The position numbers and the translations under genes were made by a program. From an uncultured Clostridia bacterium (GTDB taxonomy: Bacteria > Bacillota > Clostridia > TANB77 > CAG-508), in the NCBI GenBank assembly GCA_963558395.1, contig CAUWGE010000001.1:5148-69147 (forward strand): a stretch of DNA of 64,000 bases, given 5' to 3'. Of this stretch, positions 1 to 64,000 are shown one piece after another; position 1 is the first letter of the stretch; every line of letters begins with the position of its first letter. Below the pieces are notes generated by a model. It did no database searches. It had not been told where the DNA came from and saw nothing but the letters and a program-made list of their open reading frames with translations.

Positions 1-352
1 CTTTTTGTACATTTTCATATCTATACATTGGCATGTGATACCAAAATTTTATAGGTGATGGCTCTGATGCTAGACCATTTTCTATATATGCTCTTACAAC
101 ACCTGCTGTTCCTTCTGGCCTTAATGCTATTTTTCTTCCACCCTTATCTTCAAAACAATACATTTCTTTTTGAACAACATCAGTGCCTTCTCCAACACCT
201 CTTTCAAATAAGTCTAAGCTTTCTATTACTGGTACCCTTATTTCATTATATCCATAATTTTCAAATAAACTAGTTGCTACATTTTCAACATATTTCCATG
301 TGTTACTTTCTTTTCCAAGAATGTCTCTTGTTCCTTTTAATTTTTGTATCAT
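1..352 (-). CDS. hisS: histidine--tRNA ligase, N-terminal part (continues beyond window edge)
   Basis: Absent from the ORF track because there is no stop in the window. Reverse-strand ATG at 350-352 gives MIQKLKGTRDILGKESNTWKYVENVATSLFENYGYNEIRVPVIESLDLFERGVGEGTDVVQKEMY...LRPEGTAGVVRAY, a typical class-II HisRS N-terminus. Confidence 0.85.
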   Translation of the reverse strand, partial: MIQKLKGTRDILGKESNTWKYVENVATSLFENYGYNEIRVPVIESLDLFERGVGEGTDVVQKEMYCFEDKGGRKIALRPEGTAGVVRAYIENGLASEPSPIKFWYHMPMYRYENVQK

Positions 353-391
353 ATTTTACTTAAGATATAAAATATCTTCCTCCTTTTAAAT

Positions 392-2584
392 TTATTTATT
401 TCTTTTTATTTCATAAACACTGTCTACTTTTCCTAGTTCTCTTTGTACTTTTGTTAAATCTGATATATCTTTTACTTCTAATGTTAATTCTAAAAGTGCA
501 ATTTTATCCTTACTTGCTTTTGCAGAAACCGCTACAAGTTTTGCGTCTGAATTATCCACTACTTTTATAACATCAGCTAAAAGTCCTGCTCTATCATTTG
601 CAAAAATATTTATATCTACATTGTATGAAGCTGATTTTTGTTCATCCCAGTAAACATCTATTATTCTTCCTTCATCTTCTAATAGGTCTTTTACATTTTT
701 ACAATTTTTTCTATGAATTGTAACTCCTCTTCCTCTTGTTATATATCCAATTATTTCATCACCTGGAACTGGACTACAACATTTGGACATCCTTACTAAG
801 CAATTATCTATCCCTTTAACAATAATTCCTGTTTTAGAAGGTTTTGGTCTTTGAGTTACTTGAAGTGCTTCTATCTTCTTCTCAATGTTTTCTTCTTGAT
901 GATATTTTCTATATTCTTCTAATGTTCTTGTTATAATTTTGTTGGCAGTTATACTACCAAATCCTACTGCTGCATACATGTCTTCTAAGTTTTTAAATCC
1001 ATATCTTTGAAGAGCTTGATTATAATATTTTTGTACAAAAATCTCTTCTTCTGCCATTCCAATTCTTTTAATTTCTTTTTCTATTAAGTCTTTACCTTTT
1101 ACAATATTTTGTTGTTTTTCATTTTTCTTAAACCATTGTTGAATTTTTGTTTTTGCAGATGTACTTTGTACGAATTTTAACCAGTCTCTACTTGGACCTT
1201 TGCTATTGTCGTTTGTTATAATATCTACAATATCTCCACTTTTTAGTTTGGTTATTATAGGCATCATTTTACTATTTATTTTGCAACCTACCATCTTATT
1301 TCCAACTTCTGCATGAATTGTGTATGCAAAATCAATTGGTGTACTTCCTTTTGGTAATGTCTTAATTTCTCCTTTTGGAGTAAATACATATACTTCATCC
1401 TCAAATAATTCTGTTTTAAGAGTCTTCAAAAATTCTTGTGGATCTTGCATATCTTTTTGCCATTCTAAGCTTTCTCTTAGCCATGCAAGCTTGTCTTCTG
1501 TAACTACTACACTTTCCTTTTTTCCTTTTAAAAAACTAGACTCTTTATATGCCCAATGTGCTGCAATACCAAACTCTGCTATTCTATGCATATTATATGT
1601 TCTTATTTGAACTTCAAATGGCGTTCCATTTGGACCAATTAAAGTTGTATGGAGTGATTGATACATATTAGGCTTTGGAACAGATATATAGTCTTTAAAT
1701 CTTCCTGGCATTGGAGTATAAAGCTCATGAACTACGCCTAGAGCTGCATAACAATCTTTTACTGAATTAACTAAAATTCTTAATGCAAACAAATCATAAA
1801 TCTGGTCTAACGTTTTATTATCCCTTTGCATTTTTCTATAAATCGAATATAAATGCTTTGCTCTTCCTGTAATCTCTGCTTCAATTTTTTCCTTTTTTAG
1901 GTTTACTTTTATTTCATCATTTATCTTATCAATAAATTTTAATCTTTCTTCTCTTTTTTTATCAATTCCTTCAACAAGTTCTCTATATTCTTCTGGATAT
2001 AAATATTTAAAGGCTAAATCCTCTAATTCCCATTTTAAAGAATATACACCTAGTCTATTTGCAAGTGGTGCATATAACTCCATTGTTTCTTTAGCATTGG
2101 CTATTTGCCTATCTCTTGAAAGAAATTTAAGAGTTCTCATATTATGAAGTCTATCTGAAAGCTTTATTAAAATGACTCTTATATCTTTTCCCATTGCTAA
2201 GAACATTTTTCTGTAATTTTCAACTTGCTGTTCTTCTGCACTTACATAATTTATTTTTCCAAGTTTAGTTACCCCATTTACCATTTCAGCAATTTCTAAA
2301 CTAAATTCTTTTGTGATGTCTTCTATTGTAACATCTGTATCTTCTGCTAAATCATGCATAAGTGCTGCACAAATTGTTGCATCATCTAATCCTAATGTAG
2401 ATAATATATATGCTACTTGAAGTGGATGAATAATATATGGCTCTCCTGATTTTCTCTTTTGGTCTCCATGATGATCAAGTGCATAATTATAAGCTTTCAT
2501 TATTAGTTTTGCATCTGCTTTTTTATTATGCTTTTTCATTTCTGCAATTATATCTTTTATACCCATTTCTTTAATTTCTGACAT
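392..2584 (-). CDS. relA: bifunctional (p)ppGpp synthetase/hydrolase (RelA/SpoT family)
   Basis: 730 aa. HD hydrolase motif (HPLQVA...HDLAEDT), synthetase core (RFKDYISVPKPNMYQSLHTT), and C-terminal TGS and ACT regions. Confidence 0.95.
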   Translation of the reverse strand: MSEIKEMGIKDIIAEMKKHNKKADAKLIMKAYNYALDHHGDQKRKSGEPYIIHPLQVAYILSTLGLDDATICAALMHDLAEDTDVTIEDITKEFSLEIAEMVNGVTKLGKINYVSAEEQQVENYRKMFLAMGKDIRVILIKLSDRLHNMRTLKFLSRDRQIANAKETMELYAPLANRLGVYSLKWELEDLAFKYLYPEEYRELVEGIDKKREERLKFIDKINDEIKVNLKKEKIEAEITGRAKHLYSIYRKMQRDNKTLDQIYDLFALRILVNSVKDCYAALGVVHELYTPMPGRFKDYISVPKPNMYQSLHTTLIGPNGTPFEVQIRTYNMHRIAEFGIAAHWAYKESSFLKGKKESVVVTEDKLAWLRESLEWQKDMQDPQEFLKTLKTELFEDEVYVFTPKGEIKTLPKGSTPIDFAYTIHAEVGNKMVGCKINSKMMPIITKLKSGDIVDIITNDNSKGPSRDWLKFVQSTSAKTKIQQWFKKNEKQQNIVKGKDLIEKEIKRIGMAEEEIFVQKYYNQALQRYGFKNLEDMYAAVGFGSITANKIITRTLEEYRKYHQEENIEKKIEALQVTQRPKPSKTGIIVKGIDNCLVRMSKCCSPVPGDEIIGYITRGRGVTIHRKNCKNVKDLLEDEGRIIDVYWDEQKSASYNVDINIFANDRAGLLADVIKVVDNSDAKLVAVSAKASKDKIALLELTLEVKDISDLTKVQRELGKVDSVYEIKRNK

Positions 2585-2610
2585 ATATTTTCCCCCTTTA
2601 GCATATTAAT

Positions 2611-4294
2611 TTATTCCACACTAACTCTTAAATCTTTTAGTACTACTTGAATATTTTCTAAGTCTTTAAATCTATTTACAGTTATATTTCCAACTACATC
2701 AATCTTGTCCCCAATTTGATATTTATTTGCATATTCTCCCATATTAAATCCGATTGCGTCAATATAAGTATTTCCATCTGCAAGCATTAATTTCAAGTGT
2801 TTTCCTTCTGAAAGAGTTCTAATTGCGACTATCTTAAGGTTTTTATATAAAATTATTGGCATTGCATTTCCTTCACCAAATGGTTCTAGTTTCTTTATTT
2901 CGTCAATTTCATTTATTGAAGTATTTTCACTTGTTATAACTGTATCAATTAAAATTTCTGGTTTTAAATCTTCTATATTTTTTTCTTCTACATATTTTTC
3001 TAATTTTTCTTTAAATTCTTTTATATCTTTTTTCTTTAGACTAAGACCTATTGCCATACTATGTCCGTCCAAATGCGGTTAAATAATCTTTGCATTTTCC
3101 TACTGCTTCGTGTAAGTCAAATCCTGGTATACTCCTTCCAGAGCCTTTAGCATCTTCCCCTTCTATACATATTAGTATGCTTGGTTTATATGTAAGTTCT
3201 GTTATTTTTGAAGATACAATTCCTATAACTCCATGATGCCATCCTTCTTCTGCTAAAACAACGCACTTTTTATCTCTGTTTTCTTCTAAATCTGATAGGG
3301 CTTTATTTAGAATATCTTTTTCTATTTCTTGTCTTTTTTTATTATATTCTTCTATTTTAGTAGCTAGTCTTCTTGCTTCTATTGGATCATCAGTTAAAAA
3401 AAGAGCTAATGCATCTTCTTGATGTCCCATTCTTCCGCATGCATTTATTCTAGGCGAAATTCCAAATGAAACAGCAGTAGAGTCAAGCTTTTTTAGCCCC
3501 GCTGTTTCCATTAGTATCTTTAGTCCAATATTTCTAGTTACCTCTAATAATAATAGTCCTAAATAGGCAATCACTCTATTTTCGTCTATTAATGGTACTA
3601 TATCTGAAATCGTTCCTATACAAGCTATATCTATATATTTAAGCCATTCGTTTTCCTCTATCCCTAATTTTATACTTATTCCCTGAATTAATTTAAAAGC
3701 TACTCCACATCCTGCAAGTTGGTTAAATGGATATTTATTATCTTTCCTTTTTGCATCAACTACTGCAACTGCTTTTGGAAGTTCTTCTGGAACCTCATGA
3801 TGGTCTGTTATTATGACATCTAGTCCTAATTTTTTTGCAAGTTCAACCTCTTTTATCCCAGTTATTCCACAATCTACGGTAATAATTAAATTATATCCTT
3901 CTTTCGCAATTTCTTTTATTGCTTCTTCATTTAATCCATATCCTTCATCTAGTCTATTTGGAATATATGCTCCAACTTCAATATTTCTATCTCTAAAATA
4001 TCTCTTTAAAATTGTTGTACTGGTAATTCCGTCTGCATCATAGTCTCCATATATTACTATTTTTTCATTTTTTTCTATTGCAAGTAATATTCTTTCTACT
4101 GCTTTTTCCATGTCTGGAAGATCAAAAGGATTATGAAAATCCTTTCTTGTTGGCTTCAAGAAAATTTTTATTTCGCTATCTGTCAAATTATTTTCTGCTA
4201 ATTTTTGTGCTACAATACGTGTTAAATTGAAGTCTTTCATTATTTGCTCAGTTCTTTTTTCGTCACATTTTTTTATTTTCCATTCTTTGTTCAT
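2611..4294 (-). CDS. recJ: single-stranded-DNA exonuclease RecJ; frame broken at in-frame CGG 3065-3067 (ORFs 3059..4294 and 2611..3072)
   Basis: DHH motifs DYDADGITS and ITDHH lie in the 411-aa ORF. The 153-aa ORF continues the family sequence. The junction reads TTT GGA CGG ACA TAG; skipping one base gives FGGHSMAIGL, the RecJ GGH..A.G motif. Confidence 0.85.
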
Positions 4295-4358
4295 ATTCGC
4301 TCCTATTTTTATTTTATACTATTGTAACTCATTTTTCCTCATTTTTCAATACATTTTA

Positions 4359-5069
4359 TTATTCTGTAAACTCCAAACATTGCTCTAAATAAAGTTTTGC
4401 TATAAGTTCTAGTTCTTTTTTATTCTCATCTGAAAGGTCGAACGAAAAAATTTTCTTTGGGTCTGATAAAATAATGTATCTAAGTGCCTTTAATGTTGTT
4501 TTAGAAATTTGAATTGCACCCTTATCTAATCTTGCACACGTCTCACATTTTATTCCGCTATCTTTCAAACTAAAATGTGTTATATTATCTATTTTTTTGC
4601 AATTTATACATCTATCTAATATGGGCCTTAACCCTAAAATACTTAAAAGCCTTATTTTAAATATAGCATATATAAATTCCATGTCTTTATCTGATTCGGC
4701 AAGCATATATATTGTATTTAAAGTAAGTTGCAAGATTCTATATGTGTTTTGATTTTCGTCTGTAACGGAATTTACTAATTTTGCTACTTTTGAAGCATAC
4801 ATTAATTTATCTATATCTAGTCTTAATTTATAAAATATTTCAATTGGCTCACACGAATTTATGTGATAACTGCCTGCTCCCTTATATATTAAAAAATCCC
4901 CAAAACACAAAAATTGAGTACCTGCCATCAGTGTACTCTTAGGTCTTCTTGCCCCTTTTGCTGCACAACCTATTTTACCTAGGTCAGGGGTAAGAATGGT
5001 GACCATTTTATCATAGTCACCCATATTATTTTGCATTAAAATTAATCCTTTCGTTTTTATAAGTCCCAT
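4359..5069 (-). CDS. recO: DNA repair protein RecO
   Basis: 236 aa. N-terminal OB-fold pattern (KTKGLIL...DYDKMVTILT...GKIGCAAKGARRPKS) and a C-terminal Cys-rich zinc motif (CINC...CETC). Sits in the conserved position after era. Confidence 0.9.
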   Translation of the reverse strand: MGLIKTKGLILMQNNMGDYDKMVTILTPDLGKIGCAAKGARRPKSTLMAGTQFLCFGDFLIYKGAGSYHINSCEPIEIFYKLRLDIDKLMYASKVAKLVNSVTDENQNTYRILQLTLNTIYMLAESDKDMEFIYAIFKIRLLSILGLRPILDRCINCKKIDNITHFSLKDSGIKCETCARLDKGAIQISKTTLKALRYIILSDPKKIFSFDLSDENKKELELIAKLYLEQCLEFTE

Positions 5070-5233
5070 ATTTTATTCTTCTCAATTTCTTGTTCATAGT
5101 TTTGTTCAAATTTTGGTTCTTTTATGTTGTTACTTTCTATATTGTTCATAGTTTTATCTACTTCTAATAATTCCAACATAGTATCTATATTTCCTGTTGT
5201 TTTAAAGGTATTCCAAGCAATTTGTTTTAACAT
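5057..5233 (-). CDS. YqzL-family small protein (58 aa, below ORF-track cutoff)
   Basis: Hand translation: MLKQIAWNTFKTTGNIDTMLELLEVDKTMNN... The W..F..TGNIDTYL.. pattern and the era-recO intergenic position match YqzL-like proteins. Confidence 0.55.
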   Translation of the reverse strand: MLKQIAWNTFKTTGNIDTMLELLEVDKTMNNIESNNIKEPKFEQNYEQEIEKNKIWDL

Positions 5234-5252
5234 ACGCCTCTTTTCCTTTCTT

Positions 5253-6149
5253 TTAATCTTCTGCTTTAAATTTTTTTACTATGCTCTCATCATCAATCCA
5301 GCCTTCTTTTACTTTTACCCAAAGTTTTAAGTTAACCTTCGTGTCTAATATTTTTTCTAAGTCTTCACGAGCATATGTACCAATTTTTTTTAGCATAGTT
5401 CCACTTTTCCCTATTATTATGCCCTTATGTGAATTTCTTAAACAAAAAATAGTAGCTTCTATATCGTAAATTTTTTCCATTTCTTTTGTTTTTCTCATTT
5501 TCATCTTTGTTGCTTGAACAAAAATCCCATGAGGAACCTCATCTTGCAATAGTTTTAGTGCTTTTTCTCTTATTGTTTCTTCTGCTAACTGTCTTAATGT
5601 TTGGTCTGTATATTCGTCTTCACTATAATATGCAGGACCTTCTTCTAAGTTGTTTCTAATCTCCATAATAATTTCTTCAATGTTTTTATTTTTTGTTACT
5701 GACACTGGAAGTATGGCTTTAAAATCATATAAGTTTTTATATGTATCTATAAGTTCTGCTACTTTTTTCGCATCTACTAAATCAATTTTATTTATTATTA
5801 AAATCGTTTTTTTATTACTTTGTTTGATTTTCTCAATTGTTTTTTCATCAATTCTTTTTTCTTTTGCATCTATTACATATAAAACAATATCTACATCTGG
5901 AATTGAACTTATTGCATTTTCTACCATTGTATTTCCAAGTTTTGATTTTGGTTTATGAATACCTGGAGTATCTAATATTATAATTTGTAAATTTTCTCTG
6001 TTTATTATTCCTTTTATCCTAGTCCTTGTTGTTTGTGGTTTATTTGCAATAGCAGATACTTTTTCTCCCACTAAACTATTTATTATACTAGATTTTCCAA
6101 CATTTGTTCTACCAATTACAGTTACAAATCCAGATTTAAATTCTTCCAT
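5253..6149 (-). CDS. era: GTPase Era
   Basis: G1 GRTNVGKSS, G3 DTPG, G4 NKID, and a C-terminal KH domain. Confidence 0.95.
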   Translation of the reverse strand: MEEFKSGFVTVIGRTNVGKSSIINSLVGEKVSAIANKPQTTRTRIKGIINRENLQIIILDTPGIHKPKSKLGNTMVENAISSIPDVDIVLYVIDAKEKRIDEKTIEKIKQSNKKTILIINKIDLVDAKKVAELIDTYKNLYDFKAILPVSVTKNKNIEEIIMEIRNNLEEGPAYYSEDEYTDQTLRQLAEETIREKALKLLQDEVPHGIFVQATKMKMRKTKEMEKIYDIEATIFCLRNSHKGIIIGKSGTMLKKIGTYAREDLEKILDTKVNLKLWVKVKEGWIDDESIVKKFKAED

Positions 6150-6164
6150 TTTTTCTCCTTTTTA

Positions 6165-7211
6165 CTACTCTATAACTACATTTGCATTTATAGGACATAT
6201 TTGCACAAAAGTATTTCCATCATTAACTTCTATTTCATTACCTTCTAAATCTTTATATATAGTTTTTGAACTTCTTGTAGTCTTTTCACATTTAATCTTT
6301 ATAGCTTTTCCATTTGTAATATAATATCCATCTTTTTTTCCGATTGTAGTCATAGTTTGTCTACCTTTATTTTCACCATCATTTAAAGTTGAATTTGCTA
6401 TAAATTCAATAATTATATTTTTTGTTGTTACAACTTCATTTGTTGACCAATCTGTTTGCTTTTTAGATTTTGATGATCTTTCATATCTTTTAGTATCAGA
6501 ATTATAATCCCATTTAACTATATTATAATCTGAATATGGTATTTTTACACTAGCTGCATTAATTTCACTTTCTAGTTCCACTTCTTCTGTTACATAATTT
6601 AAAATACTCTTGCTAGAGCTTGTTGTTCTATATCCTTTTTTCTTAGCTATATTTAAAATCTTTTCTGAAGAAGTTGCTACATTGTGTGGTGCTTTTTTAT
6701 CCTTAGTTCTCCAAAAATCCGATGTTTTTTCTGAAATTCCATTTATATTGTTTACATTAAGTGATGATATATCAGATTGTGCTTGAGGACTCCAACCATA
6801 GTGTACATAAATTGCATCATTTTCTAAAGCATAATCTAAGAAATAATGTCTAGCACTTCTTACAGGCCCTATTTTAGATACATTTGCTCCTTTAAATAAA
6901 GCCATTAATCTTGACTCTCCACCTTCTGCTATAAGCTCATACACCATATATGCATCATTAAGTCCGCCTTGAGGCATAGCATCTTTATTATTATCAATCA
7001 TTACAGCAATTGGTCTATCATTTCCTTTAAATGTTTTTACTTTTGGAAGTTCTGCTACAATGGTATTTGTATTTTCTTCTCCTGTAACTTCATCTGTTCC
7101 TAAAAAAGTACTATTGTCTTTACTACTTCTGACATATAAAATAGCCGCACATATACCTATTACAATTATTAACAAAGCTGATATTATTATCCAAATTCTT
7201 TTTTTATTCAT
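6165..7211 (-). CDS. DUF3048 (YerB-like) secreted/membrane-anchored protein
   Basis: N-terminal TM/signal anchor. RPIAVMIDNNKDAMPQGGLNDAYMVYELIAEGGESRLMALF is the characteristic DUF3048 core. Confidence 0.75.
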   Translation of the reverse strand: MNKKRIWIIISALLIIVIGICAAILYVRSSKDNSTFLGTDEVTGEENTNTIVAELPKVKTFKGNDRPIAVMIDNNKDAMPQGGLNDAYMVYELIAEGGESRLMALFKGANVSKIGPVRSARHYFLDYALENDAIYVHYGWSPQAQSDISSLNVNNINGISEKTSDFWRTKDKKAPHNVATSSEKILNIAKKKGYRTTSSSKSILNYVTEEVELESEINAASVKIPYSDYNIVKWDYNSDTKRYERSSKSKKQTDWSTNEVVTTKNIIIEFIANSTLNDGENKGRQTMTTIGKKDGYYITNGKAIKIKCEKTTRSSKTIYKDLEGNEIEVNDGNTFVQICPINANVVIE

Positions 7212-7230
7212 ACATATCTCTCCACAAACT

Positions 7231-7995
7231 CTATATTCTTAATAGTGTTAATCCAAATATCATAAGTACTATCAAAGGCCCCATAAAAGCTCCAAATATT
7301 ACTTCTCCAAAACTTCTTGTATCATTAATTCTGTTTCCTGCAACTAAAATTGACAAACCTAAGCTTAAGCAAAATACTACTGGATTTTTTGTGTTAATCC
7401 AAATTGCTGTAAGTATTGCAAAAGCTAATGCAGTTTGCCCACTTGGTATAAAAACCTTTTGTGTGGGATTTTTCTGTTTTTTATAATTTGCAATTGTTTT
7501 AACTGCAACAATCGCAATAACAGTTATAATTAATCCTACAAATATCAAATGGGTTGGATCTGAAATCATTGAACTAAATAAGCTTTCTCCCATATGTGTT
7601 AATTCCGTTTCTCTAAAGAATAAAAAATAAGCTACTACAATTGCATTACAAGCAGTTAGTACTACTGCTCCTGCTGCTACATCTTTTGCAATTTTTGCTT
7701 TTGGATGATATACATCTACTAATAAATCTACCAGTGTTTCTATTGCTGTATTTACCATTTCGGCAAATATGACAAAAAACACTGCAAAAGTTAAGCATAA
7801 AAATTCTGCTGTTGTAAAATTATAAAATAGACTCAAAATCATAATTATTACGCCAATTATTAACTGCTTTTTTACATTACTTTGTGTTGTTGCTGCATAT
7901 ATAATTCCATTTACTGCATTATTGCAAGCCTCTATAAAGTTATGATTATAGAGCCTTTCATCTTTTTTCTTCATTACGATTTTCATTCCTTTCAT
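7231..7995 (-). CDS. dgkA: diacylglycerol/undecaprenol kinase (DgkA family) fused to a degenerate PAP2-like membrane domain
   Basis: The N-terminal ~120 aa match the DgkA pattern (NAVNGIIYA...EMVNTAIE..VD...H..AK.AKD.AAGAV). The C-terminal half has a PSGQ / NR.....S...V arrangement resembling PAP2 motifs C2/C3 without the histidines. Confidence 0.75.
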   Translation of the reverse strand: MKGMKIVMKKKDERLYNHNFIEACNNAVNGIIYAATTQSNVKKQLIIGVIIMILSLFYNFTTAEFLCLTFAVFFVIFAEMVNTAIETLVDLLVDVYHPKAKIAKDVAAGAVVLTACNAIVVAYFLFFRETELTHMGESLFSSMISDPTHLIFVGLIITVIAIVAVKTIANYKKQKNPTQKVFIPSGQTALAFAILTAIWINTKNPVVFCLSLGLSILVAGNRINDTRSFGEVIFGAFMGPLIVLMIFGLTLLRI

Positions 7996-8010
7996 CTATG
8001 ACTAAAAATT

Positions 8011-8490
8011 TCATTCTCTTGTTATATGAAGTTCATTTAATATTTCATCTTCTTTTTTTCTCATTTCCGTCTTATCTACTTCTATCATATGGTCATACCC
8101 CATAAGATGATAAAATCCATGTACTACCATATATGCAAGTTCTCTTTCAAAGCTATGTCCATATTCTACCGACTGCTCTTTTACTCTTGGAATTGATATT
8201 ATTAAGTCTCCTAAAACATCTTTTACTTCGTAATCTTCACTTATTAAAGATTGAATCTCATCTTTCTCAAACATTGGAAAAGAAAGAACATCTGTCTCTT
8301 TGTCAATTTCTCTATATTTTTTATTGTACTCTCTAATTATATTAGGTACAGTTAAAGTTATACTAATGTATAACTTTAACTTATCTAAATTTTCATGTTT
8401 GAAACAAGAATCTACTACTTTTTGTATTATCTTTTTATATTCTTCATTTGGCTCAATCTGGTCATATTGTAACTCAAGATGCTGCTCCAT
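8011..8490 (-). CDS. ybeY: rRNA maturation endoribonuclease YbeY
   Basis: Zinc motif HGFYHLMGYDH. Conserved neighbourhood with dgkA and era. Confidence 0.92.
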   Translation of the reverse strand: MEQHLELQYDQIEPNEEYKKIIQKVVDSCFKHENLDKLKLYISITLTVPNIIREYNKKYREIDKETDVLSFPMFEKDEIQSLISEDYEVKDVLGDLIISIPRVKEQSVEYGHSFERELAYMVVHGFYHLMGYDHMIEVDKTEMRKKEDEILNELHITRE

Positions 8491-9691
8491 CTCTTACTTC
8501 CTTTCTAATTCTATCTCTTACCAACTTATATTTACCTGTTTTAGCATTATTTTTTACTGGTCTCATATCACCTAAATTAACTAATCTATTTCTATAAAAT
8601 TGTAAAATTCTATAATATTTATCATTATATTTCTCTAATATTTTCATATCTTCTCTAATATATAGTATTTGTTTTTTTATCTCATAATTTTTTATACCAT
8701 TATCTTTTGCCGCTTCTAGCTTTTTACGTTTTTCTGCAAGTTTAGCATATGCATTTTTTTGTTCTGGCTTGTCCCAATATATTTTTACAGCTAATAATTT
8801 ATTATTGTATTGTTCAAACATTCTTAACAATAATTGATATGCATTTTCCCTTTTTCTTGCTATTTTTGTATCTACAATTAAGTTTCTTGTATCTTTTAGT
8901 AATTTTATGTAGCACTTTTCTGCAACAACTAGTGGTAGGCTATGAACAAATAATTTTCTACTAATTCCTATTAAAATCATCCTTTTATCTAAAATATCTA
9001 CTTGGTCTAATTTTCCAACTTCATAGGTTTCAAACAAACTGCATTGTTTTATTAACTCTGGATCTTCAATATTTTTTAATGGAATTAAATTTATAACATA
9101 ATCTTCTAGTGTATCAAAAATTTTATTGTACAATTCTTCTTTTTGCATTGGTGTAGCTTTTTCTGATAGTTTCATCGAATAATGTTTTAATAATCTTTTA
9201 AAGATTTGTTCCATCTCATATAAGTATAGTTTAGTATAGCTATTTTCTAATTTGTTTTTTCTGCTTTCCTTAACATTATTGTAGTCTAATTCCAATAAGT
9301 ACTTTTGTTTTCTTAATTTATACTCTAACTCATCTGTTTCTTTTAAGTGTATAACATTGTAGTATTTTGAAAGAGCATCCTTTTCAAATTCTGAAGCTGA
9401 ACCTGCTTTTACTCTTTTATAAATTGTATCCATAACATGTTGATCTACTGATTCTAAATATAAAATATAGCTTTCTTCAAACTTTTTGTTAAAAATTTCT
9501 TTTTTATTATCATCTTTACAGTCTTCAATTTGTACATAATTTTTTAAAACAGCATTTCTTTTCATGCTAATTAATATATTATTTATTCCTGTTTTTGTAG
9601 GAGTTAATATTTTTGAAAAAGTATTACTCAATTTTGAAAAAAATGTCTTTTTTGTATCATAAACTCTTAAACTTTTTTCTCTTGCTTCCAT
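8474..9691 (-). CDS. hypothetical protein (~405 aa, predicted helical, no recognisable motif)
   Basis: Long ORF. AGGTGG Shine-Dalgarno 5 nt before the ATG at 9689-9691. Overlaps the ybeY start by 17 nt (likely translational coupling). No family recognised. Confidence 0.6.
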   Translation of the reverse strand: MEAREKSLRVYDTKKTFFSKLSNTFSKILTPTKTGINNILISMKRNAVLKNYVQIEDCKDDNKKEIFNKKFEESYILYLESVDQHVMDTIYKRVKAGSASEFEKDALSKYYNVIHLKETDELEYKLRKQKYLLELDYNNVKESRKNKLENSYTKLYLYEMEQIFKRLLKHYSMKLSEKATPMQKEELYNKIFDTLEDYVINLIPLKNIEDPELIKQCSLFETYEVGKLDQVDILDKRMILIGISRKLFVHSLPLVVAEKCYIKLLKDTRNLIVDTKIARKRENAYQLLLRMFEQYNNKLLAVKIYWDKPEQKNAYAKLAEKRKKLEAAKDNGIKNYEIKKQILYIREDMKILEKYNDKYYRILQFYRNRLVNLGDMRPVKNNAKTGKYKLVRDRIRKEVRDGAAS

Positions 9692-9703
9692 ATATACCAC
9701 CTT

Positions 9704-10882
9704 TCAAAATACTATTTTCTCTTTTGTTCCTATCTCTTCAATAACTTCATATGTAACTTTCACTTCAAAACATGAATTTTGCTCTTTAAGTTCTACCTTT
9801 TTGTTTATTACTTCTCCTGAAATTTTATCTTCTAATGCTTCTTTAGCTTTTTTTAATCCTAATTCTTTTGCATCTTTACTTCCGTAGGTAATTTCAGTTT
9901 CAGTTACCTCATTATTTGTATATTTTATAATCTCAATTGGTAAATAAAAATTCGAAAATAGTTTTAATTTTTTACTAGTATACATTGTATCATAATTTTC
10001 ATATTTTGAAAGGGTTTTATAGAAATTTATTTTAAAATTATTAAATTTAATTGCATATTTATTTTCTGAGTTTCCTGTTTCCTCTTTTTTCGTCACTTTT
10101 TTATCTATTTTTTCAGTTTGCGTATATAAAACTTTGGCTTTAACACTACCCGTAGCATTTACATAATTTTTTCCAGTATATTTTCCTTCCATCCAACCAG
10201 CAATTAGTACATCACCTTCTTTTACTTCTTCACCTTGTTTAACCATTATACTTCCATTTTGAGCACTTATTTTATTTATTATTCCTCCCTTTTTAGCCAC
10301 TATATTACAATAATCGTTTTCATCTATAATCTCCGGTTTTTCTTCTGCTTCTACAATTTTAACAACTGCATTTGTACCATCAATTGTTATTCCCATCCAT
10401 GCAATGTCTGCTCTTTCGAGTCTTATCTTGTTTATAATAGATTCTGACTCTACTTTGCTTTTCAAAATTCCTGCTTTCAAGCCTCCTTCTTCTAATTCCT
10501 TTATAATCTCTCCTTTGTCTATTTTAGTAGTTCCTATAACCTCAACATTCCATACAAATTTTGATAATATAAAAATACTTACAATTACAATTAATGGGAG
10601 AATCACAAATATCTTTCTTTTTCTATATTTTCTTATAAAAAATGGCATTCCATGTTTACTTTTAATTTTTATCTTGCATCCATGCTTTTTTGCAATCTTT
10701 ACAATACTCTTAAAATCTCCTGCACCTATATTAGCATTTAAAATTGTAGATCTATTTCTTTTTATTTTCCATAAAAAAATGTTCTTGCTTATACAAGTGT
10801 TAATAACTCTTTCAATAAAGTATCCTTCAAGTTCAATATGTAAAAATCCAAATATGTAATTAATTAGTATTTTAACCCACAT
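9704..10882 (-). CDS. yqfD: sporulation protein YqfD
   Basis: 392 aa with a central TM segment. Paired with yqfC immediately upstream, as in Bacillus and Clostridium. Confidence 0.85.
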   Translation of the reverse strand: MWVKILINYIFGFLHIELEGYFIERVINTCISKNIFLWKIKRNRSTILNANIGAGDFKSIVKIAKKHGCKIKIKSKHGMPFFIRKYRKRKIFVILPLIVIVSIFILSKFVWNVEVIGTTKIDKGEIIKELEEGGLKAGILKSKVESESIINKIRLERADIAWMGITIDGTNAVVKIVEAEEKPEIIDENDYCNIVAKKGGIINKISAQNGSIMVKQGEEVKEGDVLIAGWMEGKYTGKNYVNATGSVKAKVLYTQTEKIDKKVTKKEETGNSENKYAIKFNNFKINFYKTLSKYENYDTMYTSKKLKLFSNFYLPIEIIKYTNNEVTETEITYGSKDAKELGLKKAKEALEDKISGEVINKKVELKEQNSCFEVKVTYEVIEEIGTKEKIVF

Positions 10883-10894
10883 AAGAAATATCTC

Positions 10895-11155
10895 CTACTC
10901 GTATTTTTCAAAATCCACACTTTCAATGTTTCCTGTAATTATTAAATCATCTTTGGTCATTTCATTCATAAGAAGTTCAAATCCATTTATATTGATAAGT
11001 CCTGTTTTCATTTTTACTCTAATAAAAAAATCTTGATAATCTAATACTGATTTGTAATTTTCAATAAGCATTCTATTAAATCCTACAATTGTAACCTTTG
11101 GAATATCTGAAGAAAGTTCCTCTGGTATATCAAATAATTTATCAAACTTACTCAT
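10895..11155 (-). CDS. yqfC: sporulation protein YqfC
   Basis: 86 aa with the typical YqfC pattern (PKVTIVGFNRMLIENYKSVLDY). Confidence 0.85.
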   Translation of the reverse strand: MSKFDKLFDIPEELSSDIPKVTIVGFNRMLIENYKSVLDYQDFFIRVKMKTGLININGFELLMNEMTKDDLIITGNIESVDFEKYE

Positions 11156-11163
11156 AAAATCTC

Positions 11164-12003
11164 CTATCTTTCAAATTCATCCAAACTTTTAAAAGTATAT
11201 CCTTGTTTTTTTGTTTCTTTTATTACTTCATCCAATATATTTGCATTGTCTTTAGATGTAGCATGAAGTAACATTACTTCTCCACTATGTAAATTATCAT
11301 ATATTTTTTTCTTTCCGTATTCTTCTCTACCTTGTTTATCTTCTTCCCAATCATCATAAGCAAATGACCACATCACAGTCGTATATCCTAAAGAATTAGT
11401 ACATGCAATTGAGGCTTCACTAAATTCTCCCTTTGGCGGTCTTATGTATTTCATTTCATAATTACATTTTTCATATATTTCTTTATGCATTGTCATTACT
11501 TCATTTTTTATTGTTTCATTACTACATGTCGGCATAGATAAATGCTTCATTGTATGATTGCCTACTATATGTCCTTCTTTAATCATTCTTTTTACTAAAT
11601 CCTCACTAGTTTTCAAATACTGTCCTGTTATAAAAAATGCAGCCTTTACGTTATTTTCTTTTAATACATCTAATATTTTTTCTGTATATCCTGCTTCATA
11701 TCCATTATCAAAAGTTAGGTAAATATCTTTATTTTCATTATTTCCCATTGCTATTCCATTAAATTCATTTATTATTTTCAAATTCTCAATTCCTAAGTTT
11801 GGTTGAGCATGATTTTTCCCTCTTTGTATTCCCCAACCAATCTTTTTGGTACTTAGAGTATCTGCATTTACATATATTGATTGAAAATTACTGCTAATTC
11901 CTGCTACAAATATAACAAATAATATAAATAATAAAAAAACTACTACTACTATAATATTTATAATTTTTTCTCTACACCAACAAAAAAATCCCGAGCAATT
12001 CAT
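11164..12003 (-). CDS. pdaA: polysaccharide deacetylase, PdaA-like (delta-lactam-biosynthetic de-N-acetylase)
   Basis: NodB-domain motifs TFDNGYE and GNHTMKH. N-terminal TM anchor. ATG at 12001-12003 is preceded by an AGGAG-type SD; the longer ORF-track start (12048) is unlikely. Confidence 0.8.
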   Translation of the reverse strand: MNCSGFFCWCREKIINIIVVVVFLLFILFVIFVAGISSNFQSIYVNADTLSTKKIGWGIQRGKNHAQPNLGIENLKIINEFNGIAMGNNENKDIYLTFDNGYEAGYTEKILDVLKENNVKAAFFITGQYLKTSEDLVKRMIKEGHIVGNHTMKHLSMPTCSNETIKNEVMTMHKEIYEKCNYEMKYIRPPKGEFSEASIACTNSLGYTTVMWSFAYDDWEEDKQGREEYGKKKIYDNLHSGEVMLLHATSKDNANILDEVIKETKKQGYTFKSLDEFER

Positions 12004-12121
12004 TAACTTCTCCTTTCTTTTTATCTTAATTGTATGAATAAGAATCATTTTTATTCATGCAAGTATTCGATTAATTTTTGTGAACACTTCCGCCATAGAC
12101 GTTCGTACAGCATTTTTATTT

Positions 12122-12274
12122 AGAACAAAAGAGGCATGATTAATATATTTTGACATTTCAAGTACGTTTTCATGCCTCGTCTTTGTTCGCCCGCCAAATT
12201 TTATGAAATAAAATTTGTGTGGAATGTTTAGCGAAGCTTATTTTATAATAGGAAAGTTCTCCAAACTTTCCTAT
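12122..12274. ncRNA. unclassified structured intergenic repeat, copy A (three hairpins)
   Basis: Homologous to 23238-23374. The long hairpin pairs 12122-12139 with 12170-12189; hairpin 2 is 12195-12217; hairpin 3 is 12248-12274. Stems are kept by compensatory changes between the two copies. Confidence 0.5.
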
Positions 12275-12278
12275 TATA

Positions 12279-12329
12279 TAAAAAAATACATACTCATATT
12301 AAACATTTTGTCTAATAATGAGTATGTAT
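12279..12329 (-). terminator. rho-independent terminator of the 167-aa gene
   Basis: The 12-bp stem atacatactcat/atgagtatgtat (12286-12297 / 12318-12329) is followed on the minus strand by a T-run (forward A-run 12279-12285). Confidence 0.7.
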
Positions 12330-12346
12330 CTCTATGTTTAGTTATT

Positions 12347-12850
12347 TTATGCTTCTTCTATATATTTTCTAAGCAAATCTGTTTCCATTATTGCTATTTT
12401 ACTTTCAACACTTTCTAATTCATATAATAATTTTCTATCGTTTTCAAGTTTTTTTTCTAATAATTTAAATATATTTATATGATTATCTAGTTCTTCTTTA
12501 TATTCTGAATCATTTACTATTTTATTAAATTTTATTGTATAATCTTCATTTTCAAATTGTCTATTTTTTATAATTTTCCAGAAACTTCTTTTCTCTCTTT
12601 CTTTATTTTTTTCTTGCATTGTAATTTTATATGCCCACTTCATTTCTAGCTTTTTTATTTTTTGTCCCACTTTGCTATATGTATCTATTAAACAATTTAC
12701 TTCCTGAGATTCTCCCATAGCCTTTAAAAAATTTTCTATCTCTTCTTTCCTTTTTAAAAGTTTCCTATATTGCTCGTCATTTATTAGGTCTTCTTCTACA
12801 AACCTCTCTATGTTTTCAAAATCTTCCATTTCAAATTGTGACATAAGCAT
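12347..12850 (-). CDS. hypothetical coiled-coil protein (167 aa)
   Basis: ORF with its own terminator, divergent from the XRE regulator. K/E-rich, no recognisable motif. Confidence 0.5.
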   Translation of the reverse strand: MLMSQFEMEDFENIERFVEEDLINDEQYRKLLKRKEEIENFLKAMGESQEVNCLIDTYSKVGQKIKKLEMKWAYKITMQEKNKEREKRSFWKIIKNRQFENEDYTIKFNKIVNDSEYKEELDNHINIFKLLEKKLENDRKLLYELESVESKIAIMETDLLRKYIEEA

Positions 12851-12936
12851 ATATTTTGCCCCCTTTTTGTTTTTTAACCACCTGCGTTTAATGTTTATGC
12901 ATAAAAAATGATAGAATTTGCAAGATATAAAATTAG

Positions 12937-13236
12937 GTGGTGATTATATTGAAAAATATTATTAATAAAAGAAAATATTGCAAAGAACTAGGCGATAGAT
13001 TAAATACAGCTGGCAAATTAATTTATCAAAGACGTAACTTGTTGAATTATTCTAGACAAGAATTATCAAATAAATTAATGTTACTTGGAGTAGATATTTC
13101 TATACAGTCACTTTACGATATTGAAATTGGTAAAAGAACAGTTTTAGATTATGAATTATGCTCTATCGCAAAAGTCTTAGATATCTCTACTGATGAACTG
13201 TTAAGTTCATTTAAAACATACTTAGATTCTATATAG
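12937..13236 (+). CDS. XRE-family helix-turn-helix transcriptional regulator
   Basis: HTH_3 pattern (YSRQELSNKLMLLGVDISIQSLYDIEIGKR...LCSIAKVLDISTDELL). Start codon uncertain (GTG/TTG). Confidence 0.7.
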   Translation: MVIILKNIINKRKYCKELGDRLNTAGKLIYQRRNLLNYSRQELSNKLMLLGVDISIQSLYDIEIGKRTVLDYELCSIAKVLDISTDELLSSFKTYLDSI

Positions 13237-13497
13237 TACTCTATACAGTTTTTTCCATTTTATTATTTCAATATAAGTTTATTTTGTTTTAACGATTTAT
13301 CGTTCTTTTTTTTATTTTAGCTTGGTTTTAATGTTGCTATATTTTTACATTTAAATTATAATATATATTTTTTTTGTTGTCAATATTTTCCTTACAGTTA
13401 TTTCCATGTTTTTATTTAAAATTTTAATACATTATTTTTAATATTTTTAATTTTTTTGTGCAAAATAAAATTATATTTATTTATCGGGAGGTTAAAT

Positions 13498-14109
13498 ATG
13501 GATAAAGATAAAAATCTCAAAAATGAAATTAAAGGCAGCAATATGGGTACACAAACATTTCAGGAACAAAGCGATAAAACTGACCATTCTAGTAATAATT
13601 CAGAATTTGAATATAATGTTAAACATACCTCTAGTAAACATGATACTAGCAACAATAACCAAAATTCTAACTCTAACTCTTTCAAGCTTGATGTCGCTGT
13701 TTTAAATGAAGTGAGTAAAATCGCAAAAATGGGAATGGATTCTATTTCTTACTTAGCACCTAAAGTTGCAGATAGACAAATGAAAAAACAGTTAGTTGCA
13801 ATGTATTCTCAATATGGGAATACTCAAAGTCAAATTAACCAGCATTTTGAAAAATATGGTGAAATTCCAGATTGTACTCCATTAAAAGATAAAATGATGA
13901 GTTTTGCTGGTGTTCAGTTTAATACTTTAAAAGACAAAAGTAATTCCCATATTGCTGAAATTATGATTCAAGGAACTTTGATGGGCGTAATTGCATGTCA
14001 AAAAATATTAAATTGTGATCTTGATATCGATAAAAGTACTACTGAACTTATAAAAGATTTTAATAAGTTCCAAAGAGAAAATATTGATAAATTAAATGCG
14101 TATTTATAG
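13498..14109 (+). CDS. hypothetical protein (203 aa; N/S-rich N-terminus, helical C-terminal domain)
   Basis: GGGAGG SD upstream of the ATG at 13498. The ORF-track start at 13456 is upstream of the SD. Confidence 0.55.
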   Translation: MDKDKNLKNEIKGSNMGTQTFQEQSDKTDHSSNNSEFEYNVKHTSSKHDTSNNNQNSNSNSFKLDVAVLNEVSKIAKMGMDSISYLAPKVADRQMKKQLVAMYSQYGNTQSQINQHFEKYGEIPDCTPLKDKMMSFAGVQFNTLKDKSNSHIAEIMIQGTLMGVIACQKILNCDLDIDKSTTELIKDFNKFQRENIDKLNAYL

Positions 14110-14217
14110 GCATTTATTCTAAATAAGTTTATAATTATTTTCTACAAAAATAAAAAAGAGGCCTTAAAAGTTTTAAATATCTAAAACTTATTAAACCTCT
14201 TTTTATTGTTATCTTTT

Positions 14218-15465
14218 TTATAAATTTCTTCCGCATTGCATACAAAAACTTGCATCTTTACTATTTTCTTTTCCACAGTTTGGGCAAATTTTCATATTAT
14301 TTTCTTGTGTATTTATTCCCATTGTTATTTCATTATTGTTTGGCGCTGTATATGTATTTACACTTTGATTTTCTGTTGGCACTGTATATGCATTTACATT
14401 TTGATTTTCTGTTGGTGCTGTATATGCATTTACATTTTGATTTTCTGCTGGTGCTGTATATGCATTTACATTTGGTTCTACATAAGTATTAATATTTTGA
14501 TTAATCCCCTGATGACCATTTCCAACATTTCCTGCCACTCCTCTTTCTATTTTCATCTGCTCATAGAATGACAAACTTGCAAAAATTATATATGGTGTTA
14601 ATATTGCTACTCCTATATTAAAAACAATAGAAGTTAGAATGAATAAACTTGCAAAGCCTATTATAACTGTTGCTAAATATATTAATAAGAACCATCCTAT
14701 GAAAGAAAGCATTAAACAGAAATATCTTCCTCTATTTCCTTTCATTAGATTTTCACTCATCTCTACAATTTCTTTTGGAGTCATATCTTCATTATCAACA
14801 GCAATGTAATATGCAAGCACATAAAGCAGTGATTTTACCATAAGCCAAATACTCATTCCTATATATAGTGCTACAAATAATATTAATAATACCATTACAC
14901 CTATTGAAAGTCCACTTAATAATGCTATATTTCCTGCTGCTTTTCCTAATTCTTTATTATACTCATATAAATAGTCATCACTATAATAATCATCATAGTC
15001 ATATTTATAATTATCATAATAATCGTCATATAAAGAAGAATCATATTTATATGATGTATTTGCATCTATACTGTTTAAAAACACTGAACTTGTTACTCCA
15101 TATGCTGCAAGTACTACTATAAATATTATACTTCCTACTATTGATATAACAATAGGAACTATACATTTTAATAGTATTCTTCCCAGAATTCCCCAGCTAC
15201 GTCCAAAATTTTTAAATCCAACTTTTAAAAAGTCAAAATAACTAACTTTATCACCATTTCTTAAATGATAGTATGTATATGCTAATCCATAGATAATTGC
15301 CGGAAATGCTACTGTTTCTGCTATTGACAATAGTCCAAATGTAAATGCTCCTAATAATCCTATAATAAATGTAATTGCCGCATAAATCAAAGAAACTGAT
15401 ATAGCCATTTTCCAATTTCCATTCAAATGCTCTCTTGCATCTTTTCTAAAATCACTTGCTACCAT
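14218..15465 (-). CDS. DUF975-family integral membrane protein with C-terminal 12-aa repeats and a zinc ribbon
   Basis: The N-terminus (DFRKDAREHLNGNWKMAI) and multi-TM body are typical of DUF975. The C-terminus has NVNAYTAPxENQ repeats and CPNCG...CMQCG. Confidence 0.7.
   Translation of the reverse strand: MVASDFRKDAREHLNGNWKMAISVSLIYAAITFIIGLLGAFTFGLLSIAETVAFPAIIYGLAYTYYHLRNGDKVSYFDFLKVGFKNFGRSWGILGRILLKCIVPIVISIVGSIIFIVVLAAYGVTSSVFLNSIDANTSYKYDSSLYDDYYDNYKYDYDDYYSDDYLYEYNKELGKAAGNIALLSGLSIGVMVLLILFVALYIGMSIWLMVKSLLYVLAYYIAVDNEDMTPKEIVEMSENLMKGNRGRYFCLMLSFIGWFLLIYLATVIIGFASLFILTSIVFNIGVAILTPYIIFASLSFYEQMKIERGVAGNVGNGHQGINQNINTYVEPNVNAYTAPAENQNVNAYTAPTENQNVNAYTVPTENQSVNTYTAPNNNEITMGINTQENNMKICPNCGKENSKDASFCMQCGRNL
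14345..14475. repeat. 36-bp tandem repeat (~3.6 copies) inside the DUF975 gene
   Basis: Successive units gctgtatatg(t/c)atttaca(c/t)tttgattttctg(t/c)tgg(c/t) are visible at 14345, 14381, 14417 and 14453. Confidence 0.85.
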
Positions 15466-15577
15466 AAGTGGTCCCCCTTTTTTATTTATGCCTTAATTAT
15501 AGCAATTTTATTTTTTTCTTGCAATAGTTTTTTATAATTTTATCTTTATGCCTTTTTCTCTGTTCTAAGTTATTATT

Positions 15578-16597
15578 TTACTCAAATATTTCTCCAGCTT
15601 CTACATTATTTCCGTTTAAAAATGACTTAAAATCCATTTTTTTGCTATTTTCTCCTTGAAGTTCAAGAAGTGCTATTGCTCCATCATTTGTTTTAACAAA
15701 TATTCCTTTTTTCTTATCTGCAAAAAGAATAGTTCCATTTTCTATCTTACTTATTCTTTCTGCATATTCTTTTGTTTCAGGAAACTCCCTTTCTATTTCA
15801 TTATTTGTAACTAAATCAACTTTCCAAAATTTTATCTTTTTGCCATTTAGCATACTATATGCACCAATTATTGGATTTAGTCCTCTTACTAAATTTTTTA
15901 TTTCTATTCCTGATTTTGACCAATCAATTTTTGCAATTTCCTTTTGTAACATTGGTGCAACAGAAAAATCTTCTCCTTGCTTCTCCGCCCCAACTATAAT
16001 TTTTAATTCTTCAAAGCTTAGTTTATCTTTCTCTTTTATATTATCTATTTTCTCCAATGTCTGTACTAACAATTTTGAACCTATATAAGACATCCTTTCC
16101 CAAAGTTCTCCTGTTGTTTCATCTTCTCCTATTTTTGTGCTTTCTTTTAAGATCATATCACCTGTATCCATACCTTCATCCATAAACATTGTTGTTATTC
16201 CTGTTTCGGCTTCGCCATTTATAACAGCCCACTGAATTGGTGCTGCACCTCTATATTTAGGAAGTAAAGAACCATGTACATTTATAGCTCCATATTTAGG
16301 TATTTCTAAAATTTCTTTAGGTAGTATTTTTCCATATGCAACGACTACTAATACATCTGGATTTAACCCCCTTACTTCATTTATAAATTCCTCATTTTTT
16401 CGAACCTTTATTGGTTGATAAATTTTAAAACCTTTTTCTAGTGCATATTCTTTTACTGGAGAAGCCAAAAGTTTCATACCTCTTCCTTTTGGTTTATCGG
16501 GATTTGTTACTACTGCCAAAATTTCATGTCCACTATTATATAACCCTTCTAAAGACACCTTTGCGAAGTCCGGTGTCCCCATAAAAACTATTCTCAT
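15578..16597 (-). CDS. fmt: methionyl-tRNA formyltransferase
   Basis: MRIVFMGTPDFA and HGSLLPKYRGAAPIQWA motifs. Adjacent to def. Confidence 0.95.
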   Translation of the reverse strand: MRIVFMGTPDFAKVSLEGLYNSGHEILAVVTNPDKPKGRGMKLLASPVKEYALEKGFKIYQPIKVRKNEEFINEVRGLNPDVLVVVAYGKILPKEILEIPKYGAINVHGSLLPKYRGAAPIQWAVINGEAETGITTMFMDEGMDTGDMILKESTKIGEDETTGELWERMSYIGSKLLVQTLEKIDNIKEKDKLSFEELKIIVGAEKQGEDFSVAPMLQKEIAKIDWSKSGIEIKNLVRGLNPIIGAYSMLNGKKIKFWKVDLVTNNEIEREFPETKEYAERISKIENGTILFADKKKGIFVKTNDGAIALLELQGENSKKMDFKSFLNGNNVEAGEIFE

Positions 16598-16652
16598 AAA
16601 ATTTCATTCCTTTCAATCTTTTTTGTTATATAAGACTTTTCAAATTAAGCTA

Positions 16653-17141
16653 TTATTTTATTTTGTTTCCATTTTCATCAATATATTCTAAAGTTCCTTC
16701 TTCCATTATATCAACAAAAAGATTTCCATTTAGGTGATCTATCTCATGTGCTAAAGCCTGTGCTAATAGCTCTTTTCCTTTTATTGTTATATTCTTTCCA
16801 TTTTCATCTTGAGCTTTAACCGTTACTTCCATTGGTCTTATAACTTTAGCAAATTGGTTTGGAAAGCTTAAGCAGCCTTCTTCAACTTCTTGAGTTCCCT
16901 TTTGTTTTACTATTTCAGGATTTACTAATTTTAAAGGTTCTTTTCCATCATATAAATCTATTACTACAAGTCTTTTTAATATTCCTACTTGTACTGCTGA
17001 TAATCCTACTCCATTATATTCATGCATTGTTTCTACCATATCGTCTAATAATTCTCTTATTCTATCATCTATATTTTCTACTATCTTAGATTTCTTTCTT
17101 AAAATTTCATCCCCATTTTTTCTTATTTCTCTAGTTGCCAT
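16653..17141 (-). CDS. def: peptide deformylase
   Basis: Motifs [17 protein letters not shown] and HEIDHLNG. Confidence 0.95.
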
Positions 17142-17159
17142 TTTTTATTTCCTTTCTAC

Positions 17160-19379
17160 TTATAACATATTATTTGGGTTTAGCTCTATATTTACCCTTA
17201 CATCCTTTTTCTTCATTTTATAAAATTCTTTTAAAGAATCTAATAACAATTCTTTTATTCTTGAGTCATATTTGCATTTTATTAAAATTCTTCCTCTATA
17301 TCTATCTTTTATCTTATCAATTGGTGCTGGAACTGGACTATAAAGTAATAACCCAAACTTTTCATTTATGACCCTTTCTTTTAAATATTTATGCAATCTT
17401 TTCTCTGTATCTTCTAGCTCATTAAGTTTTGTTGAAGACACATCTATTAATATTATATCGCAAAATGGTGGATATTTCAATTGCTTCCTTAGCATTATTT
17501 CTGTATTGTAAAACAAATTATAATCTTGTATTTTTGCATATTCAATAGCATAATTATCTGGGTTATATGTTTGAATTAATGCTCTTCCTTCTACCTCTCC
17601 TCTTCCCGCTCTTCCAATAACTTGAGTTAATGTTTGAAATGTTCTTTCTGTTGCTTTAAAATCACCAAAATTCAAACTGCTGTCCGCTGAAATTACTCCA
17701 ACAAGAGTTACATCTGGAAAATCATGACCCTTTACTACCATCTGAGTTCCAATAAGAATATCTATTTTTTCTTCTCTAAATTTAGTAAGTATTTCTTCAT
17801 GTGAATTTTTCTTTGATACAGTGTCTACATCCATTCGTATTGTTGTGGCTTCTGGAAATTTTTCTTTAATTTCTTCTTCTAATTTTTGAGTTCCTGCTCC
17901 AAAATATCTTATATTTTCACTATGACACATTGGACATACTTTTACAGCATTTTCTTCATATCCACAATAATGGCATTTTAGTTTGTTTTCTCTTTTATGA
18001 TATGTCATTGTAATATTGCATCTCTTACACTTTACAGTATATCCACAATCTCTGCACATAATAAATGTTGAAAATCCTCTTCTATTTAAAAATAGTATTG
18101 TTTGCTTTTTACACTCTAGATTATTTTTTATTTCTTCTTCTAATTCCCTACTAATCATGGTTTTATTCCCGTTTGCAAGTTCTTCTCTTAAGTCAATTAT
18201 TTTTGAAACAGGCATTGCTCCTTGATTTGCTCTTTTTGTAAGCTCTAGAAGTCTTATATTTCCTTCTTTTGCATTATAATATGTTGATATATCCGGGGTT
18301 GCACTTCCTAATACTAACGGAATATGTTTCGTTTTTGTTATAAATCTTGCTACTTCTTTAGCATTGTATCTTGGTGTCATTTCTGATATATATGACTCAT
18401 CATGTTCTTCATCAATTATAACTATTCCCAAATCTTTTACTGGTGCAAAAATAGCGGACCTTGCCCCTATTACTATTTTTGCTCTTCCTTCCTTAATTTT
18501 GTTCCACTGGTCGAACCTTTCTCCCACAGATAATTTACTATGAAGTACTGCTATTTTATCTTCTCCAAACCTGCTAATAAATCTATCAACAGTTTGCGGT
18601 GTAAGTGAAATTTCTGGAACAAGCATAATACTTGATTTGTTTTTGTTTAGTTCTCTTTCTATTAGCCTTAAATAAACTTCTGTCTTTCCTGAACCAGTTA
18701 CCCCAAATAACAAATATTCTCCTTCTTCTTTTATATTTTCTACTGCATATCTTTGCTCTTCAGTTAGATTAAACTCTTTTTCTTTTTTAAGTATTTTGTG
18801 CAAAAATGGATTTCTTTCTACCTTAGTTTCTTCATATTCTAAATACCCATTTTTAATTAGTGTACTTACTATTGCTTTAGTTCCATCTGTAAATAATTCT
18901 ATATCTTCAATTGAAGACACTCCGTTATTTATAACAAATTCTAATATTGCTATCTGCCTATCTGATTTTATCTTTTTTTCTTCAATTGCTTTTTCTATTT
19001 CTTCTTTTTCTTTTGCTATATTTATTAAATTGATTGTTTTTTCTTTTACTCTATCTTTAGTATTTTTAGTTTTAGTACCTGGTGGAAGCATTAATTTTAG
19101 GCAATCAGATATATTGCAAAAGTATCTATCTGACATATATTTAGCCAAATTTATTTTTTCTTTTTCTATTTTTTCTGCTTGAAGCTTTAATATTTCTTTT
19201 ACTTTAAATTCAGATTTTTCTTTTAATCCTACAACAATTCCTTCTTCAGGATTTTTGCTTTTTCCAAATGGTATAAAAACTCTGCTTCCAATCTCTACTT
19301 TTAAATTTTTTGGAACTTCATAATCAAATGTTTTATTTAGGCTCTTTACTGTACTATTTATTATAACTTCTGCTATCAT
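17160..19379 (-). CDS. priA: primosomal replication-restart helicase PriA
   Basis: Walker A GVTGSGKT, DEEH box IIDEEHD, and Cys-rich zinc-binding insert CRDCGY..CKRC..CHYCGY..CPMC. Confidence 0.95.
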   Translation of the reverse strand: MIAEVIINSTVKSLNKTFDYEVPKNLKVEIGSRVFIPFGKSKNPEEGIVVGLKEKSEFKVKEILKLQAEKIEKEKINLAKYMSDRYFCNISDCLKLMLPPGTKTKNTKDRVKEKTINLINIAKEKEEIEKAIEEKKIKSDRQIAILEFVINNGVSSIEDIELFTDGTKAIVSTLIKNGYLEYEETKVERNPFLHKILKKEKEFNLTEEQRYAVENIKEEGEYLLFGVTGSGKTEVYLRLIERELNKNKSSIMLVPEISLTPQTVDRFISRFGEDKIAVLHSKLSVGERFDQWNKIKEGRAKIVIGARSAIFAPVKDLGIVIIDEEHDESYISEMTPRYNAKEVARFITKTKHIPLVLGSATPDISTYYNAKEGNIRLLELTKRANQGAMPVSKIIDLREELANGNKTMISRELEEEIKNNLECKKQTILFLNRRGFSTFIMCRDCGYTVKCKRCNITMTYHKRENKLKCHYCGYEENAVKVCPMCHSENIRYFGAGTQKLEEEIKEKFPEATTIRMDVDTVSKKNSHEEILTKFREEKIDILIGTQMVVKGHDFPDVTLVGVISADSSLNFGDFKATERTFQTLTQVIGRAGRGEVEGRALIQTYNPDNYAIEYAKIQDYNLFYNTEIMLRKQLKYPPFCDIILIDVSSTKLNELEDTEKRLHKYLKERVINEKFGLLLYSPVPAPIDKIKDRYRGRILIKCKYDSRIKELLLDSLKEFYKMKKKDVRVNIELNPNNML

Positions 19380-19402
19380 ATAAATACTGTTTTTATTCTC
19401 CT

Positions 19403-28308: not shown

Positions 28309-29937
28309 TTAAAGTATACTTTTTAGCCTATTTATAACTTCTTCTTTGCCTAAGACTTGCATTATTTCGTACATATCTGGAGTATTTCTTCTTCCTGTAA
28401 GAGCCACTCTTATTACTGTACTAATATCTCCTACATGTCCTGGCCAATTTTCTGGATTATTTTTGTATTCCTTAACTTCTCTTGCATATCCAAGTTTTTC
28501 TGCTACATCTTTAATCTTATTAAACCAGTCATCTTTACTATCTTCAAAATTATATACTTTTAAATATTCTTCTATAACTTTTTTAGCATCATCTCTTGAT
28601 ATCTTATCAAAGTCATATTCTTCTGGTCTTTCAAACATATAAATTATATTGTTTTTTACTTCTGACCATTTCGAAATATCTTTTCTTGGTTTTTTTGAAT
28701 TTTCTCTTTCAATTCCAAATATCTTTAATGCATATTCTTTATTTTCTAATAGTTTAGCAAGTTCTTCATCATAAGACTTAGACCATGCATTTGCAAATTC
28801 ATATACTTCTTTAGCTGTATATCTGGCAATAACATTTTTAGAAACATCTAAAAGCTTAACCATATCAAATACGGCTCCACTAACACCCATTTTCGATAAC
28901 TCTAGTTTGAAATCTGTTAAAGGCTTATCTTGGTTTCCTCTTCTCCATCCTTCAAAACTTGAATTTATAATATTCATAAGATATTCATTAACAGCATCAC
29001 TTGGAATTCCCTCTTTATGATAATAGTCAACTGCTGCTTCTGGGTCTTTTCTCTTACTTATTTTTCTTTTCTTACCATCTTCTTCTTTTAAAATACTTGG
29101 TACTTGTGCATATTTAGGAGGATTAAATCCAAATGCTCTAAATATCTCTATATGAAGTGGTGTTGAAGAAATCCATTCTTCACCACGAACCACTAATGTA
29201 GTTTTCATTAGATGGTCATCTACTACATGTGCAAAATGGTAAACTGGAAGTCCATCTGCTTTTATTAATACTGCATCTTGGTCATTTTCTGGGAATTCTA
29301 TATGACCTCTTACTACATCTTTTACTTTTATTTTTCTATCTTCTCTTCCCATAGAACGAAGACGTATTACAAAGTTTTCTCCATTTTTAATTTTTTCTAT
29401 TGCTTTATCAACTGGAAGAGTTCTATATTTTGCCCAGACACCATAAAAACCTGTTCTTAGTCCTGCTGCTTCTTGCTTTTTACGAATTTCATCTATTTCC
29501 TCTGCTGTTGCAAAACAAGGATAGGCTCTACCTTGCTCTATTAGGTATTTTGCATATGATTCGTAAATTTCTCTTCTATCACTCTGTTTGTATGGACCAT
29601 ATTCTCCTTTTCCTTCTGTTTCAGAAATCATACCTTCATCTGGTAAAAAGTCGAATTTTTTTAATGCATTAATAATCTCATTTACACCATTATCTATTTT
29701 TCTTTTTTGGTCTGTGTCTTCTATTCTAAGATAAAATACGCCACTACTTTGGTGTGCTAACATACTATTTATTATACACTGATATAATCCTCCTATATGT
29801 ACAAAACCTGTTGGACTTGGAGCAAATCTTGTAACTTCTGCTCCTTCTTTTAAGTTTCTTGCTGGATACATTTTTTCATAGTATTCAATTGGTTTTGCAT
29901 CTGGATATATTGCATTTGCTAAATCTTTATAATCCAT
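28309..29937 (-). CDS. gltX: glutamate--tRNA ligase
   Basis: HIGH-type motif PSPTGFVHIGG and KMSKS-type KISKR. AGGAGG SD before the ATG at 29935-29937. Confidence 0.92.
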   Translation of the reverse strand: MDYKDLANAIYPDAKPIEYYEKMYPARNLKEGAEVTRFAPSPTGFVHIGGLYQCIINSMLAHQSSGVFYLRIEDTDQKRKIDNGVNEIINALKKFDFLPDEGMISETEGKGEYGPYKQSDRREIYESYAKYLIEQGRAYPCFATAEEIDEIRKKQEAAGLRTGFYGVWAKYRTLPVDKAIEKIKNGENFVIRLRSMGREDRKIKVKDVVRGHIEFPENDQDAVLIKADGLPVYHFAHVVDDHLMKTTLVVRGEEWISSTPLHIEIFRAFGFNPPKYAQVPSILKEEDGKKRKISKRKDPEAAVDYYHKEGIPSDAVNEYLMNIINSSFEGWRRGNQDKPLTDFKLELSKMGVSGAVFDMVKLLDVSKNVIARYTAKEVYEFANAWSKSYDEELAKLLENKEYALKIFGIERENSKKPRKDISKWSEVKNNIIYMFERPEEYDFDKISRDDAKKVIEEYLKVYNFEDSKDDWFNKIKDVAEKLGYAREVKEYKNNPENWPGHVGDISTVIRVALTGRRNTPDMYEIMQVLGKEEVINRLKSIL

Positions 29938-29951
29938 ACTTTCCTCCTTCA

Positions 29952-31838
29952 TTATACTTCCATTAAAATTGGTAAAATCATAGGGTTTCTCTTTGTTCTA
30001 CTAAATACAAAGTCTCTAACTTCGTCTTTTAATGCTGATTTTATAGTTGACCAATCTTTTATATGTCTATTTTCAAGGTCTTCTACTTCTGCTTTAATAA
30101 AAGATTTTACTTCTTCCATTAAGTTCTCTGATTCTCTTACATAAACAAATCCTCTTGAAATAACATCTGGTCCAGATACTATCTCTCCTGTTTGATTGTC
30201 CATTGCCATTACAATTATAATTAGTCCATCTTGTGATAAATGTTGTCTATCTCTTAAAACGATATTTCCAACATCTCCTACACCAAGTCCGTCAACCATT
30301 ACTCTTCCTGCTGGAACAGTTCCTATAAATTTTCCTTCGTTTTCATTTAGTTCTAGTACTCTTCCATTTCCAGTTATAAATATATTTTCCCTTGGAAGCC
30401 CCATTTCTATTGCTGTATCTTTATGTGCCATAAGCTGTCTATATTCACCATGTACTGGAATAAAGTATTTTGGTCTTGTTAGTGCAATTATTAATTTTTG
30501 CTCTTCTTGGCAGGCATGTCCTGAAACATGTATATCTGCTAAAGTACTGTATACTACTTCTGCTCCTATTTTCATTAATTGGTCTATTACTTTTGATACC
30601 GATTTTTCGTTTCCTGGTATTGGATTTGCAGATATAATTACTAAATCATTTCCTGTAATAGTTACTTTTCTATGTTCTCCATTAGCCATTCTAGTTAATG
30701 CAGACATTGTTTCACCTTGGCTACCTGTTGTTATTATAACTAATTGCTCTTCTGTATAGTTCTTTATTAAGTCAATATCTATAAATAAATCATCTGGAGC
30801 ATCAATATATTTTAATTCTCTTGCTGCTTCTATCATATTTATCATACTTCTTCCAGAAATAGCAATTTTTCTTCCAAATTTAACTGCTGAGTTTACAATT
30901 TGTTGTACTCTATGCACGTTTGATGCAAAAGTTGCAACAACAATTCTCTTTTTACATCCTTCGAATAAGCTGTCAAATACTGGTCCAATAGATTTTTCTG
31001 ACATTGTAAATCCTTTTCTTTCTGAGTTTGTACTATCTGAAAGAAGAGCTAATACTCCTTTGTTTCCTAGTTCTGCAAGTCTACCTAAGTCCATATTTTG
31101 TCCATCTATCGGAGTATAATCTACTTTAAAGTCTCCTGTATGAACTACTGTACCTGCTGGAGTATGAATTGCTATCATAACTGCATCTGGTATACTATGT
31201 GAGCTTCTTATAAATTCAACTTGGATTTTTCCTAAGTTTACTATATCTCCTTGATTTACAACATTTAGTTCTACACTATTTTTTAAATGATGTTCTTCTA
31301 ACTTATGCTCTATTAGCTTTGCTGTTAATTTTGTTGCATAAATTGGCATATTTACTTGTTTTAACACATATGGTATAGCTCCAATATGGTCTTCGTGTCC
31401 ATGTGTTATTACTAAACCTTTTATTTTTTCTCTATTTCTTACTAAATATGTTACATCTGGTATAACTAAGTCTACACCAAGCATATCATCTTCTGGGAAT
31501 TCTAACCCACAATCTACTAAAACTATTTCATCTTCATATTCAAATACTGTTATATTTTTTCCGATTTCATCTAATCCACCTAGTGCTATAATTTTTAATC
31601 CACTCTTTTTAAATGAAAAGTCTAGCTTATTTTTACTATTTTTCTTTGGGTAGGTCTTTTTTTCCTTTGGTTTAACCTTTTCTCCTTCTAAACCTAAATC
31701 AATGAATCCTGTATCTATTTTTTTAGTATTTTCTTTTGTTTTTGTGCTATCTTTTTTATAATTTCTTTTATATCCACCTTTAGTTTTCTTTGTCCTTTCT
31801 TCTACATTTGTATGTAATTCTTTTGTATTATTTTCCAT
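29952..31838 (-). CDS. rnj: ribonuclease J with a basic ~75-aa N-terminal extension
   Basis: Metallo-beta-lactamase motif HGHEDHIG and a beta-CASP body. K-rich N-terminus. Confidence 0.92.
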   Translation of the reverse strand: MENNTKELHTNVEERTKKTKGGYKRNYKKDSTKTKENTKKIDTGFIDLGLEGEKVKPKEKKTYPKKNSKNKLDFSFKKSGLKIIALGGLDEIGKNITVFEYEDEIVLVDCGLEFPEDDMLGVDLVIPDVTYLVRNREKIKGLVITHGHEDHIGAIPYVLKQVNMPIYATKLTAKLIEHKLEEHHLKNSVELNVVNQGDIVNLGKIQVEFIRSSHSIPDAVMIAIHTPAGTVVHTGDFKVDYTPIDGQNMDLGRLAELGNKGVLALLSDSTNSERKGFTMSEKSIGPVFDSLFEGCKKRIVVATFASNVHRVQQIVNSAVKFGRKIAISGRSMINMIEAARELKYIDAPDDLFIDIDLIKNYTEEQLVIITTGSQGETMSALTRMANGEHRKVTITGNDLVIISANPIPGNEKSVSKVIDQLMKIGAEVVYSTLADIHVSGHACQEEQKLIIALTRPKYFIPVHGEYRQLMAHKDTAIEMGLPRENIFITGNGRVLELNENEGKFIGTVPAGRVMVDGLGVGDVGNIVLRDRQHLSQDGLIIIVMAMDNQTGEIVSGPDVISRGFVYVRESENLMEEVKSFIKAEVEDLENRHIKDWSTIKSALKDEVRDFVFSRTKRNPMILPILMEV

Positions 31839-32264
31839 ATATTCAATTCCTTTCTTTTTGCAAATCTCTCCTAACTTGCCATTTTATTTTGTTTAAATTA
31901 TACGTGCAAAAAAGATAGTTACTTTGATTAAAACTACCTACTTTACTTATTTATTTTTAGCTATATCTCTTACAACTAAAATTAGTTTTTTAACCGCTCT
32001 TTTTTCTAACATATATAAATTAAATCTCTTTACAACTGTTTATTATTATACTCTTAAAATATCTATTTGTCAAGGAACGAATAGTCTCCATATTTACTTT
32101 TCTTGCAAGGGTTCTAAAAAATTATATGGTACTTGTACTACTCATTCCATTGGAATTTCTAGCCAGAATTTTGTCAGCAAAAATGACTAAAAGTATAGTA
32201 ATTTAAAGTGTTGTATGTTATAATATAAGAGTAGGTTTAAATAAAGATTTTGGAGGTTTTATAT

Positions 32265-33098
32265 ATGTCTAATGAAGAATATTATATAATTGAAAATGAA
32301 ATAACTGATACTACCAAAAAAAAAGAATATTGGAATGCTGGTATTGGTTTAAATAAAGTTGATAGTTTAGAGCCTTCTAAATATTTATTAGACTTATCTG
32401 AAAAAAATATTAATGGAGAATTAAAATATTACGAAATAGAAAATTTATTAAAAACATATTATGAAACACAAAATTCTAACAATATTAGCATTCAAAAAGA
32501 AAAAGAATGTGATTTAGTATCTTTAAGAATAGCACAGCTTTTGGAAGACAAAAGTTTCGGTTTTAGTCCTATTACTTTACAGAATATTCATAAATACCTA
32601 TTTAAAGATATTTATGATTTTGCAGGTAACTATAGAAATTATAATATTACCAAAAAAGAGGACATCCTTAATGGAGATACTGTTATGTATGTAAATTATC
32701 AAGATATCGAAAATTATTTTGATTATGATTTTAAAGAAGAAAAAGAATTTGATTATTCAAAACTAAATAATGATGAATTAATAAAGCATATTGCAAAATT
32801 TACTTCAAGTATTTGGCAGGTACATCCTTTTGGAGAAGGCAATACTAGAACTACGGCAGTATTTATTGAAAAGTATCTAAACAATATGGGATTTAGTGTT
32901 AATAATGATATGTTTAAAGATAAAAGCTTATATTTTAGAAATGCATTAGTTAGAAGTAATTATGGAAATATTCCAAAGGGAATTTATCCTACATTTAATT
33001 ATTTAGTAATGTTTTTGGAAAATTTATTACAAGGAAAAAACAATGAATTAAAAAATAGTGATTTATATATTAAAGAATTGTTTAAAAATGATAATTAG
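32265..33098 (+). CDS. Fic/DOC-family protein
   Basis: Fic active-site loop HPFGEGNTRTTAVF. GGAGG SD before the ATG at 32265. Extended -10 (tgttataat) at about 32213-32221. Confidence 0.85.
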   Translation: MSNEEYYIIENEITDTTKKKEYWNAGIGLNKVDSLEPSKYLLDLSEKNINGELKYYEIENLLKTYYETQNSNNISIQKEKECDLVSLRIAQLLEDKSFGFSPITLQNIHKYLFKDIYDFAGNYRNYNITKKEDILNGDTVMYVNYQDIENYFDYDFKEEKEFDYSKLNNDELIKHIAKFTSSIWQVHPFGEGNTRTTAVFIEKYLNNMGFSVNNDMFKDKSLYFRNALVRSNYGNIPKGIYPTFNYLVMFLENLLQGKNNELKNSDLYIKELFKNDN

Positions 33099-33146
33099 CT
33101 TTATATTAGGAAAAATCAAATTTCCTATGCAAGTAATAATAAAGAG

Positions 33147-33170
33147 GAGGGGCTACCAGCGTAGCCCCTC
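33147..33170. terminator. GC-rich bidirectional terminator hairpin between Fic and the GC-rich ORF
   Basis: gaggggctac-cagc-gtagcccctc, a perfect 10-bp GC-rich stem between convergent genes. Confidence 0.7.
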
Positions 33171-33182
33171 TCCCTATTTGGT

Positions 33183-33572
33183 TTACCAGCAGAATTTCGC
33201 TACTTCTTTTACGAATTTCGGTAAACTGTTCCAATTAACTTTTACGTTTACTGGAAAGCTCTCTTCCTTTCCGTTTGGCATCCTTTCATTTGTTGTGAAA
33301 CGGATTATAATAGTATCTTTATCTCCATTGCACCAACCTGCTGCTCTCGTTTTTGCGCCTTTTCGGCACAGCTCTGTTTCCACAAAGCTATCTGCTTCAT
33401 ATATAGGGTCATCATACGCAACAAGTTTTATATTATCATCCAAAATCGAATTTGGATTTACCTTGTAATCCCCTATCTCCGGATTTTTTTCTGAAAATGT
33501 AGTTCCTTGTGAGTTTAATGCGGCCATTACTGTCCGCATCACGAGCATTTCCTTATAACGATTTTCTGTCAT
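33183..33572 (-). CDS. hypothetical protein (129 aa), compositionally foreign (visibly higher G+C)
   Basis: Intact ORF with a plausible SD (AAGGAGG) upstream. Uses CGG, CGA, GCG and GCC codons that are rare elsewhere in the window. No family recognised. Confidence 0.55.
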   Translation of the reverse strand: MTENRYKEMLVMRTVMAALNSQGTTFSEKNPEIGDYKVNPNSILDDNIKLVAYDDPIYEADSFVETELCRKGAKTRAAGWCNGDKDTIIIRFTTNERMPNGKEESFPVNVKVNWNSLPKFVKEVAKFCW

Positions 33573-33756
33573 AGTAAACCTCCTTGCCTCAATTAAATTT
33601 TGAGGTCTTTAAGTTTTTTATTTTAGTCATTTTATAAGTTTGCTTTTTAGATATATATCGTTTCAACCTATACTTGCTCCCTCTATGACTAAAATATTTA
33701 TAAGTTGGGTCTATTTTATATTACCATATTTTGTGTTTTTAGTCAAGTGTCAGGTT

Positions 33757-34413
33757 CTACTTCTTCATCTCCCTAATTGTATATTTATAATCTTTAGCAC
33801 TAAGTATTCCTGTTCCTGAAACTGCTATTGTTGCTCCTTTTTCTTTAATTTTCTCAATATTTTCCAAGTTAATTCCACCATCAACTTCTATTTCTGTACT
33901 TAAGTCAAGCTCTTCTATTTTTTTATTTGCTTTTTCTACCTTTTCCAATGCCTCTTCTATAAATGTTTGTCCTCCTTTTCCAGGTTCTACTGACATTATT
34001 AATAACATATTTATTTTAGGTAAAAACTCTTCTATTTCTTTAATTTCTGTTATAGGATTTATTGCTAAGCCTACTTTTATTTCTTTATCTTTTATGTATT
34101 TAATATATTCTTCTACTTTTTCTTTATTTTCACAAGCTTCATAGTGGAAGCTTATAATATTAGGGTTAAAAATCGAATAACTATCTACATATTCTTTTAT
34201 ATTTTTTACCATTAAGTGTACATCTAATGGAGTTAGTGTAATTTGAGATAAATATTCTGCATATTTTCTCATAATAATTGATGTATCATTTGTAACAAAT
34301 CTTCCATCCATTACATCTATATGAAAATAATCTGTCTTAGCTACTTCTAAATCATAAAATTTTTGTATTGATTCTTCTTCTTTAATGCTTAATACTGATG
34401 TTGATACTTCCAT
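33757..34413 (-). CDS. rpe: ribulose-phosphate 3-epimerase
   Basis: HIDVMDGRFV and HLMV motifs in a TIM-barrel-length protein. rsgA-rpe synteny. Confidence 0.92.
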   Translation of the reverse strand: MEVSTSVLSIKEEESIQKFYDLEVAKTDYFHIDVMDGRFVTNDTSIIMRKYAEYLSQITLTPLDVHLMVKNIKEYVDSYSIFNPNIISFHYEACENKEKVEEYIKYIKDKEIKVGLAINPITEIKEIEEFLPKINMLLIMSVEPGKGGQTFIEEALEKVEKANKKIEELDLSTEIEVDGGINLENIEKIKEKGATIAVSGTGILSAKDYKYTIREMKK

Positions 34414-34423
34414 TTTTCCTCCA

Positions 34424-35281
34424 CTAATATTTTTTATTATTTTTTATTTCTTCGTAAATTTTTTTGTAGTTTTCATATCTTGACATATTGATGTTTCCAT
34501 TTTTTACTTTTTGTTTAATCTCACATTCTGCCTCACTTTCATAAATATGACTACATCCTACATATTTGCATTTTTCTATGTATGGCAAAAATTCTTTAAA
34601 TTCTTTATCCAAATTCTTATATTCAAGCTCATTAATGTCAAATGTTGAAAATCCTGGCGTATCTGCTATAAATGTATCTTTTTCTAATTCATATAAAGTA
34701 ACTGCTGTTGTTGTATTTTTTCCTCTTTTGCTCTTATTACTAACTTCTCCTTCACTTGTAATATTTTTGCAAAATAGGGCATTTATAATACTAGACTTTC
34801 CTACACCAGAGTTCCCAGAAAATACGGTTATGTTATCTTTCAAGTATTTGCTTAAATTATTTATCCCTATACCATTTTTCGCCTGCATTTCTATTACAGG
34901 ATAGTCTATTTTCTTATACATTTCTGCTAAATCTTTTATATTTGCTAAGTCAGTTTTATTTATTGCTATAACAACCTTTACTCCCAAATTTTCTGCAAAG
35001 GCAATTTGTTTATCTAATAGTAATATATCTGGCTTTGGCTCTTTACTTGAAACAACTAAAACTATTTGCGTAATATTTGCTATCTTTGGTCTTTTTATAT
35101 AATTATGCCTTGGCAAAATTTCTGAAATTGCATTTTCAGAAATTTTTACCCTGTCTCCTACAACTGGCACAATCTCATTATTTCTTAGTTTTCCTCTTGC
35201 AATACAATTTATAACATTTTCTTTTTCATCTACTACTTTGTATTGGTTAGAAATAATTTGAACAATAATTCCTTCCATCAT
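34424..35281 (-). CDS. rsgA: ribosome small-subunit-dependent GTPase A
   Basis: Circularly permuted GTPase (NKTDL ... GNSGVGKSS) and a C-terminal zinc motif C..C.H....C. Confidence 0.92.
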   Translation of the reverse strand: MMEGIIVQIISNQYKVVDEKENVINCIARGKLRNNEIVPVVGDRVKISENAISEILPRHNYIKRPKIANITQIVLVVSSKEPKPDILLLDKQIAFAENLGVKVVIAINKTDLANIKDLAEMYKKIDYPVIEMQAKNGIGINNLSKYLKDNITVFSGNSGVGKSSIINALFCKNITSEGEVSNKSKRGKNTTTAVTLYELEKDTFIADTPGFSTFDINELEYKNLDKEFKEFLPYIEKCKYVGCSHIYESEAECEIKQKVKNGNINMSRYENYKKIYEEIKNNKKY

Positions 35282-35290
35282 ACTCCTTTA

Positions 35291-37285
35291 TTAATCACTT
35301 TTTGTATCATTATCAAAAATAACATTTCTTCCATTTTCTGATTCGTCAAAATTAATTTTTCTTGTTCTTGTGTATGAAGAACCTACCTTTACTGTAATTT
35401 CATGTATGCCTGTTCCTGTATATTCATATGCCGAAAAACTTGAATCTGTTACTTTTGCACTATTTTGAGTCTTTTCAACTCCATCTATTGATACTGTAAC
35501 ATTTACAGTACTTGGCACTTCTACTTCATTTGCTGAATTAGTTTTTCCATTATTGTTAGATTTATTTCCTGCAATTGATTTTACATCTACTACTATTTTT
35601 ACAGTTTTATTTTCTTTTACTATTTTATTTACAACAATATCAATTTTTGTATTTTTAGCAACTTCTTTATTTGCATCTACACTTTGAGAAATTACTTTTC
35701 CATTTTCAGCGTTTTCGTCACTTTTATATGTTACATTTGCTGATAAGTTTGCATTTTTTAGAGTTGCTATTGCTGTTCCTTCATCCATTCCTAAAACCGT
35801 TGGTACTTTTACCTTTTCAATTCCAGAACTTACATAAACTTTTACTTTATCCCCTGATTTTACTAGTGTTCCTACTGGCGTTTCTTGTTTTATTATATAT
35901 CCTGCTTCTACTGTATCACTATTTTGATTTACTTCCTCTAATGTTATTCCTATTTCTTTTGCAGTATTTCTTGCATCTTCGATTTTCATTCCTTCAAGTT
36001 TTACAAGTTCAGTTGTTTCAGGTCCTTTACTTATTCTTATCTTTATAGTTGTTCCTTCTTCAACTTTTCCATCCTCTGGCATAGGTTCTTGCGAAATAAT
36101 TTTTCCAGCTTCTACTTCACTACTTGCTATTTCTTCAATTTCTAATTTTAGTTTTTTACTCTCTATCTCTTTTTCTGCTTCTTCTCTAGTTATTCCAACT
36201 AAATTTGGTATTTCTACTTTCTTTTTTATTCCTCCATCTATTGCAATCTTAGTAATTAAAAATACCACTACAAATAAAAGAATTAATCCTAAAATTATTA
36301 CTGCAACTTTTGCTTTTGGATGTTCTGTAAAGAAACCTGTTTTTGTTTTAACTTCTGTCTTTTTATTTGGTATGCTCTCATCTTTTACTGCTTGCATTAC
36401 TCTAGTGTAGCCACCATCTTTGTTTTCTATTATAACAAAGTCTCCTTCTGGATCTTTTAATGCTTTTCTTAAATCTCCTAACATTTCAGTAGCAGAATTG
36501 TATCTATTTATAGGGTCTTTTTGCATAGCTTTTACTACAATTTTATTTACTGCTGATGGTATTTCGTTATTTATATCTATTGGTTCTCTTGCATCTTCTT
36601 GCATATGTTTTAAAGCAACAGATACTGGTGTATCTGCATCAAATGGTACTTTTCCTGTAAGCATTTCATACATAACTACACCTAAAGAATATAAATCTGA
36701 TTTAGCATCTGTAATTCCACCTTTTGCTTGTTCTGGTGAAAAATAATGAACTGAACCAATTGTTGTTCCAAATGCTGTAATTGTTGAATTTGAAACTGCC
36801 TTTGCTATTCCAAAGTCTGTTACTTTTGCTATTCCATCTTCTGTTATAATGATATTGTGTGGCTTTATATCTCTATGAATAATACCGTTTTTATGTGCAA
36901 GCTCTAATGCTGATGCAATTTGCATAGCTATATTTAATGACCATTTCCAAGATAGTACTCCTTCTGCATTTATTATCTCTTTTAAAGTTTTACCTTGTAC
37001 TAACTCCATTACTATATAATAAAGGTTATTTTCTTCTTCATGTCCAACATCATAAATTGACACAATATTCGGATGTGATAAACTTGCTGCTGCTTGTGCC
37101 TCTGTATTAAATCTTTTTATAAATTCATTATCTGTTGTAAATTCATCTTTTAAAACTTTTACTGCAACTAATCTGTTTAGGACATGGTCTTTTGCTTTAA
37201 ATACTGTTGCCATTCCTCCAAGTCCCACTTCTTCTAAAACTTCATACCTATTTCCTATTATCTTACCAATTAAATTCATAATCAC
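35291..37285 (-). CDS. prkC: Ser/Thr protein kinase with extracellular PASTA repeats (PrkC/PknB type)
   Basis: Kinase motifs GGMATVFKA, HRDIKPHN, DFG and SPEQ. A TM segment, then three PASTA-like repeats. Confidence 0.92.
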   Translation of the reverse strand: MIMNLIGKIIGNRYEVLEEVGLGGMATVFKAKDHVLNRLVAVKVLKDEFTTDNEFIKRFNTEAQAAASLSHPNIVSIYDVGHEEENNLYYIVMELVQGKTLKEIINAEGVLSWKWSLNIAMQIASALELAHKNGIIHRDIKPHNIIITEDGIAKVTDFGIAKAVSNSTITAFGTTIGSVHYFSPEQAKGGITDAKSDLYSLGVVMYEMLTGKVPFDADTPVSVALKHMQEDAREPIDINNEIPSAVNKIVVKAMQKDPINRYNSATEMLGDLRKALKDPEGDFVIIENKDGGYTRVMQAVKDESIPNKKTEVKTKTGFFTEHPKAKVAVIILGLILLFVVVFLITKIAIDGGIKKKVEIPNLVGITREEAEKEIESKKLKLEIEEIASSEVEAGKIISQEPMPEDGKVEEGTTIKIRISKGPETTELVKLEGMKIEDARNTAKEIGITLEEVNQNSDTVEAGYIIKQETPVGTLVKSGDKVKVYVSSGIEKVKVPTVLGMDEGTAIATLKNANLSANVTYKSDENAENGKVISQSVDANKEVAKNTKIDIVVNKIVKENKTVKIVVDVKSIAGNKSNNNGKTNSANEVEVPSTVNVTVSIDGVEKTQNSAKVTDSSFSAYEYTGTGIHEITVKVGSSYTRTRKINFDESENGRNVIFDNDTKSD

Positions 37286-37292
37286 ATTCTCC

Positions 37293-38018
37293 TTACTTTA
37301 TGATTACCGCTGTAATATTATCTAAGCCACCATTTTCATTTGCCTTTTTTATCAATTCTTCTGATGGATCTTTTAAATCACTTTTTAGTATAGTAAATAT
37401 TTCTTCTTCTTTTACCATATTTGTTAGTCCATCTGTGCACATAAGTAAAATATCATCTTTTACAAGTCCTTTTACCATCACATCAGGTTCTATTTCTTCT
37501 GTGCATCCAAGTGCTTTTATAAGCATATTCTTTTTTGGATGATTTATACTTTCTTCTTTTGTGATTTTCCCTTCATCTACAAGTTGCTGTACATAACTAT
37601 GGTCTTTTGTAAGCTTTCTCATAAATTCTTTTCTAATTCTATATACTCTACTATCTCCAATATGCCCTATAAATAATTTATTCATATAAATTAAACATAT
37701 ATCTAAAGTTGTTCCCATATTTTTTAGTTCTTCATTTTCTCTAGATTTTTCAAAAACAACCTTATTCGCATAATCCACACTATTTTTTATTAATTCTAGT
37801 AAAGTTTCTTTATTATCCATTTTCTTTTCGAAATTGCTTAAAATATAGTTTCTTGCTGCTGTTACTGCTAAGCTACTTGCAATTTCTCCACCGTTGTATC
37901 CTCCCATTCCATCTGCAACAATATACAATTGTATTTTATCATCGGGATTAGACGCAAAAAATGAATCTTCATTTATTTGCCTCATCTTTCCTATATTTGA
38001 AGCTGCAAAAGCCTTCAT
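37293..38018 (-). CDS. PP2C-family Ser/Thr phosphatase (Stp)
   Basis: ADGMGG and TDGLTN motifs. Partner position next to prkC. Confidence 0.9.
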   Translation of the reverse strand: MKAFAASNIGKMRQINEDSFFASNPDDKIQLYIVADGMGGYNGGEIASSLAVTAARNYILSNFEKKMDNKETLLELIKNSVDYANKVVFEKSRENEELKNMGTTLDICLIYMNKLFIGHIGDSRVYRIRKEFMRKLTKDHSYVQQLVDEGKITKEESINHPKKNMLIKALGCTEEIEPDVMVKGLVKDDILLMCTDGLTNMVKEEEIFTILKSDLKDPSEELIKKANENGGLDNITAVIIK

Positions 38019-39058
38019 TTATTTTCCTCCTTCGCTTTTTTCAAATTCTTTCTTCTAAGTTGTCCACAAGCAGCATCTATATCTGAGCCTAATTCTCTTC
38101 TTATAGTTGCTGTTATTCCCTTACTATTTAAATAATCTCTAAATTTTATTACATTTTCATTTGAAGTTTTTATGTACTTTCCATTTTCTATTTTATTTAT
38201 TGGAATTAAGTTTACATGGCATAACATTCCATGTAGTAAATTTATTAATTCATCTGCTGCCTTTTTATTGTCATTATTGTCTTTTGCAAGTGCATATTCA
38301 AATGAAATTCTTTTATTTGTTTTTTCTATGTAATATTTGCAGGCTTTTATTAACTCTTCTATATTATATGCATTATTTACAGGCATCATACTACTTCTTG
38401 TTTCATCATTTGCACTATGAAGTGAAATAGATAATGTACATTGCACATTTTCATCTGCAAATTCATATATTTTAGGTACTAAGCCACTTGTAGAAATACT
38501 AATATGCCTTGCTCCTATATTTAATCCCTTTTGGTTGTTTAAAATTTTTATAGCATTCATAACATTACTGTAATTATCAAATGGTTCTCCTATTCCCATA
38601 AATACAATATTTGAAATGCTTTCTTTTATATCCTGCTCTACTGCTATGATTTGCTCTACAATTTCTCCAGATGTTAAATTTCTTATAAATGGAATTCCCG
38701 TTGATGCGCAAAATTTACATCCCATTTTACATCCAATTTGTGAAGATACACAAACCGTTTTTCCATGATGGTATTGCATCAGTACTGTTTCAATAGCATT
38801 TCCGTCATTAAGACCAAATAAATACTTTTTTGTACCATCTATTGATTCTAGTTTTCTTTCTATACTAAAATTACAAATATCATAATTTTCATTTAGCTTT
38901 TCTCTTAAACTTTCAGATAGATTTGTCATCTCACTAAAGCTTTTTACCTTTTCTACAAATATCCATCTAAAAATTTGCTCTGCCCTAAATGGTTTTTCTC
39001 CTAATTTTATTATCTCTTGTTTCAATTCTTCTAAATTATAATCTTTAATATTTTTCAT
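38015..39058 (-). CDS. rlmN: 23S rRNA/tRNA (adenine-C2)-methyltransferase RlmN (radical SAM)
   Basis: CKMGCKFCAS radical-SAM cluster motif and a C-terminal GSDIDAACGQL. Confidence 0.93.
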   Translation of the reverse strand: MKNIKDYNLEELKQEIIKLGEKPFRAEQIFRWIFVEKVKSFSEMTNLSESLREKLNENYDICNFSIERKLESIDGTKKYLFGLNDGNAIETVLMQYHHGKTVCVSSQIGCKMGCKFCASTGIPFIRNLTSGEIVEQIIAVEQDIKESISNIVFMGIGEPFDNYSNVMNAIKILNNQKGLNIGARHISISTSGLVPKIYEFADENVQCTLSISLHSANDETRSSMMPVNNAYNIEELIKACKYYIEKTNKRISFEYALAKDNNDNKKAADELINLLHGMLCHVNLIPINKIENGKYIKTSNENVIKFRDYLNSKGITATIRRELGSDIDAACGQLRRKNLKKAKEENK

Positions 39059-39085
39059 GTATTTCTCCTACTTATTTATATCACA

Positions 39086-39115
39086 AAGAAAGACATATTG
39101 CAATATGTCTTTCTT
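39086..39115 (-). terminator. hairpin downstream of aspS (probable terminator)
   Basis: Perfect 13-bp palindrome aagaaagacatat-tgca-atatgtctttctt. The trailing T-run is weak. Confidence 0.5.
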
Positions 39116-39154
39116 AATACTTTTTAAAAAGCTTAAATATAAAAGTAAATTATT

Positions 39155-40909
39155 TTATTCATCCTCTTCTTCTGTTACAGAAATATGTACGTCTTTTAAT
39201 TGTTCATCTGTAACTTTGCTTGGTGCATTCATCATAACATCTCTTGCTTTTTTATTTTTTGGAAATGCAATAACGTCTCTAATATTATCTGAATTTGCCA
39301 TAAGCATTACTAATCTATCTAGTCCTGGTGCCGCACCCGCATGTGGAGGTGTTCCATATTGGAATGCAGTATATAATGCTCCAAATCTTTTCTTTATATC
39401 ATCTTCTTTGTATCCTGCAATCTCAAATGCTTTAATCATAATTTCAGGGTCATGATTTCTTACTGCACCTGATGCTGTTTCATATCCATTGCAAACCAAG
39501 TCAAATTGATATGCCACAATGTCCAATGGGTCTTTAGTGTTTAGAGCTTCTAATCCTCCCTGTGGCATTGAAAATGGATTATGATTAAAATCTATTTTTT
39601 CTTCCTCTTCATTATATTCATACATTGGAAAATCTACTATAAAGCAGAATTTATACACATTTTTCTCTATTAGGTCCAGTCTTTTTCCAAGTTCTATTCT
39701 TACTAATCCTGCTAATTTTTGAGCTGTTTTAAATTCATCTGCTATAAAGAAAATGCTATCTCCTGCTTTAGCACCAAGTTCTGTTTTTATTTCATCTGTA
39801 ATAAATTTTGAAATTCCACCTGTTAAATTATTTTCTTCATCTACTTTAACCCAAGCTAGTCCCTTAGCACCCAGTTCTGTTACTGCAAATTCTGACATAC
39901 TATCAAAGAACTTTCTTCCTTGCTCTGCTCCTTTAGGAACTACTATTGCCTTTATTGTTTTTTCTTTGAATGCATTAAATTCTGTATTTTTGAATAAATT
40001 TGTTGCATCTTGTATTATAAGTGGATTTCTTAAATCCGGTTTATCTATACCATATTTCTCCATCGCCTCTTTATAAGGTATTCTCACAAATGGCCCCTCG
40101 TCAACTTTCCAATTAGTATGTTCTTTAAATACTGCTGGAACTACTTCTTCTATTACCTTAAATACATCTTCTTGAGTTGCAAATGACATTTCAAAGTCTA
40201 GTTGATAAAATTCTCCCGGAGCTCTATCTGCTCTAGGGTCTTCATCTCTAAAGCATGGTGCAATTTGATAATATTTATCAAATCCAGATACCATAAGTAA
40301 TTGCTTAAATTGTTGCGGAGCCTGTGGTAGTGCATAGAATTTTCCCGCATGAATTCTACTTGGAACCAAGTAATCTCTAGCTCCTTCTGGTGATGAATTT
40401 GCTAAAATTGGAGTTTGTATTTCTGTAAATCCTAGCTCATCCATTTTTCTTCTAAAAGATTTCATTACTTTTGAACGTAAAAGTATTGTTTTATGCAATT
40501 TATCATTTCTTAGGTCTAAGTATCTATATTGAAGTCTTAAATCTTCTCTAACATTTTCAATATTTATTTTCTCTGAATTTATTTCAAATGGTAGTGCTGA
40601 CTTACATTTTCCTAGAACTTCTATTTTTTTTGCATCTATTTCTATTTCTCCTGTTGGAATATTTAAATTTTTATTAGAGCGCTCTACTACATTACCAGTT
40701 ATACTTATAACAGATTCTGGGTTTATTTCTTCCATTTTGCATTTTAGTTCTTCACTTGCAATTACAATTTGTGTTATTCCAAATTCATCTCTTAAGTCAA
40801 CAAATTGCATTGAGCCTAAGTTTCTTATTCTTTGTACCCAACCTGCAAGCATTACATTTTCACCTATGTTTTTTATATTTAATTCTCCACAATTATGATT
40901 TCTGTACAT
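39155..40909 (-). CDS. aspS: aspartate--tRNA ligase
   Basis: OB-fold N-terminus and class-II motifs FRDEDPRADR and GGAAPGLDRLVML. AAGGAG SD before the ATG at 40907-40909; the 20-aa upstream extension in the ORF track is rejected. Confidence 0.93.
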   Translation of the reverse strand: MYRNHNCGELNIKNIGENVMLAGWVQRIRNLGSMQFVDLRDEFGITQIVIASEELKCKMEEINPESVISITGNVVERSNKNLNIPTGEIEIDAKKIEVLGKCKSALPFEINSEKINIENVREDLRLQYRYLDLRNDKLHKTILLRSKVMKSFRRKMDELGFTEIQTPILANSSPEGARDYLVPSRIHAGKFYALPQAPQQFKQLLMVSGFDKYYQIAPCFRDEDPRADRAPGEFYQLDFEMSFATQEDVFKVIEEVVPAVFKEHTNWKVDEGPFVRIPYKEAMEKYGIDKPDLRNPLIIQDATNLFKNTEFNAFKEKTIKAIVVPKGAEQGRKFFDSMSEFAVTELGAKGLAWVKVDEENNLTGGISKFITDEIKTELGAKAGDSIFFIADEFKTAQKLAGLVRIELGKRLDLIEKNVYKFCFIVDFPMYEYNEEEEKIDFNHNPFSMPQGGLEALNTKDPLDIVAYQFDLVCNGYETASGAVRNHDPEIMIKAFEIAGYKEDDIKKRFGALYTAFQYGTPPHAGAAPGLDRLVMLMANSDNIRDVIAFPKNKKARDVMMNAPSKVTDEQLKDVHISVTEEEDE

Positions 40910-40979
40910 TGTTTTGCTCCTTTTTTTATTTTGCGTTTTTATTATACCTCTTTTAGCCTTCATTTTCAAGGTAAGTAGT

Positions 40980-41414
40980 TTATTTTTCCAAAATAATTGT
41001 TACTGGTCCACTATTTTGAATACCTACTTCCATATTTGCTCCAAATATTCCTGTTTCTACATTTACTTCTTTTCTACATTCTTCGCAAAAATATTCATAT
41101 AGTTTTTGCGCCTCATACGGATTTTCTGCATTTGTAAATGATGGTCTATTCCCTTCTAAAGTATCTGCATATAAAGTAAATTGAGATACTAGTAAAAGGC
41201 TTCCTCCTACACTTTTTATATTTAAATTCATTTTTCCATTTTCATCTTCAAATACTCTTAAGTTTATTAATTTTTTTACTAAATAATCCGCTTCCTTTTT
41301 AGTATCTCCTTTTCTTATACCAATTAAAACCATGAATCCATTTTCTATTTTTCCTACTACCTTTTCGTCCACTTCTACTTTAGCATTTTTTACTCTTTGA
41401 ATAACTAACTTCAT
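40980..41414 (-). CDS. dtd: D-aminoacyl-tRNA deacylase
   Basis: MKLVIQRV start, and SQFTLYAD and NSGPVTI motifs. Confidence 0.93.
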   Translation of the reverse strand: MKLVIQRVKNAKVEVDEKVVGKIENGFMVLIGIRKGDTKKEADYLVKKLINLRVFEDENGKMNLNIKSVGGSLLLVSQFTLYADTLEGNRPSFTNAENPYEAQKLYEYFCEECRKEVNVETGIFGANMEVGIQNSGPVTIILEK

Positions 41415-41423
41415 ATTTCCATC

Positions 41424-42179
41424 CTATTTTAATATTTTTTCTCTTACATATTCATATATCATTATGCCTGCTGCAACTGATGCATTTAGACTTTCTGTCT
41501 TTCCTATCATTGGAATTTTAACTTTACAATCTGAAATATTTTGTACTTCTTTGCTTACTCCATTTGCTTCATTTCCAATAACAACAATTTTTTTATTATA
41601 TGAAATATCATATATGCTTTGTTCTGTATCTAAAGCAGTGGTTACTATTTCAAATCCATCTTTTTTTAAACCTTCCAATTTTTTAGCTAAGTCTTCCTCT
41701 TCTATTACATTTATTCTATAAATGGCACCCATTGTAGACCTTACTACTTTAGGAGAATAACAATCCACTGTATTTTTCGAAACTAAAACTTGTTTTATTC
41801 CTGCTGAGTCGGCAGTTCTAATTATTGTTCCTAAATTCCCTGGATCTTGAATACCATCTAATGCAATAATATAGTCTGATTCCTTATATTCTATTTGTTC
41901 TTTCTTTTTACTTATTACTGCTAGAACACCTTGTGGCGAAACAACATCTGTTAATGTATTAAATATAACCTCACTTACTTCAATTGATTTTACATTTTTT
42001 ATATCAATATCTAATTTCGTTCCTTCTCTTAAAACAATTAATTCTATTTTTGCATTTTCTTCAAATGCTTCTTTTAGCATCTTTATTCCTTCTACTAAAA
42101 ATTTATCTTTTCTATATTTCTTATCCTTTAACTTCCTTATTTCTTTTACAGTGTCATTTTCTTTACTTCTTATTACCAT
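41424..42179 (-). CDS. TrmH/SpoU-family RNA 2'-O-methyltransferase
   Basis: SpoU methylase C-terminal motifs (GNLGTIIRTA, IGNEANGVS, ESLNASVAAGI). Confidence 0.85.
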   Translation of the reverse strand: MVIRSKENDTVKEIRKLKDKKYRKDKFLVEGIKMLKEAFEENAKIELIVLREGTKLDIDIKNVKSIEVSEVIFNTLTDVVSPQGVLAVISKKKEQIEYKESDYIIALDGIQDPGNLGTIIRTADSAGIKQVLVSKNTVDCYSPKVVRSTMGAIYRINVIEEEDLAKKLEGLKKDGFEIVTTALDTEQSIYDISYNKKIVVIGNEANGVSKEVQNISDCKVKIPMIGKTESLNASVAAGIMIYEYVREKILK

Positions 42180-42196
42180 AAATATACCTCTATAAA

Positions 42197-45100
42197 TTAT
42201 TTTAAAAATTCTTTTAGCTCTTTTACTACATCTTTTTCAATTTTTAATGTTATGTATGGTTTTTCTCCTGGTGAAAATCTTACTCTATTTCCATAGTTTT
42301 GTAAAACGTTCGCAATATCTATTTTTTCCCCATTTTTGTAATATATTAATACTGCATTTTGCTTCTGTTGCAGCTTTATTACTCCTTGCTCCCTACACAA
42401 ATTCTTAATTCTTGCTATTTCAATTAGATTATGCACTTCTTTTGGCATTTCGCCATATCTATCTATAATTTCATCAATAACATTTTGAACTTCTTCTTCT
42501 GATTTCGAATTTGCAATGTCTTGATAAATTTCTATCTTCTGACTAGAACTATCTATATATTCTTCTGGAATATATGATGAAATACTTAAGTCGATAGATA
42601 TTTCTTCTTCTACATCTATTTTTTCACCTTTTAACTCTTTTACAACTTCATCTAAAAGTCTATTATACATATCATATCCTACTTGTTCCATATGTCCATG
42701 TTGGATTTCCCCAAATATGCTTCCTGCTCCTCTTATTTGTAAGTCTCTAGTTGCAATTTTAAAACCAGCTCCAAACTCGGTAAATTCCTTTATTGCTTTT
42801 AATCTCTTACTTGCATCTTCTGAAAGCATCTTATCTCTTTTATATGTTATATATGCATATGCCTGTCTATCGCTTCTTCCAACTCTACCTCTTATTTGAT
42901 ATAACTGTGCTAGTCCAAATCTATCTGCATTTTCTACTATCATTGTATTTGCATTTGGAATATCTATTCCTGACTCTAGAATTGTTGTACATACAAGTAC
43001 ATTTGTCTTCTTTTCAACAAATTCTTGCATAATGTCTTCTACTTCTTTTCCTGACATCCTTCCATGTGCATAAGATACTCTTGCCTCTGGAACTAATGAA
43101 CTTAATTCTGCTGCTTTTGTTGAAATAGTATCTACAATATTGTAAATATAAAATACCTGCCCGCCTCTTTCTAGTTCCTTTGTAATTGCTTCTTTTATTA
43201 CTTCTCTATCATATTCTAATACATAGGTTTGAACTGGCCTACGGTTTTGAGGTGGCTCATATATTACAGACATGTCTCTAATTCCTACTATTGACATCTG
43301 AAGAGTTCTTGGGATTGGAGTTGCTGTCATTGTAAGAACATCTACCTCATTTTTATATTGTTTTATTTTTTCTTTTGCCTTTACTCCAAATCTATGTTCC
43401 TCATCAATAATTAGTAGGCCTAAATCCTTGAATTCTACATCTTTACTAAGTACCCTATGAGTTCCTAAAACAATATCTACTTCCCCTGTCTTTAATTTTT
43501 TTATAACTTCTTTTTGTTCTTTAGAAGTCCTAAATCTATTAAGAAGTTCTATTTTTATTGGATATTCTTCCATTCTTTCTTTAAATTCTTTATACTGCTG
43601 TCCTGCTAAAATTGTAGTAGGTGCCAAATATACTACTTGTTTACTATCCATTACTGCCTTAAAAGCAGCTCTTATTGCCACTTCTGTTTTTCCATAGCCA
43701 ACATCTCCACACAAAAGCCTATCCATCGGTCTTGGTGCTTCCATATCTTTTTTTACTTCTTCTATACATCTTAATTGGTCGTTTGTCTCTTTATATTTGA
43801 AACTATTTTCAAATTGATTTTGAAATATACTATCCTTAGAAAATGCAAAACCTACTGATTTTTCTCTTCTTGCATAAAGCTCTATTAATTCTTTAGCAAC
43901 TGCTCTTAAATTTCCCTTAACTTTTGATTTGGTATTTTCCCACTCTTTTGTTCCTAATTTATTAAGTTTTAGATTACCTTCTCCTCCAATATATTTTCTA
44001 ACATTGTCTAAATCATCTGTTGGTACATATAAAATGTCTCCATCTTTATATTTAAGTTCTATATAGTCTTTGGTTATACCATCTGTTTTTATTGTCTTTA
44101 CTCCAACAAAAATACCTATACCATGATTTTTATGTACTATATAATCTCCTATTTTTAAGTCTGCAAATACAATCTTTTCACCATTTTTGAATGTATTTGA
44201 TACTCTTTTAATTGCTTTTGATTTTGCAAAAAATTCATCACTACTTATTACTAAAAGTTTTGTATCTTCATCTTCAAAGCCAGAAGTAAGAGCTCCTTGT
44301 GCTATTATAGCTTCTCCTTCTTTTATCCAAATATTATCTAATGAATTTGCAATTACTATTTCATTTTCAAATATTTTTCTAATTTTAATTGCATTGTCTT
44401 TATCTCCAGCTAAAATAACTACTTTTTTTCCAAATTTTAATGCTTCTTCTACTTCTTTTTTAAAACTTGGAACATCTCCTCTAAATAAATTTACTTCCCT
44501 TGTATTAAAACTATCGTCTAACGTATCTAATTCTTTTAAATTTATTACATCATTTATTCTTAAACAAAACTCACTAAAATTTTCTAAAATTTCCGGAACC
44601 GGTTTTTCTTTATCTATTAGTGCATTTATGAAACTTTCATTATCTTTTTTTATTGCCTCTATTCTTTGCTCTATTTTTTCTGGTTCGTCAAGATATATTT
44701 GGCATTTATTAATATATTCTATGAAATTCGACTTGTTCTTATAGAATTCATTAAAATATTTATCTATTTTATTTTCATAATCCCCTGACAAAATTCTTTC
44801 TACATCTTCTAACGAATATTCTTTCTTGTTTTCCTTAATTCTTTTACATACATTTTCTAATGAATCTTCTAAAAGTAGTTCTTTTGCAGGATATATATCT
44901 ACATTTTCGAGCATATCTGTGGATCTTTGTGAAGAAATTTTAAATTTTCTTATAGAATCAATATCATCTCCCCAAAACTCTATTCTAATCCCATCATTTT
45001 CTTTGACTCCAATATCTATGATGTCTCCTCTTACACAAAATTCCCCTCTATTTTCTATTAAATCCGTTCTTTTATATCCCTGCTCTAATAAAAATTTTTT

Positions 45101-45547
45101 TATTTCATCATGAGAAATTGTATCTCCCAATTTTAAATTTAAAACACTTTTATAAATAATATCTTTTGGAGGCATACTTTGCATTACAGCTTCTATTGTT
45201 GTTATTATTATTTTCGCTTTATTATTATAGATATCATTTAATATATCTATTCTTTCATATTGATTTTCACTACTTTCTGCAACATAGTCATATGCCATAA
45301 TTTCACGCTTTGGAAAATATAATACTCCTTCTTCAAGAAAATAGCTAAGGTTTTTTTGTAAGTTTTTTGCTTGAATTTCATTATATGTTATTATACATAT
45401 TGGCTTTCTCGTCTCTTCATAAGTAAGTGCTAGAAGCTGAGCTTTCGCCACGAAAGCTATACCCGATATTGTTACCGGGTATTTTTTTACTTTTAAATAT
45501 TTTTCGAACTTTTCAGAAGAAGCCAAATCTCTTAATATATAGTTCAT
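42197..45547 (-). CDS. mfd: transcription-repair coupling factor Mfd
   Basis: 1116 aa. CarD-like domain, helicase motifs [11 protein letters not shown] and IIDEEHRFG, and the TRCF C-terminal domain. Confidence 0.95.
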
Positions 45548-45683
45548 TTCTTGGTCTCCTTTTACCTGTTTCTATTATACCAAGATATTCCTTAAAAAGC
45601 AAGAATTATTCCATTTACCTATGGCTTTCCATATAAATTTTAAACTTTATCATAAAATTTTATTTAATTCATATCTTATTATT

Positions 45684-46716
45684 ATGAAAAGTTTTAAATT
45701 ATATTTGTTCTCTTTAAAGAGAAACATTTTTCCTTTAATTTTTATGAGTTTTATTTTATGCTTACTTTTGTTTTCAGCAAGTAATATTTCTGCAACAAAG
45801 CATGGGTTAAATTTATGGGTTAACTCAGTAGTCCCATCTCTTTTTCCTTTTTTAGTAGCTACCGAACTATTAAGTTATACAAATGCAGTAAACATTATTG
45901 GAAGAAAATTGGATAAATTTATGAAGCCTATTTTTAATATGCCTGGTGCTGCTGCATATCCATTAGTCTTAGGATTTATAAGTGGATATCCTATTGGTGC
46001 TAAAACTGTATGCCAAATCTATTCTTCTGGCTTATGTACTAAAAAAGAAGCTGAAATTTTACTTGCATATACTAATAATTCTGGTCCACTTTTTATTATT
46101 GGAACTGTACGGTATATCTATGTTTGGAAGTAGCAATATTGGATTAATTTTGTTAGTCACTCACTTGCTTGCCTCTATTTGTGTTGGCATAATTTTTGGA
46201 AAGCTCATAAAAAAAGAAACTAAAAGTTCTTATAGTTTTAACACCAGAAAATGTAATTCTATTTCTTTTGCGACTTTAGGTGAAGCTTTATCTTCTAGTA
46301 TTTTAAATAGTGTAAAAACAATTTTCATGGTTGGTGGTTTTGTTGTACTTTTTTCTGTTATAATTTCTATTTTTAAGCAAACTGGTTTAATTACCATTTT
46401 AGCAAAATTCATAGAACCTCTATTTAAAGAAAAAGATTTTTCATCTGGAATTATAACTGGAATATTAGAATTAACCAATGGTTTGAATGTAATTTCTAAT
46501 ATACATATAAAATCTATTTCAAGCAATATAATATTGGCTGCATTTTTACTAGGTTTTGCCTCATTTTCTATAATGCTTCAAATACTCAGTATTATTTCGA
46601 AAGAAAAACTGTCTATAAAATATTATGTACTTGGAAAGGTTTTACAAGGTTTAATTGCAATGTTTTTCACATTTTTAATATTACAAATACCCATATTCAA
46701 TCTTAATCTATGCTAA
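45684..46716 (+). CDS. ylbJ: sporulation integral membrane protein YlbJ (nucleoside-recognition domain family); frame broken at in-frame CGG 46110-46112
   Basis: ORFs 45621..46133 and 45982..46716 form one multi-TM protein. Junction ACT GTA CGG TAT...TAG; skipping one base gives PLFIIGTVGISMFGSSNIGLILL. Confidence 0.8.
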
Positions 46717-46877
46717 CAAAATTTAATTATATTATTTATAAGTATCTTTGGTTATATTTTTGAATATAAATATTTATGATATAGCAATTTGTTTTATTTT
46801 GCCATATATCAATTCGTTTTATTTTATAATACAAAATAAGAATATTTTTCCATTTGAGAAAAGATTTATGAAAGGGT

Positions 46878-47126
46878 ATGATTGTTATGGTAAAAAATCG
46901 TTTGCGAGATTTAAGGGAAGATAATGACTTGACACAACATCAAATATGCCAGCTTCTAAGGATATCTCAAGTAGCATATTCATATTATGAATTAGGTAAA
47001 AGATCTATCCCTTTAGAGTCTTTAATTTTACTTGCTGATTATTATGAAACTAGTATTGATTATTTATTATTTAGAACTGATGAAAAAGTTCCTTATCCTA
47101 AATCTAAAAAATTAGTTACAAACTAA
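46878..47126 (+). CDS. XRE-family helix-turn-helix transcriptional regulator
   Basis: LTQHQICQLLRISQVAYSYYELGKRSIPLESLILLADYYETSIDYL is the classic HTH_3 pattern. Confidence 0.8.
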   Translation: MIVMVKNRLRDLREDNDLTQHQICQLLRISQVAYSYYELGKRSIPLESLILLADYYETSIDYLLFRTDEKVPYPKSKKLVTN

Positions 47127-47177
47127 TTAAATCATAAAAAATACCCCCGCTTTTGCCAGAGGTATTTTTATTTATAT

Positions 47178-47254
47178 TGGTAGCGACGGGGAGATTCGAA
47201 CTCTCGACACCGTGGGTATGAACCGCGTGCTCTAGCCAACTGAGCTACGTCGCC
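47178..47254 (-). tRNA. tRNA with CAU anticodon (elongator Met type; Ile2/lysidine cannot be excluded)
   Basis: 77-nt cloverleaf folded by hand: GGCGACG-TA-GCTC-AGTTGGCTA-GAGC-A-CGCGG-TTCATAC-CCACG-GTGTC-GAGAG-TTCGAAT-CTCCC-CGTCGCT-ACCA. It has an encoded CCA, a G1-U72 pair and two A/C mismatches (anticodon stem and T stem). Confidence 0.8.
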
Positions 47255-47320
47255 ATCTTTTCAAGTACATTTTCTATTATACATAAACTTTATGTACTTG
47301 TCAAGCATTTTTTATTAATT

Positions 47321-48046
47321 TTATTGTTCCTTCTCCCATTGTGCAGTAAGTATTATATTTTTTGTTACTGTCACACTATCCCCTTGTTTATATAATTTGC
47401 TATCACGATCTATTTTATATCCTAAAAATTTGTATCCGCTTCTTGTAGGTGCTGCTCCTACCGTTATTGGAGTTCCAGAAGTGTTAACTGTTTGCATATT
47501 TGGCCCTCCTGTTCCTCCATTTGCATCATATGTTATTGTATATACATCTTTTAATGTTGTATATTCTTCTGGTAGTCTATGGTATTTTTCTTTTTTATAT
47601 TCTACTCCTTTTACATAATAAATAGTTTTTGTTTTTCCGTTTATTATATATAGGTCTGTTCCTGTTTGATTTCCACTTATATTATCTTTTCCATAATTTA
47701 ATTGTATTTGTGCTCCCAAATGTGTATTTAGTTTTGTTAAATTTATTGCATAATAATCAGCTCCGTCATTAGGATTTTTTACATTTTGTCCGTTTTGAAT
47801 ACCATATAAAAATGTTGTTCCACCTGTATACTTATTTCCAATTAAGCTAATTTCTATATCTTCATCATACACACTAGAAATCGCTTCCCTTAATCTATCT
47901 ATATCTTGTTTAAATTTTGTATATTTTTTTAGTTCAATAACTCCAGACATATTTACAGCAACAGGAATGCTGATTGCACTTAGTGCTATAATTGTAATAA
48001 CAAGCACAACTAAAGTTATACCTTTTTCACTTTTTATCTTATGCAT
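47321..48046 (-). CDS. pilin-like N-terminal anchor protein with a C-terminal Listeria-Bacteroides (Flg_new) repeat
   Basis: The N-terminus KGITLVVLVITIIALSAISIP resembles a prepilin-type hydrophobic segment. The C-terminus YTITYDANGGTGGP...GYKFLGY...LTAQWE is the Flg_new/InlB-B-like repeat. Confidence 0.65.
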   Translation of the reverse strand: MHKIKSEKGITLVVLVITIIALSAISIPVAVNMSGVIELKKYTKFKQDIDRLREAISSVYDEDIEISLIGNKYTGGTTFLYGIQNGQNVKNPNDGADYYAINLTKLNTHLGAQIQLNYGKDNISGNQTGTDLYIINGKTKTIYYVKGVEYKKEKYHRLPEEYTTLKDVYTITYDANGGTGGPNMQTVNTSGTPITVGAAPTRSGYKFLGYKIDRDSKLYKQGDSVTVTKNIILTAQWEKEQ

Positions 48047-48255
48047 ATTAAAGTTCCCTCTTTCTTATTAATCTATTAATATTTTATATGTTTTCTCTTC
48101 TATTGTCAATTATTCAAAAAATAAATATTTTTTCAAAATTCGCTTCTTTTTTTCGACAATTTATGATATATTAATAGATACCTCTTTAAGAGAATTTAAT
48201 TTGAAAATAAATTTTTTATAATATATTTACCAAGTTAGAAAGGATTGAAATTAAT

Positions 48256-49095
48256 ATGCAAAACTTTAATTATCATTCTCATACATATAGATGTGGGCAT
48301 GCTGATTTTGGCACAACTGATGAAGATTACATAATAGATTATATAAAAATGGGATTTCAAAAAGTTGCATTTACAGATCATGCTCCAGAGAAAAACGTTA
48401 TAGATAAAAGACCTAATATGAGAATGAATTATTCCCAAAAAGATGAGTACTTAAATAATTTAGACAGACTAAAGCAAAAATATTGTGATAAAATTCAAAT
48501 TGAAAGCGGATTTGAAGTAGAATATTTGCCAAATAATAAGGAAAATCTAATTGAGCTAAAATCAGCAACAGACAAATTAATTTTAGGGCAGCATTTTATA
48601 TATGATAATAATCATAATTTAAAGGTCTTTGGGCATAGCATTTTTTCATCTGAAGAGTTAATAAAATATGCTACTTATATTGATGAAGCTTGTTCATTAA
48701 ATATCCCTAATATTATTGCACATCCAGATATCTATATGTTAAATAGACCTACTTTTGGTAAGATTGAATCAAATATTGCCAATATGATTTGCTCTAGTGC
48801 TGAAAAATATAATATTCCATTGGAAATAAATCTAAATAATATATTTAATAAAACATACTATGAAAATAGACATTTAAACAATGATTCTTTAGAATTTCAA
48901 CGTCTTAAATTAAAAAATGTTTTTTATCCATGCAAAGAGTTTTGGGACATTGCTACAAATTATAATGTAAAAGTTTTATATGGCTTAGATACACATCATA
49001 AAGCTCAAATTTCTCTTTGTCATGAGCTCCTTGGTTTATCAAATGAAATTATAGGTGATGATATTTTGTCTAAACTAAATTTTATTAAAAATTAA
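48256..49095 (+). CDS. PHP-domain phosphatase, HisJ-family histidinol-phosphatase-like
   Basis: N-terminal YHSHTYRCGHA, followed by FTDHAP and HPD motifs. Confidence 0.75.
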   Translation: MQNFNYHSHTYRCGHADFGTTDEDYIIDYIKMGFQKVAFTDHAPEKNVIDKRPNMRMNYSQKDEYLNNLDRLKQKYCDKIQIESGFEVEYLPNNKENLIELKSATDKLILGQHFIYDNNHNLKVFGHSIFSSEELIKYATYIDEACSLNIPNIIAHPDIYMLNRPTFGKIESNIANMICSSAEKYNIPLEINLNNIFNKTYYENRHLNNDSLEFQRLKLKNVFYPCKEFWDIATNYNVKVLYGLDTHHKAQISLCHELLGLSNEIIGDDILSKLNFIKN

Positions 49096-49166
49096 CTTAT
49101 ATATAAAAATGAACCTCAATTATTAAACTTACTTTGTCTAATAATTAAGGTTTATTTAGTTATTTT

Positions 49167-49457
49167 TTATCTTTCATCACTATCTGATAAATCTTTTTCA
49201 TCTAGAATGAATGTTACTCTTTGTCCATTTAAGTTAACTTCTTTTTCTTCAGTTATTCTTACTTCAGTATGAGGTCTTTTCATAACTCCAAGTTTAGGAG
49301 TTGCTCCTGCATTTAATATTGCTTCTATTTCACTTTTTGATTGATTTCCGTTTTCATTATTTTGAGCAATATTTTCTGCAATATTTTTAATATTTGTATC
49401 CTCTATTTCGTCTTTTTCTTTAAACATAGATTTTATTCTTTCTATAATTTTGCTCAT
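49167..49457 (-). CDS. hypothetical protein (96 aa)
   Basis: ORF downstream of the spoIVFB-like gene. No motif recognised. Confidence 0.4.
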   Translation of the reverse strand: MSKIIERIKSMFKEKDEIEDTNIKNIAENIAQNNENGNQSKSEIEAILNAGATPKLGVMKRPHTEVRITEEKEVNLNGQRVTFILDEKDLSDSDER

Positions 49458-49571
49458 TATGAGTCTCCTTCCAAATTCAAATACATATTTATTATACCAT
49501 AAACACTTGTATTTTGCAAGCTTTTTTCCAAATTTTAGCTTGGTTTTATTGGAATTAGATTATGTTAAGAA

Positions 49572-50234
49572 TTACAAATTATTTTTTATTTTTTCATATA
49601 CTTTTCTTTTTATCTCATTTTCTTTATATGTTTTATATACTAGGTACCATAAGTATATTATTACTAACAATATTGCTATATTTTTATAATAAATTATTAA
49701 TATACTTGAAATTGCTGTAAGTAAGCATATATTTATTTTAGTTATTGCATTTATGTATTCATAGCTTTCTTTTAATCCAACAAAAATATGTAATATTCCT
49801 TTTACTATTCTTCCTCCATCTAAAGGATATATTGGTATTAAATTAAATATTATTAGCATTAGATTTGCATAAATCATATTTTGATATTCTGTTTCTAGTA
49901 AGTGAAACTTATCTTTTACAAGTATTATTATTAATATGCATAGTAGGTTTGTTATAGGTCCTGCTGATGCTATAACAATTTCTTTTAATGTTAGCATTGT
50001 ACCTCTTTTTACTTTTTTATTATAATCACTACATGTAATTTCAAATCCTAATTTAAAACCAAATGGTATTATGCTAACTGATTTTGGTTTTAAGCCTATT
50101 ATCATTCCACAAATAAAATGTCCCATCTCGTGTAAAAATGCAAAAAGCATTAATATTACATATATTTCTATATGTTTAGTTAGTAAAAATATTAAAGCTA
50201 TCAAAAATATTTTCAAGTCAATCTTGAATTGCAT
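49572..50234 (-). CDS. spoIVFB: M50 site-2 metalloprotease, SpoIVFB-like
   Basis: HEMGH zinc motif in a TM helix and NLIPIYPLDGGRI. GGGAGG SD upstream. Follows an M23 (SpoIVFA-position) gene. Confidence 0.8.
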   Translation of the reverse strand: MQFKIDLKIFLIALIFLLTKHIEIYVILMLFAFLHEMGHFICGMIIGLKPKSVSIIPFGFKLGFEITCSDYNKKVKRGTMLTLKEIVIASAGPITNLLCILIIILVKDKFHLLETEYQNMIYANLMLIIFNLIPIYPLDGGRIVKGILHIFVGLKESYEYINAITKINICLLTAISSILIIYYKNIAILLVIIYLWYLVYKTYKENEIKRKVYEKIKNNL

Positions 50235-50246
50235 AGACTTTCCTCC

Positions 50247-64000: not shown

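Follow-up and report, generated by a model that had tools for sequence, protein, structure and literature searches.

The 64-kb stretch of DNA analysed here (the window) carries two copies, A and B, of a structured non-coding element. Every gene neighbouring either copy lies on the minus strand. Copy A is flanked by the terminator of a 167-aa gene and by the start of a polysaccharide deacetylase (pdaA-like) gene, and copy B by the dapB terminator and the dinB promoter. The original prediction described two homologous regions, and pairwise alignment bore this out over the full length of both copies. A covariance model made from the family scored copy A at 141.6 bits (E 1e-28) and copy B at 115 bits (E 6e-23). 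Copy A was additionally matched by an nhmmer profile across positions 1-153 of 153 (E 3e-34) and is 91% identical to copies in the MAG CAUWFE. A covariance model scan of the 64-kb window gave no further credible element beyond copies A and B. Features and their coordinates are listed in Table 1.

The left limits first proposed for the two units (12122 and 23238) were retained. The right limits (12274 and 23374) were extended by approximately 9 nt, through ...CCTATTATATAAAA. Both copies had been said to start at the terminator of the upstream gene. The abutment is real, but in window coordinates it involves the right end, that of hairpin 3, and 'start' holds only when the locus is read in the direction of the genes. 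At copy A, the terminator hairpin of the 167-aa gene (12287-12329) is followed by a minus-strand T-tract (12286-12280) that merges with the A-rich end of the element. At copy B, the A-run of the element (23374-23382) adjoins the dapB terminator, and the C-terminal ORF end of dapB is at 23419. The dinB promoter lies beyond the left end of copy B, which is thus placed between an upstream terminator and a downstream promoter. Copy B is partly decayed: it has an extra A at its left end, a C in the stem of hairpin 1 has become T, and the outer stem of hairpin 3 has been lost into the A-run. It is fixed in the window's species, with almost no variation among seven independent assemblies. Two subfamilies occur in the window's genome, with one copy of each (A-type and B-type). 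Elsewhere in the window, a hairpin-3-like palindrome that is a possible extreme remnant adjoins a bidirectional terminator between convergent genes.

Table 1. Features of copies A and B and of their surroundings in the window.
Feature	Coordinates	Strand	Evidence
Copy A, full-length, A-type subfamily, AGAACAAAAG ... CCTATTATATAAAA	12122..12283	+	covariance model, nhmmer
Hairpin 1 of copy A: invariant base GAACAAA/TTTGTTC, internal loop A vs GTC	12123..12188	+	RNAfold, family pair counts
Hairpin 1 of copy A: upper stem GAGGCATGA/TCATGCCTC, variable apical part ~30 nt	12123..12188	+	
Hairpin 2 of copy A: CCGCCAAATTTTAT / ATAAAATTTG-T-GTGG, bulged T, conserved G-T wobble	12191..12222	+	RNAfold, family pairs
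GCGAAGC mini-hairpin, optional, between hairpins 2 and 3, A-type only	12231..12237	+	
Hairpin 3 of copy A: TTATAATAGGAAAGTT / AACTTTCCTATTATA, stem reaching the right end of the element	12244..12278	+	RNAfold, family pairs
Intrinsic terminator of the 167-aa gene	12280..12329	-	sequence; minus-strand hairpin -21.6 kcal/mol
ORF of the 167-aa gene	12347-12850	-	
Copy B, B-type subfamily, partly decayed	23238..23384	+	covariance model, family alignment
dapB intrinsic (bidirectional) terminator, adjoining the A-run of copy B	23384..23418	-	sequence; minus-strand hairpin -19.9 kcal/mol
dinB promoter TTGACA-17-TATAAT, outside the element beyond its left end	23171..23199	-	12/12 consensus match
Possible extreme remnant, hairpin-3-like palindrome ATTAGGAAAAATCAAATTTCCTAT	33098..33130	+	low confidence; covariance model only 9.6 bits

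Further copies were sought with a seed pattern comprising the two conserved linkers, GTCTTTGTTCG N15-40 TTGTGTGNAATG, in an exact scan of one genome per species. This gave 66 loci, distributed over 26 species-level MAGs that each contributed up to nine seed hits. The host MAGs are labelled as uncultured Clostridium, Clostridia or Clostridiaceae and come from gut and cecum samples. An HMM built from the seed copies was then used with nhmmer on 8-kb pieces fetched around the 66 loci and recovered 95 copies. Up to 17 copies were found per MAG, counting the fetched pieces alone. Outside tandem arrays the density is approximately one further copy per 30 kb, equal to that of the window, and by extrapolation a genome would hold several tens to about a hundred copies. 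Mean identity between copies was 82% within a MAG and 61% between MAGs, and for 35 of 53 copies the nearest relative was in the same MAG. The subfamilies are genome-specific.

The element is 145-216 nt long, typically approximately 150 nt, and has no conserved ORF. Its left end is sharp: conservation starts at AGAACAAAAG, and the DNA further left is unrelated between copies. The right end comprises CCTATWAYAT and then an A-run (about six A's). Terminal inverted repeats (TIR) are absent, the left AGAACAAAAG and the right CCTATWAYATAAAA not being inverted copies of each other, and each end of the element pairs with an internal segment. No target-site duplication (TSD) was found; the longest k-mer shared between flanks was 2.22, versus 2.24 ± 0.17 in permuted pairs. 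Complementarity between the two flanks was likewise not in excess of permuted controls.

Three hairpins with conserved linkers had been predicted in both copies, and all were found, including the one-base deletion in hairpin 2 that is offset on both arms. The linkers are conserved as described but are not single-stranded: the NNN of TTCGNNNGCC pairs with the GTGN of TTGTGTGNAATG, which lengthens hairpin 2. Fold statistics were calculated for 66 distinct full-length copies, 36 pairs, and 500 shuffles. Across the family the structure of the three hairpins is conserved and their sequence is not. Standard pairs were formed in 97.0% of cells, compared with 86.4% after shuffling, and double-sided changes were present at 18 of the 36 pairs. 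The covariation score was 0.263 against 0.082 in the shuffled alignments. None of the 500 shuffles reached this value. As a control, partners were slid by 1-3 columns, and pairing fell to 42-55%. The three hairpins are maintained through compensatory substitutions.

Individual pairs illustrate this turnover. In hairpin 1, columns 11-63 are occupied by CG25/AU24/GC9/UA5; in hairpin 2, columns 80-112 are occupied by GC29/CG22/UA12; and in hairpin 3, seven of the ten outer pairs have double changes. The hairpin 2 pair 82-110 is G-U in 62 of 66 copies; the paired linkers that lengthen this hairpin also carry the bulged T. The element is invariant at the base of hairpin 1 (GAACAAA/TTTGTTC with the A vs GTC internal loop), at TTCG, at the base of hairpin 2, and at AATG. 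It varies in the apical ~30 nt of hairpin 1, in the loop of hairpin 2, and in that of hairpin 3 (5 to ~60 nt). The GCGAAGC-type mini-hairpin is present in approximately 27 of the 66 copies, with the stem variants GGC..GCC, GCC..GGC, and GT..GC. Hairpin 3 was considered as an independent REP-like unit and rejected, with approximately four to six solo copies against approximately 90 within elements.

The genome is AT-rich (28% GC), intergenic hairpins are common, and the likeness between copies could in principle be due to chance or to ordinary look-alike terminators. This explanation is refuted by E-values of 1e-23 to 1e-36 from the covariance model and nhmmer, and by the recurrence of about 95 further copies with the same boundaries in 26 genomes.

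The element did not correspond to a described family. At the Rfam 15 gathering threshold, tRNA alone was matched in the whole window, and at the 66 loci the element matched no family. Permissive scans of both copies (to E = 10) gave chance matches only, with E above 0.1; the statement in the original prediction that no known Rfam family was recognised is thus borne out. BLASTN of copy A against phage and plasmid collections returned nothing, and the family pattern gave 0 hits in viral contigs. The core sequences and similar elements were also looked for in the literature, and no description was found. No recurrent ORF that might serve as a candidate transposase or reverse transcriptase (RT) was found within 4 kb or less of the copies. 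The top clusters among the neighbours were housekeeping genes (PBP, SRP54, Mur ligase, Ddl, sigma factor, and similar).

RNAfold gave the plus strand the lower MFE in 53 of 66 copies (mean -50.5 vs -47.2 kcal/mol), and consensus pairs were canonical in 97% of cases on the plus strand and 91% on the minus strand. This gap is mostly due to one conserved G-U in hairpin 2 and to a register artefact in hairpin 3. RNAalifold had also indicated a conserved G-U in hairpin 3, which was rejected as a one-column register artefact; the real conserved wobble is in hairpin 2 only. After correction, one-sided changes in hairpin 2 comprised 7-9 U-G against 1 C-A. Hairpins 1 and 3 are symmetric, and hairpin 2 alone is strand-asymmetric. 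A weak preference for plus-strand RNA had been read from a T-G pair in the upper stem of copy B. The pair is present, but it is a private C-to-T change of a decayed copy whose relatives have GCGGGC, and it carries little strand information; the preference itself holds through the conserved G-U and one-sided changes of hairpin 2, with hairpins 1 and 3 neutral. On the minus strand, hairpin 1 could carry a conserved G-U of its own. The mini-hairpin, on the plus strand, has T-G in the stem of two of its variants; GCGAAGC with its GNA loop is a classic, very stable DNA mini-hairpin. This modest evidence makes the plus strand probably the folded one, by about two to one, with either RNA or single-stranded DNA as the folded molecule.

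The flanks of the element are strongly asymmetric. A hairpin of -8 kcal/mol or stronger lies directly past the A-run in 86% of right flanks (n = 66 distinct; mean -14.1 kcal/mol); such a hairpin is present in 16% of left flanks (n = 77; mean -4.3 kcal/mol). The flanking hairpins all differ in sequence and are not part of the repeated unit. On the gene strand they consist of a stem-loop and then a T-run, at the end of which the element begins, and they are thus intrinsic terminators. A plus-strand T-run accompanies many of them as well. In 64 of 73 cases, the gene beyond hairpin 3 is encoded on the opposite strand and points its 3' end toward the element. Orientations are split 40:2 in co-directional contexts, and there were 16 convergent and 7 divergent contexts. 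Left-hand genes that are directed into the element end in a stop codon 0-23 nt from AGAAC; at such loci the element is placed between the gene and a shared bidirectional terminator.

Terminators of several kinds are adjoined in this way. Terminators of tRNA operons precede the element at loci L053 and L004, and T-box leader terminators precede it twice, at L040 (pheS; T-box score 98.9 bits) and L041 (ileS operon; 69.5 bits, E 5e-15). The target rule is the same for the terminators of protein genes, tRNA operons, and T-box attenuators. The T-box cases further indicate that harmlessness of the site does not decide where the element is placed and that transcription of the gene strand can pass through it. 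Selection for harmless sites could account for part of the terminator adjacency but leaves the exact abutment, the orientation, and the T-box cases unexplained. An account of orientation by replication strand was also considered. Skew and gene direction are confounded, but at loci with reversed GC skew the element in most cases still faces the converging terminator, so that orientation, in the few informative loci, follows the terminator and not replication. The replication-strand account was rejected on the evidence of these few loci.

The consistent position of the element downstream of a gene's terminator, and co-oriented with it, would also fit a cis-acting minus-strand module: a back-up terminator, a REP/BIME-like 3'-end protector, or an attenuator, perhaps domesticated after spread. 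On the minus strand hairpin 1 forms a GC stem followed by TTTTGTTCT, and copies are found between T-box terminators and aaRS genes and, in two species, upstream of pdaA. However, the element lies past the T-tract, where most transcripts have already ended. The loop of hairpin 1 is approximately 30 nt, which is untypical of intrinsic terminators, and a terminator scan did not call this hairpin. At the T-box loci, where the element is tolerated, the essential pheS and ileS must be transcribed through it, which makes efficient termination improbable. The conserved G-T of hairpin 2 becomes an A-C mismatch on the minus strand. The downstream genes are unrelated, which also bears out the earlier view that a shared cis-regulatory leader is unlikely. 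A cis-acting module is accordingly considered unlikely.

Several features point to mobility. Head-to-tail arrays of two or three copies, in which CCTATTAT is joined directly to AGAACAAAAG, occur at loci L010, L011, L012, L030, L047, L050, L060, and L065. Approximately 25-30 of the 85 left flanks finish with residual sequence from the hairpin 3 3' arm of another copy. Read on the gene strand, the hairpin 1 end of the element (the GC stem with its following tract) resembles a terminator, and new copies are found head-to-tail past it. In two copies (L013 and L060) the tail AGAACAA(A/T) replaces the A-run right before the terminator. Copies are truncated at either end (approximately 20 5'-truncated and 15 3'-truncated), and this ratio gives no clear 5'-truncation asymmetry of the kind that would mark target-primed insertion. 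One orthologous site is filled at L031 and empty at L055; this is a single pair, from species approximately 25% diverged, and the filled copy is truncated. Downstream of dapB, copies are present both in the window and at L032 in opposite orientations, each facing a converging terminator; they are independent insertions in two species. Other observations speak against recent activity in the window's species. An empty-site pattern for locus A gave 0 hits in metagenome contigs, a result that is uninformative if the species is absent there. No presence/absence polymorphism within the species was seen, copy B being present in 7 of 7 assemblies.

The copy number, tandem arrays, truncations, filled and empty site, genome-specific subfamilies, and 86% terminator adjacency in fixed orientation together support a mobile or repeat element. 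We consider it probable that the family is a selfish, non-autonomous repeat of about 145-180 nt, that it homes to intrinsic terminators, and that it spreads within the genomes of a clade of low-GC uncultured gut Clostridia. The original prediction had offered two readings, a small-RNA family or a terminator-targeting miniature mobile or repeat element, and the second is now well supported while the first is weakened.

Under the small-RNA reading, the copies would be genes for trans-acting RNAs, transcribed from the plus strand antisense to their neighbours, with a functional or protein-binding core and a 3' end at the flanking, often bidirectional, terminator. Compensatory pairing together with invariant unpaired nucleotides is equally expected of a functional RNA, and the strong covariation in three helices and the invariant junction nucleotides are in its favour, as are the T-runs on the plus strand at many flanking terminators and the mild preference for plus-strand folding (53/66 by MFE; hairpin 2 G-U; 7-9 UG vs 1 CA). 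No conserved promoter was found, however: left flanks are unrelated up to position -1, and promoter scans were at shuffle level. The terminator would have to be borrowed from the neighbouring gene, and copies also lie within operons and 5' leaders. Small-RNA genes do not typically show tens of copies per genome, truncations, tandem arrays whose ends overlap, or subfamilies specific to a genome. This reading is judged to be rather improbable.

Within the mobile reading, an RNA-copy (SINE-like) route was considered, in which the A-rich 3' end of a plus-strand RNA would anneal to the T-tract and be extended by an RT encoded elsewhere. It would account for the merging of the A-rich end with T-tracts and for the AGAACAA(A/T) tails at L013 and L060, which look like read-through from a tandem donor. 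Many 5'-truncated remnants have the exact 3' junction, folding on the plus strand is mildly preferred, and orientation tracks transcription over GC skew in the few informative loci. Against this, 3'-truncated copies (approximately 15) are nearly as common as 5'-truncated ones (approximately 20), no RT gene lies near the copies and no promoter was found, and the stable GCGAAGC DNA hairpin fits a single-stranded DNA intermediate equally well. The SINE-like route is therefore regarded as a doubtful one.

Small interspersed repeats are known in many bacteria, and the element was compared with several classes. It shares with REP/BIME (REPIN) sequences a high copy number of extragenic palindromic repeats near gene 3' ends, non-autonomy, and lineage-specific subfamilies. 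REP/BIME sequences are considered to move as folded single strands, with RAYT transposases acting in trans. The element differs from them in having three distinct hairpins in fixed order instead of a 20-40 nt palindrome or inverted pair, in lacking a GTAG-type 5' motif, in forming head-to-tail and not alternating arrays, and in its exact abutment to terminators.

PATEs of the IS200/IS605 group, which move through a single-stranded DNA intermediate, likewise have no TIR or TSD, hairpins at both ends, and strand-specific insertion by an AT-rich motif. In the present family one flank is always a T-run, except at tandem junctions, where it is GTTCT. PATEs carry similar subterminal hairpins at their left and right ends, both bound by one TnpA. 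In the element, by contrast, hairpin 1 (GAGGCATGA...) has no sequence relationship to hairpin 3 (ATAGGAAAG...), the hairpins extend to the termini, and the target tracks a neighbouring hairpin and not only a tetra- or pentanucleotide. No IS605-orfB or omega-RNA match was found in Rfam.

MITE-like repeats are 100-200 nt, intergenic, foldable, and non-coding, with tens to hundreds of copies (PMC10969869, PMC3049150). RUP, BOX, and SPRITE of S. pneumoniae, Correia elements of Neisseria, and bcr1 of the B. cereus group resemble the element in size, copy number, and foldability; they differ from it in that the element has no TIR and no TSD and shows strict orientation and terminator adjacency. Judged as a classical MITE, the element is short, non-coding, multi-copy, and dispersed but lacks both TIR and TSD. 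MITEPpu9/ssr9 of ISPpu9 (IS110 family) is a structured-RNA module without TIR or TSD that occurs in tandem beside palindromes and is mobilised in trans via a circle (PMC12288879). It provides a precedent for a small, structured, TIR-less module that is moved in trans and tandemly duplicated. In contrast to MITEPpu9, no IS110-type transposase was found near any copy of the element, the target is a generic terminator in place of a specific REP sequence, and no common core dinucleotide is evident at the two junctions.

Class IIC group II introns insert after terminators and recognise a DNA stem-loop and a few base pairs, as set out in PMC12584367 with reference to Robart et al. 2007. The element resembles these introns in its position a few nucleotides past a stem-loop and T-run, in its fixed orientation, in the recognition of structure over sequence, and in tandem pile-up. 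It is unlike them in its size (approximately 150 nt), its three simple hairpins without ribozyme domains I-VI or the RT ORF that such introns usually have, the absence of an Rfam intron match, and ends that do not conform to GUGYG...AY; in addition, the strand that seemingly folds (plus) opposes the sense strand of the terminator. By analogy, the targeting logic appears closest to that of class IIC introns. The family is new and belongs among the bacterial small interspersed repeats.

For the terminator-homing repeat that we favour, the following mechanism is proposed. A trans-acting enzyme encoded elsewhere would recognise the folded single strand of the element. The likely recognition core comprises two stem bases, that of hairpin 1 (invariant, with the A/GTC loop) and that of hairpin 2 (with the bulge and the G-T). 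The intermediate may be RNA (SINE-like), or else single-stranded DNA or a circle (HUH- or IS110-like). The enzyme would set the element 6-9 nt past the stem-loop and T-run, and the A-rich end may be joined at the T-tract via short A/T pairing. Hairpin 1 could act as a terminator mimic that seeds arrays, with the next insertion made at the same stem distance as from real terminators. Any effects on the host are probably incidental. Between convergent genes the element forms the 3' UTR of the left-hand gene, and in the T-box cases it is part of the 5' leader.

A stronger version, that the family represents a new class of bacterial mobile element (150 nt, gene-free, ribozyme-free, SINE-like, and homing to intrinsic terminators), is held only as a tentative possibility. 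The A-rich 3' end would then pair with the T-tract, for example where a terminating polymerase exposes the non-template strand. The element would be copied or ligated in by an enzyme, either host-encoded or encoded at a distance, for which the three hairpins would serve as the handle. To our knowledge, neither the mobilising enzyme nor the target rule is understood for most bacterial small interspersed repeats, and we know of no system other than the larger class IIC group II introns to which a clean terminator rule, a conserved fold, and the lack of TIR and TSD have so far been linked.

In practical terms, the family will mislead the prediction of sRNAs and riboswitches in these genomes, as well as their assembly as MAGs, and the covariance model can be used as a ready-made Rfam-style model. 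The family is a tractable starting point for work on a mobility mechanism that may be new, in gut Clostridia that are abundant but uncultured.

Both genes flanking copy B of the element, dapB and dinB, are broken, each carrying a frameshift. The dapB gene is split into two pieces, and the identical split was called in seven independent assemblies of the same species (L070-L076), which were derived from different samples and built with different assemblers. The dapB frameshift is thus a genuine feature of the species rather than a sequencing error. The dinB reading runs MDRIIMHIDVNNAFLSWTAVEMLKKRK* and then continues as GSKLDIRT... in another frame. Owing to this shift, the called dinB ORF (313 aa) is without the catalytic N-terminus. 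The length of dinB was identical across all seven assemblies.

GC content was 26-30% over positions 1-64000 of the window. Plus-strand GC skew was strongly negative throughout (-0.18 to -0.27) and nearly all genes were carried on the minus strand; the entire window thus lies on a single replichore arm whose leading strand is the minus strand. The ORF containing the tandem repeats encodes a DUF975/zinc-ribbon protein (per the calls on locus L067), and its length is strain-variable: 415 vs 383 aa (L067, L068).

Features of the window and of related loci (L-numbers; JAGALX is a MAG).
Feature	Position	Strand	Remarks
dinB, frameshifted	21956-23153	minus	+1 frameshift past the first 27 codons
dapB, split gene	23419-24166	minus	1-nt frameshift
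DapB_N, 91 aa	23891-24166	minus	N-terminal piece of frameshifted dapB
DapB_C, 153 aa	23419-23880	minus	C-terminal piece of frameshifted dapB
Tandem 36-nt repeats, at least 3 units, 85-86% identical	14328-14471		within ORF 14218-15465 (minus)
Hairpin-3-like palindrome, then GC-rich bidirectional terminator	33098-33175		between convergent genes
Expanded hairpin 3 loop	L011:2385-2812; L027; L054 (MAG CAKPRA); JAGALX loci
T-box leader	L040:5165-5433		full element copy between leader and pheS
T-box leader	L041:6514-6746		full element copy between leader and small ORF + ileS

The palindrome between convergent genes could be all that survives of a third element copy in the window. In some subfamilies the loop of hairpin 3, the right-end hairpin of the element, was approximately 30-60 nt longer, giving elements of up to 216 nt. 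A skipping-rope RNA (RF02924, 60.5 bits), unrelated to the element, was recorded at L045:7553-7643 in a related MAG locus.

The loop expansions mark where the element tolerates extra sequence, and are a candidate site for an ORF-bearing parent. The two T-box loci, where a full copy separates the leader from an aminoacyl-tRNA synthetase gene, are natural tests of the effect of the element on read-through.
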